From: a virus | Lineage: Duplodnaviria > Caudoviricetes | IMG/VR virus record: IMGVR_UViG_3300027790_000011 | Coordinates: 1 to 44,222 of that record | Strand: one strand, 5' to 3' | DNA: 44,222 nt | Shown here: piece after piece, positions 1 to 44,222 of the stretch | Position numbering within the stretch: position 1 is the first letter of the stretch | How the letters are laid out: each line of letters begins with the position of its first letter | Position numbers and translations under genes: made by a program | Notes under the pieces: model-generated | Told to the model about the DNA's origin: nothing | Databases searched by the model: none | What the model saw: the letters and a program-made list of their open reading frames with translations, nothing else

Positions 1-127
1 CTCTAGGCTACCCAGATCTGTACAGCGAGCTGTTCTTGCAGTGCTGGTTCTCTGGTGCCTGAGCCGGTGTCAATACGCAGTGTCTGATATCTCTCCGGGG
101 TACAGCGTTAAACCTGGGGTTGATATA
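1..127. repeat. Terminal direct repeat, identical to 44096-44222 (likely assembly overlap of a circular or permuted genome)
   Basis: ctctaggcta...ggggttgatata occurs exactly at both ends; 127 is a common assembler k-mer; the repeat falls inside an ORF. Confidence 0.9.
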
Positions 128-424
128 CAAAGCTGTACTGAGGAAACAAAGGCTGCTTTCCATGTCATGGCCAGGGTGTTCGCTGAACATGGACAAGAGA
201 TGGTTATAACATCAGGCGCAGAACCGTACCCACGCTTGCCTGGATCGAAGCACCCAGAGGGTAATGCGGTGGATCTGCGTTCAAAACATATGTCTATAAG
301 CATGAAGTTCAGTGTCCTGAAATCGTTAAGGTCACACCCTGAGTTGCAAGATTTTGATATCCTGCTGGAGAACATCCAGCAAGAACAAGAACATTTCCAC
401 GTGGAGAGAGACCCACGCCATTAA
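41..424 (+). CDS. Peptidase M15-like (Zn DD-peptidase fold) endolysin; the frame is open back across the junction to GTG 44088
   Basis: VITSG...SKH..GNAVDLR...HFHVE matches the SxH-x6-D...HxH Zn-ligand pattern; hydrophobic N-terminus. Confidence 0.7.
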   Translation: MLVLWCLSRCQYAVSDISPGYSVKPGVDIQSCTEETKAAFHVMARVFAEHGQEMVITSGAEPYPRLPGSKHPEGNAVDLRSKHMSISMKFSVLKSLRSHPELQDFDILLENIQQEQEHFHVERDPRH

Positions 425-441
425 GACCACAGGAGCGATAC

Positions 442-741
442 ATGACAACAGCGCAAAAACAGGCCCAAAGAAGTACAGAGTCGGCCACAGAGTCGCCTAA
501 GGAGGCGGAGCAGCCTACGTTCACAGTGGTGTACTTCCCGTGTGACCTTGTAGGTGTATACAGCCCGGAGGGGGGCTTAGTGGCTACACATGACAAGTTC
601 ACCAAGAGTAACGGTGACCTTGAGCGCGCTTTACGTGGCTTTATGGATTCAGGCGCTACTGTCGTTGAGACAAAATCAGAATCTGGTGGTAAGTTCTCAG
701 ATATCCCAGAAAAGCTTACTGACGTTGTCTCGAAGGGGTAA
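442..741 (+). CDS. Hypothetical protein
   Basis: ORF with AGGAG RBS, tightly packed between lysin and terS. Confidence 0.6.
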   Translation: MTTAQKQAQRSTESATESPKEAEQPTFTVVYFPCDLVGVYSPEGGLVATHDKFTKSNGDLERALRGFMDSGATVVETKSESGGKFSDIPEKLTDVVSKG

Positions 742-743
742 AT

Positions 744-1205
744 ATGAGCAGGCATGTACATCAGGTGTCAAACAAAACCTACGATCAACTAACTACGAAA
801 CGTCAGAAGTTCGTAGATCTGCTGGTTAAGGGCCAGTCCCGTGTAGACGCTTACCTTGGGGCTGGGTTCAAGGGAGCACCCCGTACATGCCGGAGCAATG
901 CGAGGAACTTGTTTTTTGAGCTTCAGCATGTGATCCATGACCAGATACTCAAGAGGATTGAGGCTGGTGGTATCCTGGGTGTTAACACAGTCCTTGAGCT
1001 GGCTAAGTCCGCTGAATCGGAAGCTGTCCGCTTGCAAGCCGCTGACAGGCTGATCAAGATGTCGAAATACGACACCCCCGAGAAACGTGTTATCTCTGTA
1101 CAGACCCAGTCAGACCAAGAGACAGATCAAGAGCTAGCAGAGCTTCTGCGTAAAGCTGGCCTGTCTAAGGCTGATGCAGATCCATCACAGAAGAAAATCC
1201 ACTGA
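744..1205 (+). CDS. terS: Terminase small subunit
   Basis: LTTKRQKFVDLLVKGQSRVDAYLGAGF HTH-like N-terminus; directly upstream of terL. Confidence 0.75.
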   Translation: MSRHVHQVSNKTYDQLTTKRQKFVDLLVKGQSRVDAYLGAGFKGAPRTCRSNARNLFFELQHVIHDQILKRIEAGGILGVNTVLELAKSAESEAVRLQAADRLIKMSKYDTPEKRVISVQTQSDQETDQELAELLRKAGLSKADADPSQKKIH

Positions 1206-1215
1206 GAAGTGCTGA

Positions 1216-2730
1216 GTGACTTCCACGGCTGAAGCACTGGACGAGCTTGAAGATCAAAAGCTAACTCCAGAGGAGAAGATCAGGTTACTTGAACTGCTCA
1301 GGAAGCAGCAGGACAGTATCCGCTTCAGGCGGCTAGAACACTTCGCCAAGGACGCGTACCCGTGGCAGAGGGAGCTTGGTAATTGCTCTGCCACATCGTC
1401 GCAGATCATGGCGATGTGTGCGAATCAGATCGGTAAGACAACAAGCGGTGCGTACATCACAGCTTGTCATGCTACCGGGCTGTACCCAGATTGGTGGGAA
1501 GGGCACAGGTTTGTCAAGCCCCCCTCTCTGTGGGCTTGTGGTATCAGTAATGAGACAACAAGGGATATCCTACAGTCGAATCTGTTAGGCCCGCCTGGTG
1601 TACTCGATGAGCAGGGCACGGGGTTCATACCACCCGAATGCATCATCAGCACTGTTCGGAAACCGCAAGTACCGAACGCTATCCAGACTGTCTACGTCCG
1701 GCATTTCCATAACGGAAAAGAGAACGGCGTATCGCGGTTGGATTTCAAAGCTTACGAGCAGGGTGAGAGTAAGTTCTACGGTAGGCCAATGGACTGGATA
1801 TGGCTGGATGAGCAGCCATCGCCGGGGATTTACACACAATGCATAACCAGGACTGTTGCCACTAACGGCAAGGTCATGATGACGTTCACACCTGAAGATG
1901 GTTTAACGGAAACCATTAATCAGTTCATGAACGATATCAAGCCTGGCCAATACTTGCTGAATGCTACTTGGGATGATGCCCCCCACCTCAGCGAGGACAG
2001 AAAGCGGGAGCTGTTATCACAGTACCCACCGCATGAAGCAAAGATGCGGGCTAAAGGCATACCTGTGTTTGGTAAAGGGCTTGTGTTCCCTGTACCAGAT
2101 GATGAAATCATGATAGAGCCGATGAAGATACCAGATCATTGGCCGAGGGTAGCTGGGATAGATTTTGGATGGGACCACCCTACAGCTATGGTTTGGATGG
2201 CTTGGGATAGGGAGACGGACTTCACTGTCGTGTACCACGAGTTCAGAGAGCGACTCCAGACGCCCCAAATGATGGCGCCTGTTATGCGTAAAGTTACTCC
2301 GTGGATACCTGTGGTGTGGCCGCACGATGGTAACAAAGCTAATCCCGGTAACGAGGGCGCTATATCCACGGCTGATCTGTACAGGAAAGAAGGTCTTAAG
2401 ATGACCCGAGACCACTTCCGTAATCCACTCGCACCTGGCGAGAGCGGCCCTGGTAATATCAAGCGGGAGCCTGGTATAACAGCAATAGTGCAGGCTATGG
2501 AAGCTGGCACCTTTAAAGTGTTCAGTACCTGCACTGACTGGTTCAAGGAGAAACAGATGTACTACCGGGGGGACGATGGCCAGATCGTGTGTATAAACGA
2601 TGACCTGATGTCTGCCACACGGTACGCTTATCAGTCGCGTAAGCGTTTCGCCTGTACTGAACCAGAGCACGATCAGTACACTAAATACACGGGCAGGGCG
2701 CTGCCTAATAATTCGCGCGGGATAGTTTGA
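1216..2730 (+). CDS. terL: Terminase large subunit (P22-like)
   Basis: Walker A ANQIGKT, Walker B WIWLDE, TFTP motif, nuclease motifs GIDFG and NDDLM. Confidence 0.95.
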   Translation: MTSTAEALDELEDQKLTPEEKIRLLELLRKQQDSIRFRRLEHFAKDAYPWQRELGNCSATSSQIMAMCANQIGKTTSGAYITACHATGLYPDWWEGHRFVKPPSLWACGISNETTRDILQSNLLGPPGVLDEQGTGFIPPECIISTVRKPQVPNAIQTVYVRHFHNGKENGVSRLDFKAYEQGESKFYGRPMDWIWLDEQPSPGIYTQCITRTVATNGKVMMTFTPEDGLTETINQFMNDIKPGQYLLNATWDDAPHLSEDRKRELLSQYPPHEAKMRAKGIPVFGKGLVFPVPDDEIMIEPMKIPDHWPRVAGIDFGWDHPTAMVWMAWDRETDFTVVYHEFRERLQTPQMMAPVMRKVTPWIPVVWPHDGNKANPGNEGAISTADLYRKEGLKMTRDHFRNPLAPGESGPGNIKREPGITAIVQAMEAGTFKVFSTCTDWFKEKQMYYRGDDGQIVCINDDLMSATRYAYQSRKRFACTEPEHDQYTKYTGRALPNNSRGIV

Positions 2731-2737
2731 GGTTTTA

Positions 2738-4771
2738 ATGGCTGATACAACTGTAACCGGCAGAAAACAACCTTTAGACGATGAGGATTTAATTGATATC
2801 GTCACACGCGCTGCTGGCGAGGCGATAGGGCCGCATGAGGGCGACCTGGAGCGTGATTCTGTTAAAGCGAATAATTACTACCTGGGCAAGCTTTACGGGG
2901 ATGAAGTTGAGGGACGAAGTGAGTTCGTAAGCCGGGAGGTGTTTGAAACCGTAGAGTGGATCATGCCTTACCTTGTCGACGTGTTTTTCTCTGGTGATCA
3001 GGCTGCTGTATTTGAGCCAGAGGATGACGATGATGTACAGTCCGCAGAGCAAGAGACTGAGTACGTGAACGCTGTGTTCTATCGGCAGAACAAAGGCTTC
3101 AAGATAGGGTACACGTGGCTCAAAGATGGCTTGCTGAACAAACTCGCTGTGGTGAAAGCTGTGCGAGAGGGCTGCTTTGGTGTCCGCGTTGAGTCAGCGG
3201 ATAACCTTACCGAAGACCAGGTTGCGCTGCGTATTGCTGAGCTTGATCCTGAAACACTGATCAGTTCCGAAGTAACACAACAGAAAGATAACCTGTTCAG
3301 TTTAGATCTGAAGTTCCAAGAATCTGGGAACAAGACAGTTATTTATAATGTCCCGCCAGAGAGCTTCCGGGTATCAGATACACGAGACTGTATCAGCACA
3401 GCTTATTACACCGGGGAATTCTACAAAAAGTCTATTTCTGAGTTACGAGAAATGGGGTACGATGTACCGGATGATATCTCTGACGAGTCCGGTGTAACAG
3501 ATCTCTCAACCTTAACAGATCACCGCGTCTCTGAAGTGCAATCTACACTGCTGGACGGCAGGACTGATCTTCGCGGGAGCAATCCGGCTGCTCGCGAGGT
3601 AGAGGTTGCAGAGGAGTACACTTTTATAGATATCGACCAGGACGGGTTCACCGAGCTGGTAAAAACTGTACGTGTCGGCAAGACATTACTTGATAAATCT
3701 GTTGTGCAAGCAAGACCATACCATGCATGGTCGAGCATTATGGTACCGCACCGTTTACACGGTTTATCAGCCGCCGATGCTGTCATGGATCTACAGAAGC
3801 TTCGCTCCCGGCTGATCCGTAACATGCTGGATAACCAGTGGCGGCAGAACAATGGGCGGTATGCGGTTGTAGATGGTGAAGTTAACCTTGACGACCTGTT
3901 AGTCAGTACACCACACGGTATCGTGCGTGAGAACTTCAGCGGGGCGGTCAGGGCGCTTGATACCCCAACGCTCGGGCCTGATGCTTTCAATATGCTGGGT
4001 TACACGGATACGTTAATGGAGCGCAGGTCAGGTGTTTCTGAAAGGAGCACTGGCCTTGATCCACGACAGTTCAACAGTAACACTGCTGCTACGACCGCTG
4101 AGCTCGTCATGACAGCCGCCCAGCAAAAAATACACTTAATAGCCAGGATATTTGCTGAGATCGGCCTGAAAGAATTATTTCTTGGCATACACCGCCTGGG
4201 GTTGCAGTTCGAGCACCCCGGTATGAAAATCAGGAACAACGATGGCAAGTTCATCGCCCTGAACCCTAACGCTTGGCGTGATCGCGCTGATATGACTATA
4301 CGTGTTGGTACAGGGAATGCCTCTAAGACACAGACAGCTTTAAGCATGGACCGTGTCATGGCTAGCCAGCAAGCTATTATCGCCGGTGGTGGGCTTGGTA
4401 CGTTAGTCACCCCAACGAACGTGTACAATCTAGCTATTGACCATGCCAAAGCTCTTGGCAGAAAGGATGCTGCAAGGTATTTCAAGCAACCGGAATCAGA
4501 CGAGATACCAGATAGTGGTCCGTCCGAGAATGACATCAAGCTGGAAGAAATGCGGCTTGAAGCGCAAGAGACACAGGCTAAGCTGGAGATAGAAGCACAG
4601 AAACTGGAAATAGAGGCTGCGAAACAGATCCTCGCCGAAGAAAAACTTGAGTTAGAGAAGCAGAGGCTAGAGTTTGAAGTTCGACGGCACGAGGACGAGA
4701 ACGAGTTCAAGCTGCTGGAGGCGCAGATAGAGCTTGAGCAGGGTGGGCCAACAAAACTTGGTAACGACTAG
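2738..4771 (+). CDS. Portal protein
   Basis: 677 aa after terL; YYLG...EGRSEFVSREVFETVEWIMP motif and coiled-coil C-terminal barrel as in P22-like portals. Confidence 0.9.
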   Translation: MADTTVTGRKQPLDDEDLIDIVTRAAGEAIGPHEGDLERDSVKANNYYLGKLYGDEVEGRSEFVSREVFETVEWIMPYLVDVFFSGDQAAVFEPEDDDDVQSAEQETEYVNAVFYRQNKGFKIGYTWLKDGLLNKLAVVKAVREGCFGVRVESADNLTEDQVALRIAELDPETLISSEVTQQKDNLFSLDLKFQESGNKTVIYNVPPESFRVSDTRDCISTAYYTGEFYKKSISELREMGYDVPDDISDESGVTDLSTLTDHRVSEVQSTLLDGRTDLRGSNPAAREVEVAEEYTFIDIDQDGFTELVKTVRVGKTLLDKSVVQARPYHAWSSIMVPHRLHGLSAADAVMDLQKLRSRLIRNMLDNQWRQNNGRYAVVDGEVNLDDLLVSTPHGIVRENFSGAVRALDTPTLGPDAFNMLGYTDTLMERRSGVSERSTGLDPRQFNSNTAATTAELVMTAAQQKIHLIARIFAEIGLKELFLGIHRLGLQFEHPGMKIRNNDGKFIALNPNAWRDRADMTIRVGTGNASKTQTALSMDRVMASQQAIIAGGGLGTLVTPTNVYNLAIDHAKALGRKDAARYFKQPESDEIPDSGPSENDIKLEEMRLEAQETQAKLEIEAQKLEIEAAKQILAEEKLELEKQRLEFEVRRHEDENEFKLLEAQIELEQGGPTKLGND

Positions 4772-4788
4772 CTAATGGTTAACAACCA

Positions 4789-5055
4789 GTGCACATGAAA
4801 ACAAAGACCACAGAAGAAATAATCCGGCTAGGCGTTGCTGCTAAGCTCTTGCTGGAGGATGAAGCAGTCCAGGCTGTTTTTCAAGACATGAAAGCAGGTC
4901 TTTACAGCGCACTTGACTCAATGGCATCAGATAATGAAAAAGATGTGATGGCAATCGTTAGGCAGTTACGTGCTATTCGAGCAATCCGTTCCAGACTGGA
5001 TTCATTACGCCAAGCTGGTGAGCGGGAACAACTCTTACAGAAGGAGTACGGATGA
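4789..5055 (+). CDS. Hypothetical helical protein in the head module
   Basis: ORF between portal and scaffold. Confidence 0.55.
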   Translation: MHMKTKTTEEIIRLGVAAKLLLEDEAVQAVFQDMKAGLYSALDSMASDNEKDVMAIVRQLRAIRAIRSRLDSLRQAGEREQLLQKEYG

Positions 5056-5234
5056 GCCAAGAACCAGAGGAATTACTGATACAGTTCACCGAATCTGAGG
5101 TCAGCGAGATCATATCAGAACTGGCGGAGCGTCCTTATAAAGACGTTGCTGATTTAATGTACACTGTTGCGGCGAGGGTACAACAAACAATTGTTGATAA
5201 CTCCCCTGAAGTGGCTAACATAATAACGGACTGA
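5052..5234 (+). CDS. Hypothetical protein
   Basis: AAGGAG RBS; ATGA overlap with upstream gene. Confidence 0.55.
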   Translation: MSQEPEELLIQFTESEVSEIISELAERPYKDVADLMYTVAARVQQTIVDNSPEVANIITD

Positions 5235-5290
5235 TTAGCGGACTTAAGCGCGCTGGAACTCACTTAAACACAACTTAGCAGGAGATTACA

Positions 5291-6358
5291 ATGGCTGACG
5301 AACAACCTAGAGAAGTGTTCCCAGAGATCACTGAATCACTAGGACTCGACGAAGCCCTTGAGCGCCTCACAAACAAACCGGACAGCTCAAAAGCTATAAC
5401 CGGCGAGGCAGAGGATGCACCTGAGGGCGCAGGACAAGAGGACGACTCCCCTGACCCCGACATGGAAGACGAAGTAAACGATACAGATCAAGACAGCCCT
5501 GAACCCGAGGATACAGATCCGGACCAGGATTCAGATCAAGAAGATCCGGATCAAGACCAAGAATCTGATGATCAAGAGGATAATTCAGAGCTTAATGACG
5601 AGTTCGTTTTCACGTACAAAGACGCCGAAACCGGCGAGGAAATTCCCATCACTGCGGAGGAAGCCCAGAAAGGTTACCTCAGGCAGCGGGCATTTACCAA
5701 AAAAACGCAAGCTCTCTCTAAAGAGATCACTGACGTAAAAGCAGAGAAAACTAAACTTCTGGAAACAACTACCGAAGTATCTAAGGTGCTTGAACAACTG
5801 AAGCTAGCTGCTGACCAATCAATGCAGGAGTTCATAGGCATTGACTGGACTAAGCTACAACAAGAAGACCCTCTGGAATACCAGGAAAAAGCCGAGAAAT
5901 ATGATGCTATCCGCCGCCAGAAACAGGCGGTGCAAGAGCAACACCAGGCTTTGACTGCGGAACTGGAGCGGGAATACGAAGCTGCTTTCAACGAAGCAAG
6001 GCAGGCTGAGTACGATAAACTTGTTGAGTTAGCCCCGGAGTTCGACCAAGATAATGGCGGGAGTGACTTCTTGAAATCCCTGCATACATACGCAGGGCAG
6101 TACGGTTTTACTGCGGATGAACTGTCTGGTGTAATAGATCACAGGATGCTTTTGGTTCTCAAAGATGCAGCCGCTTATTCTGACCTAAGCAAAAAGGTCA
6201 GGACAGGCAAGGAGAAGCTCAGAACTGAGAAAACACTGAAGCCTGGGAAAAAACCAAGTACCAGTGCATCAAGAAAACGTGATGCTGCGAGAGAGCGGAT
6301 GGTGAAAACTAATTCGTTTGAAGATGCGCTTGAATTCTTAAGCGCCAGAGGAAACTGA
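5291..6358 (+). CDS. Capsid scaffolding protein
   Basis: Acidic low-complexity N-half, GYLRQRAFTKKTQ motif, coiled coil, IDWTKL; precedes the capsid gene. Confidence 0.85.
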   Translation: MADEQPREVFPEITESLGLDEALERLTNKPDSSKAITGEAEDAPEGAGQEDDSPDPDMEDEVNDTDQDSPEPEDTDPDQDSDQEDPDQDQESDDQEDNSELNDEFVFTYKDAETGEEIPITAEEAQKGYLRQRAFTKKTQALSKEITDVKAEKTKLLETTTEVSKVLEQLKLAADQSMQEFIGIDWTKLQQEDPLEYQEKAEKYDAIRRQKQAVQEQHQALTAELEREYEAAFNEARQAEYDKLVELAPEFDQDNGGSDFLKSLHTYAGQYGFTADELSGVIDHRMLLVLKDAAAYSDLSKKVRTGKEKLRTEKTLKPGKKPSTSASRKRDAARERMVKTNSFEDALEFLSARGN

Positions 6359-6360
6359 TA

Positions 6361-7302
6361 ATGGCTACAACAAGCACAGATACGTATGACCAGGTCGGTA
6401 TTCGAGAAGACCTGATTAACTCTATTTATAATGTTGACCCGACCGAAGTGCCGTTCTTGTCTATGGCGCCTAAGGTCAAGGCAAGCAACACACTGCACGA
6501 GTGGCAAACTGATACATTTGCAGCTGCAAGTGACAACAAAGCGGTTGAAGGTGCGGATGCTACATTCACCCCAGCTGCGGCTACTGTCCGCTTGACGAAC
6601 TACACCCAGATCGCACAAAAAACGGCGCAGATCTCTAAAACCCTGGAAGCGACTGATCGCGCTGGCCGGGACAAAGAGATGAATTACCAGATGCTGAAGC
6701 GCGGTATCGAGATCAAGCGGGACATGGAGACTACCCTTGTTGGTACTAACAAGGCCAAAGCTGCTGGTAACGCGACAACTGCGCGTGATATAGCCTCGAT
6801 TCTATCGTGGATCACCACTAATACATCCATTGGTGGTAGTGGTGCTAACCCCACAGGTGACGGGACAGACGCACGTACAGACGGCACACAGCGGGCCTTT
6901 ACAGAGGGCTTGCTGGAGACCGTGATTGACGCTTGCTGGAATGCTGGCGGTAAACCCGATACTGTCATGGTAGGTAGCTTTAACAAACGGGCAATGAATG
7001 CGTTTGTTGGGCGGTCAACCAGTACCGACCACCCGGCAGAGAGTCGCAGCATCATCTCTGCTATGGACGTGTACGTGTCGGACTACGGTAACCTGAAGGT
7101 AGTACCTAACAGGTTTTCCAGAGCACGCGACGCGCTTGTTTATCAGCGTAGTATGTGGGCGGTGGCTTTCTTGCGTAATATGTCACCTAATGAAATTGCC
7201 CCCACAGGGGATTCCGATAAAAAGCAAATAGTAACCGAGTACACGCTAGAGGCTCGTAATGAGAAATCTAGTGGCCTGGTTGCTGACTTAACCACCTCTT
7301 GA
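6361..7302 (+). CDS. Major capsid protein (DUF5309/SU10-like)
   Basis: GIREDL...HEWQTD...NYTQI...YVSDYG...EYTLEARNEK motifs; followed by a terminator. Confidence 0.9.
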   Translation: MATTSTDTYDQVGIREDLINSIYNVDPTEVPFLSMAPKVKASNTLHEWQTDTFAAASDNKAVEGADATFTPAAATVRLTNYTQIAQKTAQISKTLEATDRAGRDKEMNYQMLKRGIEIKRDMETTLVGTNKAKAAGNATTARDIASILSWITTNTSIGGSGANPTGDGTDARTDGTQRAFTEGLLETVIDACWNAGGKPDTVMVGSFNKRAMNAFVGRSTSTDHPAESRSIISAMDVYVSDYGNLKVVPNRFSRARDALVYQRSMWAVAFLRNMSPNEIAPTGDSDKKQIVTEYTLEARNEKSSGLVADLTTS

Positions 7303-7307
7303 TGGTA

Positions 7308-7333
7308 AGGGGGCTTCGGCCCCCTGTTTTCTT
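7308..7333 (+). terminator. Rho-independent terminator after the capsid gene
   Basis: AGGGGGC-TTCG-GCCCCCT stem-loop followed by GTTTTCTT. Confidence 0.85.
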
Positions 7334-7347
7334 ATTAAAGGTTTATT

Positions 7348-7707
7348 ATGCCGACATTGCGTGACATTGAATACGACGCCTTTACAGGTATCACAAAACG
7401 GTGGTACTTAGATCAGGATAAAATCGTATGCCATAAAACCTGGGATGAGAGACCACTTGTCCAGGCAGCTAAACGCATAGCAAACAGCACAATAGACCAG
7501 GGTTTTATTAACTCTAAAAAGACCATGCACCATATGGCCTCTCTGCCGCCGTTGGTCATAGAAGAATTATTGAAAAAACATAACTTGAACGTTCTAGGCG
7601 ATCTGACGCCAGCAGAGCAGAAAAAGCTGAACCGTTTAATAGAGACAGAGTACCCGTGGTGCAAGACGCACACCAAGAAATTGTGGAGGCCGCATGGCGT
7701 TAAGTAA
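7348..7707 (+). CDS. Hypothetical protein
   Basis: ORF following the capsid gene, HHMASLP motif. Confidence 0.6.
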   Translation: MPTLRDIEYDAFTGITKRWYLDQDKIVCHKTWDERPLVQAAKRIANSTIDQGFINSKKTMHHMASLPPLVIEELLKKHNLNVLGDLTPAEQKKLNRLIETEYPWCKTHTKKLWRPHGVK

Positions 7708-8380
7708 TTACACTGAGATCAAGGCGTCGGTTGAGGCTTGGCTAAACCGTGAAGGTTTCACCGAGATCACTAACCAGACTGAAGACTTCTTGTTATTGGC
7801 GCATAAGCGTATTATCAGAGAGATACGCGCACCGTGGATGGAGTTAAGCACAACCCAGGCTGTGTCAGACACAACTGGGGAAGGGTCTCTTCCTGCTGAC
7901 TTCCTTGATGTCAAGACGCTGATTTACACGGACACTTCTGAATCGGTGACTTACGGCCTGATCCGCTCACCACGGTACGTTGTAGAATCTAAGCAGGAGG
8001 CAACAGGCGGATCTAAGTTCTATGAGATTAATAACGGTACCGTGTTCGTTGGGCCGAGACCTGCTGCTGCGGATACGTTTATTCTTGTGTACTATCAGGA
8101 ACCTACAGCTATTTCTAGCGGTACAGCGACAAACGCTATAAGCGATCAAGCCCCTGAGTTGTATCTTTATGGCGCGATGATCGAGGCGGCTATTTTCATG
8201 AAAGACTCCGACGCTGCTACTGTTTACAAGCAGGAGTTCCAAGAAGCTAAATCACGTATTGAGCAGTTCTCAGTACAGCACGAAGCATCCGGGGATGCTA
8301 TGACTGGCAGAGCTGAGAAGCCCTACCGCGAAGCTCATGTAGCGGTTCAGTCGTTAGTGACTCCGCCAGGAGCTGGGTAA
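7694..8380 (+). CDS. Head-tail adaptor / tail tubular protein, paralogue 1
   Basis: MALSNYTEIKASVEAWLNR...LPADFL...APELYLYGA pattern. Confidence 0.7.
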   Translation: MALSNYTEIKASVEAWLNREGFTEITNQTEDFLLLAHKRIIREIRAPWMELSTTQAVSDTTGEGSLPADFLDVKTLIYTDTSESVTYGLIRSPRYVVESKQEATGGSKFYEINNGTVFVGPRPAAADTFILVYYQEPTAISSGTATNAISDQAPELYLYGAMIEAAIFMKDSDAATVYKQEFQEAKSRIEQFSVQHEASGDAMTGRAEKPYREAHVAVQSLVTPPGAG

Positions 8381-9004
8381 GTGGCTTTACTTAACTACTC
8401 GGGGATAAAGGACGCTGTTGAGGACTGGCTTAACAGGGGTGGTTACTCTGAGATAACTGTCAGATCTCCAGACTTTATTGAAATGGGCCAGCGACGGCTG
8501 ATGCGTACCGTCCGTGTTCCTCCTATGGAGAACGCTACAGTTCTCTCTATAGATGCGAATGGCGATGCTGCTATCCCCACTGACTTGCTTGAGATCAAAG
8601 AACTAGTTGCAACTAAGTCTGATTGTGCATGGGCGCTTCAGCGCGCGACTATAGCTGAGGTGATGAAAGCGCGTAATAATTCATCTTATGTAACACCCAC
8701 CGTGTTTGATACCGCAGGGGCGACGCTGTACGTCGGTAGCGCCCCCGTGCAGGGGGAAGTTATAACTTTGTACTACTACAGGGAACTTGAGTTTGTTTCT
8801 AGTGCAGTTCCCGAGAACTGGTTCAGTAAATACGCACCAGAGCTTATCCTGTTCTCTGCGTTGTCAGAGGCGGGTGTATTCATGAAAGACCCGGCGCTCT
8901 CCGAAGGCTATGAAGCTAAACTGAACCAGAGCATTGATCTGCTTAACGCCCAACAAAAGCGGGGGGAGCACTCCGGCTCTCCGTTATCCGTCAGGTTAGG
9001 ATAA
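8381..9004 (+). CDS. Head-tail adaptor / tail tubular protein, paralogue 2
   Basis: MALLNYSGIKDAVEDWLNR...IPTDLL...APELILFSA aligns with 7694-8380 over its full length. Confidence 0.7.
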   Translation: MALLNYSGIKDAVEDWLNRGGYSEITVRSPDFIEMGQRRLMRTVRVPPMENATVLSIDANGDAAIPTDLLEIKELVATKSDCAWALQRATIAEVMKARNNSSYVTPTVFDTAGATLYVGSAPVQGEVITLYYYRELEFVSSAVPENWFSKYAPELILFSALSEAGVFMKDPALSEGYEAKLNQSIDLLNAQQKRGEHSGSPLSVRLG

Positions 9005-9042
9005 GCGCCTTTACAGTACAAAGTGACCATGCCACAGAACAG

Positions 9043-9390
9043 GTGATGTTTATGCCCCCAGAGATCAAAAAAGATATTTCATGGGCCGATATTATGTCGA
9101 TACTCACAGTGGCCGGTGGCCTTGTTTACTTCATATTTTTTGTCGGTGTTGATTCTGCGGGCTTAAGCTCATTAGTGCAGGCTAACACGGTTCGTATCGC
9201 TAACATAGACGCCAGGATTGATAAAGAAGAACGCCAGCGGAAAGCTGGGGAGAAAAAACTAATCGACGCTATTGAAAAAGTCGAAGAAAGGCAAGAGGTG
9301 ATTCGGAAAGAGCAGCGCGAGGACAACATCGAGCAAAACAGGAAGCTGGACGCAATCATAAGGCGGTTACCGCGCAGCGATAAGGACTGA
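9043..9390 (+). CDS. Membrane protein with one TM helix and a coiled coil (holin-like candidate)
   Basis: IMSILTVAGGLVYFIFFVGV hydrophobic segment followed by a charged coiled coil. Confidence 0.45.
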   Translation: MMFMPPEIKKDISWADIMSILTVAGGLVYFIFFVGVDSAGLSSLVQANTVRIANIDARIDKEERQRKAGEKKLIDAIEKVEERQEVIRKEQREDNIEQNRKLDAIIRRLPRSDKD

Positions 9391-9397
9391 CAGTACC

Positions 9398-9937
9398 ATG
9401 TTTTTAACTGATATTGACGACTACGACCACCGGCCTTATGTGAGGGGCGGCTTTATCCAGGAAGATCTGGTTATCAATGAAAACTGGATTTTTTGGCTCG
9501 ATGTTCAATCCAGTATTGTCTACGGCTGCCCGCCTGGGTTTGTTCACGACCTCGCATCGCGGCCTGCGCTGGTTGAGTTTTACATCTCTAAACTCGGGCG
9601 GTCACAACGATCAGCCTCAATGCACGACATTTGGTACGTCTACCAGGTCAACAGTAAGCGCTGGTCAGATTTACAGTATCACGCTGGCTGTATCGAAGAT
9701 GGTGTCGTTAATCGTAAAGGTTGGGCGATGCGCATAGCTTTAACTATCGGGGGATGGCATGCGTGGTGGTCTGAGGATAAAAGATTTTTTGTGCTGCTTG
9801 ATGGATTGGAGCGCGGAGCAGAGCCGCCGGTGGTTAGCGATCCTGAACGTATTGCTTATTTTGAGATGTGGATTAGAGGCGTTCCGTACAAAGACGCTTT
9901 TAATTATTCAGACTTTGTCATGAACGCTAATCTATAG
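9398..9937 (+). CDS. DUF1353-like protein
   Basis: PPGFVHDLASRP...ASMHDIWY...SDLQY resembles the DUF1353 GF.TD.AS.P...HD..Y pattern. Confidence 0.6.
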   Translation: MFLTDIDDYDHRPYVRGGFIQEDLVINENWIFWLDVQSSIVYGCPPGFVHDLASRPALVEFYISKLGRSQRSASMHDIWYVYQVNSKRWSDLQYHAGCIEDGVVNRKGWAMRIALTIGGWHAWWSEDKRFFVLLDGLERGAEPPVVSDPERIAYFEMWIRGVPYKDAFNYSDFVMNANL

Positions 9938-9950
9938 CGGGGAGCATAGC

Positions 9951-10016
9951 ATGACGTTTGCAACAGACTGGGTGGAAGACTGGGTGCAGGATTGGGTGCA
10001 GGACTGGTCACAATAA
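9951..10016 (+). CDS. 21-aa micropeptide MTFATDWVEDWVQDWVQDWSQ (not in the ORF track)
   Basis: GGGGAG RBS, ATG 9951, TAA 10014-10016; fills the gap between two genes. Confidence 0.55.
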   Translation: MTFATDWVEDWVQDWVQDWSQ

Positions 10017-10044
10017 ACAGACAGACTTACAAGTAGGAGGAGGT

Positions 10045-10293
10045 ATGGCATCAAATAAGATCTTGGATAATGCAGCAGCATCCGCGTCTAACACTTACAC
10101 ACCAATAGGTTCAAGGCTTGGCGTGACTTGTGAAGCCGGGGCTGCGGATATAACATGGCGAGGCGCTTCAGTCAGCCTTGTGGCGGGAGACGGTAAAATG
10201 TTACACGTCTGTCCAAGAGACACAGTTACAGCAACTGCAACCAGTGCAGGTACAACTGTTTACATAGGTGAACTTCCAGAGTACAGGAGCTAA
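10045..10293 (+). CDS. Small putative virion protein (start revised to ATG 10045)
   Basis: AGGAGGAGG RBS before MASNKIL. Confidence 0.6.
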   Translation: MASNKILDNAAASASNTYTPIGSRLGVTCEAGAADITWRGASVSLVAGDGKMLHVCPRDTVTATATSAGTTVYIGELPEYRS

Positions 10294-10294
10294 C

Positions 10295-10711
10295 ATGGCT
10301 AATGCTTTATTTGCGTTTGGGAAAGAGACGCTTCTTTCCACAACTAACTACAACGGTTTTGACTCAGATTCCATCAAGGATGTCCTAGTTGATCATGGTA
10401 CCGATACGCCTGTCCCGGCCACTGACACACACCTTGATGATATTATTGCTGGAGCACGAGTAGCAACATCTGGCGCTTTCACATCTAAGACGATAACGGG
10501 CGGTGTGTTTGATGCTGCGGACGTGACACACAGCGCAGTATCAGGCGCTTCTGTGGAGAGTATCGTAATCTTCGATGACACGCCCGGCACAGAGGCTACT
10601 AAGCCATTGTTTGTTTTTATTGATACTGCCACAGGGTTACCTGTCACACCTAATGGCGGTGACATAACAATCCAATGGGACTCGGGAGCTAATAAGATTT
10701 TTGCACTATGA
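10295..10711 (+). CDS. Putative virion structural protein (start revised to ATG 10295)
   Basis: AGGAG RBS; MANALF...GVFDAADVT...GLPVTPNGGDITIQW. Confidence 0.65.
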   Translation: MANALFAFGKETLLSTTNYNGFDSDSIKDVLVDHGTDTPVPATDTHLDDIIAGARVATSGAFTSKTITGGVFDAADVTHSAVSGASVESIVIFDDTPGTEATKPLFVFIDTATGLPVTPNGGDITIQWDSGANKIFAL

Positions 10712-11094
10712 GTGCTAGTGTTCGCTTTAAGGTACAAGAAGACACCGTGATGATGATCCTGAATGGTGTGCTCTTGGCGGAGTGGCCGTGGGACAAAGCG
10801 TTAGAGGTATCTAAAGCTCTCGCTTCAGTAGCTAAAGTTGCGGAGGGGAACTCCGCCCCGGTACGTGACAAGATCATTCAAGACCAGGCGGTGTTAATGA
10901 GGTCAGGCTTCATGCCTGGACTGTCTTTAACGCCCGACGCCCGTGTGTTCAGTGAAGCTAAAAAAGAGGCTCAGTACAACACGAAACTTAGGCGTTATCT
11001 GCGGCGCACACCTTGTGTGCCTAGCGGCATTAAATGGGGCTTACCAACGATTGTAAACGAACAGGGGGTGGCTCGTGCGAGTTCAAGATCTTGA
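10708..11094 (+). CDS. Hypothetical protein
   Basis: ATGA overlap with the upstream gene. Confidence 0.55.
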   Translation: MSASVRFKVQEDTVMMILNGVLLAEWPWDKALEVSKALASVAKVAEGNSAPVRDKIIQDQAVLMRSGFMPGLSLTPDARVFSEAKKEAQYNTKLRRYLRRTPCVPSGIKWGLPTIVNEQGVARASSRS

Positions 11095-11272
11095 TCATGA
11101 TGAATTAAAAGATTACTGGTTATCTGTACAGCAGCGCATCCAGCGACTCCAGGCTCACAGTGATGAAATCCGGGTGCTTATCAAGGAGAGGTCCGTAGGC
11201 GGTGCTGTTCAAAGTGCTCAGGTGCTAAAGCCGGGCGGTGTAGATACCACAGCCCGGTTTGGGGCTGTATGA
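11075..11272 (+). CDS. Hypothetical protein
   Basis: ORF in the late operon. Confidence 0.45.
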   Translation: MRVQDLDHDELKDYWLSVQQRIQRLQAHSDEIRVLIKERSVGGAVQSAQVLKPGGVDTTARFGAV

Positions 11273-11315
11273 GCTACCATAGCAAGTGCCTGTACTTAAG
11301 AGGCTGAACTAACCA

Positions 11316-13427
11316 GTGGCTGAGATCACCCATTTCTGGGACACAGATGATACTGGCGCGACTACGTCCAGCACCACTGTTGCCAGGACGATTAATGCTT
11401 CGAATTTTGTTGCTGGCGATCGTTATCTTTTTGTCTGGTCTGCCGTTGTGGGAGGCGCTAACACATCTCTGGTAGCCGAGTGCCGTATGGACTGGGCTAC
11501 TGCTGGCGAGATTGACTACCTCACAATGTTCACCGAGCCGTCTTTAACGGACGCAGATGGCGGAACACTGTGGTCTGGCTATAGCGTAGTAACTGTGCCC
11601 GATCCAGCGGAAAACCTGGAGATTTTTCTAGGTCGCGCAGTCGGGTCTGGACTCGTGTCAATACAGAATTGGCGGCTGCTAGCTATCAATCTCGACGCGG
11701 AGCTGACGGAAAATACCGATTGGTACAGAGTAATCGATGATGATTATAGTTCGCGAGTTGACCTTACAGGCTCGTATGCGAGCTTCGCGTCATTGTCCCA
11801 AAGCCTCTCAGCGGGTAAGTGGCTTATACTGCCGAGAGCGCAGATAGATTGCGATAACATAGGATCATCTGCCGAGGTTGCTTATAGTGCGTCTGGCGGC
11901 GGGATTACTTCTGAGACTGATATTTTCGTCGGTCGCATGGAAGGCGGAGACACCAACGAACTTTTCCAAAAAGCTTTATTGCCGCGTGTTTACGATTTAA
12001 ATGGCACATCATTCACATTTACAGTCAGGCTGCGCGGCGACGGGACATCCGGCCACTACGAACATGCCACGTCTGAAGTCATAGCGATCAGCCTCGATGC
12101 GTTCGACGAATACCATTACACATACAACGCATCTGATCACGAGCTGGCTGCTACTAGCACATGGGAAGAAACCCTTGGGCTAACCCCTTTCACACCAGGA
12201 ACAGCGAATGCACCTTTTGCGTTGATCGGGGCGGCTACTGTTGACTGTTCTTTTGGCACGGGGGAGATGCAGAATCTCCGCCTTCAAATTGGCGGCACGA
12301 CAAACCCCAGCACCGCTGACGAGTCTCTGCATTACTCCGGCAGCGACTCTACCGACGAGCAACCCTTATTTGTACTGGGTTATTCAGATCTGGCGGCCAG
12401 TAGTCAGGACATTGATTTTGATGTCTGGTCTGAGCGCAGTACCGATGATGTTTGGAGTCAGCGTGGTTTGCTGGCCTGGTCGTTAGAACTAGCGAGTGCT
12501 GGTGATACGGTACTGCCGTCAGGGATAGCAGGAGCAGCAACCCCTGGTTCACATACGGTGCAGGTTGGGGCTGTAACCGTGTCACCTCAAGGCATCTCTA
12601 GTGGTATAGCTGTACCATCACCGAACCTGCCGATGACTACTACTGTGCAGCCAAGCGCTATCAGTAGTTCAGCAGCGACGGGTTCTCTAACGGTGCAATC
12701 CAGTATTGCTGTGCTGCCAAGCGGTATAGATATCTCAGCAACAGCGGGTTCACCCACGGTGCAACCCGGTAACGCTACAGTTTCACCACCGGGTATTTCG
12801 GGTGGTGTTACAGTGCCTTCACCCAGCATGGCGCTTATTGCTACTGTGTTGCCATCAGGCATAGCCGGTGTATTAGGTACAGGGGGCGCCTCTGTACTAA
12901 CATCAGGCACAGTTGCCGTCACAGGATTAGCAAGCACGGCAGTAATAGGTGCAATGAGCGTGCTGGCCGACCAAGCCGTAACTGCATCTGGTATAGCGTC
13001 TGGATCTGCCCTGGGCGCTGTATCTGTACTACAGTCACTGTTTGTGCAGCCCAGCGGCTTATCAGCGACCGCTGTTGTCGGTACACCAGTTTTATCATCA
13101 CTGACCAGCGTAGAACCGGCCAGTGTCATACTGAACCCGGCAGTCGGTGCAGCCAGCTTAAACATAACAGTCCAGACTGATGGTGTTGCCAGCACTGTAA
13201 TAGTTAGCACACCCGTAATTGATCAATTACTACAAATCACAACTACAGGAATAGCTAGCACAGCGCAGTTAGGCACAAGTACAGTAATTGCCTCACGGCT
13301 GGGTTCAGGGTTTTATGAGTTAGCAACGGTACCAGCTAACGATGATGACTCAGGCGCTGGCTTCTTTAACACAGCAACCGTGCCAACAAACGATAGCAAC
13401 TCAGGTGGGGGCTTTTTTAATTCATGA
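11316..13427 (+). CDS. Putative fibre / virion appendage protein
   Basis: Globular beta-rich N-half; C-half of about 21-aa V.PSGI...G..TV repeats. Confidence 0.6.
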   Translation: MAEITHFWDTDDTGATTSSTTVARTINASNFVAGDRYLFVWSAVVGGANTSLVAECRMDWATAGEIDYLTMFTEPSLTDADGGTLWSGYSVVTVPDPAENLEIFLGRAVGSGLVSIQNWRLLAINLDAELTENTDWYRVIDDDYSSRVDLTGSYASFASLSQSLSAGKWLILPRAQIDCDNIGSSAEVAYSASGGGITSETDIFVGRMEGGDTNELFQKALLPRVYDLNGTSFTFTVRLRGDGTSGHYEHATSEVIAISLDAFDEYHYTYNASDHELAATSTWEETLGLTPFTPGTANAPFALIGAATVDCSFGTGEMQNLRLQIGGTTNPSTADESLHYSGSDSTDEQPLFVLGYSDLAASSQDIDFDVWSERSTDDVWSQRGLLAWSLELASAGDTVLPSGIAGAATPGSHTVQVGAVTVSPQGISSGIAVPSPNLPMTTTVQPSAISSSAATGSLTVQSSIAVLPSGIDISATAGSPTVQPGNATVSPPGISGGVTVPSPSMALIATVLPSGIAGVLGTGGASVLTSGTVAVTGLASTAVIGAMSVLADQAVTASGIASGSALGAVSVLQSLFVQPSGLSATAVVGTPVLSSLTSVEPASVILNPAVGAASLNITVQTDGVASTVIVSTPVIDQLLQITTTGIASTAQLGTSTVIASRLGSGFYELATVPANDDDSGAGFFNTATVPTNDSNSGGGFFNS

Positions 13428-14885
13428 GTGGGCACACTAATGGTTGATCCGGTTTTCGAGCGCGGAAAAATACAGCGCCTGGGCAGCCTGCGTGGAGAAC
13501 TAGCAACTGGCTTACGTCTCGACCCGTATGAGCTGACTGATGTGCTGTGGAAAGACGGCTCTAATATCCAATTCACAGAGCACGGGGTGCGTAAAATACC
13601 CGGCTGGACAGATCTGCTGACGGGTACTGGAACAGCCCCTGTTAGGGGTGCAGCTGCACTTGTTGATTCTGGTGTGCAGAAGCTGTACTACGGCGATCAG
13701 ACTGATCTGTATGAGTCAGTAGCCGCTGGTGCGCCTTCAGCTATAGGTACTGGCTACACAGGTAGCCTGAATGATACGGTAACTACACCGGCGAGTACAT
13801 GGAGCATAGTTACATTTGGCTCATGGGTGCTGGCCACTAATGGTAAAGACGCTCCGCAGATCAGCAAAGCAAGCAGCTTCTCCGCACTAGATGTTGATTC
13901 AATGTTCACGACCGCAGAGATATTCGTGAAGCGCGGCCCCCATGTCATGGCATTCAATCTCAGCACAGGTATTAACGAATACCGCTGGTGTCATGAGGAT
14001 GACCCGGAGACATGGTTACCAGATACGACTAACGCCGCAGGCGGGCAATTAATACGTGAACTGAAAGGGCCGATCATGGCTGCTGTCCCATTAGGTGACA
14101 GGGTTGCTGTGTATGGCCGTGATCAAATGTTTATTGTAAGTTACACAGGGACACCGTTCTATTTTGGCCACAAACCCGCCTTGGATAGCATAGGCGCTGT
14201 TGGGAAGCAGGCAGTTATACAGCGTGGCAGGAAGAACTACGGATTAGGCAGGCACGGTTTTTGGGAGACTGACGGAGTTTCTTTTGAATACATTGACGAC
14301 CCTAACATAAAGCAATGGGTGCAGGATAATGTGAACTGGAGCCAAGCATCAAAGACTAACGGCTACCATGACGAAGATAACACACAAATAACTTGGCATG
14401 TGCCGACAATTGGTTCTGAACCGGACACTCGCATAAGCTATGACTACAAGCGCAGGTTATGGTCAAAAGGTACTACTGTGTTCACCTCGGCATTGCCACG
14501 AGATGTCTTCCAGTACCCTATCTTGTTTGAGAAAGACGGGGGTGTGCTGAGCGGTAATTTCGGTTCAGATGATAACGGGGCTGCTTTAACAGCAAGTGTT
14601 ACGTCTACAGCTATCGACCTTGGTGAGCCGGATACCATAAAAGAGCTTACAGCTATCCGTATAGGGTACAAGGGCGCTGGCTTGCGATACCGGCTTGGTA
14701 CGGCAAGCACACCAGACGCAGCGCCGACATGGGGCAGCTACACAGAAACTCCCTCGGGTTTTGGTTTTGACCCTGTGCGCTTAGCGGGGAGGTATATCTT
14801 CTTAGAGCTACAGTCCCAGGATATCGGTGATACATGGCATGTCCAGGCTATCGACTTCCACGGTAAACTCGCAGGGGTGCGCTGA
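13428..14885 (+). CDS. Tail nozzle / DNA stabilisation protein (P22 gp10-like position)
   Basis: 485 aa, beta-propeller-like; WSIVTFGSWVLATNG and DDPETW motifs. Confidence 0.65.
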   Translation: MGTLMVDPVFERGKIQRLGSLRGELATGLRLDPYELTDVLWKDGSNIQFTEHGVRKIPGWTDLLTGTGTAPVRGAAALVDSGVQKLYYGDQTDLYESVAAGAPSAIGTGYTGSLNDTVTTPASTWSIVTFGSWVLATNGKDAPQISKASSFSALDVDSMFTTAEIFVKRGPHVMAFNLSTGINEYRWCHEDDPETWLPDTTNAAGGQLIRELKGPIMAAVPLGDRVAVYGRDQMFIVSYTGTPFYFGHKPALDSIGAVGKQAVIQRGRKNYGLGRHGFWETDGVSFEYIDDPNIKQWVQDNVNWSQASKTNGYHDEDNTQITWHVPTIGSEPDTRISYDYKRRLWSKGTTVFTSALPRDVFQYPILFEKDGGVLSGNFGSDDNGAALTASVTSTAIDLGEPDTIKELTAIRIGYKGAGLRYRLGTASTPDAAPTWGSYTETPSGFGFDPVRLAGRYIFLELQSQDIGDTWHVQAIDFHGKLAGVR

Positions 14886-16189
14886 TGGCTGGTGTTTTAC
14901 TCCCATTACCTCCCCCTTCCCCTGATTTGCAGGAATGGGCCGAGCAACTTGTACAAACAATACAGGATGCTATAGATTCAGGGGCGTTACTATCAGGATC
15001 TGCATCAGGCTTAGTGTTTGTTGATGACCAGGGCAGAACAATACTTGACTCATCCGGGCATTACGTGTATGACACGGGTGGTGACCCAGTGATAGCGGCA
15101 GACATTGTTAGTGTTGACACCAGTCACTTAGTTGATGCAGCGATCACAACAAATAAGCTAGCTACAGCCGCCGTAGATAACACAAAACTGGCTAACCTGG
15201 CTGTAGATGCAGCGAAGCTAGCAGACAGCGCAGTCACAAGCACGAAAATAGCTAATCTCGCCGTAGGCAGCGCTGCAATTGCTAACGCCGCTGTTGGTAC
15301 AGCGCATATTGCTAACGCAGCTATCACATCAGCCCTGATAAATGACCTGGCGGTGGTAACAGCAAAAATAGACGATCTGGCAGTTAACGATGTGAAAATA
15401 GCCAATGCTGCTATCACGTCTGCTAAGATACAAGACTTAGCTGTCACTAATGCAAAGATTGATAACGCCACGATCACAGGCGCAAAGATAGCTAATGCAA
15501 CAATAGGTACAGCGCAGATCACTAATGCTGCGATAACTACAGCGTTGATTAACGATTTAGCCGTTACAGATGCAAAGATAGCTAACTTGGCTGTCAGCAC
15601 AGCCAAGATCGCGGATGCGGCTATTACAAACGCTAAGATAGCGACCCTCGCAGTATCTTCGGCACAGATACAAGATGCCGCTATCACTAATGTCAAGATA
15701 GCTAATGCTGCTATCACAACAGCAAAAATAACGGATCTGAATGTAAGCACGCTGAAAATCGCCAACAACGCGGTAACAGTTCCGACTAGCGCTTACACTG
15801 TTGGTACCATAAGTGCTGCTGGTACAACAAGCACAACGTCGTGGAACGAGACAACTATACAGACAGTTGTCTTGAATGCCACGGACGCTAATTCTGTTGA
15901 TATCGACTTTGTTGCAAACATGGCAATTGACGGTACAGGGTACCACAGATACCGTATATATCGTGGGGGTACCGCAATCTGGGAGTGGAATAACCAGACA
16001 TCACTGGGTGCCGGGTTTTTCCCTAATCAACAGGGCGCTGGGGCGTTGCCTATTTCCATTAAAGATAATTCACCCGGTAGTGGGAACGTGACTTACACAA
16101 TGCGGTACGCAGCAAAGAATTCAGGGAGCGGCGCACAGGGCTGTGACTTCTCACACAGGTTCATGAGAGCTAACGCAAGTAAGAGATGA
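14885..16189 (+). CDS. Tail fibre with 10-aa repeats
   Basis: More than 20 tandem (I/V)TxAKIAN(A/L)A repeats followed by a C-terminal head domain. Confidence 0.75.
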   Translation: MAGVLLPLPPPSPDLQEWAEQLVQTIQDAIDSGALLSGSASGLVFVDDQGRTILDSSGHYVYDTGGDPVIAADIVSVDTSHLVDAAITTNKLATAAVDNTKLANLAVDAAKLADSAVTSTKIANLAVGSAAIANAAVGTAHIANAAITSALINDLAVVTAKIDDLAVNDVKIANAAITSAKIQDLAVTNAKIDNATITGAKIANATIGTAQITNAAITTALINDLAVTDAKIANLAVSTAKIADAAITNAKIATLAVSSAQIQDAAITNVKIANAAITTAKITDLNVSTLKIANNAVTVPTSAYTVGTISAAGTTSTTSWNETTIQTVVLNATDANSVDIDFVANMAIDGTGYHRYRIYRGGTAIWEWNNQTSLGAGFFPNQQGAGALPISIKDNSPGSGNVTYTMRYAAKNSGSGAQGCDFSHRFMRANASKR

Positions 16190-16202
16190 CACATACCGAC
16201 AC

Positions 16203-16529
16203 ATGACTGAACAAAATATTATGTACGCGGTGTACGACCAAGCCGGTGACTTAGTTAGGCAAGGGCAGTGCCCACTGAGTGTATTAGACGCACAGGCTGA
16301 TCAGCCGGGATACGTTGCAGTCGAGGTTAAAGAGAGAGTTCCTGAACCAGTGCAAGCGTTAAGCTATAAACAGCTCAGGAAAAACCAGTACCCTTTGATA
16401 AGTGACCAACTAGATACAATATGGAAAACGTTCTTAGAGTTAAAGCAGCAAGGCGTATCCCTTGGCGAAGAGGGCGACACCATGCTTGGCCAGATACAGC
16501 AAGTAAAGCAGAGTAACCCAAAGCTATGA
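16203..16529 (+). CDS. Putative tail fibre assembly chaperone
   Basis: YKQLRKNQYPLISDQLD...VKQSNPK motif immediately after the fibre gene. Confidence 0.6.
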   Translation: MTEQNIMYAVYDQAGDLVRQGQCPLSVLDAQADQPGYVAVEVKERVPEPVQALSYKQLRKNQYPLISDQLDTIWKTFLELKQQGVSLGEEGDTMLGQIQQVKQSNPKL

Positions 16530-16948
16530 TACTGACACAAGTGCCTATCCAGAACCAAGACTTGATACCACCCAGAGCGGTGCAGGACATACTGGATGCA
16601 ATGGAGTACAGCACAGGCGAGAAAACGCTGAAGCAGGTGGTGCAGGAGATACAAAACGGGGATTCGCAGATCTGGATTAAGTTCTCAGATCAGATGGAGC
16701 ACCTAGCGACCGTTGTTACTTGCATTATTGATCTGCCTAATAAAAGGTCTTGCGTGATTGAGTTCATCGGCGGGGAGTCAGTCCTGCCTCATACCCAAGA
16801 CATAAAAGCTATCGAGGATTGGGCCAGATACAACGGCTGTGCAGATACTCGTATTGTTGGCAGAGAAGGTTGGGTTAAAGCACTAAAACCTAACGGTTAT
16901 CAGAAAAAGTACACAATAGTCTGTAAAGACTTGACAGGTGGGGGATGA
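16526..16948 (+). CDS. GNAT-like virion-module protein
   Basis: IEDWARYNGC...IVGREGW.K.L...GY pattern; located before the ejection proteins. Confidence 0.6.
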   Translation: MILTQVPIQNQDLIPPRAVQDILDAMEYSTGEKTLKQVVQEIQNGDSQIWIKFSDQMEHLATVVTCIIDLPNKRSCVIEFIGGESVLPHTQDIKAIEDWARYNGCADTRIVGREGWVKALKPNGYQKKYTIVCKDLTGGG

Positions 16949-16949
16949 T

Positions 16950-17699
16950 ATGAGTAGTGGAGGCGGTGGAGGGACAACTGTCCAGCAAACACAACTAGAT
17001 CCGGTGCAGCGAAGGGCACTAGAGTCTGTAATTAACAAATCAGAGCAGCGTTTCTCTGCGGGGCCAGCGCAGTTCTTCCCTGGGCAGACATTAGCACCAG
17101 AGTCACAGTTCACAGCACTGGGCAGGCAAGAGCTACTGAACGCTATACCGGGGTTACGTACTGGCGCTGATGCTGGTTTGCAGGCGGCACTCGGTGCGTT
17201 ACAGGGGACACCCGAGAACGACCCGCGTGTAGCAGCTATGGCTGACGCAGTAACACAGCCTATCATAGATAGGTTCAGGGAAACAACGTTACCCAGTATA
17301 AGCTCAGCCGCTGTGGATGCCGGTGCATTTGGTGGAGACAGAGCGGGGATAGTAAAAGCTATAGCCGCGAGAGAGACTGACAGGGCTGTAGGGGAGACTC
17401 GGGCCGGGGTGTTTAACAATGCGTACATGGCTGGATTACAACAGCAGATGCAAGCACTTAGCCAGTTACCGACATTACTGAACGCACAGCTCGCTCCTGC
17501 TCAAGCACTGTCGTCTGTTGGCGGAAGTATTGAAGCTAGAAAGCAAGCTGAGATAGACGCCGCAAGAGAGCGGTTTGAATTCAACCAATTAGCACCTGAA
17601 GCGCAGCTTGATAATTTCGCTGCGCGTGTCTCTGGTATTAACTTAGGCGGTACATCGCTTAGTAAAACTAAATCAGGCGGTGGCCTGTTCGGTAAATAG
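16950..17699 (+). CDS. Internal virion / DNA ejection protein
   Basis: MSSGGGGGTTVQQT N-terminus, AGAFGGDR motif, Gln/Ala-rich. Confidence 0.7.
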   Translation: MSSGGGGGTTVQQTQLDPVQRRALESVINKSEQRFSAGPAQFFPGQTLAPESQFTALGRQELLNAIPGLRTGADAGLQAALGALQGTPENDPRVAAMADAVTQPIIDRFRETTLPSISSAAVDAGAFGGDRAGIVKAIAARETDRAVGETRAGVFNNAYMAGLQQQMQALSQLPTLLNAQLAPAQALSSVGGSIEARKQAEIDAARERFEFNQLAPEAQLDNFAARVSGINLGGTSLSKTKSGGGLFGK

Positions 17700-17707
17700 G
17701 AGGGGGT

Positions 17708-18241
17708 ATGGACCCAGCCACTATAGCAGCTATCCTGTCCAGTGTTGCGACACTTAGCAGTTTGTTTCCGGGAGGATCACCAGCGCCTATCAGTGAGGGG
17801 ATACCTGCATCTTCCTTCACGCCAGCGATGAATAACTCACCGCAGGCTGTACCGCGCACAACGCTCCCTGGCATACAGCCGTTAGGCATGGTGAACCCGG
17901 CTGGTGCTAGTGGTATACCACAGCCTGGCCCACAGCAGCCTGTTAAGGCGGATGTATCTAACCTCAGAGATATTGAGGACAAGGTACAAAACAAAGTAAC
18001 TAAGCGTCAAAAGTCTGGCGCGGACGTAGAGGATACAGAAGCAGCCAAGGCAGCAGGTAAGGGCTCTTTGTCTGATACCCTGATGTCACCGAACACACTC
18101 CAAAGCCTTGCTGCACTGATCCCAGCCCCTGCGCCTCCACCGCCCCCCGCTGGGCCTATAAACATACAGAGTAGATTCAACCCTGCGGGCGTTAACCCTT
18201 TTGACTTATCACAACGGTTAGCTTTACAGAGACGAAGGTAA
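17708..18241 (+). CDS. Internal virion protein
   Basis: MDPATIAAI start, Pro-rich, GGAGG RBS. Confidence 0.55.
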   Translation: MDPATIAAILSSVATLSSLFPGGSPAPISEGIPASSFTPAMNNSPQAVPRTTLPGIQPLGMVNPAGASGIPQPGPQQPVKADVSNLRDIEDKVQNKVTKRQKSGADVEDTEAAKAAGKGSLSDTLMSPNTLQSLAALIPAPAPPPPPAGPINIQSRFNPAGVNPFDLSQRLALQRRR

Positions 18242-18258
18242 GGTACTACGGGGGTAGT

Positions 18259-19521
18259 ATGGCAGAACAAGAACAGATCCGTGAAGTTTTATCGCAGTTA
18301 GCTACTTTACAGCAGCAGCAATCTGCGTTACAGCAGCAAGTGCCGTCACAAAGTTCCGGGTTCCTGAACAAAGACCAGGAGGGGCTAGGCGATGTACTGC
18401 GTAACCCAGATCAGGCACAAATAGATTTCGCCGTGAATGCTGGCCTTGGCCTGCTTAACCCTAACACGAGGGCGCCTGTTATACAAGGCGCTGTACAAGG
18501 GTTATCTGCGCTACAAGCACGGCGGGCTGGTGACCTGGCAGCGCGGCAGTCGGCGCACAGGCAGGCTACAAGCATCCTTAAAGATAGGATAGATAACTTA
18601 TCAAAGCAGGGCACTCTGCTGAAGCAGAGTGCTGATATTGGCACCGCACAGGGGCAGCTAGGCGTCTCTCGTGGTAACTTAACTGTAAGGAGGCAGGAGC
18701 TTGGTGTAAAACAGCAACAAGCGGATACCGCGGCAGGGGGGCTTCGTCTAAGAGAGCAAGAAAGACAGGACAAGTTATCCACGGTTCAACAGTCACAGTA
18801 CATCGACCCTAACTCAGGACAGATATTCGATCTCGAGCAAGATGCGTTTGGTAGGTTCAGTATTGCTGGCCAACCTGTCTCACCCGGAGCGCTAGGTTTG
18901 GTGCCAATGGACAGACAGACCTTCGAGGGTGTCAGAGCAGATCAGCGTGACATAAAAACAGCCGGAGAGACGATACCTAAACTAGTTAACCTGGTGTTCA
19001 ATCCTAAATTTTCAGCCGCTGTCGGGCAACTTGATGTTCGGAGGATAGCTGCTGAACGGGCCGGTATTGGCGGTGAGATAGAGGTACTGAACAAACAAGC
19101 TCATGCGTTAGCTGGGGATCAGATACTGGCTGACCTCAAAAAGCTCGGCGTTAAGCCCACAGACAAGGATCTGAGTTTCGCTAAGACCTTGAATGTGTCT
19201 GTGAAGTCAGACCCAGAGGTTTGGCATGATAAGTTACTGAATGAAGCGATCCCGTATTACTATAACAGGCTTCGCGACACGCAAGGTGAGGGTGTAGCGC
19301 GTGAGAGGGTAAAACAGGTGGTACAGTCTTTACCAAGAGATAAATTCATGCACGAACCTGACCCAGGGGGTATTGTTGACCAGCTACTGCGGCCAGATAT
19401 CTCTGGTACAGGTGTGCCTAGTTTTAACCCAGACGGTTCTGGTGGCGTGACAGCAAGCGGCAAAGTGTTCACAATAAAAAGGAACACCGCGCCTAGCGCT
19501 GATGCTGGTACTGGAGAGTAA
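18259..19521 (+). CDS. Internal virion / ejection protein
   Basis: Gln/Ala-rich helical protein in the ejection cluster. Confidence 0.55.
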   Translation: MAEQEQIREVLSQLATLQQQQSALQQQVPSQSSGFLNKDQEGLGDVLRNPDQAQIDFAVNAGLGLLNPNTRAPVIQGAVQGLSALQARRAGDLAARQSAHRQATSILKDRIDNLSKQGTLLKQSADIGTAQGQLGVSRGNLTVRRQELGVKQQQADTAAGGLRLREQERQDKLSTVQQSQYIDPNSGQIFDLEQDAFGRFSIAGQPVSPGALGLVPMDRQTFEGVRADQRDIKTAGETIPKLVNLVFNPKFSAAVGQLDVRRIAAERAGIGGEIEVLNKQAHALAGDQILADLKKLGVKPTDKDLSFAKTLNVSVKSDPEVWHDKLLNEAIPYYYNRLRDTQGEGVARERVKQVVQSLPRDKFMHEPDPGGIVDQLLRPDISGTGVPSFNPDGSGGVTASGKVFTIKRNTAPSADAGTGE

Positions 19522-19522
19522 C

Positions 19523-22168
19523 ATGGTTGAGGTTCAGACAGAGCAAGGTGATGTGTTTGAGTTCCAAGACGGAACCCCTGAAACAGAGATAGCTGAAGCA
19601 GTTGATGCGTACTATGCAGAACCAGCAAGGTCGGCTGCGGAAGTACATAAAACGTTCGGTGATCAGGTCTCTGATATCGTCCTAGAGGGTATGTCCTCCA
19701 TGAACAGGGGAGCTTTGTCTCTGTTCGATATACCACCTACATTGTTTAATGCTTTTTCAGATCTGGCTGGGAGTGATGTACGTGCGAGTAAGGTCACGGA
19801 GCTTCCGGGTATCAGGGAAGGTACGCAGGGGGGCTTTATGGAGGGTGGCACTGCTAGGGGAGCTGTCAGGATTGCAGGGGAAGTGTTAGGTGGCACAGCG
19901 TCCGCTGTTTCTGGCTTAGCAGCTAACGCTAACCGAGTGGCTAACACATCCCGGCAGGTGTTATCCCCCGCAGTGCGGGCCTTGCCATCTGGAAGTAAAA
20001 GCGCTGGCTTATCTCAGACAGAATCATTGCTACTAGACCCAAGTAAGGTGCTGGCGCGTGAGGCTCAGTCAGGTGCGTTGTTTGCAGCAGGCGCAGGTGG
20101 CGCATCACTGGTATCGGAAAACGATCCTGTGGCGGAGATAGCTGGCGGGCTACTGGCCGCAAGCCGAGGCGCGCCAGTCAGACTAGGCTCAAGTTTTGCA
20201 CGTGGCATTGGGCAAGCAGGTAAGCAGGCTTTTTCTAAGAAAGCTGCAAGGGATAGGGCGGTGATGTTCTTGAAGCAACACGCAGAAGATCCAGACCAGG
20301 CGATTAAGAACTTACGTCGTAGCCTATCCGCTAAGAAAACAGGAACCCTTGCGCAGCTCAGTGGCGATGAAGGTATTGCTGCTGTGGAGAACCGGCTTAT
20401 ATCATCGGCCCCGTCTGATATAGGGGCGAGGATAAGGATAAGCGATGATGCTGTAATGGATGACATTGTACGCGCTTATGACGATGTTGCAAACATTGGC
20501 AAGCAGGGGGAGGCGTCAGATTTCCTGAAGGCTCGGGTAAATAACAGCCTGCTAAAAATTAACAAAGTTGTGCAGAACGCCACTGATGAAGCTGCGTCTG
20601 TTTTGGAGAGAGCAGGGACGCCTCTTGAGACACCAGACGCTAGTTCCCGTCTGTTTGGGAAGATAGACGATGCGTTAACTGGAACACGGGCTATAGAGGA
20701 TGAGGCTTGGAGTAAAGTAGCCTCTGATTTGTTGACACCCACGAGTAACGTTAAAAAGGGGGTTCAGAGAGCACTGAACGCTTTAAGTGGGACCGGGCGG
20801 AGGGCAGTATCCCCAAAAATCGCCCGAGAATTAAAGCTTGTGGACTCGTTAGCGGATAACGTCCACCCGAAGGAGCTAGCTGACCTGCGTGGCGAGATAC
20901 TCTCAGCCAGCAGAGCTGCGCGAGACGCTAACGCAAGCGCTAATGTACTTAAAGTTCTGGATGATATGCAGAAATCTGTTCAAGAAGCACTGGATACCAC
21001 ATCTACTGCGTCATCGTACCGGGCGGCAGCCGCAGTAACTCGAAAAAAGCATGAGTTGTTTAATGACGGCTTGCTTGGGCGTATCAGGCGCGCCAAAGAC
21101 ACAGTCCCAGAGAACATAGGGGATAAGCTCCTGAGGACTGATGGGGTAGGCGGCTCATTAGCTGATGAAGTCACACGTATTGATTCTGAACTACAGGGGG
21201 GCTTAACCCCGGCCCTGGAGGACATGATTCGGGCAAGTTTTGGAAGAACAGTCGGTGAACAGGGTGTACTGAATGCTAATTTATCGCAGAAATTCCTTTC
21301 TCGGCACCAGACGCTACTGAGCCGTTTTCCTAAACTACGGGATGAGCTGGCAGACGCAACGCAGGCGCAGAAGCTTGTGGATCGAGTAACACAAGCAGGT
21401 GCAGCGCGTGCGCGGTATGTACAGAAATCTCGTGCGGCTTTGTACTCCGAGTTCAGCGATCATAAACGCGCTGTGCAGGGTGTATTAAGCACTAAAGACC
21501 CGGTGCGGGCCGTTAACAGCCTTGCAAGATCTGCTAGTAGAGACCCTACGGGGGGAGCAGCGCTTGGGCTAAAGCGGGATTTTGTAGAAAGTGTAATGGA
21601 GCGTATCCTTATCCCTACAGCTAAAGGTATCAAACCAACATCAAGCTACAAAAAAGAGTGGGGCAAATTACACAAAGTTCTATCTGAGACCGATCTCTTC
21701 TCAGAGAATGAGGTCAAGGCGCTTGACGGTATCGTTAAAGATATTGACAGATTGTTGATACGCAACCGTGTGCCGGGTATTAAAGAGAACCTGCAAGAGG
21801 ACGTTATAGCTCTCGCTCTTGGTCAAATCACAGGTGCAAGGATAGGCGCTAAGTTTGGTACTACGCCGTTGATTGCGGCTGGGCTAGGTCGGAAATTTGC
21901 CCAGAAGGTTCTGCAAAGGATGCCGCGAGATAGGACTATGGGTTTCGTGGAGGACATGATACTGAACCCGCAAAATTTTGATGAGTTTTCACAAGCTGTG
22001 AGCACTGCGAGCAACCAAGACCAGTTACTCAGCGCACTTAATGGTTGGGCATTACATGCGGGTGTGCGCCCTGTGACTGACAGCGAGCTGGCGGAAGTGC
22101 TCTCTGACGAGGTTGAGTTAAGCGTGAGTACAACGTTTGATACTGATACATCAGTCCCAGATCAGTAA
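19523..22168 (+). CDS. Large internal virion / DNA transfer protein (start revised to ATG 19523)
   Basis: FEFQDGTPETEI N-terminal motif; about 880 aa, Ala/Gly-rich; last late gene. Confidence 0.65.
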   Translation: MVEVQTEQGDVFEFQDGTPETEIAEAVDAYYAEPARSAAEVHKTFGDQVSDIVLEGMSSMNRGALSLFDIPPTLFNAFSDLAGSDVRASKVTELPGIREGTQGGFMEGGTARGAVRIAGEVLGGTASAVSGLAANANRVANTSRQVLSPAVRALPSGSKSAGLSQTESLLLDPSKVLAREAQSGALFAAGAGGASLVSENDPVAEIAGGLLAASRGAPVRLGSSFARGIGQAGKQAFSKKAARDRAVMFLKQHAEDPDQAIKNLRRSLSAKKTGTLAQLSGDEGIAAVENRLISSAPSDIGARIRISDDAVMDDIVRAYDDVANIGKQGEASDFLKARVNNSLLKINKVVQNATDEAASVLERAGTPLETPDASSRLFGKIDDALTGTRAIEDEAWSKVASDLLTPTSNVKKGVQRALNALSGTGRRAVSPKIARELKLVDSLADNVHPKELADLRGEILSASRAARDANASANVLKVLDDMQKSVQEALDTTSTASSYRAAAAVTRKKHELFNDGLLGRIRRAKDTVPENIGDKLLRTDGVGGSLADEVTRIDSELQGGLTPALEDMIRASFGRTVGEQGVLNANLSQKFLSRHQTLLSRFPKLRDELADATQAQKLVDRVTQAGAARARYVQKSRAALYSEFSDHKRAVQGVLSTKDPVRAVNSLARSASRDPTGGAALGLKRDFVESVMERILIPTAKGIKPTSSYKKEWGKLHKVLSETDLFSENEVKALDGIVKDIDRLLIRNRVPGIKENLQEDVIALALGQITGARIGAKFGTTPLIAAGLGRKFAQKVLQRMPRDRTMGFVEDMILNPQNFDEFSQAVSTASNQDQLLSALNGWALHAGVRPVTDSELAEVLSDEVELSVSTTFDTDTSVPDQ

Positions 22169-22226
22169 TAAAAGCACGCTGTAGTACAATCCCGCAGTTA
22201 CGCAACAAGACACTAACTCTATGAAC

Positions 22227-22388
22227 TCAGCCACATTCGCCCTCAGTTTCAGTCAGGAAGCGTTGGACGATCTCGTCGTCAGTATCATATGTGAATTCTT
22301 CGCTATCAAGCTCTAGCTTTTCACGTATGAACTGACAGAACTCGATCAGCAGGTCGTAATGTTCCGGGCCGGTGAATGTGCGCGGCAT
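22227..22388 (-). CDS. 53-aa acidic hypothetical protein (not in the ORF track)
   Basis: GGGGAAG RBS; MPRTFTGPEHYDLL...EGECG*. Confidence 0.5.
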   Translation of the reverse strand: MPRTFTGPEHYDLLIEFCQFIREKLELDSEEFTYDTDDEIVQRFLTETEGECG

Positions 22389-22396
22389 GCTTCCCC

Positions 22397-22681
22397 CTAG
22401 TGTGTCCTGTTACCCGCCGATTCTCGCTCTATGCAATCGCCCGCAGCGGTGCGCAGCGCTCTAGCGCAGATATACATCTGTGATATCGCTTCCGCATCCC
22501 AACCACCTGATAACTTGTACACAGCGATCATCTTAGCCAAGCTCTGGTAGTGCGCCCTGAGTTCTTCTTCAAGAGCATCAGTGCTCTGTATCAGATTATC
22601 TGCGAACGCATAAACAGTCTCCGCTGCGTCAGCAGGGCTTAGCTCTCGGTCCTCAGCCTGGTATTTATCTTCGTCAGCCAT
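22397..22681 (-). CDS. Hypothetical protein
   Basis: GGAGG RBS; downstream of nrdA. Confidence 0.6.
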   Translation of the reverse strand: MADEDKYQAEDRELSPADAAETVYAFADNLIQSTDALEEELRAHYQSLAKMIAVYKLSGGWDAEAISQMYICARALRTAAGDCIERESAGNRTH

Positions 22682-22689
22682 ACTTCCTC

Positions 22690-24384
22690 CTAAGATTCAC
22701 AGACCGTGCAGCCCTTGCTGGCTTGCACGCCTGATTGTGTTCGTAGATAATACAATGATTTAATCTTCGGGTCAAGGAAAGCTTGCTTGTGTACCTGCGC
22801 TATGTATTCCTCTGACTCGTCCGCTGCGAAGAACAGGTTCAGCGATTGGGACTGATCCACGAAGCTTTGCCGTGCGCTAGCCAGGTTCAGAAGCGCCTCT
22901 TGTGGTATCTCGAATGCTGTCCTGAGCACCAGTTTCTCTCGGTCAGATAAGAAATCTAAGCTGCGTACCGACCCAGAATCATGCTGGACTTGCAGCAGGA
23001 TATCTCTGTTGAACTTTTTGTGGTCTTTCAGGATCTGGACAAACAGGGGGTTGATCCTGAGCAATGATCCTGATGCGCCACCCTCAGTGTACACGTTACC
23101 ATACCACGGTTGTATACCCTGTGACTCTGACCCGAATATCAGGCTGGATGTTACGTTAGGCGCGCAGGCTGTGCGGTGTGTGTTCCGCACGTTGTAGCCT
23201 TTACACCATTCAGGTTCACCCAGTGTCTCTGCCATGTCGTATGTTGCACGCCCTGTCTCGAGCTGCATGTATCGGAATATCTCCGAGTTCAGGTAATGCG
23301 CTTCCATGCTATCCAGCGGCAGGTACTTGCTTTGCACTAGCGTGTGGAAGCCGGATAAGCCTAGCCCAAGCGCTCTGCTTTTCTCAGTCCCATGTATAAC
23401 CGCCTCTAACCCAGGGATATCCCGCGCTTTGTCCAGGAAGTACGATGTAACACAATCCAGGAACCATGTCATGCAGTACACAGCACCTGTACCTTTCCAC
23501 TGATCATATGTGCTGGCACACATCCCTGATAATACGCAAGTGAAGGTGTGCTCTGGGTCTGCGTGTAACGTGATTTCAGAGCAAAGGTTAGAAGCTTGGC
23601 TCCTGAGTCCCAGGTCGTGGTACATCTGCGGCTGTGCGCGGTGTACTTTGTCTGTGAAGTAAAAGTACCCCTTGCCAGTAAGACACTTCGTGTAAAGTGC
23701 TTTCTGGAACAAATGTTCAGCTTCTTGGTCACCGCTCTCTAAGCGCTGAGTGAACTGGTCTGATACACACCAGCCGAGATTGCCCTTGTTCGGATCACGT
23801 TTGATGTACTCCATCAGCTCAATAGCATCTGGGTGATCAATGGGCAGGTACCCCGCCCAAGCCCCCCTGCGCCGAGAGCCTTGACTAACTTTCTCTGCCA
23901 TGACACAGAAATCATCAAACACCGGGACAGCACCATCGGCGGTACCACCTGTGCTGATTTCAGCCCCCCTGTGCCGCACTGCACCCAGGTATGCGCTGGT
24001 GCCAAACCCCTGCTGGGACAGCAAGCTAGCCTCTAGTCTGGCTGTGCCAAAGCCATGTATCGAGTCTTGGACATACCCGCCTGAGCAGCTAACAGGGCAA
24101 CCGTGCTCGCCCACATTACCCAGAACTGGTGTGGCCAAGTAAGCGTGGTTGTTCATTATTAACTGAATCCAGGTATCACGCATCTGGTACCTGTGTGACT
24201 TAGGCAGGTACTTAGATAAGGTGTAACAGATTTTCTTTATCTGCTCTTTGAACGTGTCCTCATTCTGGTACTTCTGACTGTACGCCTGCCATCCCTGGGT
24301 TGTGAACCATTCTGGTAGGTCACCGTCCGCTTGCAGCTTCTTACGCTGCTCAGACATCTCCTCGAACAAATCATCGCCTTTCAT
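22690..24384 (-). CDS. nrdA: Class I ribonucleotide reductase alpha subunit (no ATP cone)
   Basis: PVSCS, SNLCSEI, RALGLG, SQSLNLF, SLYY and C-terminal CTVCES motifs. Confidence 0.95.
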   Translation of the reverse strand: MKGDDLFEEMSEQRKKLQADGDLPEWFTTQGWQAYSQKYQNEDTFKEQIKKICYTLSKYLPKSHRYQMRDTWIQLIMNNHAYLATPVLGNVGEHGCPVSCSGGYVQDSIHGFGTARLEASLLSQQGFGTSAYLGAVRHRGAEISTGGTADGAVPVFDDFCVMAEKVSQGSRRRGAWAGYLPIDHPDAIELMEYIKRDPNKGNLGWCVSDQFTQRLESGDQEAEHLFQKALYTKCLTGKGYFYFTDKVHRAQPQMYHDLGLRSQASNLCSEITLHADPEHTFTCVLSGMCASTYDQWKGTGAVYCMTWFLDCVTSYFLDKARDIPGLEAVIHGTEKSRALGLGLSGFHTLVQSKYLPLDSMEAHYLNSEIFRYMQLETGRATYDMAETLGEPEWCKGYNVRNTHRTACAPNVTSSLIFGSESQGIQPWYGNVYTEGGASGSLLRINPLFVQILKDHKKFNRDILLQVQHDSGSVRSLDFLSDREKLVLRTAFEIPQEALLNLASARQSFVDQSQSLNLFFAADESEEYIAQVHKQAFLDPKIKSLYYLRTQSGVQASKGCTVCES

Positions 24385-24749
24385 TTTACATCCTTAGCAG
24401 CAGGAACCCACAGCTTGTCCTCGGGTATACGTGTGGCGTATTCCCACCCTATACCCCTGATTGATATATAGTGACCAAGCCCCTCTGAATACCTAACCAC
24501 GTCAACCGGGTCGCGAGTCCCCGGCGCCCTATCCGCATCACTCACGTAGCAAGGCACGTACCTGTTACTGGGTATACCCCCAGACCGAATCACTTCGGTA
24601 TTGTGTGGTGGGGGATCCAAATTCCATACAGCTCGCATAGGGCCATCTTCTTTGGTAACTAAACGGATTACTATCTCTAACGGTGTATTGATCTTAATTT
24701 CTTTTACAGATACGTCTGTGTCTGCCATGCTGTTCTCCTGACCACTCAA
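24381..24749 (-). CDS. Hypothetical protein inserted between nrdB and nrdA
   Basis: ORF overlapping the nrdA start; likely start MADTD after AGGAG. Confidence 0.55.
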   Translation of the reverse strand: MSGQENSMADTDVSVKEIKINTPLEIVIRLVTKEDGPMRAVWNLDPPPHNTEVIRSGGIPSNRYVPCYVSDADRAPGTRDPVDVVRYSEGLGHYISIRGIGWEYATRIPEDKLWVPAAKDVK

Positions 24750-24759
24750 TCGTTAGTGT

Positions 24760-25761
24760 TTAACCCAAGCTGCCAGCGGTAGCCCAAGTGAATTTACTCT
24801 CAGACCAGTTCCTATTATACCCAGAGCCAACCTTGTAAAAGAAATCATGCTGAGCATCACCACCAATCATAGGGTAGAACCAGTCAGCGATTGGGTTGTA
24901 CTTAGGTTTGTAGCTGTTCTGAACCTCAAGGTTATCAAGGCAGATATTAAGCCTGTGCTCCACGAAGTGCCGCATTTGAGTAGCGCTGCATCCGGCGATT
25001 GTCCCCTCAGAGAACACGAGGTTAATGATCTCTGACTCATGCTGGAGGATAGTGTCAGCTATAACTAGCAAGTACTGGTTAAGCTCAGTTATGTCCTGAT
25101 CTGACAGTGCACCAGCCTGTATCATCTCGTGCTTCAGCGTGCGATAAGCCCAAGCTCCTGATTCAGCGTGTAGGTTCTCGTCTCTGACGCTGAACGCTAG
25201 GCCGGATTGCAGATTCGGGAGCTTGTTCTTGCCATTAGCTTGGAAGTGCATCAGGAATGCAAAGCTTGAGTACAGTACACAGCCCTCAACCAGGCTGAAT
25301 GCTGCAATAGACACCAAGGGGTTCTGGTGCTGTACACACTCCTGAATAAATTTCATCCTGGCCGCGAGTGTTTCGTTATAAATAAACGACTCGTAGAATT
25401 CTGGCGTGTTCAGCCCGAGCAACTCATCGATCCGCATATAAAACGGCGCGTGTACATTCATCTCTATGTTTGCGAATGCTAGTCCCATCCGTTGGAACTC
25501 AAACCGTGGAAAAATCTTCAGGAACCTATCGCCCCAGTAACCGACACCGGCGTGTAACTCATACAACGTGAACAGCTTCAGTGTGCAAAGCACGCCGTGT
25601 TTCTCTGGGTGAGTTAACTCTGTCAGCACGCAACCAAGGTCTTTCTCAACATCCGGTTCGTCTGGTAGCCAGAAAATATCTGCTTGCTTAGCCGCAGCCT
25701 CAGCAGCAGCCGGGTACAGCACTACCGGCAATGCGCTTGGCTGTGTACATTTCACTTTCAT
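24760..25761 (-). CDS. nrdB: Class I ribonucleotide reductase beta subunit
   Basis: FWLPDE, EMNVHAPFY, VEG..LYSSF, RDENLH and DFF...Y motifs. Confidence 0.93.
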   Translation of the reverse strand: MKVKCTQPSALPVVLYPAAAEAAAKQADIFWLPDEPDVEKDLGCVLTELTHPEKHGVLCTLKLFTLYELHAGVGYWGDRFLKIFPRFEFQRMGLAFANIEMNVHAPFYMRIDELLGLNTPEFYESFIYNETLAARMKFIQECVQHQNPLVSIAAFSLVEGCVLYSSFAFLMHFQANGKNKLPNLQSGLAFSVRDENLHAESGAWAYRTLKHEMIQAGALSDQDITELNQYLLVIADTILQHESEIINLVFSEGTIAGCSATQMRHFVEHRLNICLDNLEVQNSYKPKYNPIADWFYPMIGGDAQHDFFYKVGSGYNRNWSESKFTWATAGSLG

Positions 25762-25770
25762 GTGTTCCCC

Positions 25771-26193
25771 TTAATCATCAAGACTGTTCTCATCCAACCT
25801 TAACCCCCGGATGTAATCAGCCAGCTCTTGGTCTGAGCGGGCCTGCTCAAGCAAAGCTATCATCAAGAAGCAGTAATTCCCCAGATCAGATAAGGCATCT
25901 GTCACGGTTTCATCTCTCACAGCAAGATCGCCACGGCTGAACCATGTCCTGATACGTGACCATTTATCCACCATACGGCACAGTAACCCTGTCTCGGGCG
26001 GGATACCAAAATCCTGAACGCTGCGGAAGTTCCCTAGAGGGTCATCACCCGAGGCGTAATCTGCGTTCTTTTGCGCTGAGATCTCTAGTGCGTCCAGGAC
26101 AGCGGTGTAGTACGCCCTGTGGTGGTTCACTGACACGGTGCGTGCCTCCCCATGATCAGGGGTTAACGTGATCTCGCCTGTGATTCTACTCAT
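25771..26193 (-). CDS. DUF1599 / nucleotide-modification-associated domain protein
   Basis: KNADYA...NF...RMVDKWSRI...DALSDLGNY pattern. Confidence 0.65.
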   Translation of the reverse strand: MSRITGEITLTPDHGEARTVSVNHHRAYYTAVLDALEISAQKNADYASGDDPLGNFRSVQDFGIPPETGLLCRMVDKWSRIRTWFSRGDLAVRDETVTDALSDLGNYCFLMIALLEQARSDQELADYIRGLRLDENSLDD

Positions 26194-26225
26194 ACACTCT
26201 CCTAATTAGGGATATCCCGTGCTAA

Positions 26226-26948
26226 TCAGCACTTCACCCGCATGATAACTTTATCCCACCGCCCACGTTTGTTCAGTACCATTGGGTGAGTCACGGGGAA
26301 GCCCCCGTATGAGTTAAACCTGTACTGCTTAGGCCACTGCCACCCACCCCGTAAATCATACAACTTGTTGTAATCTGATAACATAGACACCGGCAAGCCA
26401 ACTGTTTTAAGTTTACGCTGCGGCAGGAAATCGTGGTTGCCTGTTGTTATGACCATCTCGGGGAACATCTGTTCAAGCTCATGGCTGTATTTCTTTGCTT
26501 GCCTGTACTCGCTCTCAGCATCCAGCGCATCAGGTTCGTCTTCATGGTAACTCCCCCTGTGGTGATCGAACAGGTCACCTGTGTTCAGCACCTGTGTGAA
26601 CTTGTATTCGTGGTTCAGGGCTTCAAGGAAGCTGAATGTATCTTTATGATGATACGGCAAGTGCAAGTCAGAGATCACAAGTGTGTTCCCCTGGCTGCCG
26701 CCAAGGATCATACCCAGGCCAAGGATAGGCCGCTTGTACACATTACTTGCTGAGTACCTGGCAGCAGGAGAGTCAGGATCAAGCAAGCAGCCCACGGACA
26801 TGCTCCACCTCAGCGTATTGGTGTCCGCGTACCGTTCTACGCCGAACAGGGAGTGGTGGTGCCCCTGCACAGAATTCATGCTAAGGTTCCGTGCATTAGA
26901 GGCTGTGTTCCCTCCGATACTGTGCGTTAAGAACGTATCATTTTTCAT
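26226..26948 (-). CDS. Calcineurin-like metallophosphoesterase with permuted motif order (start revised to MKNDT, 26948)
   Basis: All five motifs present, in the order TH, GHHH, DLH, GD, GNHD. Confidence 0.8.
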   Translation of the reverse strand: MKNDTFLTHSIGGNTASNARNLSMNSVQGHHHSLFGVERYADTNTLRWSMSVGCLLDPDSPAARYSASNVYKRPILGLGMILGGSQGNTLVISDLHLPYHHKDTFSFLEALNHEYKFTQVLNTGDLFDHHRGSYHEDEPDALDAESEYRQAKKYSHELEQMFPEMVITTGNHDFLPQRKLKTVGLPVSMLSDYNKLYDLRGGWQWPKQYRFNSYGGFPVTHPMVLNKRGRWDKVIMRVKC

Positions 26949-27267
26949 CTGTAGGCTCGGTAGGGGTGCCTTCGCGGTTTGCCCAGTAGTCCCGATACGC
27001 CCGCCATGCTTGCTCTGTGTAGGTGCGAAGGTCAAGTAGCTCGGAGATCATACAATCTATTTTGTTTAACTGGTCGCTCTCTGTCTCCCCGAAATCATCT
27101 AGTATTGCGCGGCCCCGGCAATCTATAAGTTGTATTGTTACTACTGGTGTATCATCGCGGCTATCTGTTAGATAGCCATACCTCGCTGTGTCCAAGGCCA
27201 CCTCTGTAAGGATAGCTGAGTTAGTCCACGTGTCGAGATGCTTCGCTCGCTGTTTGATATATTTCAT
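26938..27267 (-). CDS. Hypothetical protein
   Basis: GGAGG RBS; overlaps both neighbours. Confidence 0.55.
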   Translation of the reverse strand: MKYIKQRAKHLDTWTNSAILTEVALDTARYGYLTDSRDDTPVVTIQLIDCRGRAILDDFGETESDQLNKIDCMISELLDLRTYTEQAWRAYRDYWANREGTPTEPTDEK

Positions 27268-27674
27268 GCTTCCTCCTGCAATGCTTGTATTTTATCCCGG
27301 TACCGTTGCTTCGCCCGTTCTGTCTTCAGGGTGCGCATCCTTGATTTCAGCTTCCTGATTTGTTTCTCGATCTCAGTCCTGTGATTAGGGTGGATCTTGT
27401 ACCCAGAGTAGTCCCGCTGCACGAACTCGGCCAGGTTCAGCATGAATTCATCAGGCGGGATCTTGCTCCGCCTCGCCCATGCCCTGATCCTGCCCTCGAT
27501 CTGGTTACAGTTTCGATGCAGCACAGCACGGCAGTGACCGCTGGCGTGGTCATGATCAAGCGTGGCTTGCTCCTTAGCGATGTACTGCTTGCACAGCGGG
27601 CAGATATTACTCTGCCTGCGTAGCAAGGTACGCCGATACCGCGGAACTTCCTTCGGCTTAAGACGCTCTGTCAT
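27264..27674 (-). CDS. Recombination endonuclease VII-like nuclease
   Basis: CPLC...LDHDH..GHCRAVLHRNCN..EG. Confidence 0.9.
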   Translation of the reverse strand: MTERLKPKEVPRYRRTLLRRQSNICPLCKQYIAKEQATLDHDHASGHCRAVLHRNCNQIEGRIRAWARRSKIPPDEFMLNLAEFVQRDYSGYKIHPNHRTEIEKQIRKLKSRMRTLKTERAKQRYRDKIQALQEEA

Positions 27675-27683
27675 GCCCCGCCA

Positions 27684-28088
27684 TCACCCACCGGGGGGCA
27701 CGTCAGCCAAAACTGCCCGGTGAACAACAGAGCACTTAGGTATTGTCATATACCCACACCACTGCTCAGGGGCATCAACAGCGCTGTTCGCTGGGGAGAG
27801 GTGAGGGACGAGCACTATCACGTCCTGGTCTTCTTTCACTACCCACCCAACCGAAAAGCATTGGTGTGGGTGTAGCTTTATTGTACTAGTCTCAGCCCAA
27901 TCAGCGCCAACCCCGTAAATATCTTTCCACTCTAGGTACACAAGTTGGTAATGACTGACGGGTGATATCCCACCCCGTCTGTAAGCTTTTTCAACCATTT
28001 CATCAATGTAGGTTGCCGTTGGTTCTGTCATTGCTAATCGCCCCCCGCTTTCAGTGGCAACTTTCTTGCGTTGCGTTATTTCATTCAT
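27684..28088 (-). CDS. Hypothetical protein
   Basis: VYLEWKD...CFSVGWVV...IPKCSV phage-type motif. Confidence 0.55.
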   Translation of the reverse strand: MNEITQRKKVATESGGRLAMTEPTATYIDEMVEKAYRRGGISPVSHYQLVYLEWKDIYGVGADWAETSTIKLHPHQCFSVGWVVKEDQDVIVLVPHLSPANSAVDAPEQWCGYMTIPKCSVVHRAVLADVPPGG

Positions 28089-28112
28089 TTCCGCTCTCCG
28101 TTTACCGCGTGG

Positions 28113-28451
28113 TTAGAGGTATTCAAACTCGATCCTGTTCACAGTCGCGTCAGGATTAACTTTGTAGTGGTCAACCAGCATTTGAATGAACTCTGCGGGC
28201 GTCCATTCTGGAAATCCTTCTTTAATCACATCGTCCTGAGTAATTGCGTTCAGCGGTTCCGCCGTAGTGGAAACAATACGCAACATCGCCAGCGGTTTGA
28301 TCTTCTCGCCCTTTTTTAGGCCCATTGCCTTCTCGACCCCGCGCACTTTGTCACCGGGTTTGAGGAACCACCAACCAAAGCGGCGCGTTACAGTCTTGGT
28401 CTGCGCTCTAATCTGGTCAGTGGTCATTGCAAAACTCATGTTTCGTGCCAT
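28113..28451 (-). CDS. ASCH/PUA-like domain protein (cassette ORF); in frame with the upstream ssb fragment
   Basis: NMSFAMT..QI...TKTVTRR.GW..LKPGD...EGF...RIEFEY; own GAGG RBS before ATG 28451. Confidence 0.75.
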
Positions 28452-28479
28452 ACGTACCTCTAACAAGAAAATTAAGGCG

Positions 28480-28697
28480 GAGCGCAAATACTCGCCCGCA
28501 ATCTCCGCCAGGCGATTAAAAAATATCACCCGGTGCCACTCAGTGCGCTCCTGCGGCTGCCCGGTTTGCTTATCCTTCCAGGTCTCGCTGGTCGCTACCG
28601 AGATATTTGCCACCTGGCCACCGCTCGGCATAAAACGAGTCTCAGGGTCCTGCCCCAGATTGCCGATCAAAATGACTTTGTTGATTCCCCTGGCCAT
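28480..28697 (-). pseudogene. ssb: 5' fragment (about 72 codons) of a bacterial-type ssb
   Basis: [19 protein letters not shown]...TEWHRV...AEIAGEYLR, after which SSB similarity ends abruptly. Confidence 0.85.
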
Positions 28698-28722
28698 ATT
28701 GTTTACCTGTTTATTTTTCCAG

Positions 28723-28780
28723 CACTAACCGGATGCGTTGCGGCAGACCGCTAACGCGGCTGCCGAACTTATTGTTAGGC
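28723..28780 (+). other. attC site 1
   Basis: CACTAAC...GTT(G)CGGCAG(A)CCGC-TAAC-GCGGCTGCCGAAC-TTATT-GTTAGGC. Confidence 0.8.
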
Positions 28781-29512
28781 CGCACTAATCCGGACTTGTG
28801 CAATCTTGAAATATTGCTCATCGAGTTCTATCCCAATGAATGAGCGGTTAAGGTTCTTGCAAGCCACGCCAGTAGTTCCACTGCCCATTGTGAAATCTAA
28901 AACCGTCTCGCCTTCGTTGGTGTAGGTTTTGATCAGGTACTCCATTAGGGCTACCGGCTTCTGAGTTGGGTGATAGCCTCTTCCTTCGCGGCAGTTAAAT
29001 CGTATCTGGCTAGTCGGGTACTTTTCATTATAAGTCTTGCCTGCCTCACCAAAAGCCTTGGATGCCTCGGTTACAGCTATCGGAATCGCCTTGCTTTGCT
29101 TGTTCCCGCCTTTCTTTATGGCCTTGTCGCGCTTTACCATTTGAGGGAAGTAATTTGGTTGCTTACCTGTTTTTGTAAAGACCAAAACATCTTCGTGGTC
29201 TTTCAGTGGCTGACGTTTTGCTTGAACGAAGTTTGCGGCAAAGCACTTATCCCAAACCCAACAAAAGGCGAATCCGCCCATATTGCTAGATATCAGTGTC
29301 GTTGTGAACGGCTGGCTTGCAGTCATCACAATAGCCCCATTAGGCTTAATCACCCGTTTCAACTGCTCCCACATTGGCTCTAACGGGATAATCGAATCCC
29401 ACTTGCAGGCCGTTGTCCCATAAGGCGGATCAGCAAGCACCATGTCCACGGCCCCGGCTTCAATGCCTTGAAGTAGCTCAAGGCAATCGCCACGCATTAG
29501 TCGAATCGTCAT
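28775..29512 (-). CDS. DNA N6-adenine/N4-cytosine methyltransferase (beta class), cassette ORF
   Basis: DPPY catalytic motif precedes HPTQKP and LDFTMGSGTT. Confidence 0.92.
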   Translation of the reverse strand: MTIRLMRGDCLELLQGIEAGAVDMVLADPPYGTTACKWDSIIPLEPMWEQLKRVIKPNGAIVMTASQPFTTTLISSNMGGFAFCWVWDKCFAANFVQAKRQPLKDHEDVLVFTKTGKQPNYFPQMVKRDKAIKKGGNKQSKAIPIAVTEASKAFGEAGKTYNEKYPTSQIRFNCREGRGYHPTQKPVALMEYLIKTYTNEGETVLDFTMGSGTTGVACKNLNRSFIGIELDEQYFKIAQVRISAA

Positions 29513-29537
29513 GTATTCATAGTCCTGTGCTGGTGCG

Positions 29538-29597
29538 GCCTAACAAGGCAATCTAGCGGACAACAAAAAGCGTTGCCGCTAATCGCTGGCGTTATGC
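29538..29597 (+). other. attC site 2
   Basis: GCCTAAC-AAGGC-AAT(C)TAGCGG(A)CAAC..GTTGCCGCTAAT..GTTATGC. Confidence 0.88.
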
Positions 29598-29906
29598 CTC
29601 TAGTGGCTCAAATAGAACCTCATCCAACTCCCACCAAGCCGCAATCTCCACCATGCCAAACTCCCCCCTCTGTTCTGGGTTATATGTGGCTAGGTATAAA
29701 TAATCCCCAGCCCCCTTAGAGAACGCATCTACGTAAGTTTCATCAGGGTTTTCTAAAAAATCATTTACAATGTCATCTAGTGTGTCAGCAGTAAAATGCC
29801 CGTCTACACCACAAATGAACGCTTCATCTTCACCGTTATAAAAAAACTGAACGTAGTTCTTGCCGCGCTTAGTGGGCATAACAATGCTATCAATCGGATT
29901 GCTCAT
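29592..29906 (-). CDS. Hypothetical acidic protein, cassette ORF
   Basis: GAGGAGG RBS and ATG lie inside attC3; stop at the TTA of the core site. Confidence 0.7.
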   Translation of the reverse strand: MSNPIDSIVMPTKRGKNYVQFFYNGEDEAFICGVDGHFTADTLDDIVNDFLENPDETYVDAFSKGAGDYLYLATYNPEQRGEFGMVEIAAWWELDEVLFEPLEA

Positions 29907-29950
29907 TCGTCGTTCCTCCTCATTCTCAACCGCTTATAGCGGGGTTATAC
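29876..29950 (+). other. attC site 3
   Basis: GCATAAC-AATGC-TAT(C)AATCGG(A)TTG...CAACCGCTTATAGC-GGG-GTTATAC. Confidence 0.85.
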
Positions 29951-30160
29951 GTCAACTTCGTAATCCGGCTCATCAACAAAATATAGGCATCTAGGTAACA
30001 GTGTTATTGCATCTAGCTTGCTATCTATCTGAAACATATTATTTCCACGCACAATAATACCATCGAGCTGTGTCACTAGCCGATCGCCTTCTTGCCACAC
30101 AAAAACCGGCAGCTTGTCCCATTGCTTTGTATGCAGCGTTATCGCCTCGCTCTTTTTCAT
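29945..30160 (-). CDS. Hypothetical protein, cassette ORF (start revised to MKKSE)
   Basis: GGAG RBS 8 nt upstream; stop at the core site. Confidence 0.6.
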   Translation of the reverse strand: MKKSEAITLHTKQWDKLPVFVWQEGDRLVTQLDGIIVRGNNMFQIDSKLDAITLLPRCLYFVDEPDYEVDV

Positions 30161-30185
30161 ATTCATCACTCCGTAGTTAGTAGCC

Positions 30186-30247
30186 GTATAACAAGGCATT
30201 CGTTTGGACGAGTAAAGAGCACTCGCCACACAATTTAATCGTTAGGC
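30186..30247 (+). other. attC site 4
   Basis: GTATAAC-AAGGC-ATT(C)GTTTGG(A)CGAGT..ACTCGCCACACAAT..GTTAGGC. Confidence 0.85.
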
Positions 30248-30520
30248 GTCTGCTTTTTCCAGCTCGAACGCGGTGCATGTTGGCTGACCGTCGGAATCGA
30301 TAATCCACTCTCTTGGATATTCTGCATCATTGGTATCGAACGCCATCGTTAGGCCAATAATTTCACAACCACCAGAATATGTTTTTGGGTCTAAATTGTC
30401 GTGTTTACACTTAGAGCAAAATGCTGACATGAAAATTTCGCCCTCAGTACCATTGCTTGGGCGATACGATTCTCCGGCGCGTTCTTTCATTCTTTCTGCC
30501 ATGCTGTCTACATGGATCAT
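30242..30520 (-). CDS. Cys-containing hypothetical protein, cassette ORF
   Basis: YRPSNGTEG..F...FCSKC...C.I...EW....GQPTCTAF; GGAG RBS. Confidence 0.7.
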   Translation of the reverse strand: MIHVDSMAERMKERAGESYRPSNGTEGEIFMSAFCSKCKHDNLDPKTYSGGCEIIGLTMAFDTNDAEYPREWIIDSDGQPTCTAFELEKADA

Positions 30521-30533
30521 CTCAATCTCCCGC

Positions 30534-30590
30534 GCCTAACAAGGCGCTCAATCCGACGCACTACGTGCGCGGCTTAGCTTTGGGTTATAC
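30534..30590 (+). other. attC site 5 (aadA-like)
   Basis: GCCTAAC-AAGGC-GCT(C)AATCCG(A)CGCAC-TAC-GTGCGCGGCTTAGC-TTTGG-GTTATAC. Confidence 0.92.
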
Positions 30591-31148
30591 CCACTGCTCA
30601 ACTATGGCAGCAGCCACGCCATCAAAAGTTTTGCTACGGTCGCGCTTGCGTGTTTCGCTTGGAGGCATCTTCCATATCCTTTGCTCTCGCCCCTCTACAA
30701 CGTTGGTGGGCTTCAACGGCTCCAGGTTGTGCAGCGCAAATCCTGTTTTCTTTGTTTCACCGTGCCCATGTTCCCACGGCTGAATGTAATGCACGTTCGG
30801 CAGCTCTTTGAAAATCACACTTACTGGGTTTTCTAATGCAACCTTGTTCGCGTGTTTCTTCGCCAGTTCCCAAAGCTGTTTAGTCCATTCAACTTGGGTC
30901 AACCGCTTGTCGTGCATCGGCATCCCCTCCCCGTACCACCGATTACCACTAACAGCCATCGCGGTGCAGTCTGGGTGCAGAATGATTAAATCCCAATACC
31001 GCGTAGGTATCACTTCCATAATATCCTGCTGGTAATGCCAGTCAGGGTTGCCGCGTGTAGGTTGCAGGTCACAGCTATAAGCCACAAAACCCGCATTCCT
31101 GAAAGCCTTTGTTATCGTCTGGCTTTCTTCGCATCCTACTAAAATCAT
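30585..31148 (-). CDS. DNA cytosine methyltransferase-like protein, cassette ORF (start revised to MILVG)
   Basis: LVGCEES, SCDL, HPDCT (motif IV-like), ENP (motif VI) and RSKTF motifs; GGAGG RBS. Confidence 0.7.
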   Translation of the reverse strand: MILVGCEESQTITKAFRNAGFVAYSCDLQPTRGNPDWHYQQDIMEVIPTRYWDLIILHPDCTAMAVSGNRWYGEGMPMHDKRLTQVEWTKQLWELAKKHANKVALENPVSVIFKELPNVHYIQPWEHGHGETKKTGFALHNLEPLKPTNVVEGREQRIWKMPPSETRKRDRSKTFDGVAAAIVEQWV

Positions 31149-31172
31149 AATCCCCTCCAATGTGCAAAGTGG

Positions 31173-31225
31173 GTATAACAAAGCAATCAACGGGACGTTC
31201 CGCCCGTTATCGCGTGTGGTTAGCT
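31173..31225 (+). other. attC site 6
   Basis: GTATAAC-AAAGC-AAT(C)AACGGG(A)CG-TTC-CGCCCGTTAT..GTTAGCT. Confidence 0.85.
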
Positions 31226-31495
31226 GCCGTATTCACCGTCGTGGTAATACTGCTGAAAATAACGTTTTGCTTCGCGTTCAGAGCCCTCCAACGTCGGAGC
31301 GTCAACGCTCCACAGCCCCTTTTTGCACTTAATGGAAACCCGGTCACCTTCATCAATGGTCGTAGTATTTTCTGCATATGCCTGATCAACCCTGCTTAGT
31401 GTCATGGCTCGGTGTTGTGCCTCTTTATCAGCCGCTAGATACTCCCGCTCTTGTATATCTAATGAAGCTTTTGAAATCTTAGCTAACCGTCTCAT
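31220..31495 (-). CDS. Hypothetical protein, cassette-derived ORF
   Basis: Bounded by GTTAGCT (31219) and AGCTAAC (31481); ATGA overlap with the exonuclease stop. Confidence 0.6.
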   Translation of the reverse strand: MRRLAKISKASLDIQEREYLAADKEAQHRAMTLSRVDQAYAENTTTIDEGDRVSIKCKKGLWSVDAPTLEGSEREAKRYFQQYYHDGEYGS

Positions 31496-32370
31496 TGCTC
31501 ACTCCCCGCCATAAACTCTGCGTAGGTTTTGTTGTACGTCTGCTCAAGGGGCTTACGCAGCATCCACAGCAGCATAGCATTCCTCTCGAACACATCTTCC
31601 ATACCGTTCTCTTTGTATACTTGTAGTACTTTTTGTTTACACTCTTTCCCAGATAACCCATGCAGTAGTTTTTCAGCGGTAACATCGCCGACCCTCGGCA
31701 CTCCGGGTATGTCATCTGCTGAGTCCCCGGTTAACATCTGTTTCCAGAAGCTGTTCAATCCCTCCTCCTCGGTGATATACCACACCTCTCCCTTGCTCCA
31801 ACTGTACCTCCACCCAGGTACCATGTCCAGGTCTTTATCAATCGTACAGATAATGCTGGGTGTACCACGTTTAGCTGCGTTACATTGCTCAATAGCTACC
31901 GCATCATCGGCCTCTATCTCGTGGTGTACCACCGCTCCCCAGTGCTTAATTAAGTAATCTTCAACAGTTGGCAAATGGTACGGTTTAGGCGTATCCATGC
32001 GGCTGTGTTTATATTCAGGGTACACACCGAACCGGAAACACTTACCACGTGTTAAGTGTACTTGGTATGATGTAGCACCAGACGCCTTCAGTATACCTTC
32101 CAGCATCCTCTTTACTGTGAATCGACAATAAGTATCCGGCTCAGGTACCACTAACTCGGTGTACTCCCCCGGAAGTTGCTCTAGAACGGCTTTCTTTTGG
32201 AACACACCTGGAACCACATTGGTTACACCATTAGACAGCGCTGTCACCTGCATCCCCTGCTTAACTTTCTTAATACTGAACTGCTCGCCGTCCTCGTCCT
32301 GGTACACAGTCTTCTGGCAAGCGAAGCCGCAGGCGTACTTCAGTATGTCGGCATCAATCTGGGCGTGCAT
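31492..32370 (-). CDS. 5'-3' exonuclease (T7 gp6 / RNase H-like; start revised to MHAQIDAD)
   Basis: IDAD, YKHSR, EADD, IDKDL and GDSADDIPGV..VG..TA motifs. Confidence 0.9.
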   Translation of the reverse strand: MHAQIDADILKYACGFACQKTVYQDEDGEQFSIKKVKQGMQVTALSNGVTNVVPGVFQKKAVLEQLPGEYTELVVPEPDTYCRFTVKRMLEGILKASGATSYQVHLTRGKCFRFGVYPEYKHSRMDTPKPYHLPTVEDYLIKHWGAVVHHEIEADDAVAIEQCNAAKRGTPSIICTIDKDLDMVPGWRYSWSKGEVWYITEEEGLNSFWKQMLTGDSADDIPGVPRVGDVTAEKLLHGLSGKECKQKVLQVYKENGMEDVFERNAMLLWMLRKPLEQTYNKTYAEFMAGSEQ

Positions 32371-32557
32371 TATAACCCCGTACGCTTTCACCTCTGAACC
32401 CGCAGTTAGGTGCGCGAAGGTCGGCGAGACTGATAGGTAGGCGCATCTCGTTAGCCCTGTCGCGCTCCTCGTCCGTGAGGAACCTGTAACAGTCACGGTT
32501 AAAACACTCACCGCGAAAGCTGCGTAAGCAGAAAGCGCGGTCTTTGTAGCAAATCAT
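32354..32557 (-). CDS. Small Cys-rich hypothetical protein
   Basis: MICYKDRAFC...C...C.R. Confidence 0.55.
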   Translation of the reverse strand: MICYKDRAFCLRSFRGECFNRDCYRFLTDEERDRANEMRLPISLADLRAPNCGFRGESVRGYNARPD

Positions 32558-32561
32558 GTCA

Positions 32562-33089
32562 TCACCACGGAATGTCGTCGTCAAACTCAGGCGCGGGGCT
32601 TGATTGCGCTGGCGTAGCGGCTGGTGCTGGTGCAGCTTGCGGCTGCGGCATAGGCTGCGGCATAGGCTGCGGCATAGGCTGTGCCGCTGGTTGTGCTGTT
32701 TTACTGGCAGTGTAGTTCGCCACTACAGCTTCAGATCGCTCAGTGATTCGTTTAACTAACTCGAACAACACATCAAGGTCTTTCCCTTCCTCGCCAAGGA
32801 TGGTTGCGGCTACTAATATGTTATGCCCGATAATAGGGCCATACTTGTCAACAGGGTCTTTTTTGTAGCCACCCCGCCTACCGCCTGAGCTGCCGCTGTA
32901 CGACTGCCCTGGCGTGATCTGTAATTGTTCAGCGTACAAGCGCCCGTCATTGGCTTGGGTAGCCACAAATGTTACTGAATCGCCCCTCTTGGGGCACTGG
33001 CTACCTTCTGGGATGTTGTACCACTGCTCATTTATTTTAAATCCTGAGCCGTTGCGGTTAGCGGCCTGTACCTTACCTGTTACATTCAT
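32562..33089 (-). CDS. Putative phage single-stranded DNA-binding protein
   Basis: OB-like N-terminus, (QPMP)3 linker, acidic EFDDDIPW tail; between polymerase and exonuclease. Confidence 0.65.
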   Translation of the reverse strand: MNVTGKVQAANRNGSGFKINEQWYNIPEGSQCPKRGDSVTFVATQANDGRLYAEQLQITPGQSYSGSSGGRRGGYKKDPVDKYGPIIGHNILVAATILGEEGKDLDVLFELVKRITERSEAVVANYTASKTAQPAAQPMPQPMPQPMPQPQAAPAPAATPAQSSPAPEFDDDIPW

Positions 33090-33202
33090 TGTGTTTTCCT
33101 TTGTGGTTGGTTTCTTCGTTCACATCTTGAATCACGTATTCAACCTGTAAGCATCTTTTACAACTAAGGGTATAAATCATGGTTAGGCTCTAAACATACC
33201 AT

Positions 33203-35239
33203 TTAGTGTATGTCCTTCCACGTATCGCCTACGTGATACTCGGACAATAAAGGTACACGAAAGTTCAACATTTCTCCAGCCTTCCTGATGGACTGCACAC
33301 CAAGTTCCCCTACAATATCTGCATATTCCGGGGTAGTCTCCGCCACCGCTTCGTCGTGGTAGTGTATGATTTGTATTGCGGGTATGCCCTGTTTTCGGAT
33401 TTGGCTGTACCACCACACCATAGCATATTTCATGGCGATGATCCCTGCTGATTGGAATAACGAGTTCCCCCGCGAGTGTTTGTATCTGCACGGCACCAAC
33501 CGCCCGTCAATCCCAGGAACCCACTTACCGTCATAACTGTCAGCTATAGCATCTAGTTTATCCAAGAACAGGCGTAATGGTTGGTTCCTTGCCCACCAGT
33601 CCTCCCAGTACATCTCTGCAAGTGCCAGGTCAATCCCTAGCACCTCAGCTAGTTTAGGCGGCCTGCACATGTACTGCAGGGCGTAGTGTCCATTTTTGGT
33701 CTTCTGCCTTTCCATGACCCAGTTCTCTGCATTCTCTGCGTGAACATCAAACTCCGGGTTCAGGATTTTCTCAACGTACTCAGCTCCACCTTTTTCATTA
33801 CAAACGTAATGAGCCTTGCACCTATCTTCAAGTGAGCTTGCATCCCACCCCACAAGAACCTTACCTTCATCCGCACGGAACATGCTTCGCATCTGCTCGC
33901 CGTACAATGACGAGGGGCGCGGGATATTCACAATAACCCGGTGTCTGAACCGGAACGTGCCAGTACCAATTGTATCCGCATCAGAGGGGAGGGCTTTATC
34001 TAAGGCAAGCCGTGGGTGGTGTAACCACCCGGTACCATTCTCTGAGCAGATAACATTACGCCGGTTACTGTAACTTAAGTAGTCTTTAATTTTGTGGACA
34101 ACTGGGACAATATCCGCTAGCGCTTCCAGGTTCTCACACATCTTTCCCTGAGAGTGGAACTTGGGGCTGGTTCTGGTTTTAGAACCGTCTGGTTCTTTTT
34201 TAATGTTCCACATCGTGGGTTGCCACCCGTGCTCCTCCTGAAGCCATACCTTAACATCGGCTGAGTCACTTATCTTCATGGGTTCTGTAGCCTGTAACGG
34301 CTTATCATCCGGCCAGTCCACCAGCCGCATCTCTTGCTCGGTACCGTGGAATATGGTCCAGATAGGGTAGTCTTCTGTCCCTGTGTTTGTTATCTGTTTG
34401 AAATACTTCTCCGCATGAACACTTGGTGTGTTGTTTTTCCGTATCCTTGATGCGGCTTTAGGTGGGTTCTTAACCTTTGAACAAGGTATGTTACGTGGTG
34501 GTAACAACGGCTCTACCTCGCCCGCCAGCTTTGCCATTCTCTGGTCTAAATCTTTTATACATTCCTCGGCCAAGCCGGTATCAAGACACACGCCGTGTTC
34601 AGCGCCTTGGGTGATGATCCACCGCACAGCTTGCTCGCACTGCAAGGGGCGCTTCATGTCAAGATTCAGGCTGCGTGCCTCCTTTGTCAGCGCATCGTAC
34701 ACCGCTTTAGTAATCGCCACATCAGCTTGGCACTGAGCTATCTTGAGTTGTAACGGGGCGTCCATACTACCCCCGTACACCAACTTGGGTTTTGTCATGC
34801 CTAGCCGGTACGCCCAAACTTCAAGGCTGTGCGGCCCCGGTATTTTCTCCCCAACATAACTGGGTTTCCACTGGTCGGCAAAGCCTGTCGGTAATTCACG
34901 GTCCGGGTTCATTAGCTTTGACATAATCATAGTGTCAAGAAACTTAACCGCTACCCCATTAAAGTGGTCTGGAAGTAAAGAAAACTCTGCATTACAGAAC
35001 TTGTGCAGCATGGGCAAATCATAATCTATGATATTGTGCCCGATCAGTAAGGGTGTGCCAGGGCATTCTCGCACCGCACGGGAAAACTCCGCGTAAGTGT
35101 CGTGGCTGTTCTCTATTACTGCGCAGCTAGCCGTCCTACCCCTAGATTCTGCGTACAGACAATCAACCTTGGTGGCTTTCTGAGGCTCCCACTCGTGATA
35201 CAGGCCATCCGCTTCAATGTCAAAAAAGAATTCTGTCAT
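33203..35239 (-). CDS. polA: Family A DNA polymerase with 3'-5' exonuclease domain (T7-like)
   Basis: DIEAD, GHNIIDYD, HSLE.W, motif A DASSLEDR, motif B RQKTKNGHYALQY, motif C HDE. Confidence 0.95.
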   Translation of the reverse strand: MTEFFFDIEADGLYHEWEPQKATKVDCLYAESRGRTASCAVIENSHDTYAEFSRAVRECPGTPLLIGHNIIDYDLPMLHKFCNAEFSLLPDHFNGVAVKFLDTMIMSKLMNPDRELPTGFADQWKPSYVGEKIPGPHSLEVWAYRLGMTKPKLVYGGSMDAPLQLKIAQCQADVAITKAVYDALTKEARSLNLDMKRPLQCEQAVRWIITQGAEHGVCLDTGLAEECIKDLDQRMAKLAGEVEPLLPPRNIPCSKVKNPPKAASRIRKNNTPSVHAEKYFKQITNTGTEDYPIWTIFHGTEQEMRLVDWPDDKPLQATEPMKISDSADVKVWLQEEHGWQPTMWNIKKEPDGSKTRTSPKFHSQGKMCENLEALADIVPVVHKIKDYLSYSNRRNVICSENGTGWLHHPRLALDKALPSDADTIGTGTFRFRHRVIVNIPRPSSLYGEQMRSMFRADEGKVLVGWDASSLEDRCKAHYVCNEKGGAEYVEKILNPEFDVHAENAENWVMERQKTKNGHYALQYMCRPPKLAEVLGIDLALAEMYWEDWWARNQPLRLFLDKLDAIADSYDGKWVPGIDGRLVPCRYKHSRGNSLFQSAGIIAMKYAMVWWYSQIRKQGIPAIQIIHYHDEAVAETTPEYADIVGELGVQSIRKAGEMLNFRVPLLSEYHVGDTWKDIH

Positions 35240-35243
35240 AGTG

Positions 35244-36923
35244 CTATAGCTCCGCTGGCACTAACCTACCTGTCTCGTGGTTGTAGAACAACTTATCGGC
35301 TAGCCCGGTGAATCCCCACTCACGATTTTTTAGTACCCTGAGTGTTAAGATGTCAGCCTGACTGGTTGATTGTTGATCCCTCTCAGCCGCCCACACATTG
35401 AAACTTAGTGCCTCTAGTTGGCTTGATCCGCGAAGATCCGTTAAAGCAACCTCACCACCCGCGTTAAAAGACACATCCCGTCCTGAGCGTTTCAGGTGAA
35501 CCACGGCTATTACCCCGACACCTGTGCTGGTCACAAGTTCCGCTAATCGCGTCATCAGCACGTCAATATCTTTCCTTTCGTCGTGCGTGTCCAGTCCTGA
35601 GAGCACCATTGTTATGTGATCTAGCACAATAAAGTCACACCCCAGACCTGTGGCCAGGTAGTTAGCTTTTCGCATCAGCTTATCAGACTGCACTGACCCG
35701 AAGTGTTTAAAAAAGTGAAGCCGGTTCGATTTGAACAGCTTGTTATGGCTGGCCTGCCACTGCTCTGGCGTTAGCATACCTGGATTGACCCTCAACATAG
35801 CCAACGGCACGTTGTTATCAATAGCGATATACCCCTGGGCAGTCTTTTTCCACTGCTCCTCTAAGTATATGTTACCAATTGATAAATTATGCGTTTGAAC
35901 GCAGTGCGCGGCTAATTCTCTGGCGATAGTTGTTTTTCCTATCCCGCTTCCTGCGCACAAAAGCGTGATTTCCCCCTTGCGGAGGCCGTGTGTCTTGTGT
36001 TGCAGACTCGGCCACGGGAGTGAATACCCCTGCACAGATGGTTCCCGCAGCACTGACAGCTCCACGTTCGCCCCCTCGATAATACCCTCAGGGGTAAACG
36101 GCGGCGCCGTGTTCACGCAGTCGTAAAACTCACTGGCCCTCCCCTTGTGCAACATATCATAAGCATCTTTTTCTGGCAGTGTTACCAGACGCACATCGCA
36201 GTGAGGCGCCAGAACCTCCGCAAGCTCGTTAGCTGTGGCCATACCGGGTGTGTCTTGATCCAGACACAGCGCTACACAATCGAACTCTTGTAAGAAGCTA
36301 GCCTCTCTCCGCAGTGCTGCATCCAGCTTACCAGCCTCGTTCGCACCGTTCTGGAGAGAGACTACCGCGTAGTCTTTGTTTATGTTTCGGTACATACTGG
36401 CTACTGCCAGCGTGTCATCCTCGCCTTCTGTTACAATAATGAATTTGCGCCGTTTCGGTGAGATAAGGTGACGCCCGAAAAGGCATGATTTGTTGATCTT
36501 ACCTGTGATAGCAAAGAATTGCTTTGATGGTGTCTTTTTCTTAGCATCTATGATAACGCCCTGCTCATCCCTGTAGAAATACAGTACAGAGTCAGGCTCC
36601 CCCGTGCCACCAGTGCTGTACACCACACCATAATCGTGGCACACGTCTTGTCTGATCTCTTTCCGGAATGGGTGCCCTGTGCAATATTGCTGCACCATGG
36701 ACAGCTCTAGCTCCGCATCCTGGGCCTTTAACTCTCGGTTTGATCCGTGGTTCATATCACGCCCTGTAGTTTTCCTGTGTTGTTCAGTATGTTCTATCTG
36801 GTCAGTGGGGTAGTATGTGCCGCAGGCGTGGCAGTACCCGGTACCGTCAGGGTACAGTGTCATATTATCACCTGAGCGATCCCGCCCGCGCTCTTGGCAA
36901 TTCCTACACGGCAGTTTTTTCAT
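35244..36923 (-). CDS. Primase-helicase (T7 gp4-like)
   Basis: CxxC...CHAC Zn finger, TOPRIM EGEDD/DQD, GSGIGKT, LDHI, DLRGS, KNR. Confidence 0.95.
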   Translation of the reverse strand: MKKLPCRNCQERGRDRSGDNMTLYPDGTGYCHACGTYYPTDQIEHTEQHRKTTGRDMNHGSNRELKAQDAELELSMVQQYCTGHPFRKEIRQDVCHDYGVVYSTGGTGEPDSVLYFYRDEQGVIIDAKKKTPSKQFFAITGKINKSCLFGRHLISPKRRKFIIVTEGEDDTLAVASMYRNINKDYAVVSLQNGANEAGKLDAALRREASFLQEFDCVALCLDQDTPGMATANELAEVLAPHCDVRLVTLPEKDAYDMLHKGRASEFYDCVNTAPPFTPEGIIEGANVELSVLREPSVQGYSLPWPSLQHKTHGLRKGEITLLCAGSGIGKTTIARELAAHCVQTHNLSIGNIYLEEQWKKTAQGYIAIDNNVPLAMLRVNPGMLTPEQWQASHNKLFKSNRLHFFKHFGSVQSDKLMRKANYLATGLGCDFIVLDHITMVLSGLDTHDERKDIDVLMTRLAELVTSTGVGVIAVVHLKRSGRDVSFNAGGEVALTDLRGSSQLEALSFNVWAAERDQQSTSQADILTLRVLKNREWGFTGLADKLFYNHETGRLVPAEL

Positions 36924-36924
36924 T

Positions 36925-36951
36925 CACGTTCCTGTACACGTTCCTGTACAC
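36925..36951. repeat. 12-bp tandem repeat directly upstream of the primase-helicase start
   Basis: CACGTTCCTGTA x2 plus CAC. Confidence 0.8.
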
Positions 36952-37293
36952 CACCCTAAGTGTGTTCTTGTTCTGCTATGCCCTAAATGTTCGTTGTTTG
37001 AGCACAAGTAGGTTACGTTAGGCTATAGTTTGTTGTATAAGTTCATTCCTTTATACATTCTTTTATACCCTTTTTTAATCTCTTGCAGGCTGGCCCCTAC
37101 AAAAAGACCCCCAACAAACAACGTCAAAGCTGAAAAGCTTAAAGCATTATTTAAGGCATTAAAGAATTATTTAATGTAATTGGCGGCTTTCACTGCGCCG
37201 CCCATGCAGCTTGTCGCTGTTCAGACAAGCGCTGCAAGGCAAGCTTTTCTGCATTTGACAACTTTTTTAATGTTAAGTTCCTGTTAAGCCCTG

Positions 37294-37485
37294 CTACATA
37301 TGTGTTGTTTTTCGTTTAGTGCAAGATAGGTGGATAAAACGAACACCTGGGTACAAGTACGCACGTGCTGTAGCTTTTTGCGCCTGAACCTTGGGCGGGC
37401 AGGACGGCACGGCAGTTTGGTATGTTAGCTGCTGTCCGTTGATTAAAACGATTATAAGCGTGATATTAAACATCATCACGCACAC
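37294..37485 (-). CDS. Hypothetical protein
   Basis: ORF on the coding strand with a hydrophobic N-terminus. Confidence 0.4.
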   Translation of the reverse strand: MCVMMFNITLIIVLINGQQLTYQTAVPSCPPKVQAQKATARAYLYPGVRFIHLSCTKRKTTHM

Positions 37486-37690
37486 AAGGGCTTGATATTT
37501 GTGACTCTATATTCGCCTCCAATTCGGTTTTCTCGCTATGGCTGATGTCAATACGCCGCATGTAGTGTGTATAAACGTGTAATATCTCGACACGTGGGCA
37601 TGCGGGGTATGGGTAATAGCGGAACCGGACGCAGCAAGGCACACCCTGTACGGTGTGCCACTGCTCCAGTGTTTTATATAAAAGCGCCAT
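37466..37690 (-). CDS. Hypothetical protein
   Basis: AGGAG RBS. Confidence 0.5.
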   Translation of the reverse strand: MALLYKTLEQWHTVQGVPCCVRFRYYPYPACPRVEILHVYTHYMRRIDISHSEKTELEANIESQISSPCVRDDV

Positions 37691-37702
37691 TATTTGTAGC
37701 TC

Positions 37703-37888
37703 CTACACCCCCGAGTTATGCTTGATCGCATCATCCTGCATTTTGTATAGCATGTTCTGCTTTGTTTCCTGCCTCAGTTTCTGGTACTCAGGATCATGCC
37801 ACGAGTCGCCGCCTAGCGTGCCGGATTGGCAAGCGGTGATAGCCAGGGCCAGGGTGATTAGGGCAGCAGTTTTAATTAGGGTTTTCAT
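37703..37888 (-). CDS. Small putative lipoprotein
   Basis: MKTLIK, hydrophobic core, ITA-C lipobox; AGGAG RBS. Confidence 0.6.
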   Translation of the reverse strand: MKTLIKTAALITLALAITACQSGTLGGDSWHDPEYQKLRQETKQNMLYKMQDDAIKHNSGV

Positions 37889-37932
37889 GGTGTTTCTCCT
37901 TTGTGGTTAATGTATTCTGTTCTCTGTTTCTG

Positions 37933-38169
37933 TTATACGCTTGCTTTCGGTTTTGGTCTGTCATCTGCTTTGTTAATGGCGTCGATCACGCAGTATTTGC
38001 AGAAATCGCCGTCGTTCCAGCTGCTGTCTTTGGCCGTTATAACCTGTACGCGCAGCATTACAGGGCCGCCAGGCTTTCTTATTTCGCCTTGCAGCCGGTG
38101 GTTGTCACCGTCGATCCGGTTAGCATCGGTAATCTCGTCACCGCAACAGTCGCAATATCGTTTAATCAT
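37933..38169 (-). CDS. Zn-finger-like hypothetical protein
   Basis: CDCCG...DFCKYC. Confidence 0.6.
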   Translation of the reverse strand: MIKRYCDCCGDEITDANRIDGDNHRLQGEIRKPGGPVMLRVQVITAKDSSWNDGDFCKYCVIDAINKADDRPKPKASV

Positions 38170-38172
38170 CTT

Positions 38173-38364
38173 TTATTCCTCAGTGGTTGGTGTTGTGGCG
38201 CAGTCAGGTTCCAAATGTTTGTAGTCTGGGTAAACGCCCTCGCATACTAGCTTGGTGTAGGCAGCTTGCTCATTTAGCTCGTCTTGGTAAGAGCAGGTCA
38301 TCACCAGAACTAGCAGCGCAGCAAGCAGCGTTAGTGTGAGGTAGAGAGTTAGGCTGTTATTCAT
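38173..38364 (-). CDS. Small membrane-anchored protein (paralogue of 41300-41473)
   Basis: AGGAG RBS, MNNSL start, TM helix, Y..LVC.GVYPDYK. Confidence 0.6.
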   Translation of the reverse strand: MNNSLTLYLTLTLLAALLVLVMTCSYQDELNEQAAYTKLVCEGVYPDYKHLEPDCATTPTTEE

Positions 38365-38448
38365 TAGGAATCTCCTTTGGGGTGTAGCTCGTTGCACTTA
38401 TCGCAATACCATTGTTCGCTCATGTCGCTTACCTCCATTGTTATGGCG

Positions 38449-38619
38449 CTAATACAGCCTTGAATACTGGTATCCCCATCCGGGAATTTCTGTGAGTTTT
38501 TCCTGCTTCGGTTCCACTGGTGGGGCAAGCTGAATCGCTGCTGCTCGCAATATGTTAGCATCTTGTTTATTGTCTAATTGGTCAGCAATTCGTAACAGTT
38601 CATTCATTAAGTAGTCCAT
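38449..38619 (-). CDS. 56-aa hypothetical protein (not in the ORF track)
   Basis: GGAGA RBS; MDYLMNELLRIADQLD...YSRLY*. Confidence 0.5.
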   Translation of the reverse strand: MDYLMNELLRIADQLDNKQDANILRAAAIQLAPPVEPKQEKLTEIPGWGYQYSRLY

Positions 38620-38667
38620 ATCTGTCTCCAGTTAAAGAACGCAACATTGCGGCAGCCGAGCTTGGTG

Positions 38668-39003
38668 TTAGGGTGCAAAGTAATACCGTTTTTGCACCGC
38701 TCTTAAAATCTGTCGGTCTATCGGCAGCCAATCTATGTACGGATAGCTGTAATGCCATTTGTGCCAGTCTTCCCATTCGTCACTATCAATGTCAGGCTCG
38801 TTTTCGCAATCAATATCAATCTCGCTTGCTATCCAGTCGCCGTTATCCTCCTGTTCACAAGCGTTGACGCCGGTAATTAGCAACTGTCCGCCACAAATAG
38901 GGCACCGAGGATTCTTCAGCTTCAACGGCAGCTTGTCTTCTGGCCAAGGCACCCTAACAAGGGTTTCAACCGGATTCGTCATTCCGCTATTCGTTTCACT
39001 CAT
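38668..39003 (-). CDS. Zn-ribbon-like hypothetical protein, cassette ORF
   Basis: CPICGGQL motif; stop at the GTTA core site; start inside the attC. Confidence 0.65.
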   Translation of the reverse strand: MSETNSGMTNPVETLVRVPWPEDKLPLKLKNPRCPICGGQLLITGVNACEQEDNGDWIASEIDIDCENEPDIDSDEWEDWHKWHYSYPYIDWLPIDRQILRAVQKRYYFAP

Positions 39004-39184
39004 TGCTCCATTCCTCTCCGGTTAAAGCCGGGCTGGCTGTGTAGCCTATCAAAGCACCCGGCGGCAGCTCTGCTTTTTTCTCGGCAGCTTGCACGCAAGG
39101 GCAAGAGGTAACCCGCTTCCGATGGGCGGTGAGGCCGTCGAGTGAGTAGGTTAGGGTGTAGTCGTAGAGTCTTTGCTGTTGCAT
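38996..39184 (-). CDS. Hypothetical protein (paralogue of 41721-41912)
   Basis: RLYDYTLTYS...CPCVQAA...IGYTASP. Confidence 0.6.
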   Translation of the reverse strand: MQQQRLYDYTLTYSLDGLTAHRKRVTSCPCVQAAEKKAELPPGALIGYTASPALTGEEWSNE

Positions 39185-39202
39185 TTTTGGTTCTCCATAT
39201 AG

Positions 39203-39253
39203 CTATAACATAGCGTTGTATCGTAAGCGCGACCGATGAACTTAGTGTTATCT
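39203..39253 (+). other. Short attC-like site
   Basis: CTATAAC-ATAGC-GTT(G)TATCG...CGATGAAC-TTAGT-GTTATCT. Confidence 0.65.
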
Positions 39254-39256
39254 GCC

Positions 39257-39697
39257 TTATTCTTCATCACCAAAATCTTCATCAGGCCAACCGCAATCTT
39301 CGCAATACGGGCCACCTTCTCTAGGGATTTTTAGCCCTGTAGGGCTTTCACACTGTGGGCAAAACCCTGATCTAATCGCGAACTGAATCGCCCACTCATC
39401 ATTCGGTAGCGCTTTTGCTATTGCCTTGCCAGCTTCGTACCACTCCCATCCATCAATCGCCGGTAAAGTTTCAGCGCCAACGTAATCACGAGTAAGGCAA
39501 ATGGATTTTAAGGCGGTAGATAACAAGGCGGTCGGGCAGACTGCTTGCCTCGGTGTTTCATCGTTGTCTTTAAGTTCGTCATTTTCAGTGATTCCGCCCA
39601 TAATATTATCCTCCACTGGGGCTGGCTCATCATCGCAAATACAAGCCATGCCTTTTCTTTCGCCTTGGTCACAGATTCCACATTCACCAAAAAGCAT
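39257..39697 (-). CDS. Hypothetical protein with C-terminal Zn ribbon, cassette-derived; alternative start at 39601
   Basis: CPQC...CEDCG; GGAGG before MGGITEN. Confidence 0.55.
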   Translation of the reverse strand: MLFGECGICDQGERKGMACICDDEPAPVEDNIMGGITENDELKDNDETPRQAVCPTALLSTALKSICLTRDYVGAETLPAIDGWEWYEAGKAIAKALPNDEWAIQFAIRSGFCPQCESPTGLKIPREGGPYCEDCGWPDEDFGDEE

Positions 39698-39711
39698 TTT
39701 AGCGCTCCCAA

Positions 39712-40353
39712 TTAAATACGCATCGGCATAACAACAAACTCCCCAAACTCACTGACCCCATAAACAGGTTCTTTAGGTGATGCTATGTACAGGTCAGCCG
39801 TGCTATTGTTATTAGTTGCATCGTTGATATATTGTGCGTTTAAACCGACATCCCCGTTTTCGGATGGAAGCTTGATAACCTGAAAGTCTTTTCCTCTGTA
39901 GCTAATAACACATCTACGCGCATTTGATAGGTGGTACTTGCGTAATACCGGCTCGCCTTGGAAAAAGCGCTCGCAGTCTGGGTACTTGACATCAACGTCT
40001 ACCGGGTTGAACGATTTAGGACAATAAAACCCCGGCGCGTAACTTGTAGTTTTGACTCTATGTAGTCTGTGGCCGTCCGTGGCTATCAGGTTTTCACCAT
40101 CGGAGTACAGGTACTGTAAATAGTAGCGACAATCACGTGCTCCGGTCACGGCTTTGGCGGCCCATTGCTCGGCAGTCTTAGCCCGGGCTGGCAGTTTCGG
40201 TAGATATTGTTTATACAACCGCTCCGCCTCCCCTCGCGACAGTGTGACGGTCTCGGAGTTGTCATCATCAGCTTGGTGAATGCGTTCTCGCAGTAATTCC
40301 GCCGCGTCTTTTCGTGAGTATTGTTTAAGGTTTGGTGATAGTGTAATGCTCAT
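39712..40353 (-). CDS. Shortened DNA polymerase III beta-clamp-like protein
   Basis: DCRYYL, ATDGHRL, KYPD, GLNAQYI and terminal FVVMPMRI match DnaN motifs. Confidence 0.7.
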   Translation of the reverse strand: MSITLSPNLKQYSRKDAAELLRERIHQADDDNSETVTLSRGEAERLYKQYLPKLPARAKTAEQWAAKAVTGARDCRYYLQYLYSDGENLIATDGHRLHRVKTTSYAPGFYCPKSFNPVDVDVKYPDCERFFQGEPVLRKYHLSNARRCVISYRGKDFQVIKLPSENGDVGLNAQYINDATNNNSTADLYIASPKEPVYGVSEFGEFVVMPMRI

Positions 40354-40703
40354 TGTTTATCCTCGTTTAATAGTTCCTGTACTTCCCTTGCAATCTCGTC
40401 TTCAATTTGAGGTTGTAGGTAGTTGGCAATAGCAGCCCAAGGATTTTTGACAAAGCCGATGGGATCATTAAATGATGCTTCGCCTATGATTTCGCGCTGG
40501 GAATCTCTGTCGCAATGCTCAAAAAATAGCTGTATTGCGCTACTGAATCTGGCATCAGCCGCCGCCTGTCCTGCTTTTGTGTAGTGATCACAAATGCCGC
40601 GTGCAGAGAATTCGAAGTCCTCATCGCGCAGCAGCCCGTGCTCGCAAGCGCCGATGATGTACTCGGCAGTTTCACGCTTGGCTTTGTATGGGTATTTGGT
40701 CAT
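40350..40703 (-). CDS. Hypothetical protein
   Basis: GAGGAG RBS. Confidence 0.6.
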   Translation of the reverse strand: MTKYPYKAKRETAEYIIGACEHGLLRDEDFEFSARGICDHYTKAGQAAADARFSSAIQLFFEHCDRDSQREIIGEASFNDPIGFVKNPWAAIANYLQPQIEDEIAREVQELLNEDKQ

Positions 40704-40753
40704 TGGTTGCTACTCCTCTTGTTGTGGTATTTTAGTGCTTCCTAATGTTTGTG

Positions 40754-40936
40754 TTAACCAATACCACAAGCTTTTAAGAAGCGCTCGCGGTCAAAGTTTT
40801 GATTTTCGCTCGCGAAATAATCTGCTAGGTCTTCGGCTATGTGTTTGATTACCATATCTCGCTCGTTGCCTGGTTCGGAATAGCATCCTTTCTCAGCAAT
40901 GATTGCAGCAATGGCTTTAACATGTTTGCGTGTCAT
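40754..40936 (-). CDS. Small early protein (MTRKH...FDRERFLKACG type)
   Basis: GAGGGG RBS before MTRKHVKAIA; C-terminal N.NFDRERFLKAC. Confidence 0.6.
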   Translation of the reverse strand: MTRKHVKAIAAIIAEKGCYSEPGNERDMVIKHIAEDLADYFASENQNFDRERFLKACGIG

Positions 40937-41219
40937 TGTGATCCCCCTCAAGGAGTGGTATTTGACTGAAATCAGTACCCCAAACACACCGATTCCATTC
41001 GGTAATTGCGGCACCAAGATTAACGCCGTTGCGTTTTATAACCATATCCAGCAGTTCGACGCAGAGAACACGCTCTGCTTCGCTGCATTCGCCTTGAAAG
41101 CTTGGGGCATATGTTTCTATAGCGTGTGTTCCGTCCTCCCAGTCTGACCAACCGCCGCCGTTTGTTTCGTTGTTGTCTCTAATGCAGTCAATCACGTGTG
41201 CAAATAGTGTCTTAGTCAT
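40917..41219 (-). CDS. Hypothetical protein
   Basis: GAGGG RBS. Confidence 0.55.
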   Translation of the reverse strand: MTKTLFAHVIDCIRDNNETNGGGWSDWEDGTHAIETYAPSFQGECSEAERVLCVELLDMVIKRNGVNLGAAITEWNRCVWGTDFSQIPLLEGDHNDTQTC

Positions 41220-41299
41220 TCTGTTTCCCTCTTGGTTGTGTTTACGCTATATCAACTAGCCGCTCTAACTCTTGTTCTGAATCATACACCGAAATCATT

Positions 41300-41473
41300 C
41301 TAATCCTCCGCCTCGCAATCGGGGTTTAATTGCTTGTAATCAGGCCACACACCAGCGCATACCATGCGTTTGTAGTGCGCCTGCTGGTGCAGCTCGTCGT
41401 TGAAATCCATGCTCGCTACCATGAGCAGCATCAGCATTAGTGTTATCGTTGATACTAACAGATATAATCGCAT
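41300..41473 (-). CDS. 57-aa membrane-anchored protein (not in the ORF track; paralogue of 38173-38364)
   Basis: GAGGAGG RBS; MRLYLL...DELHQQAHYKRMVCAGVWPDYKQLNPDC. Confidence 0.65.
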   Translation of the reverse strand: MRLYLLVSTITLMLMLLMVASMDFNDELHQQAHYKRMVCAGVWPDYKQLNPDCEAED

Positions 41474-41673
41474 GCGTCCTCCTCTTGTAAACGGTCATAG
41501 CTATGCCTTTCAACAGTACAACCATTAGCTTCTGAAAAACGAACCGCATCAGCACGGGTGCTGAAATTGTTGATACTGTTTCTGAACGCATTCTGGTAAC
41601 TTTTTGCGTGACATATCCCCCAATGGTTACCAACCCACCTAATGACTACGGGGATTTGGGTTTGTTCAGTCAT
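41455..41673 (-). CDS. Hypothetical protein (start MTEQT)
   Basis: GGAGGA RBS. Confidence 0.45.
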   Translation of the reverse strand: MTEQTQIPVVIRWVGNHWGICHAKSYQNAFRNSINNFSTRADAVRFSEANGCTVERHSYDRLQEEDACDYIC

Positions 41674-41720
41674 ACTTCCTCCTGTAAGGTGGCCGTCCTT
41701 GGCCGGTACGATGATCGTAT

Positions 41721-41912
41721 TCACGCCAGCCCGCAAACGGGGCTTGTTGTGTAGCCGATAACATGATCAAGATCAATGCCAAGCTTCTCGGCTGCGGCCT
41801 GTACACACTCGCAAGCTGTCGCCTTTGCTTGCTGTGCAGTGCGCTGGTCAGTGCTGTACGTGAGCGTGTAGTCCCAGAGCCTGGGCCTGGGCTTGTCCGT
41901 TAGTTTGTTCAT
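41721..41912 (-). CDS. Hypothetical protein (paralogue of 38996-39184)
   Basis: GGAGG RBS; RLWDYTLTYS...CECVQAA...IGYTTSP. Confidence 0.6.
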   Translation of the reverse strand: MNKLTDKPRPRLWDYTLTYSTDQRTAQQAKATACECVQAAAEKLGIDLDHVIGYTTSPVCGLA

Positions 41913-41962
41913 GCACCCTCCTAGAACTCAGACACGTTAAAGGACACCCCTAGAACTGGATA

Positions 41963-42667
41963 TCAGAACAGGAAATGCTCTTGCCGGTGCCAGTGCGCCC
42001 CTGTCTGCTCGTCTAGGTATGCACCAGCCTCGGCTTGCGTGATTTCCCCGCACTGAACTAACGCAGCGAGATGATGCGGGAGCAGCTTCGGGCTGTCGTA
42101 GTCGTACAGTTCCCGCGCGCGTTGGATCAACGCATCCTCGAAATCCCCATCAATCGCCTGGTCACTTTGCACCGCTTGCGAGCACTGGTGAACGCACTCA
42201 TCAAGGGTTAATTCCTCCGGCCAGACTGTATCTAGATCGTCCACGCTGAACAGCCACTCGCTAGCATCCCACACCTCAACAGTCGGTGTAGCGAGATACA
42301 GTACAGCGTAAAGCGATTCGCTAGCTGAGCGTGCATCATCATCGAGCGTGCCGACAAAGTTCTGTCCGTCCCACCCCACGGAGTGGCCCGCGTGGACACG
42401 CTCGAACAGATTAAGATTGCCTTCAACCAGCGCGAGGATATCGTCTCCGGTGAGCGCTGGGTTTATCGGCCAGCACAGTGTTGTACTATGCCAGACATCT
42501 GCGGTTACCCCTCCACCAATCGTGGTATCGTAATCAGCGCTGATCACGCCGCTCTCGCCCATAAAAATGTACGCGTCCTGCGGCGTTAGTTGCCCTGGGT
42601 ATTGGCAGTACACAGGCAGTTGCTCGCCTGCAAGCTGTTTGATTGGTTCGTAGTTGATTTCGCTCAC
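41963..42667 (-). CDS. Acidic early protein
   Basis: 234-aa ORF with GAGG RBS. Confidence 0.65.
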   Translation of the reverse strand: MSEINYEPIKQLAGEQLPVYCQYPGQLTPQDAYIFMGESGVISADYDTTIGGGVTADVWHSTTLCWPINPALTGDDILALVEGNLNLFERVHAGHSVGWDGQNFVGTLDDDARSASESLYAVLYLATPTVEVWDASEWLFSVDDLDTVWPEELTLDECVHQCSQAVQSDQAIDGDFEDALIQRARELYDYDSPKLLPHHLAALVQCGEITQAEAGAYLDEQTGAHWHRQEHFLF

Positions 42668-42700
42668 CGTGTTGTCCTCTTGTTAGGTTATGTTAGTAGA

Positions 42701-43147
42701 TCAGCAGATATCGCTCAGCGCTTGCAGCTCGTCTGGTGTGTACATTGCTGCTAATCGGGCGCTCCTGTGTTTAATCTCTGCCGCTATAGCGTAAGCGCTC
42801 TCTAGGCTGGCGAGCGACATCAGGCAGTAGTCATCCGCGATCTCATCTAGTGAACTGTCCGCGTACCCAGCGTCAATACCAGCTAGTATGTCGTATGCTG
42901 TCGGCTGGTTGCCCTGATCAGCTATCGACTGGCCGAAATCAAACAAATATCCCTGGCCGTGGCGGTTCACCAGCTCGACAACGTACAGGTCACGCTCTCG
43001 CCTGTCCCCCCAGTGCGGCATGGCACCGTGCCTATAGCTCCTGATATACAGTTGGCTATCAGTCAGCTCTAGCCATTGGTTAGCTGCCCACTCGTACTCT
43101 GATTCGCACTCCTCAGAGGGTATGTATAGATCGATATGCAAGTTCAT
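42701..43147 (-). CDS. First early protein (start revised to MNLHI)
   Basis: GGAG RBS; FDFGQS...PTAYDIL motif. Confidence 0.6.
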   Translation of the reverse strand: MNLHIDLYIPSEECESEYEWAANQWLELTDSQLYIRSYRHGAMPHWGDRRERDLYVVELVNRHGQGYLFDFGQSIADQGNQPTAYDILAGIDAGYADSSLDEIADDYCLMSLASLESAYAIAAEIKHRSARLAAMYTPDELQALSDIC

Positions 43148-43180
43148 CGTATTGCTCCATTTGCGTTGTGTTGTGTGCAC

Positions 43181-43209
43181 ACAGTAATGTATTACAGCGC
43201 TGAATGCAA
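43181..43209 (-). promoter_or_regulatory. Candidate sigma70-type early promoter
   Basis: TTGCAT-17 nt-TACTGT on the minus strand, 34 nt upstream of the first early gene. Confidence 0.35.
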
Positions 43210-44095
43210 TTGTTTTATGCGTGTTTAGCATGGTTTTGTGTCTTGTTTCACAATGTTTGCATCACTGACAGTTATGTATTGCTACATCACTAGAATCAAT
43301 AGTTTATAGTGGGGCATTCATGATATGAATGGCTAGTGCGCTAGCTTTGCGGGCAGGCGCGTGGTGTAAGCATAGCTGCTGGGCACGGGGCTAGTGTGGG
43401 GTATGGGGGTATGGGTGGACCTCCCCGCCCTCACACACACGCGGGCGTGCTGCAAGCTGCGCTAGCAAGCGCAGGCAGGCAGATGCATGGGGGGCACCCC
43501 CAAAGATGCGGACGGTGTCAGCTTTGGATTATCCCCTCCACACACCGGGGGCGGCTCCAGCAATCCGCTACACACACGCTGAGCGATAGCACCTCCCACA
43601 GGGAGGGGGGCTGGCTGCTGCACCGGCTATCGCTACAAACAACCGCTTATCGGCTCAGACACCCAGAAACGGGGAACTTTATCCAATTTCTGGTGTCTAA
43701 TACTGCAAAAAGCGAGGTTTGCAGCGCCACTGGATGCGGTGAACCGAGCGTCCTGAGCTTGTGCTTAAAAGCGCAAGTGAAGGTTTTGCCAAGGTATTGT
43801 TTGATAGTATTATTAAACAGCTTTACTTCCTTTGTACTCCCTCCTGTTACAGGCAACAGGAGGAAGCACGGGTGCTCTGCAAGGCGAGCACTGGGCGACA
43901 CGGGTACAATAGTGTCGCCATGCACAAGCTTTAATAAAATACAGGCTACAGTATTAAATTATCTTTTAATTACTCTTTAATCATCTTTTTACGGAACTTT
44001 CTGTCCTGTATGTTGTCTAACTACTATGCCAAATACTTTGCTTAAGGTTAAGATGTATCTCCAGAGGAGTGAACTAACTGACCACCCGTGGTTAT

Positions 44096-44222
44096 CTCTA
44101 GGCTACCCAGATCTGTACAGCGAGCTGTTCTTGCAGTGCTGGTTCTCTGGTGCCTGAGCCGGTGTCAATACGCAGTGTCTGATATCTCTCCGGGGTACAG
44201 CGTTAAACCTGGGGTTGATATA
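44096..44222. repeat. Second copy of the terminal direct repeat
   Basis: Identical to 1-127. Confidence 0.9.

Follow-up and report, generated by a model that had tools for sequence, protein, structure and literature searches.

The 44,222-nt phage sequence analysed here (the window) carries a cluster of attC cassettes that has no integrase of its own and whose genes lie inverted relative to their recombination sites. In our favoured reading, to which we assign a probability of roughly 0.8, cutting and rejoining of the cassettes at G/TT was likely the work of an integron integrase acting in trans, and the 3.8-kb block that holds them likely came or went through a 9-nt direct repeat. The cassettes are mobile, because their neighbours change at G/TT in other metagenomes and one relative lacks the whole block; no circle was seen.

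Organization of the cassette cluster

The features of the region are as follows (coordinates, strand, description; ends given as matching are perfectly complementary).

27676..27684, no strand: 9-nt direct repeat, left copy, bounding a 3828-bp block
27684..28088, −: 134-aa ORF, inside the block and left of the first G/TT
28112..28464, −: unit 1, ASCH-like gene (28113-28451), TAA in core; ends match over 10 nt
28458..28488, +: broken attC, left half; 28482-28488 is a 7-nt microhomology common to ssb
28482..28729, −: remnant ssb cassette (5' part of ssb), an eighth unit with its opening end deleted
28723..28780, +: attC, 58 nt; 18.9 bits; bottom-strand fold z −3.6
28774..29544, −: unit 2, N6/N4 DNA methyltransferase (28775-29512); ends match over 12 nt
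29538..29597, +: attC, 60 nt; 44.3 bits
29591..29882, −: unit 3, 104-aa ORF (29592-29906); ends match over 8 nt
29876..29950, +: attC, 75 nt; 26.9 bits
29944..30192, −: unit 4, small ORF; ends match over 8 nt
30186..30247, +: attC, 62 nt; 42.3 bits
30241..30540, −: unit 5, 92-aa phage protein (phrog_13210); ends match over 8 nt
30534..30590, +: attC, 57 nt; 43.9 bits
30584..31179, −: unit 6, phage DNA-methyltransferase-like gene (phrog_757; about 30585-31148); ends match over 12 nt
31173..31225, +: attC, 53 nt, right spacer 7 nt; 26.1 bits
31219..31487, −: unit 7, small phage ORF; 7-nt end match (GTTAGCT/AGCTAAC)
31504..31512, no strand: 9-nt direct repeat, right copy, in the 3' end of the exonuclease gene

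Six attC sites are intact and one is broken, all with + as the top strand. In the six, R'' ends in AAC and R' begins with GTT, and from the paired L''/L' boxes with their extrahelical base both our heuristic and a covariance model call the top strand +. The model was trained on 32 IntI-linked attC sites from bacteria only, and its six highest-ranking matches are the intact sites (18.9-44.3 bits, all +), the one at 28723 being the least typical. Predicted terminators in the region, scored as a GC stem with a T run behind it, are at background level (7 versus 6.0 ± 2.2 expected); among the attC sites only that at 31173 scores as one, and a search of Rfam gave no match. Units 1-6 have the build of cassettes, each running from one G/TT to the next with complementary ends, and six intact attC sites without an integrase make the cluster a CALIN. 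On its left side the cluster is bounded by a GTT at 28112, without a recognisable attC: scanned as an attC right arm, the flank before it yielded no site by heuristic or model. A decayed second cluster lies at 38667-39569.

The cargo belongs to phage families. Unit 1 gave Atlas feature matches of 0.97-0.98, with ASCH on 12-28% of members. Unit 2 matches PF01555 (E 5e-38) and shares 48% identity with a methyltransferase carried on a cassette in phage P12002L; relatives of unit 5 occur at 45 viral loci, and the likely ribosome-binding site and start codon of unit 3 lie inside its own attC. The 134-aa ORF has no PHROG, Pfam, NCBIfam or PADLOC match and one homologue (93 aa, 61%); scans of viral sequences with this ORF and with unit 3 returned nothing. 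The preliminary description of the locus listed seven units; it overlooked that the attC behind unit 1 is broken at 28488 and left out the ssb remnant that follows. This remnant (Pfam SSB residues 5-75, E 2.6e-21) is joined in frame with unit 1 across the broken attC, giving a 194-aa ORF (28113-28697). In other metagenome runs (X4/X5 and X6) an attC right arm continues from 28488, and the ssb pieces in X2 and X4 start at 28482.

Unit 7 stands apart, since heuristic and model scans detected no attC after its end pair. Outside the array, 9 of 185 GTTA sites are followed by a matching 7-mer at a distance of 100-800 nt, and unit 7 is possibly a cassette remnant or a chance match. The start of its homologue P0001 corresponds to an internal Met, and five further homologue loci carry no attC.

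No tyrosine recombinase was found in the complete genome (PF00589) or in a PHROG scan of 65 ORFs, and a consensus scan for Pc detected no promoter-like site on the + strand left of 28112. We know of no general consensus for attI. Integron integrases were likewise absent from all ten phage records with inverted sites, five of them at least 90% complete; a phage-like contig (L238) carries what appears to be its own IntI together with inverted cassettes. The annotated phage collection held no close relative, an exonuclease scan returned two distant loci, both without attC, and a plasmid search with one attC gave four matches, which is chance level.

Complementarity of cassette ends

The preliminary description proposed that the core opening each unit is complementary to the inverse core closing the same unit, and all seven end pairs (28112/28464, 28774/29544, 29591/29882, 29944/30192, 30241/30540, 30584/31179 and 31219/31487) were found, with runs of 7-12 nt. 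In a permutation analysis, the true pairing was the sole one of 5040 to reach its total run length, so the ends match better than shuffled pairings; when only the 7-nt cores were scored, 4 of 5040 tied. In the five linear attC sites that each close a complete unit, the match between R'' and R' extends over only 4-5 nt. Circularising the units in silico formed 7/7 R-box pairs on the bottom strand in 5/5 junctions, with an energy drop of 1.0-3.2 kcal/mol (n = 5) and fold z-scores of −1.5 to −4.6 versus 200 shuffles (n = 5); with longer flanks the circular form was stabler in four of five.

Taken alone, these matched ends are textbook: they are a generic cassette property, since 25 of 38 bacterial control units have them. 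The ends do support the earlier idea of past circular intermediates to the extent that the units were last cut as cassettes; they do not imply circles inside this phage, where the block is bounded by a 9-nt direct repeat. The same description noticed the matched ends and missed the main oddity of the locus, the inversion of its ORFs against attC.

Inverted gene orientation

All cassette ORFs lie on the minus strand, antisense to attC polarity and co-directional with the phage replication genes, with a TAA stop within R'. Canonically, an ORF lies on the attC top strand and ends at or near R''; no ORF here does so, and polarity is reversed inside the unit in 5/5 complete units. Other phage records show this inverted layout in 15 of their 17 units, compared with 5 of 38 in bacteria, where 32 units are sense. 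Across 181 viral loci, 36 of 41 attC matches were antisense to the query gene (shuffles gave 1-3 matches). Heuristic attC counts are lower bounds, because the sites of P12002L and MW202573 were missed by the heuristic.

When published phages were re-checked, TJE1 proved canonical, H101 (PH101) mixed, and P12002L (unit 29237-30011, 9-nt end match) and MW202573 inverted; inversion in phages is thus not universal. Top-strand insertion at R'' was rejected as its cause by reasoning, as it flips gene and site together. Phage attC clusters are already published (Qi et al. 2023), and the literature searched contained no description of the inverted layout.

Rearrangements in other samples

In metagenome contigs from other studies, the same cassettes are joined to different neighbours exactly at G/TT, and these copies are 98-100% identical. 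The comparison covered runs X1-X6. Runs X4 and X5, with identical pieces and depths, were counted once; X1 and L151 (10183/10183 bases identical), either of which may be the source sample, were not taken as independent, and neither the missing backbone coverage in X4 nor a poor alignment of the window itself (A1) was used as evidence. Unit 1 begins at 28112 next to other attC arms in X2, where the joint has 5 shared letters, and in X6. At the X2 joint 28773->28112, one side comprises only 38 letters of attC, of a type present in several copies in that run. A breakpoint at 29944 occurs in X2 and in X4/X5, whose record begins there behind another attC arm; an X2 record begins at 29591 (unit 3) and finishes in a variant attC arm that leads to a different core, and records of X4/X5 and X6 end at 30584. 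X3 repeats two window junctions without differences.

Units 1, 3 and 6 are accompanied by their right-hand attC. That of unit 6 is carried by X2, X4 and X6 up to 31214, after which these runs part from the window sequence. In X4/X5, the attC of unit 4 is retained for only 4 nt past R'', so attC bodies appear exchangeable by other means. A single X6 contig runs from the left flank directly into unit 7, with its joint in the core region (28105->31213).

Variation also affects the entire block. Its 9-nt repeat has just two copies in the genome, and one X2 contig from a relative without the 3.8-kb block is joined 27675->31504 at this repeat; each of the two empty forms was seen in one contig (sides of 34 and 27 letters). 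In the block-free form, the exonuclease gene ends normally and overlaps the start of endonuclease VII, and related Zobellviridae have 2-5 genes between the two. We conclude that the block likely entered or left the phage by recombination at the 9-nt repeat.

Alternative explanations

The closest competitor, appreciably less probable in our estimate, sees in the locus real cassettes that have since become inert: the array would have been built elsewhere, have arrived as a block via the 9-nt microhomology, and change here only by microhomology. It draws on the 9-nt repeat with its empty allele, the deletion between unit 1 and ssb at a 7-nt microhomology, the divergence of the last attC at 31214 instead of at G/TT, the missing integrase and the decayed second cluster. 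However, 5/6 complete ends still match over 8-12 nt; this and the near-identical copies with other neighbours at G/TT indicate recent integrase activity somewhere in the pool. An inert array shares its origin with our favoured reading and differs from it only on present activity.

Capture of a bacterial integron fragment, its genes inverted merely because the array sits backwards in the phage, we judge improbable. Flipping an array turns genes and sites together, whereas here the reversal lies within the unit; moreover, most bacterial units are sense (32/38) and the cargo families are phage families. The attC sites do resemble bacterial ones, TJE1 holds a canonical array, and bacterial contig L141 may carry a canonical homologue of unit 6, although this site was called by the heuristic only (12.5) and missed by the covariance model. 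Least credible are terminators or chance hairpins whose ends match through TAA stops and a shared consensus. Since a TAA stop plus C reads GTTA on the opposite strand, four matched bases come free; one attC scores as a terminator, and unit 7 may be chance. Yet all positions past those four bases also match, unit by unit, and the bacterial attC model recovers the sites with a single polarity. For units 1-6, this explanation is refuted by the permutation result, the attC model and the neighbour changes at G/TT. The earlier claim of genuine mobilised cassettes accordingly stands for units 1-6, where the terminator background agrees.

Proposed mechanism and implications

In the cassette-exchange reading that we favour, an integron integrase supplied in trans would cut and rejoin the cassettes at G/TT; it could come from a host integron or from a phage encoding IntI, as L238 appears to. 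The genes may be expressed by read-through from the exonuclease operon, and the methyltransferases may have an anti-restriction role. Inversion would put the recombining strand on the coding strand and therefore, if replication follows transcription, on the lagging-strand template.

More broadly, we give even odds to a phage cassette economy, in which inverted cassettes of phage genes (methyltransferases, ASCH, ssb) are still shuffled at G/TT among unrelated phages via host or phage IntI; inversion would allow reading from phage operons and expose the recombining strand, and phage operons may be one origin of new cassettes. Integrons are now viewed as host stores of anti-phage genes. If the wider reading is correct, they arm phages as well as hosts, and mirror-image phage cassettes with likely anti-restriction genes would mean that one machinery serves both sides. 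An inverted cassette amounts to a canonical one with its gene flipped between two matched ends, which offers a handle on cassette origin.

Comparison with known systems

The cluster shares with bacterial integron arrays (Nivina et al. 2016, PMC5027507) the R''/L''/L'/R' anatomy, the bottom-strand hairpin, the G/TT crossover and the matched ends. It differs from them in lacking intI and, apparently, any recognisable attI or Pc, and in its ORFs, which lie on the bottom strand with the stop in R' rather than R''. IntI is also able to insert cassettes at GWT sites outside att sites (attG, SALINs; Loot et al., bioRxiv 10.1101/2022.09.11.507474). This was shown in bacterial chromosomes with canonical cassettes and is a possible route for seeding an array in a phage genome, the left boundary at 28112 being a GTT without a recognisable attC.

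The nearest parallel is the set of CALINs in virulent phages TJE1, PH101, P12002L and ctTUS972 (Qi et al. 2023, PMC9892861), likewise integrase-less attC clusters in phages with methyltransferase cargo. According to the portions of that paper drawn on here, IntI1 recombined five of six tested phage attC sites, the inverted-type site attC1 of P12002L showing no recombination; in these portions P12002L is termed 'divergent', and ORFs inverted against attC are not described. To these systems the present locus adds population evidence, in the form of neighbour changes at G/TT, an empty allele and a gene fusion through a broken attC.

Genome setting of the array

The window is a complete virus record of 44,222 bp with direct terminal repeats, in which structural genes occupy the + strand (1-22 kb) and replication genes the - strand. 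The portal protein is ~35% identical to Pseudomonas podovirus portals, e.g. tf, and the best matches for the endonuclease VII belong to Zobellviridae. No tyrosine recombinase is encoded in the complete 44,222-bp genome. The cassette-like units 1-7 lie between two phage genes:

27264-27674: endonuclease VII gene
28112-31487: units 1-7, all ORFs on the bottom strand
31492-32511: exonuclease gene

Further along, the gene at 32562-33089 has an Ala/Gln/Pro-rich tail with three tandem copies of a 12-nt repeat (32641-32681), close to which a relative in X2, a metagenome run from another sample, has a 6-nt insertion.

Unit ends and attC sites

All seven complementary end pairs claimed in the preliminary description were found, with runs of 10, 12, 8, 8, 8, 12 and 7 nt. 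Four bases per end match come free, as GTTA complements a TAA stop plus C, and unit by unit the match extends past them. In a permutation test of matched versus mismatched ends, the total run length was reached by the true pairing only (1/5040), and upon in-silico circularisation and bottom-strand folding, seven R-box pairs formed in 5/5 junctions. Among 22 bacterial regions fetched around intI, 25/38 units had ends matching over at least 7 nt, and just 6/38 showed such a match within the linear site. Matching ends are therefore common to cassettes in general, and the pattern is by itself ordinary; it is what R-box crossover in cassettes, as presented by Nivina et al. (PMC5027507), leads one to expect.

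A heuristic scan for attC (the integron recombination site, R''/L''/L'/R'), tuned with the window's six sites in view, returned exactly six sites at a score of at least 13 and none in five shuffles. Because of this tuning, a covariance model was built from 32 attC sites that the same heuristic had selected beside bacterial integron integrases; in the window it ranked the same six sites top, all on the + strand. The proposal that these are genuine cassettes is supported for six of the seven units. Unit 7 (31219-31487) may be a cassette remnant or chance, and its end pair is weak: no attC follows its 7-nt pair, a similar match is present at 9/185 control GTTA sites, and attC was absent at five other loci with unit 7 homologues. 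Favouring unit 7 as a cassette, one homologue has its start codon at an internal methionine within the unit.

Inverted orientation

All array ORFs have their TAA stop inside R', and unit 3 (29591-29882) likely starts inside its own attC. Bacterial cassettes now and then carry reverse-oriented ORFs. Across 181 viral loci fetched via three cassette proteins (the best 80 of 130, then 56 and 45 loci), 36 of 41 attC matches were antisense to the query gene (shuffles give 1-3); counted by locus, with some loci near-duplicates, antisense sites occurred in 16 versus 5. Inverted units made up 15/17 in eight extended phage regions versus 5/38 in bacteria, the phage regions having been picked since antisense sites were already seen there and units within an array not being independent. 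An integron integrase (IntI) was absent from 10/10 phage records with inverted sites. Three loci (L003, L097, L166) have attC sites as long as 120-130 nt; the inverted gene seems to start within the loops of these sites.

Loci related to unit 6 (30584-31179, methyltransferase-like) and an integrase-bearing contig are as follows:

L238:4331-6151 (G011:C74): integrase and two inverted cassette ORFs, IntI directly downstream of the ORFs
L139:430-1164: unit 6 homologue (79%) between two antisense attC sites, on a phage-like contig from the same MAG as L238
L141:2682-3047: unit 6 homologue (76%) directly after a possible canonical-orientation attC (heuristic only)

L238 is a phage-like contig from a bacterial MAG, with holin, endolysin and HNH genes; its IntI is full (457 bits, cut-off 265) and stands beside two attC sites with inverted ORFs. 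In L139, the unit has an 8-nt end match, and its open frame starts in one attC and crosses the other. The homologue in L141 neighbours an integrase and transposase-like gene pair.

The early region at 38667-39569 is probably a second, decayed inverted-cassette cluster. The ends of its unit 38667-38958 match over 10 nt, and its ORF begins within an attC-like site (38952-39038) with altered R' and has its stop in the core; a second site (39203-39253) opens a unit with a 9/10-nt match at 39524. Covariance model E-values here are 0.03-2.3, and folds are no better than shuffles.

Variation between samples

Six of 24 runs were compared with the window through assembled contigs; X4 and X5 look like one data set, and X1 may be the window's source sample. 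Unit 1 (28112-28464, ASCH-like) starts at 28112 in both X2 and X6, where different attC arms precede it (in X2 the joint is 28773->28112, with five shared letters). Unit 4 (29944-30192) starts at 29944 preceded by other sequence in X2 and X4/X5, and alignments to the window end at 29591 in X2 and at 30584 in X4/X5 and X6. Both junctions, at 29591 and at 30584, recur in X3 with zero differences, which argues against misassembly. Bottom-strand geometry predicts that the right-hand attC travels with its unit, and units 1, 3 and 6 agree; unit 4 does not fit, as it diverges 4 nt beyond R''. In one X6 contig the left flank runs directly into unit 7 (28105->31213; short side 27 letters). No cassette circles were seen among the assembled contigs of the six runs. 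Summed contig depth of the attC types 29876-29950 and 28723-28780 is high in X2 or X4/X5, which suggests that other cassettes in those runs carry many copies of these types.

In one X2 contig, 27675 is joined to 31504, with 3828 bp removed at a 9-nt repeat that occurs only at those two places in the genome; phage backbone is also present in run X2, mostly at ≥95% identity. The 3828-bp block may have been either gained or lost.

In X4/X5 and X6 the sequence from 28488 runs on into the right arm of an attC, and pieces of ssb in X2 and X4 begin at 28482; judged from these alignments, a deletion at a 7-nt microhomology evidently fused the ssb 5' part through a broken attC to unit 1. The resulting 194-aa SSB-ASCH fusion ORF (28113-28697, - strand) is in frame across the broken attC, and its ASCH part retains a likely ribosome-binding site of its own.

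Proposed mechanism and comparison with known phage cassettes

Starting from the observed anatomy, polarity, neighbour changes at G/TT and empty allele, we infer that IntI supplied in trans would use the bottom strand to cut out and insert units. A GWT-type site, in this phage or a donor, may have been where the array was seeded before it moved as a block (insertion at such sites is described by Loot et al., bioRxiv 10.1101/2022.09.11.507474). Inversion would point promoterless genes the same way as the phage operon. Provided that replication runs with transcription, it would also make the bottom strand the lagging template, a location that according to a review favours attC folding. Two methyltransferase-like genes likely counter restriction, a role that Qi et al. 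2023 (PMC9892861) propose for their phage cases.

The same authors reported 17 phage CALINs (attC clusters without integrase), with recombination at 5/6 tested sites. On re-checking these genomes, TJE1 is canonical and H101 mixed, whereas P12002L (L268:29237-30011) and MW202573 (L270:2069-3738) share the window's inverted layout; the site named P12002L attC2 may represent the R' end of an opposite-polarity site. In the text covered here, that study calls the sites 'divergent' and does not otherwise describe the inverted layout, and no description of inverted phage cassettes was found in literature searches that covered result listings, the openings of abstracts and selected passages of open papers. 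Phage CALINs are thus already known; the new part is an array that is inverted, integrase-less and demonstrably variable.

Follow-up and report, generated by a model that had tools for sequence, protein, structure and literature searches.

What is a row of integron-like cassettes, each with its gene antisense to its attC site, doing in a phage genome? The question is raised by a virus record of 44,222 nucleotides (IMGVR_UViG_3300027790_000011; this whole stretch is referred to as the window), in which attC-like sites alternate with short genes between positions 28113 and 31495. Probably, this is a row of phage-adapted integron cassettes, with bottom-strand genes that are co-directional with the phage early and replication genes and are likely exchanged by an IntI from outside.

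Strand of the attC-like sites and of the genes between them

The + strand of the window carries six full attC-like sites, five of which form one 1.7-kb cluster found by our attC detector, whereas the sixth, at 28723, is irregular. All six have the hairpin order R''-L''-loop-L'-R' with AAC/GTT cores. In a covariance model trained on 54 integrase-anchored bacterial attC sites, the attC of the ssb cassette (28723-28780) scored 25.7 bits, followed along the + strand by the sites at 29538-29597 (55 bits), 29876-29950 (27.7 bits; its long loop contains the RBS and the start of the left-hand ORF), 30186-30247 (50.7 bits), 30534-30590 (53.4 bits) and 31173-31225 (24.7 bits), the final site of the array. 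The preliminary description of this locus had taken + as the attC top strand and had named a better score on the - strand as evidence to the contrary. The + strand led at all six sites; the top - match was partial and reached 14.9 bits at 28723, against 25.7 bits for +.

The detector, which assigned to 248 of 257 bacterial sites the polarity that intI defines, gave five matches scoring 9.1-11.4 on a single strand, while eight Markov-resampled copies of the window together gave 13 matches of at least 9 and none of at least 11. It overlooked the 28723 site, where the R''-L'' spacer is 7 nt. The description had also placed an extra L'' base and an unpaired A on the left arm of the + strand in all six sites. 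This stands for five, which show the canonical extra C at L'' position 4 and an extra A further in; at the irregular 28723 site, the extra bases (G, then A) also lie on that arm, as judged by eye.

The genes run the other way. All seven array ORFs lie on the - strand, antisense to the attC top strand as originally proposed, so that no ORF has the canonical top-strand orientation readable from a Pc promoter. Each unit is laid out as G|TT, reversed gene, R'', attC body, G. The TAA stops coincide with the TTA of GTTA at 28113, 28775, 29592, 29945, 30242, 30585, 31220 and 38668, all eight as first described. TAAC endings are found in 7/7 array ORFs, compared with 2/28 other - genes (one of them at 38668) and 2/27 + genes. 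The R' and R'' cores of each unit, leaving aside the truncated ssb unit, are complementary over at least 7 nt (10, 12, 8, 8, 8, 12 and 7 nt along the array).

The left boundary of the array (28099..28118, +) resembles the right half of an attC, with an L'-like box, a spacer and the R' core G|TTAGAG, the G being at 28112. The first cassette encodes a 112-aa protein (28113..28451, -; stop in GTTA, complement 10 nt) that matches no Pfam or PHROG family and may be ASCH/PUA-like; its RBS lies inside the R'' core, and its 56 viral homologues mostly lack an attC. The left arm of its attC (28458..28488, +) is what is left of a broken seventh site, truncated by a deletion whose junction is a 7-nt microhomology (28482-28488). 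The deletion fused the 5' half of the ssb cassette gene (28482..28697, -; PF00436 over residues 5-75) in frame with cassette 1, resulting in a 194-aa ORF (28113-28697). Contigs from runs X2 and X8 depart from the window at 28482-28488 into long other sequence, and on the X8 contig a complete attC right arm continues from 28488.

The next cassettes, all on the - strand, encode a 245-aa N6/N4 DNA methyltransferase (28775..29512; PF01555, phrog_67; complement 12 nt) and a 104-aa protein with no function assigned (29592..29906; complement 8 nt). The latter ORF has its RBS and first ATG within the loop of its own attC. Five homologues have the body in common with it, starting at the core, but not the leader, and a metagenome search with it returned a single contig, identical in that ORF. 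They are followed by an ORF of about 72 aa with no function assigned (29945..30166; complement 8 nt), which is open from 30229 and for which the RBS points to a start at 30160 or 30166; pieces from runs X4 and X5 begin at 29944. A 92-aa ORF of a phage family without known function (30242..30520; phrog_13210, phrog_6074; complement 8 nt) and a 187-aa ORF of a phage DNA methyltransferase family (30585..31148; phrog_757; complement 12 nt) come next. The terminal 91-aa ORF (31220..31495) stops in the GTTA of the last R' core and has, at 31481-31487, a complement of 7 nt but no attC body. It is likely chimeric, its origin changing at 31444-31451, where contigs from runs X8 and X9 break.

A second cluster (38667..39046, +), which like the broken seventh site had not been pointed out in the preliminary description, consists of an R' core at 38667 and an antisense ORF (38668-39003; complement 10 nt) that starts in a decayed attC (38952-39046; 11.3 bits, below significance in the covariance model). 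A weak attC at 39203..39253 (+; 17.2 bits, E 0.12; detector 7.6 on + vs 4.4 on -) lies directly upstream of a further antisense ORF (38996-39184).

Read on the - strand, a start after GTT and a stop in TAAC resemble an ordinary cassette, and a fixed-spacer L-box test leaves the 28723 site ambiguous, with - preferred (4.4 vs 3.0). The sites could thus be mirror-image attCs in which the + strand recombines and the cassettes are functionally ordinary. We consider this hardly credible, given that the covariance-model polarity is on +, that an ORF starts inside an attC, that natural breakpoints fall on the right-hand core and keep each ORF together with the attC body to its right, and that the strand assay on phage PH101 points the other way (PMC9892861).

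The phage genes from 22227 to 43231 all run on the - strand, and it is a sound reading of this arrangement that the array would be transcribed from the phage's leftward transcript. Promoter-like matches numbered 21, compared with 14 +/- 3.8 in shuffles; no cassette-own promoters stood out, and nothing decisive came from the promoter and terminator scan of the array. Behind a host Pc, the array ORFs would be silent, as follows from the geometry.

Natural junctions at the core sites

Contigs from other samples break at the + GTT cores of the window array. The methyltransferase cassette (28774-29595) is present in run X12 with 0 differences between other neighbours, as is the cassette of the 104-aa ORF (29591-29948) in run X9. 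Run X9 also has an empty site, without any of the array, in which 28108 is joined to 31216 over 8 letters common to both sides. The attC of the ssb cassette is joined to the left boundary in runs X2 and X8 (28773 to 28112; 5 shared letters). The other-sample arrays thus include one cassette alone amid other neighbours, two in swapped order and one absence of the array, each natural junction being one contig per run, with extra letters possible between the joined sides. Junctions in runs X2, X8, X9 and X12 place the crossover at G|TT of R'.

In known integrons, the attC bottom strand recombines, R' is cut and the extra L'' base sets the strand, as described in PMC2727003. The model polarity and the natural breakpoints at + GTT together indicate that - is the bottom strand and that the units move. 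We infer that the window sites would be recombined by IntI as folded bottom strand.

The window genome itself has no TIGR02249 (intI) match in a profile search of the whole genome, and its array begins at a half attC-like site, whereas a complete integron has intI and attI beside the array. It belongs to the CALINs, defined as at least two attC sites on the same strand within 4 kb without intI (PMC4889954). Its best reading is an orphan piece of a phage-adapted integron.

The absence of intI also suits an explanation by mainly homologous or microhomology shuffling, with attC repeats as linkers and a minor role for IntI in the window phage. Microhomology events are indeed visible: a 3828-nt block missing in run X2 has a 9-nt repeat at its ends, the ssb fusion arose at a 7-nt repeat, and the break at 31444-31451 is of the same kind. 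This explanation is unlikely, since no more than the GTTA/GTTAG core is common to the two sides of a cassette junction (5 letters at 28773/28112; pieces terminate at 29595 and 29948), the six sites differ too much for homology, and the unit cores remain complementary over 8-12 nt. If the phage-adapted integron is the correct reading, the window units would likely be exchanged by an integron integrase of outside origin.

Integron integrases and reversed cassettes in other phages

The account first given of these cassettes missed their likely engine, the IntI that phages carry downstream of, and co-directional with, such arrays. All five seed proteins from phages match TIGR02249, the first with 394 bits against a cut-off of 265, and the phage IntI relatives align with the IntI-specific insertion and R-K-H-R-H-Y, which we take to be the catalytic residues. 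A lambdoid prophage illustrates the arrangement: tRNA-Phe, int, intI, five reversed cassettes, Dcm, cI, cro, O, terminase, capsid. intI is followed by the phage integrase at 8 of 11 viral loci checked. A conserved attI-like core precedes intI in 14 of 16 members of one clade, at 29-61 nt from the gene, and 12 of these 14 cores are complementary over 8-10 nt to a downstream R''. Many temperate phages carry backward cassettes of this kind beside an integron integrase of their own, and the cassettes, the nearby attI-like core, intI and, in many cases, the phage integrase all run in one direction there. The attI-like motif by itself occurs in 85 of 401 genomes, which looks like chance.

Two window cassettes have relatives at such loci. 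Homologues of the 92-aa ORF are found at two phage-IntI loci (L374 and L352). The 187-aa methyltransferase has a 77% homologue on a contig that carries phage IntI (L217 and L350 being two ends of this one contig), and a 55% homologue lies immediately before intI in L417.

We surveyed gene polarity upstream of viral IntI relatives, using our own classifier of gene strand (79-100% correct strand on 60-codon pieces). The viral set was gathered from five seeds, all of which had reversed arrays beforehand, with the best 80 of 184 relatives kept, and represents related phages rather than independent samples; in this set, 107 units were antisense, 3 sense and 8 without an ORF. Covariance-model matches at these loci lay on the strand opposite intI in 115 of 118 cases. 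attC was absent from 38 of 83 viral loci, many of which had less than 500 nt upstream. Other viral clusters gave 46 antisense units, 3 sense and 7 without an ORF. In contrast, bacterial integrons (one class, 45 arrays) gave 197 sense units, 13 antisense, four of them in one prophage, and 30 without an ORF. These counts bear out the earlier proposal of a distinct inverted class and show that it recurs. The stop in the GTTA core, however, is not a rule, being present in only 38 of the 107 antisense phage units, and the full pattern of such a stop with a 7-nt core match was found in 26. Nor are all phage clusters reversed: phage TJE1 is canonical and two loci (L032 and L435) have mixed polarity. 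A motif scan of viral contigs gave 122 matches, of which 101 lacked a full attC by the detector and were mostly chance.

PHROG families were matched by 14 of 40 antisense phage ORFs and by 5 of 40 bacterial sense ORFs. This phage-type cargo speaks against an origin as ordinary host cassettes that rare top-strand recombination had turned around on insertion. Recombination of top strands does occur at a low rate (PMC2727003, PMC9892861), but judging from the mechanism, such an event would turn gene and attC together and could not reverse a gene against its own site, which makes this origin extremely improbable.

We consider it probable that tailed phages run integrons of their own. Several lineages of phage-borne IntI would lie where the early operon ends, often directly ahead of the phage integrase, and would capture a phage-specific pool of reversed cassettes. 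Transcription would enter the array at its far end, temperate and lytic phages would trade the cassettes, and gene polarity alone would separate this pool from those of hosts. The IntI tree is unrooted and carries no direction of transfer. On the phage platforms, intI would be read from the early transcript with attI geometry normal; given both, the transcript would reach the far end of the array first, and expression would be limited to cassettes whose genes are reversed. Such reading would select and maintain a phage pool of inverted cassettes encoding methyltransferases, ssb and small early genes. The T7-like window phage would have acquired part of that pool as one block, with microhomology recombination at the block's outer ends as the probable route, and may reshuffle it only when IntI of the host or of a co-resident prophage is present.

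Host arrays and known systems

The preliminary description had suggested that host arrays might store phage genes harmlessly, and had proposed a search of bacterial arrays for inverted cassettes. Of 206 bacterial integron units that carry an ORF and lie outside one prophage, nine were antisense and none combined a GTTA-core stop with a 7-nt core match, as opposed to the 26 of 107 in phages. By sequence reading, several of the nine are other things, such as an antitoxin-toxin pair, a regulator before a methyltransferase and a reverse transcriptase. A GTDB-wide signature scan gave 14 matches, of which one was a full inverted cassette, in a prophage fragment. These results speak against storage and make it distinctly improbable that host integron arrays are the main reservoir, in which reversed, silent phage genes would be parked and later reclaimed. 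In favour of such a reservoir, the sites score well with a bacterial attC model, so that host IntI would likely accept them, nine antisense units do exist, and the first cassette of a bacterial array (L331) contains an ORF that extends out of its attC in antisense direction. Searches for relatives elsewhere gave little: cassette DNA had no match in the order of G235, a result without weight because just two genomes represent that order; blastn of one site against plasmids gave one irrelevant match; blastn of the array against isolated phages gave 301 records, the 40 listed all via the methyltransferase; and an exonuclease search for close relatives gave two loci, both distant.

Integrons are usually viewed as bacterial tools and, recently, as stores of anti-phage genes. 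A phage-side integron, if true, would allow methyltransferases, restriction-alleviation genes and further early genes to be swapped site-specifically, and some of the mosaicism of phage genomes would then have a named mechanism. The polarity of the gene would serve as an address label: host cassettes would stay silent in a phage platform, as would phage cassettes placed behind Pc. The origin of cassettes is a long-open question. Both polarities occur on the same attC design, so that models of cassette origin must allow attC at either end of the gene, and starts inside the attC loop would make this directly testable.

Bacterial arrays contain occasional reversed cassettes, e.g., toxin-antitoxin pairs with their own promoter, and one of this type was seen in the arrays we sampled. 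They share the gene antisense to attC but are isolated among sense cassettes, whereas here whole arrays are reversed. With sedentary and class 1 integrons, the phage arrays share attC anatomy and polarity, complementary cores and the G|TT crossover; the polarity of attC relative to intI is canonical as well (115/118 matches). They differ in that the genes lie on the bottom strand with the stop towards R' and the start at or inside their own attC, in the shorter distance from the attI-like core to intI (29-61 nt vs a median of roughly 229 nt for bacterial integrons), and in expression, which would start at a phage promoter on the far side of the array instead of at Pc. In integrons with inverted integrase (Treponema and others; Cury et al., 2016, PMC4889954), intI and cassette genes are co-directional as they are here, but intI is co-oriented with attC, which it opposes at the phage loci.

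attC clusters in phages have been published before, as CALINs in virulent phages (Qi et al., 2023, PMC9892861). These share with the window an attC cluster without intI, methyltransferase cargo and a preference for the bottom strand: the bottom strands of two PH101 sites recombined better than the top strands. IntI recombination at the bench was reported there for PH101, TJE1 and one P12002L site; P12002L attC1, which looks reversed by eye, did not recombine. At the two assayed PH101 sites, + is the top strand and 16 of 16 annotated genes around them are on -, and in ctTUS972 five sites lie on - with the genes on +, so that these two phages are reversed, whereas TJE1 is canonical. Neither the covariance model nor the detector found a site in jenny 12G5, H188, 3/49 and Chronis from the same list. 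The portion of that article available to us terms the PH101 array typical, makes no mention of genes antisense to attC and describes complete phage integrons as pieces of host integrons. The inversion is clear in two of the phages of Qi et al., and the present analysis adds the platform with intact IntI and the natural junctions.

Polarity of the attC-like sites and their setting

The record is a complete virus with terminal repeats. Its terminase, portal and capsid genes lie on the + strand up to 22168, and the genes for primase-helicase, family A polymerase, exonuclease, endonuclease VII and ribonucleotide reductase on the - strand from 43231 to 22227. The attC array is flanked by the exonuclease and endonuclease VII genes. 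We found no integron integrase gene in the window, and Rfam returned no match to it.

We calibrated site polarity without using gene direction, on 60 stretches adjoining intI from a 301-genome sample of one class; intI was present in 116 of the 301 genomes (four genomes marked unpublished entered this tally only), and the stretches were a non-random choice made for upstream room. Our structure-based attC detector identified chains of sites in 45 of these stretches, agreed with the intI-given polarity at 248 of 257 sites, and assigned the expected orientation to arrays of Shewanella M16-3 and to three sites of phage TJE1. A covariance model built from 54 top strands of the intI stretches, one of them from prophage L324, scored the six complete attC-like sites of the window at 55, 53.4, 50.7, 27.7, 25.7 and 24.7 bits on the + strand, whereas the best minus-strand match reached 14.9 bits. 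The model thus favours + and not -, as the preliminary description had held in taking + for the attC top strand. It placed an extra L'' base and an unpaired A on the left arm of the + strand in all six sites; five sites do carry an extra C and an extra A there, but 28723 departs from the pattern, being irregular, and a simple test favoured - for it. The ORFs at 29906 and 39003 each have their RBS and start within the loop of the attC on their right. This layout couples each attC to its left-hand ORF, as + polarity demands. Five homologues of the 29906 ORF share a constant body and differ in the leader.

All eight TAA stops previously placed within a GTTA do coincide with one. TAAC endings occur in 7/7 array ORFs versus 2/28 other minus-strand genes, and the left and right cores of the units are complementary over 10, 12, 8, 8, 8, 12 and 7 nt, within the range that PMC2727003 gives for cassettes. 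Elsewhere, ORF 37933-38169 also stops in GTTA, 39247-39524 holds another core pair with 7-nt complementarity and an attC-like left arm at 39518, read through by a 146-aa minus-strand ORF, and 15129-15766 (+) contains 60-nt-spaced repeats inside a structural gene.

Natural junctions in other samples

Related contigs were compared in 8 of 24 listed runs (likeness 85 and 93), leaving run X1, which may be the source, out of the counts; every junction represents a single contig in each run. Run X12 matches 28774-29595 with no differences, between other sequence on either side, and X9 matches 29591-29948 with one difference before continuing differently. Pieces in X2, X4 and X5 start at 28112, 29591, 28773, 29944 and 30584. 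Position 28773 is joined to 28112 in X2 and X8, which come from two studies; this joint represents either the ssb unit ahead of cassette 1 (112-aa ORF 28113-28451, -), inverting the window order, or a circle. In X9, 28108 is joined to 31216 and the array is missing. These breakpoints define the mobile unit as G|TT, the reversed gene, R'' and the attC body; its crossover accordingly falls in the right core, and - is the bottom strand. The window array is a real CALIN, an attC cluster without intI, of mobile, reversed cassettes.

X2 lacks 27676-31503, a gap bounded by 9-nt repeats, and further breaks lie at 31444-31451 in X8 and X9 and at 28042 in X9, so that microhomology events seem to have shaped the block at its outer ends. 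The break at 28042 falls within ORF 27684-28088 (-), whose RBS and start lie in the apparent loop of half site 28099-28118. One X8 contig runs at 27675 into another GTTA core, and relatives thus seem to carry different cassettes adjoining the endonuclease VII start; most of the exonuclease gene (window 31610-32818) is skipped in an X8 contig. In X8, the attC that the window cuts at 28488 is complete and ssb extends beyond 28482, so the window's 194-aa ssb fusion is the product of a local deletion between copies of a 7-nt repeat. This ORF (28113-28697, -) joins the 5' half of ssb in frame to cassette 1 via the deleted attC and may yield an OB-fold fusion protein besides the separate 112-aa protein, whose own RBS is retained.

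Gene strand in bacterial and phage integrons

Of 240 distinct units in the bacterial set, 197 were sense and 13 antisense, and 30 had no ORF. Four of the 13 antisense units came from L324, a lambdoid prophage with tRNA-Phe, a phage integrase gene, intI, an attI-like core ~50 nt ahead of intI, five cassettes in reverse, and genes for a cytosine methyltransferase, cI, cro, O, terminase, portal, capsid and sheath. The L324 IntI led to four viral relatives, whose alignment retrieved 184 relatives; the best 80 were used. Upstream of intI, 83 loci held 118 distinct units (107 antisense, 3 sense, 8 without an ORF); by locus, 41 were antisense, one sense, three tied and 38 without a site. The covariance model gave 118 matches in 65 of the 83 loci, 115 on the strand opposing intI. 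The difference between phage (107:3 antisense to sense) and bacterial units outside the prophage (9:197) has a Fisher p of 4e-69, overstated because related phages are non-independent, and bears out the proposal of a distinct inverted class. Clustered sites in 216 other viral loci gave 46 antisense units, 3 sense and 7 without an ORF. A stop in GTTA was seen for 38 of the 107 antisense ORFs, and 26 of the 38 also had a core match of at least 7; under a longest-ORF rule, as many as 44 have their start within attC. In the bacterial set, R'' holds the stop of 70 of the 197 sense ORFs. Cargo (40/102 ORFs scanned) included methyltransferase, Lar-like, PAPS reductase and radical SAM families.

At L032 (3900-4400), a cassette 1 homologue is followed past its stop by an attC of normal polarity and preceded, before its start, by a site perhaps of opposite polarity, with cores complementary over 11 nt; this could possibly be an intermediate linking sense and reversed cassettes.

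The suggestion that host arrays store phage genes reversed found little support. Scanning all of GTDB for RBS and ATG after an attC bottom strand yielded 14 matches, one being a full reversed cassette, located in a prophage fragment, and none of nine antisense units of bacterial arrays (prophage L324 apart) had the full pattern. Such storage is possible and is unsupported by the sample examined. The first cassette of L331 (1210-1783), a partial candidate in a bacterial-type integron, combines a short sense ORF with a convergent antisense ORF running out of attC.

A probable phage integron integrase platform

The window array most likely belongs to a phage-borne integron system. IntI inserts cassettes at attI with the top strand pointing away from intI. 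Where intI closes a phage early operon, transcription would cross the array from its far end, bottom-strand genes alone would be read, and the latest cassette inserted would be last on the transcript. Such far-end reading would account for reversed genes on normally oriented sites, for the short attI-intI distance and for the shift of RBS and starts into the attC loop. The window phage has its orphan block inside its own leftward operon, where that polarity would be needed too.

Of 11 viral loci checked, 8 have a phage integrase as the next large gene behind intI, and one has a terminase directly there. In L350 and L373 a terminase gene, not an integrase, follows intI, so the platform can also precede late genes. 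Of 16 L324-clade members, 14 share a conserved attI-like core 29-61 nt ahead of intI, and in 12 of these 14 the core matches an R'' over 8-10 nt. The phage IntIs that accompany reversed arrays fall into several groups in an unrooted tree of 132 proteins; one of these groups, with 21 members, is nested within bacterial proteins, and viral loci L365 and L413, with sense units, adjoin bacterial IntIs. Homologues of two window cassette proteins occur in phage-IntI loci, one (55%) directly before intI, and a 77% homologue is encoded on the same contig as a phage IntI. In virus Rctr41k (KX853513.1, 4680-9434), a gene annotated xerD is IntI-like, and downstream of it lie long attC-like sites in both polarities; L388 (7453-8821) has three attC matches downstream of intI on the same strand, a layout unlike the other viral loci.

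Among titles and abstract starts in open PubMed Central and bioRxiv, with subscription journals mostly outside, we found no reversed cassettes or phage IntI platform besides Qi et al. (2023). In the phages of that study, the PH101 sites at 75919 and 76529 have + as top strand, and 16/16 annotated genes around them lie on -, alongside short unannotated + ORFs; ctTUS972 has five sites on - and surrounding genes on +; the TJE1 array has canonical polarity. According to the results and discussion text (PMC9892861; figures and Dryad annotation may show gene strands), bottom strands of phage attC sites outperformed top strands in recombination assays. Since PH101 is reversed, those assays amount to a strand test on a reversed array, and the outcome agrees.
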